A stretch of 14,325 nt of DNA, taken from the NCBI GenBank assembly GCA_963675745.2, contig CAXXWX010000025.1, forward strand, positions 1 through 14,325, read 5' to 3'. The notes under the pieces are model-generated. The model did not search any database, was not told the origin of the DNA, and was given only the letters and a program-made list of their open reading frames with translations. Numbering within the stretch: the stretch's first letter is position 1; each line of letters begins with the position of its first letter. Shown one piece after another: positions 1 to 14,325 of the stretch. Origin of the DNA: Phycisphaerae bacterium. Its GTDB lineage: Bacteria; Planctomycetota; Phycisphaerae; UBA1845; Fen-1342. The position numbers and the translations under genes were made by a program.

Positions 1-2
1 CC

Positions 3-578
3 AAGAAGACCATCGACGAGAAGCTCGAGCCAACCTTGGAACGATCCGCGGCCAACAACGCCCGGCGCCGACGGCGTAACAAGGCCGTGGCCAAGAAGAT
101 GAATGAGCGCAAAGAGGCGGGCCAGAAGTGGAAGGATGATTACGGCGACCAGCCCGAAAAGCACCCCGGCGGTCAGCGCGAGGACGTGCGCGCCTCACTG
201 GACCATATCAAGCAGTGGGCCGAGCAGGTAAAGGCCCAGATCGAACCCCTCCAGCCGCAGGGCGCGCAACACATCAAGGATCTGACGCAGGTCGAGACGT
301 GGGCCGGTGAATTGCAGGGCCAACTCGACGCCCAGACGCAGCCGGCGATTGACGCCGCCAAGCAATCCGGTCAGACCGGCGTCGCCCACGCGCGCGCGAC
401 GAGGGACAAGATCGAGAAGTTCCTCGAGCAGGCCGAAACCGACGGGAACGAGTCCCGGGACGTGTTTAACCGTTGGACGCTGTACAACAACAAGCTGGCG
501 ATCGAGTGGGCCAAGAGTGACAGCGCGCCGCATCGCCAGTGGGCGCAAACCTGGTTTGATACGTGGAAGCAGAAATAA
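3..578 (+). CDS. Hypothetical helical/coiled-coil protein, 5'-truncated (C-terminal ~190 aa)
   Basis: The frame is open from position 3 (KKTIDEKLEPTLERSAANN...) to TAA at 576-578, so the true start lies outside the window. GC3-biased codons; Q/K/E/A-rich helical sequence; co-oriented with the downstream genes. Confidence 0.75.
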   Translation, partial: KKTIDEKLEPTLERSAANNARRRRRNKAVAKKMNERKEAGQKWKDDYGDQPEKHPGGQREDVRASLDHIKQWAEQVKAQIEPLQPQGAQHIKDLTQVETWAGELQGQLDAQTQPAIDAAKQSGQTGVAHARATRDKIEKFLEQAETDGNESRDVFNRWTLYNNKLAIEWAKSDSAPHRQWAQTWFDTWKQK

Positions 579-635
579 CATGCGACGAAATGCCGGCGCA
601 GCGCCGGTAATCGTGGCGTTGTCGGAGACATCGCA

Positions 636-3600
636 ATGAGCGCGCTCGGTTTCACTCCCGCTGATTTGGGCACGATGCTCGATATGCTGCTCGACCCGTC
701 CATGGCGCGGCCGGTCAAGATCTTTGTCGAGCGGAAAAGCGGCAATATCTGGCGGATCATCGACCCCTTGAGCCCCACCGAGAACATGCCGGTTATCAAG
801 GAGTGGACCGAAGAGAAGACCGTCACTGAGTATGAGGAGGCGGAGTACGAGTGGGAGAAAAAGGAAGAGAAGGCAACCAAGAAGACCATTTCGGTCCCCC
901 TCGGATTCCCGGCGGATGTGTTGGTCGACTACTTCCGCTTTGACCAGCCGCGGGCCAGTTGGGCGCTGTCCGACTATGACCGGGCGTTCAGCTCGTCCAG
1001 CGCCCCCACCGACATCCCGCGCCGACTACAGGACGCCATTCAGCAGCGTCTGCCGAACGGACAACCGCTGCCGGCCAATATCACGCAGACGATTCTCCAG
1101 TTCGGACACGCGGATATGTGCGCCTCGTTCGAATACAACCACAGCCTCACGCATCGCCGCAACCAGGCCGTCAAGCGCGTGGTTGAGCGCGCCGGCAGCA
1201 CACCGGCGTACTTCAGCGATGGCGGACGCATACACGGCCTCGTGCCGTGCAGCGACTTCAATCCGACCAGCGGGCCAAACGCACACGAGCGCGCCGCGGA
1301 GGCCAGCGCCACCGGGGCGGCCACCAACCCGTCGGGCGGTCCGGACGGGAACCGCGACAATCGGCGCGTCGAGCTCTATGTCCTCCATGACTACAACGAC
1401 CGCGACAGCGAGATTACAAAGCTGATCAACCAGGTGCGCAGCGAGTTGAAAGACGCGCGCGGCATCAGCGATACCGAGTGGCCGGCGGGCAAGTTCCCGT
1501 GCGACCCGAGCAACATTTCCGTCTGTCACAAGCTGCTCAACTGCGCGCCCAATGAGTCCAATGCCGGGGGAACCGGGTCCAGCTATCGCCAGTGCGAGTT
1601 CTACACACGGTTCACGCGCGGCGTGAACGTCCAGCTCCAGGTCGAGGCCGAGCAAACCAAACCCGGCAAGGTCACCTACACCAAGAAGCTCGTTAAGGAA
1701 GCCAAGGAAACCAAACGCAAGGAAGTTCACGGAGAGTATCACCCGCCGCCCGGTGAACATTACGGCTTCTACATGGATGAGATGGTCAAGCACGGCGTGA
1801 AGTGCACGCAAGGCTATGCGCCCGAGATCGCCGTCGCCCCCAACGACGAAGAAGACCCCGAAGACTTCAATCTGATAAAGCCCGGCCCGATCAAGGTCGT
1901 GAAGATGGATGTGGGCTTCTGGGGTGACGAGCGCAAACGCGACAGCGGACGCAAGGCGGGTTTTCGGCGGGAGCCGGCGCGCACGTTCGGCGTGGTCGAA
2001 GGCCCGTTCGTCTGGCTCTGCTACTTCGGGACCGACGACAACAACGGAAAAGGCAAGGGCAGTGATCCGGAGAAGAATGAGAAGATCCACCCGCTCTTCA
2101 CGCGCTTCGTCAACGCCGTCGAAGACGCCGGCCACAAGGTCCGCGTGATGAAAAAGGCCGTCGCCGAGGCCGGCCCGAGTGAGGACAAGCTGCGGCTGTT
2201 CTTCGGCGACATGCACCTGCCGCGCGCTTTCGATGTGAAAGACGCCGACTATTCATCCGGCAAATGCAGCAAGAGCGAGCAGATGCTCAAGAGCCTGCTG
2301 CTGGACATGCTGCGCCAGGACTACCAGTTGCGGGCCTCACAGACACCCTGGCTCGCCGCGGATGACCGCCTGCGCTGCTTGGAATTCTTCGAGCATGGGG
2401 CCAAGAAACTCAAGCTCCCGCACTGGAACTCGGCACGCAAGATCAGCAACCCCTTCGAGCCCGAGGGCTCCAACTGGCTCGCCAAGGCCGGCGACGCGGT
2501 CAAGAAGAGCATGCAGGTGCTGCGCCAGTTCGGCTATTACATGTTCGAGTTCACGCAGGATGACTTGCGCCGCGAGGTAAAGCGCTTCGCCGGGCAATAC
2601 GCCGATCGCGGCCGCGGTCGCACCAAGGAGGTGTTGTCGAACTGGTTTTACGGGTTTGAGACCGACCGCAATATCATGCCGGCCGACTCGAACCAGCGCA
2701 AGACCGATCCGAAACAGCTCATCCCCGGACCGATTCGCGAGATCCTCGAGAAAGCCGAGGTGCTCGAGGGTGAAGAGACCGGCACCAAGCCGGCGGAAGA
2801 GCGCTGGGACAAGATCGATGCCGGCCCGGCACGCGACCTGTTGCGCCTGTTGAAAATCGTCGACGACCAGAACAAGGAACACGGCCGTTATATCAGTGCC
2901 TATCACTGCGGCGACATGTTTGAAACCTGGGCCAATCGGCGTTACCTGTTCGAAGATTTCGAGAACACCGACGACCCGTCCGGCCAGCTTCCCGACTTTA
3001 TAAACTCGGTCGTCAAGGCACTCGAGTTTGGCGAAGCCGGCAGCGCGTTCCGCTCACTGGGTGATGGCCTCAAGGCCATTCTGCGCACGCTGTTGGGCGG
3101 CATGAACGCCGGCGATATCGACCTCTGGCACCGGCGCGAGGTCAAGAAACGCCTGCCAACCGGCCCCCTGCCGGACGAGACAACGCACGAGATCAAGATG
3201 CCTGACGTTGACAGCCTCAAGCTGCCCACGATCAGCGATCCGTCCGCCGAGATCAGCGGCGTCGTGCCCTACCAAAAAGGCTCACGCAGCGGTCTCACCA
3301 AGGAGAAGATGGGCGGAGCACCGTATGTGTCCGCGGAGATGGGTAAGCGCGTCGAGCAGATTCTGGCTTTCAAAGCGCCGCTCAGAGAAGACGAGGCCGG
3401 CCGCGCTGAAGATGTGGAATTGCTCGGCGGCGCCGTGGACGGAAATGACGGCCTCTGGAACAAGGCCATTGACGCCGCTCTTCGCAAGGCTGATCTGCAC
3501 GGCGTCTATGGAAATCACGATTGCTATCGCGGTCTGCACGGCGGCAGGTTCGAACCCTATCGCACCGAACGAAACCTGTGGGTCGAACACGCCCACCGGT

Positions 3601-4277
3601 ACGAAGACTCGAACGTCGACGGCCAGCCGTTTGGCGCGTTCACAACGAACCTCTGTTTCGAAATCATGGAGATCGCGCTGTACGAGGGCCTGCTCGACGA
3701 GTACCTGCTGCACCGCGAGCAGAACCAGTATCAGCCGGGGATCATGCAGTGGTTCCTGCTCACCGAGTTTCAGGAGCAGCTCGACAAGCTGAAAGACAAG
3801 GGTGTCGAGCCGTTTCGCGTCGCGGTGTGCGGCCACACACACATGCCGGACCTGATCGTTGCCGAGATCGTCTACCGCGAGAAGGAATCGACCGCCCTGG
3901 GGTGGATTACCCATCTCGCCTCGATCGCCAAGGTCATCGCCGCCCTGATTCCACGCATCATCGAGTGGGCCGAGAAGTGGGACCAGCGCTACGGCGATGA
4001 CAAGGGCGGCTGGAGCAAGTGGTTCGATGATACGGTCGATGACACCGGCGAGTTCTTCAAAGGCGCCGGTGAGAAGACCGCCAATTGGGCCGGTGATTTC
4101 ACCGGCGGCATCGGTGAGTGTCTCGAAAAGGCCGGTGATTTTCTGAAGAAGACCGGCGAGGGAGCGCGCAAGAAGCTGGAGAATGAATGGGATCGGGTCA
4201 AGAAGGACACCAAGCAGCATGTCGATCGAACCAGGCGAACCATCGATCGCACGATGCGTAACTTCCCGTTCCCGTAG
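636..4277 (+). CDS. 1213-aa multidomain protein: OmpA-like domain + calcineurin-like metallophosphoesterase + amphipathic C-terminal tail; candidate T6SS/CIS cargo
   Basis: GGAG RBS before ATG636. OmpA_C motifs: FRFD(100), GHAD(157)..YNHSLTHRRNQAV, NRRVE(242). Metallophosphoesterase motifs: DMH(525-527), GDMFE(759), GNHD(959), EHAH(984-987), GHTH(1066). No signal peptide. Confidence 0.85.
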   Translation: MSALGFTPADLGTMLDMLLDPSMARPVKIFVERKSGNIWRIIDPLSPTENMPVIKEWTEEKTVTEYEEAEYEWEKKEEKATKKTISVPLGFPADVLVDYFRFDQPRASWALSDYDRAFSSSSAPTDIPRRLQDAIQQRLPNGQPLPANITQTILQFGHADMCASFEYNHSLTHRRNQAVKRVVERAGSTPAYFSDGGRIHGLVPCSDFNPTSGPNAHERAAEASATGAATNPSGGPDGNRDNRRVELYVLHDYNDRDSEITKLINQVRSELKDARGISDTEWPAGKFPCDPSNISVCHKLLNCAPNESNAGGTGSSYRQCEFYTRFTRGVNVQLQVEAEQTKPGKVTYTKKLVKEAKETKRKEVHGEYHPPPGEHYGFYMDEMVKHGVKCTQGYAPEIAVAPNDEEDPEDFNLIKPGPIKVVKMDVGFWGDERKRDSGRKAGFRREPARTFGVVEGPFVWLCYFGTDDNNGKGKGSDPEKNEKIHPLFTRFVNAVEDAGHKVRVMKKAVAEAGPSEDKLRLFFGDMHLPRAFDVKDADYSSGKCSKSEQMLKSLLLDMLRQDYQLRASQTPWLAADDRLRCLEFFEHGAKKLKLPHWNSARKISNPFEPEGSNWLAKAGDAVKKSMQVLRQFGYYMFEFTQDDLRREVKRFAGQYADRGRGRTKEVLSNWFYGFETDRNIMPADSNQRKTDPKQLIPGPIREILEKAEVLEGEETGTKPAEERWDKIDAGPARDLLRLLKIVDDQNKEHGRYISAYHCGDMFETWANRRYLFEDFENTDDPSGQLPDFINSVVKALEFGEAGSAFRSLGDGLKAILRTLLGGMNAGDIDLWHRREVKKRLPTGPLPDETTHEIKMPDVDSLKLPTISDPSAEISGVVPYQKGSRSGLTKEKMGGAPYVSAEMGKRVEQILAFKAPLREDEAGRAEDVELLGGAVDGNDGLWNKAIDAALRKADLHGVYGNHDCYRGLHGGRFEPYRTERNLWVEHAHRYEDSNVDGQPFGAFTTNLCFEIMEIALYEGLLDEYLLHREQNQYQPGIMQWFLLTEFQEQLDKLKDKGVEPFRVAVCGHTHMPDLIVAEIVYREKESTALGWITHLASIAKVIAALIPRIIEWAEKWDQRYGDDKGGWSKWFDDTVDDTGEFFKGAGEKTANWAGDFTGGIGECLEKAGDFLKKTGEGARKKLENEWDRVKKDTKQHVDRTRRTIDRTMRNFPFP

Positions 4278-4371
4278 CCGGATGCTGTGCCACTGCTCTT
4301 GAGCAGTGCCGTAGTGATCGTGGAGCGCGGGTGCGTATTGACCGCACGGCCCGCCGATACGGAGGTGCATC

Positions 4372-4734
4372 ATGGCGCAAGCAGTCGTAAATACCGCGGT
4401 GATGCAATGTACGTGTGGCAGCGCGCCGGCCACACTGACGGTTACCAGTCAGGCCCAAACCATGATCGGCAACCAGCTCGCCGCCACCATCATGGACTTC
4501 GCCACCGGCGCGAATATCCCCCCGTTCGGCACGTGCTCGGTGCTCACCGCCGCCGCTTCCGGCGTGCCGACGCCGTGTGCGATGGTTCCAACCGGTCCAT
4601 GGATACCGGGCTCGACGTCGATAGTGCGGATCGGAAACTTTCAGGCACTGCTGAGCACGGACAAGCTCATGTGCGGAATCCCCGGCATGATCAGCATCAC
4701 CTACCCCGGCCAGGTAACGACGAACGATACATAG
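4372..4734 (+). CDS. DUF4280 family PAAR-like spike-tip protein
   Basis: GGAGG RBS at 4361-4365. Sequence matches the DUF4280 pattern (MQCTCG..P..L, ATIMD....NIPPFGTC, PTPC....PWIPG, L...KLMC...G.ISI..PGQ); 120 aa with conserved Cys. Confidence 0.92.
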   Translation: MAQAVVNTAVMQCTCGSAPATLTVTSQAQTMIGNQLAATIMDFATGANIPPFGTCSVLTAAASGVPTPCAMVPTGPWIPGSTSIVRIGNFQALLSTDKLMCGIPGMISITYPGQVTTNDT

Positions 4735-4741
4735 CCCCAGG

Positions 4742-5242
4742 TCAGTGGCGTTCTTCTATCGCTGGAGGGTCTGTCACCGTCTTGACCAGCAGCACCACCT
4801 CGCGATCGCCGAAGATCTGCGGCTCGTACGGTTGGCGGCCGGTCTCATGCATGCCCCGCGCCCGGTAGAACGCCGCCGAGCTCTCCACCAGCGCTGCCGC
4901 CGTCACCTCGGTGAAGCCCGCCTGGCGGATCATCGACTCGGCGGCCTGAAACAGCGCCGTGCCCACACCCCGCCCGTGATATTGTGGGTGGACGTACAGG
5001 CGTGCGATCTCGTTCTCGCGAATGGCCGCCATACCCAGGATGGTCCCATCCGGATCGCGGCCCACGATGTGCGGGCGCGTCAGCGACTCCGTCCGCAACG
5101 TCTCCACGTCGGAGCGCGGTCCAACGAGAAACGCACGCTGCCGGTCGGTAAACCCCTCGCGCTCGGCCAGCCAGGTGAAGCAAGCCCGGAGCAACTCGCT
5201 GACCGCGGCGTAATCGCCGACCTTCATGGGTTCGATGTACAT
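4742..5242 (-). CDS. GNAT family N-acetyltransferase
   Basis: Acetyl-CoA binding motif A (LYVHPQYHGRGVGTAL) and motif B (SAAFYRARGM); 166 aa. Confidence 0.92.
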   Translation of the reverse strand: MYIEPMKVGDYAAVSELLRACFTWLAEREGFTDRQRAFLVGPRSDVETLRTESLTRPHIVGRDPDGTILGMAAIRENEIARLYVHPQYHGRGVGTALFQAAESMIRQAGFTEVTAAALVESSAAFYRARGMHETGRQPYEPQIFGDREVVLLVKTVTDPPAIEERH

Positions 5243-5248
5243 TCAGTC

Positions 5249-5254
5249 ATTGTA
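5249..5254 (-). promoter_or_regulatory. Sigma70-type -10 box (TACAAT) 6 nt upstream of the GNAT ATG; probable leaderless transcript
   Basis: Minus strand reads gcgggTACAATgactgaATG; no SD sequence and no good -35. Confidence 0.5.
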
Positions 5255-5425
5255 CCCGCAGCGAGCTTGGCTGACCCGGCGAGGCAGGAGTGCGCGCACC
5301 CCACCCTGATCAGGCGAGCAGTTGAACAGGAGACCGCAGGTGAGCGGACGCGTTTGCCGGCCGCGCTTTCACGGCCGCGCAAGGATTGGTGGACCAGCAC
5401 ACCAACGTGCAAAGAACGGACGGCG

Positions 5426-8400
5426 TTAATCCGATGTGTCGCCGTCAACGAACTCCCAGTTGACGGCACCAACGGCATCGAGGTCGAAACCGGACGCCTG
5501 CTGACCAGCGCCGAGTGAGCTGGAGCCGCGGAGACGGATGTACCGGATGCCGGAGTAACCGGTTGGCGCCAGATCGTACGAACGACCGTTCTCGTCGTTG
5601 TCGAACTGTTCGTCACCGCCAACACGAACCACAGGCGCCTCGGTGTGCTTGACGCTCACAAACGTCGAGCCGTCTGTGCTCACCGCCACGTGTAGTTGGT
5701 GGAATTCCCCCGGTCCATGGTCGCACTCGTAGACGTTGAAATCGGGGCCCGGGCCATCGATCACCCGCCTGGCGTCGAAATCGAAAACGACGTATCCGTC
5801 AGCGAGCCCCCAGGAAATGTCGTCGGGTGGACCTGTGAACACGCGGTTCAGCCCTGCCGTCGTATTCTCGCGGAGAATCCCGGGGAACGGGCCACTTGTC
5901 GGCGTCTCCCACACAGGCAACAGGCAAGCGTGCGGCGGCGGCGGCGCGCCGTTCTGCCCCGCCGCGGGCGGTTCGAAGTGAGTCAGCACGATCTCGCCGT
6001 CCTGATGGGCGAGTTCACACGTTCCGCCGGTGGCCAACTGCAGCGGGGATGACGCGTTTTCAAACCGGCCCGTGACCTCGTTCGCCGAGAGGACGACGAA
6101 TCGGTCGTCGTAGCCGGGCGGGTTGTCCCCTTGGATCCAGACTTCGAGCTCGCCTCCCAACATCGCTGAACCATCAACGCGGACATGGCCAACGAGCGGC
6201 GGCGCGCCTCCTGCAATGACAATCCGCAGCGAACCGCCGTCGATCGCCAAGTCGCCGTGGATTTCGATGTTTCCAGGCGAACACGCCGCAGTGAGCACAC
6301 CGCCGGCGATCAAGAGGTTCCCCCGGACGAGTCGCGCGCCGACAACGCCGTCTTCTACGGCAAGCGTTGCCCCATCGTGGATGGTCAGAACCTCAGCCGC
6401 TATCTGTCCGCCCCGCAGACGCACGACGCCATGCGGCCAGATGAGCATTTCATGTTCTACGACAAATGTCGCTCCGTTCTCGACGCGCAGCTCAGCCGCG
6501 CCTCCGGCGCCTTCCGCCTTACCGCCGATTGCACACGTCGCCTTGGTTCGCCACACCGTTCCGGGATCAGCGACGACGACGATCCCGCTCGATCCCTCCT
6601 CCTGGGCCATCGTTGCCCATACGCTTTCCACGCGAGCGCCGTCGTCGATATGCAGTTCGCCCGCCCCGTATCTGCCGACCGCCAGACACGCATTGACGAT
6701 ACAGGTCGCGTTACTGCCGCGTAGCTGGGCCGTTCCGCGAATCCCGGGCTGATCGCCCAGCAACACGCCGCTACGTACAAAGCACTTGGCGTTGTTGATT
6801 TCGAGCTTGGCGTTTCCCTCGCGGCCAACGAATATCGTTCGCGTGGTTCGCACCATGGAACTGTCGTCGTTCACCGTCAGGGTGCCGGTGCCGTCTCTCT
6901 TCAGCCCCAATTGGATGTTGTGAGCCTGCAGCGTGCCCCCGTCCGCGACCGAGATGACGCCGATTCCATTACAACCGACGTCGAGATCGCCCCGGACCGC
7001 CAGAGACGCGCCGCCGCCGGAAACATCCAGCTCCCCCCGCGCCCCGCGCTCCGCGCCGAGTACGCCGTGACTTGATGACGCGAGCGCGTTGTCGTGAATC
7101 TCCAGACGGCCGTGATGGCGCTGGCCGATGACGAGGTTGTTGACGCCAAGCACCGTGTCTTCACCGCGAACTGCGACTCGACCTGGCGCGCCCAGTCCCA
7201 CGCGCAAGTTCTGGGCGCTTACACGAGCGTGCGGCCCGAGGGTGAGATTACCAGGGCCTCCGTCACCCACGTCGAGCGCGTCGGCGATTGTCCATGTCGC
7301 TCCCGACTCGACGATGCGCGCTTCTCCGCGCGCGCCGAAGCCGGACCCGAGACCGGCGGACGCGCATTTGACCTTCCCACCGTTCTGAACCGCCAATCGG
7401 CCGTCCGCGCTGCAACCGATCTTGAGATCGCCATAAACCTCCAGGCACTGGTCGTTAGACACCACGACACTCCCGGGGTGGCGTCCCCGGTCGTGCCCAA
7501 TCCCCAAGCTGCCAGCGAACACAGTCTCGTCGCCCAACCCTCTCAGCAAGTTGATCTGAAGAAACTCGCGCTCGGGAAGTGTCGCAGGGACATTGTCCCC
7601 CAAGATCGCGATATCGACGCTTTGCACACCCTGGCCGCGCTGTTCGATGCGGAATTGCTGCTGATACGAGGACCACCAGCCCAGTGCCGTGCGGACACCA
7701 ACTGTGAGCAGAAGGGCCAACAGCATCGCCCCTAGGAGAACGCTGCTGCCGTGTCGCCGGATTCGCTTGCCCAGCACATAGGTTAGCGAAGGCGGTTTCG
7801 CGCGGATCGGCTCACCCGCGAGGACGGCGTTCAAGTCGAACGCCAGCGCATCGGCGTCCGCGTAACGCCGCGCGGGGTCGGCATCTATTGCCTTGGAGAT
7901 AATCGTCTGCAAATCGTGCGGCGCGCCTGAATTCGTTCGGCGGAGCGAAACTACCTGCCCGCGTTCGATCTCGCGCAACAACGCTGACGTGCTCTTCCCG
8001 AGAAACGGCAGTTCGAGCGTCAGGGCGTGATAGAGCGTCACGCCCAGGCCGTACACGTCTGTCCGCCCGTCGAGCTTCTCCTGCTCGCCGCGCAACTGCT
8101 CTGGGGCCGCGTACGCCAACGTGCCCACGAACTGCCCCGGCTCGGTTACTTGCGTGCTCGCAGTGTCCCGTGCCAAGCCGAAGTCCGAGAGCAGCGGGGT
8201 GCCATCGCGTCGCAGAAGAATGTTCGACGGCTTTACATCGCGATGCAGCAGCCCCTCGCGATGCACCGCCGCCAGTGCCCGCGCCAGCGCGACGCCCAGT
8301 CGGCAGATGTACACGACGTACGAGGCGTGTTCTCGCAAATCGGTCTCAGATGCGTCCAGAAACGCGCGCACGTCCGGGATCGAAGGTTGCCGCGGGCTGG

Positions 8401-8956
8401 ACGAGCGTTGGTCGCTTTCGTGGTTATCGCTGCGGCCATTCTTCCTCCCGTATTCCTGCCGCAGGTGCTCCAAAAGATCGGCGAGCGAGCGACCCTCGAC
8501 CCACTCCATCGCGTACGCGTAGACACCGCCTTCGTCGACGACATCGTGCACGCTGACGACGTTTGGGTGCCGCAGCCGCGCGATTGCGCGTGCTTCGATC
8601 CGAAACCGTTTCCGGGCAGCGGCAGACTGCGCTACGGAAGTCGGCAGCAGCTTCAACGCCACCGGCCGATCCCCGAGCCGTTCCTGCTGTGCGAGGAAGA
8701 CCGTACCCATGCCGCCGCGGCCCAGCTCGCCCAGCAGCGTGTAGCCCGGCACCGCCGGCAGGCTGTGCGAGGCGCCAACCGCGACCTGTTGGGCCAACCA
8801 GGCCAGTTCCTCGACCTGCCCCAGCAGGTGCGCATGGTCGGCCGCCAGCTCGGCGCAATCGACCGGTCTACCTTCTTCCAGGGATGCTACGATCCGGTCG
8901 AAGACCTCGTCGAGGAAATCCTGGTCGTTCGCTGGGCTCGGCTGGCTTTCGGCCAC
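5426..8956 (-). CDS. Membrane Ser/Thr (Hanks-type) kinase 1 with an extracellular T5SS/PEP-CTERM-associated-repeat beta-helix and a C-terminal beta-sandwich domain
   Basis: Kinase motifs GRGGMG, VALK, HRDVKPSN, DFGLAR, GTLAYAAPEQ, DVYGLG. TM helix SSVLLGAMLLALLLTVGV. About 6 repeat units (LxVGxxGxGxLxIxxGG / LGxxxGxxGxxxVxG). Start placed at GTG8956 (AGGAG at 8964-8968; aligns with the kinase 2 N-terminus) rather than 9070, which overlaps the sigma gene. Confidence 0.92.
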   Translation of the reverse strand: MAESQPSPANDQDFLDEVFDRIVASLEEGRPVDCAELAADHAHLLGQVEELAWLAQQVAVGASHSLPAVPGYTLLGELGRGGMGTVFLAQQERLGDRPVALKLLPTSVAQSAAARKRFRIEARAIARLRHPNVVSVHDVVDEGGVYAYAMEWVEGRSLADLLEHLRQEYGRKNGRSDNHESDQRSSSPRQPSIPDVRAFLDASETDLREHASYVVYICRLGVALARALAAVHREGLLHRDVKPSNILLRRDGTPLLSDFGLARDTASTQVTEPGQFVGTLAYAAPEQLRGEQEKLDGRTDVYGLGVTLYHALTLELPFLGKSTSALLREIERGQVVSLRRTNSGAPHDLQTIISKAIDADPARRYADADALAFDLNAVLAGEPIRAKPPSLTYVLGKRIRRHGSSVLLGAMLLALLLTVGVRTALGWWSSYQQQFRIEQRGQGVQSVDIAILGDNVPATLPEREFLQINLLRGLGDETVFAGSLGIGHDRGRHPGSVVVSNDQCLEVYGDLKIGCSADGRLAVQNGGKVKCASAGLGSGFGARGEARIVESGATWTIADALDVGDGGPGNLTLGPHARVSAQNLRVGLGAPGRVAVRGEDTVLGVNNLVIGQRHHGRLEIHDNALASSSHGVLGAERGARGELDVSGGGASLAVRGDLDVGCNGIGVISVADGGTLQAHNIQLGLKRDGTGTLTVNDDSSMVRTTRTIFVGREGNAKLEINNAKCFVRSGVLLGDQPGIRGTAQLRGSNATCIVNACLAVGRYGAGELHIDDGARVESVWATMAQEEGSSGIVVVADPGTVWRTKATCAIGGKAEGAGGAAELRVENGATFVVEHEMLIWPHGVVRLRGGQIAAEVLTIHDGATLAVEDGVVGARLVRGNLLIAGGVLTAACSPGNIEIHGDLAIDGGSLRIVIAGGAPPLVGHVRVDGSAMLGGELEVWIQGDNPPGYDDRFVVLSANEVTGRFENASSPLQLATGGTCELAHQDGEIVLTHFEPPAAGQNGAPPPPHACLLPVWETPTSGPFPGILRENTTAGLNRVFTGPPDDISWGLADGYVVFDFDARRVIDGPGPDFNVYECDHGPGEFHQLHVAVSTDGSTFVSVKHTEAPVVRVGGDEQFDNDENGRSYDLAPTGYSGIRYIRLRGSSSLGAGQQASGFDLDAVGAVNWEFVDGDTSD

Positions 8957-8981
8957 GCGCGGACTCCTGATATATCCCCCA

Positions 8982-9674
8982 CTAGTCAGGAGAGGATTCG
9001 GGCCGCCGTGTGCGCGCCGTCTCCGCCGAATGGCGTTCCGAGAGAGGCACTGAGCGGCTCGCAAGAACACTGGTCAGCCGACGGCGGTACGCTTCGGCGC
9101 CAGCCCGGAAGCGGTGTCGTACCGCGGACCGACCCAGGCCGAGTCGTTCGGCGATGTCGTCGATCGTCAGTTGCTCGAAGAGGCGCAAGTGGACGACCTC
9201 GCGCGTCTCGGATGGAAGGGACTCTAGCGCCGCGCGCATGCTGCAGGCCTGTTCCGCGTAAATCGCAATCTGGCTGGGTGTCGTTGAACCGACCGGCCCG
9301 GGGAATTGGTAGCCGTCGTTACCCTGCGAATCTTGCGTCGACAGCGACGAGAAGAGCAACGGCGTGCCGTCGCCGCCGCGCTTCAGGGCGCGTAGCCGGA
9401 CCGCCGTATCGCGAATCCGCCGATCGGCGACAGTGAGCACCCAACTGCGGAACGCCTTGAGTCCGCGCCACTCGCATCGCGCGCGGTCGCGCCAGACGTG
9501 CAGCAGCGTCTCCTGCCAGAGGTCCTCTGGGGTGAATTCCCGCCGCAACGCCGCGCTCATGCGCGATTCGATTACGACGAGAATCGACGCTGGGCCGATT
9601 CCTTCGATCAGACGATCCCAGACGGCGGTTGAATCGCTCTGCAGCGGATTCTCGGCGTCCCCAGCCACGAACAT
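8982..9674 (-). CDS. ECF sigma-70 factor, planctomycete kinase-associated type
   Basis: Sigma2 region (TPEDLWQETLL..W, FRSWVLTVADRRIRD), TPSQ linker motif, sigma4 region (ALESLP...REVVHLR...LTIDDIAERLGLGRSAVRHR). GGAGG RBS at 9678-9682; 25 nt upstream of kinase 1. Confidence 0.92.
   Translation of the reverse strand: MFVAGDAENPLQSDSTAVWDRLIEGIGPASILVVIESRMSAALRREFTPEDLWQETLLHVWRDRARCEWRGLKAFRSWVLTVADRRIRDTAVRLRALKRGGDGTPLLFSSLSTQDSQGNDGYQFPGPVGSTTPSQIAIYAEQACSMRAALESLPSETREVVHLRLFEQLTIDDIAERLGLGRSAVRHRFRAGAEAYRRRLTSVLASRSVPLSERHSAETARTRRPESSPD
8989..9000 (-). promoter_or_regulatory. Copy of the shared motif core (CGAATCCTCTCC) upstream of kinase 1, inside the 3' end of the sigma gene
   Basis: Plus strand GGAGAGGATTCG. 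The upstream half of the motif is poorly conserved in this copy. Confidence 0.45.
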
Positions 9675-9870
9675 GGCCCTCCGCGGGCAGGCTTCCAGCC
9701 CGCTGATCCGTCCAGGATACCAAAACGGACGTGATCAATCCACGGTACGCCATGTCGTCAATCCCCGGGCCGCTTGGGTGGCGAGGAACCCTCTCCGCAT
9801 TCGCCGGGCCGTGCTATGGCCCCAGCACCCCCACCCCGGAACGAATGTCTGGGAGTCGCGCGATTCGAGG

Positions 9871-9898
9871 AAAAAGCCCACCTGGGGGAGGTGGGCTT
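9871..9898 (-). terminator. Intrinsic terminator of the secreted dockerin-like protein gene
   Basis: Perfect 10-bp inverted repeat AAGCCCACCT/AGGTGGGCTT with a 5-nt loop, ending in a run of 5 U on the minus strand, ~30 nt after the stop codon. Confidence 0.8.
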
Positions 9899-9925
9899 GG
9901 AGGGGGGTTCAGGTTGTGGGGTTAA

Positions 9926-10786
9926 TTAGTTGGGGCAGCCGAAGTCCGGCGCGAAGATGGCGAAGTCGAGCAAGTCGACTACGTCGTCCGAGTTCAGGTC
10001 GCACGCCGGATCCCATCCGGGCGTGCCGGAGTTGGAGCCGAGCGCGGGCGCAAAGAGTCCGAAGTCGGACACGTCGGAGTCTCCGTCGCCGTCGACGTCT
10101 CCGGGGCAGTCCGGCGGCGGGGCGTAGCCGCCCTCCGAGGTGACGACGAGTTCGACGCCGGGATCGGGGCTCGAGAACTCGATGGCCGCGGTGTTGTAGG
10201 CGTTCGCGTACGTATCGGGACCAGAGGCCCTGACGTGGGCCTCAACTCTGAAGACGACCGGCGTTCCCGATTGGTAGTTCGCGATCGTGTGCGTGAGGGT
10301 CCCGGAGAGGGTCTGATGCTGGCCGAATGTCGCCGCCGAGGCCTCGTCTATGTTATGCCAGCCCCCCCCGTCCCGCCAAGAGGTCTGGAACGATGCGCTG
10401 GCATACTGGGAGCCCCCGTGAACCTCCGCGTGGTAAGGCACTTGGATCTGCAGCGTGAACGTCCCGGTTGGATTGGCCAGGTTCGTGACAGTGTACGTGT
10501 CCCACACAATGCCGAAGGTATCGAGCGCAATGCTGCCCTCCCAAGCACAACGAAGCCGGAGAGTCCCGAACTGGGTCGACGCCACGGCGTCGTTATTCCA
10601 GGGGGCGTCGCTGTAGTGCAAGCCGTCTAGAGCGACGCCCTCACCTCCGTCCGTTGTGTCACGGCCGTAGTCACCACCGTTCGCACTCCTCCAGGCCTCA
10701 ACCTCGGCGCCAAAGACCACCTGCGCGTGCGCCTGAGCCGTGTAGCAAAGAAGACCCATAATCGTCAGAAGTTGGATGCGTTTCAT
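9926..10786 (-). CDS. Secreted protein with a beta-rich N-domain and a C-terminal planctomycete dockerin-like (Ca-binding) domain
   Basis: Sec signal MKRIQLLTIMGLLCYTAQAHA|Q; PPP linker; duplicated Ca-loops CPGDVDGDGDSDVSDF and CDLNSDDVVDLLDF..F...FGCP (9929-10108); AGGAG RBS at 10796-10800. Confidence 0.88.
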   Translation of the reverse strand: MKRIQLLTIMGLLCYTAQAHAQVVFGAEVEAWRSANGGDYGRDTTDGGEGVALDGLHYSDAPWNNDAVASTQFGTLRLRCAWEGSIALDTFGIVWDTYTVTNLANPTGTFTLQIQVPYHAEVHGGSQYASASFQTSWRDGGGWHNIDEASAATFGQHQTLSGTLTHTIANYQSGTPVVFRVEAHVRASGPDTYANAYNTAAIEFSSPDPGVELVVTSEGGYAPPPDCPGDVDGDGDSDVSDFGLFAPALGSNSGTPGWDPACDLNSDDVVDLLDFAIFAPDFGCPN

Positions 10787-11016
10787 AGTGCTCGTCTCCT
10801 TCTCGATGCGCTTGATGCGCCGATGACGTTCGCCGATCCCGGGCCGAGCGTGTTCGTCGGGGGGGCGCCCAAAGCGGGCGAACCCCCGGTCGCGGATCCC
10901 GGGCGAGCCTCGCCTCCGATTCGTACGGAGAACCCATGCTCATCTCAACCGACATTTCCCATTTGACCTCCACCCGGCGAGTGCGCCACAACTGCTCGTC
11001 GGGGCCCTATCGAGAT

Positions 11017-11044
11017 GGAGAGGAATCGAGTTGCGGAAGCGCCG
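11017..11044 (-). promoter_or_regulatory. Putative ECF promoter CGGCGCT-N13-TCCTCTCC for the secreted dockerin-like protein
   Basis: Matches the copies at 13815-13842(-) and 14046-14073(+) in both halves and in spacing. Confidence 0.55.
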
Positions 11045-11090
11045 ACAAAATCCGCAAATTCGCCGGCGCCTCTCAGTTTTGGGTGCCCAG

Positions 11091-11124
11091 AAAGCCCCGT
11101 AGCCCGCCCGGCGGCCCGCGGGGC
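11091..11124 (-). terminator. Possible weak terminator after kinase 2
   Basis: GC hairpin GCCCCG...CGGGGC followed by UUUCU on the minus strand, ~100 nt past the kinase 2 stop and just upstream of the next putative promoter. Confidence 0.35.
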
Positions 11125-11223
11125 AAAGTGGTTATGACAGGTCGCGGGGCCCTGCGGCTGAACGGCAGGCGTCCCGCGATCGACGAGTGGCACGCCCGCC
11201 TTGGACGGCTGCGGCGCCCTGGC

Positions 11224-13782
11224 TCAGTGCCGGCCGAGGATGCGTTCAGTCAGCGCGCCGAGTCGCTGTCGCGCCGACGCGATGGCGCGCACCGCGTGGA
11301 CGCCGGCGACGGGCCAGGGTGACACCAGCGCCGTGGCGTAGCAGTTCTTAATCCAGGGTGGGGCGTCAAGCAGCGGCGCGCCGTTCCAACAGGTGTAGCC
11401 GGCGTAGTTCGCAAAGGCGATGCGCGCCAGGGAGCCGGCCGAGTCGCCGCACGGTCCCGTGTAGACCTCGTGGGCCAACACTCTTGGAGTGACTGAAGAC
11501 GGAGGCAGAGTATCGACACCCAACCGGCAGAGGATCCAAAACAACGACGCGAGGGGCTTTCCGCTGAGCGGCTGATCCAGCGCGTTTCGCAGCGTCTGCC
11601 AGCGCTGTGTGGGCGTCAGTTCCGCCCACCACCGCGGCGCGACGCGCCAGAACCCGTGGCGGGCGCGCTCGTAGCGGTATGCCCAGCCGGCGGTCCCGTA
11701 CCGGATCGTCGCGGCGGCCCAATCTCCCTGTGACTCGAGGTACTCGGCGTAGCGGCAGGATGCAACGATAGACCCAGGCACCTGCCAGATGGCGACGGCG
11801 TCGGCCACGCGACCGGTCGCCGCGTAGAGGTCCGCCCGCACCCGTCGCAGGCCGGCGGTGTCGTCAAGCCCCGGCATCGCCTCAGCACGGTTAAGCAGCG
11901 CCTCGGCCCGCTGAACGTCGCCACATTGAAACGCGGCATCCGCCAGCGCGACGTGCAGGAAGCCCGCTTCCGGAAACGCCTGACAGGCGTCCCGCAGTCG
12001 GGGGTACGCGCGCTGCGGCTCGTCACGGGCCAGGTAGATGAAGCCCAGCGCGCCTTCGACCAACGGATCCTCTATGTCCCGCTCGTCGTACTGCCCCCAG
12101 GCAACCAGGGCGGTCTGGGCGTCGTTGAGGACGTATGCCAGCAGACCCAGGGCACGCAAGTCCACATCGTCGGCCCCAGCCAGGTCATCGGAGAGCGGCA
12201 CCGGCGGCATTCCCGGACCGGTTGACCACGCACCGGCGAACTCCGCCGCATGCGGCGCCTGACGCTCAAGCTCGCGCAATCGCTCCGGCGACGGCTGCCC
12301 GTCCGCCACGATGTCGCGGGCGATTTCAACCGTTAGCCGTTCTCCGTGGATGGACGCGTCGAACGGCGCCATTTGCTGCGCGCGAGCATAGTGCGTCAGG
12401 GCTGTGCGAATGAAGTCCTCGCCGGGGCCGTCTGGTATCGAGTCGCCGCGCGGCGCATTCCAGAGCGTCGCGGCAATCATGTTGTCTGTCATTCCCGGCC
12501 GCAACAAGGACAGCCGAGCTTCGCGCACATGCTGAGCCACCCAGCCAGGCGCCAGGAACCAGTAGATCACAACGAGCGTCGCCAACGCGAGGGCCACCAC
12601 GCCGCCGGCGATCGCCCCGAACAACGACCGGCGATTGCGGCGGGCCGCCTTGGAAATGTGCGTCAGCAGGCCGGCAGGCCGCGCGCGGATCGGTTGCAGG
12701 CTCAGCAGCCGCTCGAGATCGTCGGCAAGCTCATTCGCCGTGGCGTAGCGCCGCGCCGGATCAGCATCCATGGCTTTCGACACAATCGTCTGTAGTTCGG
12801 TCGGAAGCCGCGGATCGCGCTTACGCAAGGGGGGAACCGCACCGCGCTCGATCTGGCGCAGCACCTCACCGGGCGTGTCGCCGGTCGCCGGGAACTCAAA
12901 CGACAACGCGTGGTAGAGCGTGACGCCCAAGGCGTAGACATCCGTGCGCGCGTCGAGCTGAGTGGTCTCGCCGCGCAGTTGCTCCGGAGCGGCGTAGGCC
13001 GGCGTTCCGAGGAAGTGGCCGGCGTGGGTCAGCGTCACATGGGCGACATCGCGCGCCAGGCCGAAGTCGCTCAGCAGCGGTGTCCCATCGCGGCGCAGCA
13101 GGATGTTCTGCGGTTTGACATCGCGATGCAGCAAGCCAGCCTGGTGCACCGCGCCGAGCGCCCGCGCCACGGCGATGCCGATACGACAGATGAACATCGT
13201 GTACGTGCCCTGCGCCAGTTCGTCCGGCGGCGAGTCGAGGTATTCGCGGACCGCGTCGGGGCCGCGCTGCGCGGCCGGCAGCGCCCTCAAGTGCTCGATC
13301 ACGCTATACAGCGAAACGCCGTCGATGTACTCCATGGCATAGGCGTGGACCTCGCCGGAGTCGACCACGTCATGAACCGCGACGATGTTCGGGTGATTCA
13401 GCCGGGCGATCGATTCGGCTTCGGCGCGAAAGCGCTGGCGGGCAAAGCGCGACAAAGCGAAGGCTGGCGGCAGCAGCTTGAGCGCCACGGCGCGGTTGCC
13501 CAGCGACTGCTGCTGGGCCAGGTAGACGGCCCCCATGCCGCCGCGGCCCAGTTCGTGGAGGATCGTGTAGCCCGGAATGTGCGGCGTGGCGCGCGGCGGC
13601 CCGACCGCGACCTGCTGCGCGAGGTGCAGCATCTCCTCGATCTGCGGCAGCAGCGTCTCATGACCGCGCGCCCACTCCCCCACATCGAGCGGCGCGCCCT
13701 CCTCGATCCGCGACACGGCTTCGTCGAAGACCGCGTCGAGGAAGGCCTGATCCGCGCTGGCTGGCGGTTCGTCGGTGCGCAT
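11224..13782 (-). CDS. Membrane Ser/Thr (Hanks-type) kinase 2 with a TPR-like extracytoplasmic domain
   Basis: Kinase motifs GRGGMG, VALK, HRDVKPQN, DFGLAR, GTPAYAAPEQ, DVYALG. TM helix LFGAIAGGVVALALATLVVIYWFL. TPR-like helices (ALGLLAY..ND...A, ALGFIYL......RA, ALADAAFQCGD..RA). Start ATG13782 chosen by alignment with kinase 1; ATG13803 is an alternative. Confidence 0.92.
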   Translation of the reverse strand: MRTDEPPASADQAFLDAVFDEAVSRIEEGAPLDVGEWARGHETLLPQIEEMLHLAQQVAVGPPRATPHIPGYTILHELGRGGMGAVYLAQQQSLGNRAVALKLLPPAFALSRFARQRFRAEAESIARLNHPNIVAVHDVVDSGEVHAYAMEYIDGVSLYSVIEHLRALPAAQRGPDAVREYLDSPPDELAQGTYTMFICRIGIAVARALGAVHQAGLLHRDVKPQNILLRRDGTPLLSDFGLARDVAHVTLTHAGHFLGTPAYAAPEQLRGETTQLDARTDVYALGVTLYHALSFEFPATGDTPGEVLRQIERGAVPPLRKRDPRLPTELQTIVSKAMDADPARRYATANELADDLERLLSLQPIRARPAGLLTHISKAARRNRRSLFGAIAGGVVALALATLVVIYWFLAPGWVAQHVREARLSLLRPGMTDNMIAATLWNAPRGDSIPDGPGEDFIRTALTHYARAQQMAPFDASIHGERLTVEIARDIVADGQPSPERLRELERQAPHAAEFAGAWSTGPGMPPVPLSDDLAGADDVDLRALGLLAYVLNDAQTALVAWGQYDERDIEDPLVEGALGFIYLARDEPQRAYPRLRDACQAFPEAGFLHVALADAAFQCGDVQRAEALLNRAEAMPGLDDTAGLRRVRADLYAATGRVADAVAIWQVPGSIVASCRYAEYLESQGDWAAATIRYGTAGWAYRYERARHGFWRVAPRWWAELTPTQRWQTLRNALDQPLSGKPLASLFWILCRLGVDTLPPSSVTPRVLAHEVYTGPCGDSAGSLARIAFANYAGYTCWNGAPLLDAPPWIKNCYATALVSPWPVAGVHAVRAIASARQRLGALTERILGRH

Positions 13783-13814
13783 CGTGCGTGTCCCAATCGA
13801 CATCTTACTGCGTT

Positions 13815-13842
13815 GGAGAGGATTTCGTGGCTGTAACCGTCG
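13815..13842 (-). promoter_or_regulatory. Putative ECF promoter CGACGGT-N13-TCCTCTCC(AAC) for kinase 2
   Basis: The upstream heptamer, spacing and trailing AAC are identical to the divergent copy at 14046-14076. Confidence 0.6.
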
Positions 13843-13923
13843 CGTCGTCTGCGATATTCGATGCGGGCACCGACATGACGGCTGCCTCGAACGTGTGGCG
13901 AGCTCGGCCAAGCCATCCCGAGA

Positions 13924-13960
13924 CAGCGAGATTCTCGCTCGTCCGCAGCGAGAATCTCGC
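13924..13960. repeat. Tandem palindromes GCGAGAWTCTCGC, 22 bp apart, also forming a perfect 14-bp inverted repeat
   Basis: cagcgagattctcgc (13924-13938) and cagcgagaatctcgc (13946-13960); 13926-13939 is the exact reverse complement of 13947-13960. Confidence 0.85.
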
Positions 13961-14045
13961 AACTCCGGTGCCGCCGTAAGCTCCGCATTGTAAACTAGTT
14001 ATGCGCTGGAATCGCGCGTGCCGACTTCCATTTGCATCACTTCTT

Positions 14046-14073
14046 CGACGGTCCGTGGCCGGCATTCCTCTTC
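14046..14073 (+). promoter_or_regulatory. Putative ECF promoter CGACGGT-N13-TCCTCTTC(AAC) for the downstream secreted protein
   Basis: Near-identical to the kinase 2 copy, on the opposite strand, ~70 nt upstream of ATG14142. Confidence 0.6.
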
Positions 14074-14141
14074 AACTGACAGGGACACGCGCACTGCAAG
14101 TCGGTGCGCGATGCTTCCGCACTTCCCGAGGAGGAGACGTC

Positions 14142-14325
14142 ATGTCTCGGATGGACCATGTCCGTATGGTAGTCCGCCTGTCGATCGCGCTGAGCACGGC
14201 CGCGGCCGCGCTCGCCGCGAGGGTCGACCTGTATCTGACCGTCACGGAACAGCCGGATTCGTCGTCCATTTGGACGCTGGAAGCCAGCACGTCGGCCGGG
14301 GATAACGACGGGCTCGCCGGCTACA
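14142..14325 (+). CDS. Secreted protein, 3'-truncated (not in the ORF track)
   Basis: Strong RBS GAGGAGGAG at 14128-14136. Open to the window end: MSRMDHVRMVVRLSIALSTAAAALAARVDLYLTVTEQPDSSSIWTLEASTSAGDNDGLAGY..., with a signal-peptide-like N-terminus (ALA cleavage motif) followed by beta-strand-like sequence. Confidence 0.75.
   Translation, partial: MSRMDHVRMVVRLSIALSTAAAALAARVDLYLTVTEQPDSSSIWTLEASTSAGDNDGLAGY

Follow-up and report, generated by a model that had tools for sequence, protein, structure and literature searches.

Genes and motif copies at the locus

The window analysed here is the whole stretch of 14,325 nucleotides from a Phycisphaerae bacterium, in which an ECF sigma factor gene lies together with two kinase genes, two genes for secreted-type proteins and four copies of a short bipartite motif:

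5426..8956, minus strand: kinase 1 gene (1176 aa; Hanks kinase, hydrophobic segment, ectodomain)
8982..9674, minus strand: ECF sigma factor gene (230 aa; Pfam Sigma70_r2, r4_2 and Sigma70_ECF, alignment)
8989..9016, minus strand: site 1, before kinase 1, core TCCTCTCC at 8996-8989, predicted start ~8980
9714..9722, minus strand: sigma-70-like extended -10 (TGG TATCCT) upstream of the ECF gene, from sequence
9869..9894, minus strand: terminator-like hairpin and T-run after the dockerin-like gene (inverted repeat; fold -17.2 kcal/mol)
9926..10786, minus strand: gene for a dockerin-like secreted-type protein (286 aa; signal-peptide-like N-terminus)
11017..11044, minus strand: site 2, before the dockerin-like gene, CGGCGCT-N13-TCCTCTCC, predicted start ~11008
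11224..13782, minus strand: kinase 2 gene (852 aa; Hanks kinase, hydrophobic segment, TPR ectodomain)
13815..13842, minus strand: site 3, before kinase 2, CGACGGT-N13-TCCTCTCC, predicted start ~13806
14046..14073, plus strand: site 4, before the gene at 14142, CGACGGT-N13-TCCTCTTC, predicted start ~14081
14142..14325, plus strand: 5' end of a gene for a secreted-type protein (signal-peptide-like N-terminus)

The sigma factor consists of sigma2 and sigma4 only and belongs to the ~200 aa class, which fits the definition of ECF (group 4) sigma factors, and the solved structures that match it are ECF sigmas. It has a conserved STTPS linker, whose residue T132 is kept in 84 of 87 homologues, and a variable tail whose codons hold a promoter core. 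Of the acidic residues of sigma2.2, D51 is present in 87/87 and E50 in 79/87. TIGR02984, taken as a proxy for the ECF group models, gave a score of 65.5 against a cut-off of 183.75.

The catalytic motifs of kinase 1 are intact and its ectodomain carries T5SS/PEP-CTERM-associated repeats. The two kinases are paralogues and share 56% identity over ~400 aa; we infer that a duplication produced them and that, with different ectodomains, they feed one sigma factor. Each of 60 among the 87 clade kinases has more than 200 aa in common with the part of kinase 2 that follows its kinase domain, and it is kinase 2 (the TPR type), not kinase 1, that resembles the usual partner kinase of the clade. The protein encoded at 9926..10786 has a weak C-terminal match to Dockerin_1 (19.5 bits, cut-off 22.9), and its Atlas neighbours are Planctomycetota hypothetical proteins, with Dockerin_1 on 15-42% of members. 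The contig end leaves only 61 codons of the gene at 14142, a fragment for which profile searches gave no family match. The hairpin at 9869..9894, which is not among the terminator-scan calls, would shield the ECF gene from read-through. No anti-sigma candidate is found among the called genes of the window. Two sequencing runs listed for it consist of contigs from a single sample and cover most of its length.

The original prediction had placed motif copies at 13842-13812 (-), 14046-14076 (+), 11044-11017 (-) and 9000-8989 (-), and all four strings are there. Its description of the kinase 1 copy as the core only is correct, because the -35 block at 9016-9010 is degenerate, scoring -1.3 bits at the standard spacing. 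The core of this site sits within the ECF coding sequence, in the final codons E-S-S-P-D-stop, and the start codons of kinase 1 and kinase 2 are each 32 nt past the end of the core. Sites 3 and 4 are divergent, and between them there are tandem palindromes at 13924-13967.

TCCTCTYC occurs 4 times in the window, at all four sites, versus 0.80 expected (genome count 291; Poisson p ~0.009), and the proposed genome-wide scan, over 5.2 Mb, gave 4 matches to the strict bipartite pattern, three of which lie in the window. Furthermore, a scoring matrix was trained on 52 sites from other genomes, with the window left out. Among its 175 matches in the genome, the sites before kinase 2, the dockerin-like gene and the exoprotein gene at 14142 took ranks 1, 2 and 3, and that of kinase 1 came 35th. 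With its poor -35 block, the kinase 1 site may be weak or dead. The regulon had been called local, and the matrix scan agrees with this, as no cluster of better sites appeared elsewhere in the genome. An extra weak match at +9789, whose spacer is 14 nt long, does not lead into any gene and was treated as chance.

Conservation and specificity of the motif

A scan of orthologous ECF-kinase loci had also been proposed, and we examined 86 non-redundant Planctomycetota-type loci, leaving out 6 near-duplicates, L097 and L105 (in which the ECF is frameshifted or read through), 18 loci without a kinase match and 6 without an ECF match or stop. The records are labelled Phycisphaerae, Phycisphaerales and Planctomycetota, some with automatic Planctomycetaceae and Planctomycetales labels. 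The kinase is at +1 of the ECF gene in 94/112 loci, and a hydrophobic segment lies near residue 360-450 in 42/42 clade kinases listed. In de novo discovery TCCTCT led all hexamers at the junction of the ECF and kinase genes (34/86 loci versus 2.6 expected), and when the sites were anchored on the core alone a CGRCGSW block emerged at fixed spacing (-20..-14). Leave-one-out -35 scores exceeded 2 bits in 36/52 sites at this spacing versus 0-6/52 at eight other offsets; 34 of the 86 junctions failed the training cut-off. The conserved position of this first site in the clade is the 3' end of the ECF gene, as for kinase 1.

Alternatively, the motif copies could have been left over passively from local duplication, or could be a by-product of a conserved Ser-Ser-Pro ECF C-terminus, since the two kinases are paralogous with their cores in register and many ECF homologues end in xSSP. 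However, the core persists outside the coding sequence, past the ECF stop in 14/52 junctions, and it uses rare codons, with Ser-Ser written as TCC TCT in 19/37 in-frame cores versus 21/4222 Ser-Ser pairs genome-wide. Moreover, both blocks are kept while the flanks and spacers of the aligned sites are unrelated, and an ECF remnant is undetectable upstream of kinase 2, so that we give this explanation almost no weight. HMMs gave no signal in the search for that remnant, and the one feature that fits is the position of the stop, which is the commonest one of the clade (14/52 junctions versus 6/291 genome cores).

The core could also act in RNA as an anti-Shine-Dalgarno element, pairing with the downstream RBS and silencing read-through transcripts. 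TCCTCTCC is indeed complementary to a purine-rich SD, and for the two exoprotein sites of the window, pairing is stronger with the RBS of the same gene than with each of 68 foreign RBS (-18.3 and -13.2 kcal/mol; 14/16 complementary). Against this, pairing with own and with swapped RBS was equal across the homologues (p 0.20-0.93), by which we rejected it as a clade-wide role, and the upstream block at fixed distance would be left unexplained. We consider it extremely improbable as the function of the motif, and anti-SD pairing may have a secondary role at the two exoprotein leaders of the window.

Relatives also carry a second site, on the sense strand and preceding an exoprotein region. The best sense match exceeded the best antisense match in 47/60 loci, 23 sense and 0 antisense sites in these 60 loci scored at least 16, and the -35 block was present at offset 0 in 19/36 second sites versus 0-5 elsewhere. 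Site pairs of the same locus share the core variant in 23/27 cases (13.97 expected), with 6 matches of non-canonical cores within a locus (0.63 expected).

Among the 47 Hanks kinases of the window's genome, only the two of the window have upstream scores above 10.2, the other 45 being below. The motif was found at 0/20 and 0/5 loci of two other kinase-linked ECF clades: in the first (20 loci) the ECF and kinase genes overlap and have their own upstream motif, with no junction motif, and the second (5 loci) has no junction motif either; therefore the arrangement with the promoter behind the sigma gene is not general. High-scoring matches, 94 in all, included 14 antisense and 8 sense within coding regions. 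In a census of 61 genomes the exact pattern had 0-3 scattered occurrences in genomes without the clade's ECF, two carriers (G010, G017) had a single exact match away from the ECF locus and another (G035) had none, and the presence/absence test was discarded as too noisy.

It is possible in principle that the motif is bound by some other protein, either a transcription factor or a sigma other than the local one, which co-regulates these genes. The window's genome has 32 ECF-like genes, and the palindromes between the divergent sites hint at another regulator. However, the motif is tied to loci of one ECF clade across many genomes and absent from the other ECF-kinase clades, and the variants found at one locus change jointly, and also together with residues of its sigma (in few lineages), which makes this reading very unlikely.

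The promoter reading and a proposed circuit

ECF -35/-10 promoters are composed of two conserved blocks separated by a spacer that is fixed in length and variable in sequence. The motif has these two blocks and such a spacer, lies on the sense strand and shows specificity for the cognate sigma. A pyrimidine-purine step is found at the expected start, +15/+16, in 11/13 non-coding second sites versus 1-5 at other positions; among junction sites, those that have no stop codon at this place show no enrichment of it (18/32 versus 12-18). Furthermore, sigma residue 89 is D/E with C at core +2 in 67/71 sites and Y/R with G in 5/5 (about two lineages per variant), residue 190 is R with G at -19 in 60/71 sites and G/A with A in 5/6 (few independent lineages), and residue 59 ranks first for core +3 at junctions (few independent lineages). 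This covariation comes from a quick tree with 23/47 inner forks open, and residue 190 comes first for core +2 as well; therefore shared ancestry is at work in it. Residues 89, 190 and 59 are the equivalents of RpoE Asn84, Phe175 and Lys56 (positions per PMC7776599), and the -19 base is one position off the base assigned to Phe175 by Todor et al. 2020.

All these data suggest that the neighbouring ECF sigma likely reads CGRCGSW-N13-TCCTCTYC as its -35/-10 promoter, and that it would likely drive the two kinase genes and the two genes for secreted proteins and not its own gene. The ECF-promoter reading of the original prediction is thus backed by conservation across the clade, the fixed spacing and the strand bias, the lack of the motif before the 45 other kinases, agreement of core variants within a locus and the pyrimidine-purine step. 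Only 1/80 clade ECF upstream regions scores at least 13, the best score for the window ECF being 5.0, and the sigma factor appears not to be autoregulated. TATAAT lies upstream of 9/84 clade ECF genes versus 0.6 expected, and a full sigma-70 consensus scan of 8900-14325 gave 0 sites.

We propose a circuit in which the ECF gene would be transcribed from a housekeeping promoter and the membrane Hanks kinase would sense an outside signal and then phosphorylate the sigma; the conserved STTPS linker is the probable place, because the acidic sigma2.2 residues are retained. Counted from the first T of the core, transcripts made by the active sigma would start 15-16 nt downstream, so that secreted surface-type proteins would be made and the kinase level would rise, giving positive feedback via the kinase rather than the sigma. 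To this circuit as a whole (motif read by the ECF, sigma activated by the kinase, feedback through the kinase and secreted outputs) we assign a probability of roughly two thirds.

Alternatively, the motif could be an ECF promoter with the kinases as outputs or brakes, the sigma being active unphosphorylated and the induced kinase acting on other targets or shutting the sigma down in a negative feedback. As D51 and E50 are kept, core binding may not need a phosphate, and in the description of ECF217 the regulation exerted by the kinases is said to be unclear (PMC7826278 supplement). However, the window's called genes lack an anti-sigma candidate, the STTPS linker is nearly invariant and EcfK is described as activated by linker phosphorylation (PMC13147305), and the kinase ectodomain would have nothing to do in the circuit if the sigma were made constitutively and unregulated; we regard this alternative as unlikely.

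Beyond the kinase-activated circuit, in 20 relatives the second site is inside the kinase ORF, ahead of an in-frame SD and ATG, implying a putative nested secreted isoform. As the promoter is written in the sigma gene's own tail, the sigma would induce only its kinase, and the internal copy could fire a nested gene that frees the variable ectodomain of the kinase, a receptor-amplifying switch in which many relatives would be nested and the window would be the split form. We put this forward tentatively, as somewhat less probable than its opposite. If true, the nested ectodomain would be a bacterial counterpart of soluble receptor isoforms, and the nested start an unusual way for a single ORF to yield both a secreted form and one bound to the membrane; nested in-frame starts are missed by gene callers. 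The idea that the dockerin site is a relic of the internal cassette of the relatives was dropped, with no nhmmer match there.

Relation to known kinase-linked ECF systems

The ECF43 pairs EcfP/PknT of Vibrio parahaemolyticus and EcfK/PknS of Xanthomonas citri (PMC8999054, PMC13147305) resemble the clade, as described there, in the adjacent transmembrane Hanks kinase, the lack of an anti-sigma and a Ser/Thr in the sigma2-sigma4 linker. They belong to another phylum, and in them the DAED motif is replaced by a non-acidic Ser/Thr, whereas the window clade keeps acidic E50-D51 and has a kinase and secreted proteins as predicted targets. Because the sigma keeps this acidic motif, the activation logic of EcfP is not directly transferable. 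The bipartite DNA motif provides a ready reporter to test if a sigma with a DAED-like acidic patch is activated by a Hanks kinase, and where.

Many ECF sigmas of planctomycetes are linked to kinases, and the reference classification lists their promoters as "not conserved". In the classification of Casas-Pastor et al. (PMC7826278 supplement), the kinase-linked groups ECF59, ECF217, ECF61 and ECF62 are described from Planctomycetales, Rhodopirellula and Pirellula. According to its group descriptions, the kinase at +1 with one TM in ECF59 and ECF217, the TPR-fused kinases of ECF59s2 and the dockerin and TPR neighbours of ECF217s1 are like the window clade, as is the longer linker of ECF59 ("about 10 aa longer"; 157 profile positions of the clade align to 145 residues of SigW). 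The promoter motifs of ECF61, ECF62 and ECF217 are reported there as not conserved, and that of ECF59 only as "TC in -35". Compared with these groups, by description, the window clade differs in a clear motif placed downstream of the start of the sigma gene and may differ in its hosts, which are MAGs labelled Phycisphaerae or Planctomycetota with some automatic Planctomycetaceae and Planctomycetales labels; for this clade, such a listing is likely because the promoter sits behind the sigma gene and not before it.

Finally, the local non-autoregulated ECF regulons of Todor et al. 2020 are, as summarised in that work, like the window in their few linked targets, 16-18 nt spacer, pyrimidine-purine start and specificity via Asn84, Lys56, Ser172 and Phe175, and the natural sigma/promoter variants of the clade offer testable specificity swaps. 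However, those motifs were mined upstream of ECF genes, whereas the predicted promoter of the window is in the ECF's own 3' end and that of relatives also inside the kinase gene. The original prediction did not recognise the motif as a described ECF promoter, and it was not found in the literature searched either. Modules of an ECF sigma and a Ser/Thr kinase are already known, and the present clade is a variant of them.

Sites in the window and at orthologous junctions

The window is the entire contig CAXXWX010000025.1 of a 5.2-Mb assembly that is 91% complete and 6% contaminated. The following genes are concerned:

13782-11224, -, kinase 2
10786-9926, -, secreted-type protein with a weak dockerin match
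9674-8982, -, ECF sigma
8956-5426, -, kinase 1
starts at 14142, +, divergent secreted-type gene, truncated by the contig end

The original prediction placed a bipartite motif (CGRCGST, 13 nt, TCCTCTYC core) before both kinases and both exoprotein genes, and all four strings were found where it had put them. The window contains four cores against 0.80 expected, and three of the four strict bipartite matches of the genome. The cores of kinase 1 and kinase 2 both end 32 nt upstream of the start codon, that of kinase 1 falling within the final codons of the ECF gene. The description of this last site as core only was also correct, its upstream block being poor (-1.3 bits); with a matrix built from 52 foreign sites, the kinase 2, dockerin and exoprotein sites rank 1, 2 and 3 in the genome and the kinase 1 site 35. 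The top-scoring sense upstream site outside the window reaches 19.9 bits (contig C28:108664, -). It lies 37 nt ahead of a lipoprotein-like gene and is possibly a distant target or a chance match. Between the divergent kinase 2 and exoprotein sites, two tandem palindromic 22-nt repeats (13924-13967) are a possible operator of another regulator.

Because the pattern had been derived from the window's own sites, we tested it in other genomes. We fetched 118 loci, 112 with an ECF stop codon, and the kinase directly follows the ECF in 94 of these; removal of near-duplicates and two broken loci left 86 foreign junctions (ECF 3' end to kinase start). TCCTCT is their most over-represented hexamer (34/86, 2.6 expected), and the other strong word, TTCCGC, stems from the conserved coding end of the ECF. 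When sites were anchored on the core alone, CGRCGSW emerged at -20..-14 relative to it, together with an A/T-rich stretch (-26..-24) and with purines at +16/+17. In leave-one-out scoring, the upstream block occurs at the fixed spacing in 36/52 sites against 0-6 at other offsets. The motif does recur at orthologous ECF-kinase loci. The constraint is on the DNA, since 14 of the 52 cores lie beyond the ECF stop and the in-frame ones are spelled TCC TCT, as are only 21 of the genome's 4222 Ser-Ser pairs.

Second sites and predicted nested genes

A further copy was found downstream of the kinase start in 42 of the 68 loci with sufficient sequence, 13 past the kinase stop and 29 within the kinase ORF, and the matches concentrate 2.0-2.75 kb from the kinase start. 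As predicted, orientation is biased: the best sense match exceeds the best antisense one in 47/60 loci in this region. With cores picked ignoring the block, the block stands at the same spacing in 19/36 (0-5 at other offsets). Most genes or segments that follow begin with signal-peptide-like stretches, as judged by eye, and 7/9 scanned products match BNR, beta-helix, Ig, Kelch, laminin-G or dockerin families, though not always above the cut-off. At one locus (L024, G019:C3) the kinase is followed by dockerin-like exoprotein genes in an array, and two of these genes have a motif copy of their own.

The core might alternatively act by anti-SD pairing with its own RBS, and at both exoprotein sites of the window the core and the bases after it are unusually complementary to the RBS region of the same gene (11024-11009 with 10807-10792, -; 14066-14073 with the RBS at about 14128-14135). 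However, across homologues the pairing is no better than with swapped RBSs and it is not clade-wide. Relic explanations of the motif were without HMM support. Further upstream, at about 10955 (10955-10786, -), lie an SD and an ATG in a different frame from the dockerin-like gene. The G-run at 10859 is one base shorter in one low-depth contig of run X2; this may be a sequencing error, and by hand count it would bring the SD and ATG in frame.

Of the internal sites, 25/29 share the reading frame of the kinase. In 20 of these, an SD and an in-frame ATG come next, at exactly 63 nt from the core in 18 cases, and lead into a signal-peptide-like segment and then a variable domain. On this basis, 20 relatives are predicted to encode the kinase C-terminal domain also as a nested, secreted isoform:

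L029, L030, L032, L036, L044, L048, L049, L051, L054, L055
L060, L067, L072, L075, L076, L084, L102, L117, L118, L124
Example: L036:12932-14989

Around the internal start, the sequence can be aligned with the C-terminal tail found in unfused kinases, kinase 2 among them, and it varies synonymously; translation of the long form as well is therefore likely. The fused loci may stem from a single fusion; the window has the split form.

Specificity and possible covariation of motif and sigma

The motif could also be read by another factor, and its distribution and covariation bear on this. Of the 47 Hanks kinases of the window's genome, only the window's two score >10.2, and none of its ECF genes scores above 10.1. 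The motif is absent from the junctions of two other kinase-linked ECF clades (0/20 and 0/5 loci), and 1/12 more distant ECFs gives a score of 14.8. An exact-pattern census found scattered background matches in genomes without this ECF and zero in one carrier.

When site choice ignored the three variable columns of the core, both sites of a locus share the core variant in 23/27 loci (13.97 expected); non-canonical variants match in six (0.63 expected), at about five separate places in a quick tree. ECF residues 59, 89, 187 and 190, counted along AlgU and SigW alignments, are equivalent to RpoE Lys56, Asn84, Ser172 and Phe175, positions which, in the part of Todor et al. covered here, are tied to bases -12, -13/-12, -34 and -32 (PMC7776599). 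Residue 89 is D/E with C at core +2 in 67/71 cases and Y/R with G in 5/5, the top-ranked residue for +3 is 59, and base -19 goes with residues 190 and 187; each variant occurs in about two lineages, and residue 190 tops +2 too, via shared ancestry. From this pairing, +5 is likely the flipped -10 base and +15/+16 the transcription start. A pyrimidine-purine step occurs there in 11/13 non-coding second sites and 4/4 window sites, and is not enriched at junction sites lacking a stop codon there (18/32).

Clade conservation, fixed spacing, sense bias, specificity and covariation within loci favour the original reading, that the motif is the promoter of the local ECF, to which we give a probability of about 0.88. 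The joint claim that it also closes a kinase-driven positive feedback is less secure, and we regard it as fairly probable.

A different kinase-linked ECF clade (L150-L169 and L146:3235-3846, on contig C17 of the window's genome), whose stop overlaps the kinase start, carries upstream a bipartite motif of its own, with GAAGCG (10/20) and then a CGCTT-like block, likely an autoregulatory promoter.

Locus, proposed wiring and known systems

Apart from one MAG labelled Candidatus Eisenbacteria (L052), which has the same module, motif included, and a few unclassified ones, the named relatives of this ECF are MAGs with a Phycisphaerae or Planctomycetota label. Of 60 relatives sampled, 6 genomes have a close orthologue, 54-57% identical; the 3 genomes of the same genus have none. 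Kinase 2 resembles the clade's usual partner, 60/87 clade kinases sharing more than 200 aa with it behind the kinase domain; the kinase 1 ectodomain matches only one other clade kinase, across 146 aa. The locus therefore resembles a receptor duplication in which a new ectodomain has been put beside the sigma. At 3-4734 (+), a 1213-aa protein without family match adjoins a DUF4280 gene, which we take to be PAAR-like; this neighbourhood looks like contractile-injection or type VI-type cargo, unconnected to the motif.

The motif precedes the clade's ECF genes in only 1/80. TATAAT is found there in 9/84 (0.6 expected), TATAAT-like hexamers number 37 on the sense strand against 12, and the window's ECF has TGG-TATCCT, with a terminator-like hairpin between the dockerin gene and the ECF. 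The sigma retains E50-D51 and its STTPS linker is near-invariant; EcfK also requires linker phosphorylation, according to the sections of PMC13147305 covered here. From these features we infer that the sigma would be made at housekeeping level, that the kinase, by analogy, would activate it at the linker, and that active sigma would induce the kinase and the exoproteins.

Wiegand 2020 reportedly holds 30 new planctomycetal ECF groups. The clade or the motif could already be contained in other ECF work (Wiegand 2020, Jogler 2012, Iyer 2020, ECF Hub logos, Todor datasets). The literature searched yielded no description of the motif, nor of an ECF-linked kinase with a nested secreted isoform. TCCTCT and 'Phycisphaer' are absent from the supplement text examined of PMC7826278, and the portion of PMC7671368 covered adds nothing further on promoters. 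Kinase-linked ECF groups are already established, as stated in the part of PMC7826278 covered. In one of them, ECF43, the acidic motif is missing, according to the covered part of PMC8999054, whereas the sigma of the window's clade has retained E50-D51.
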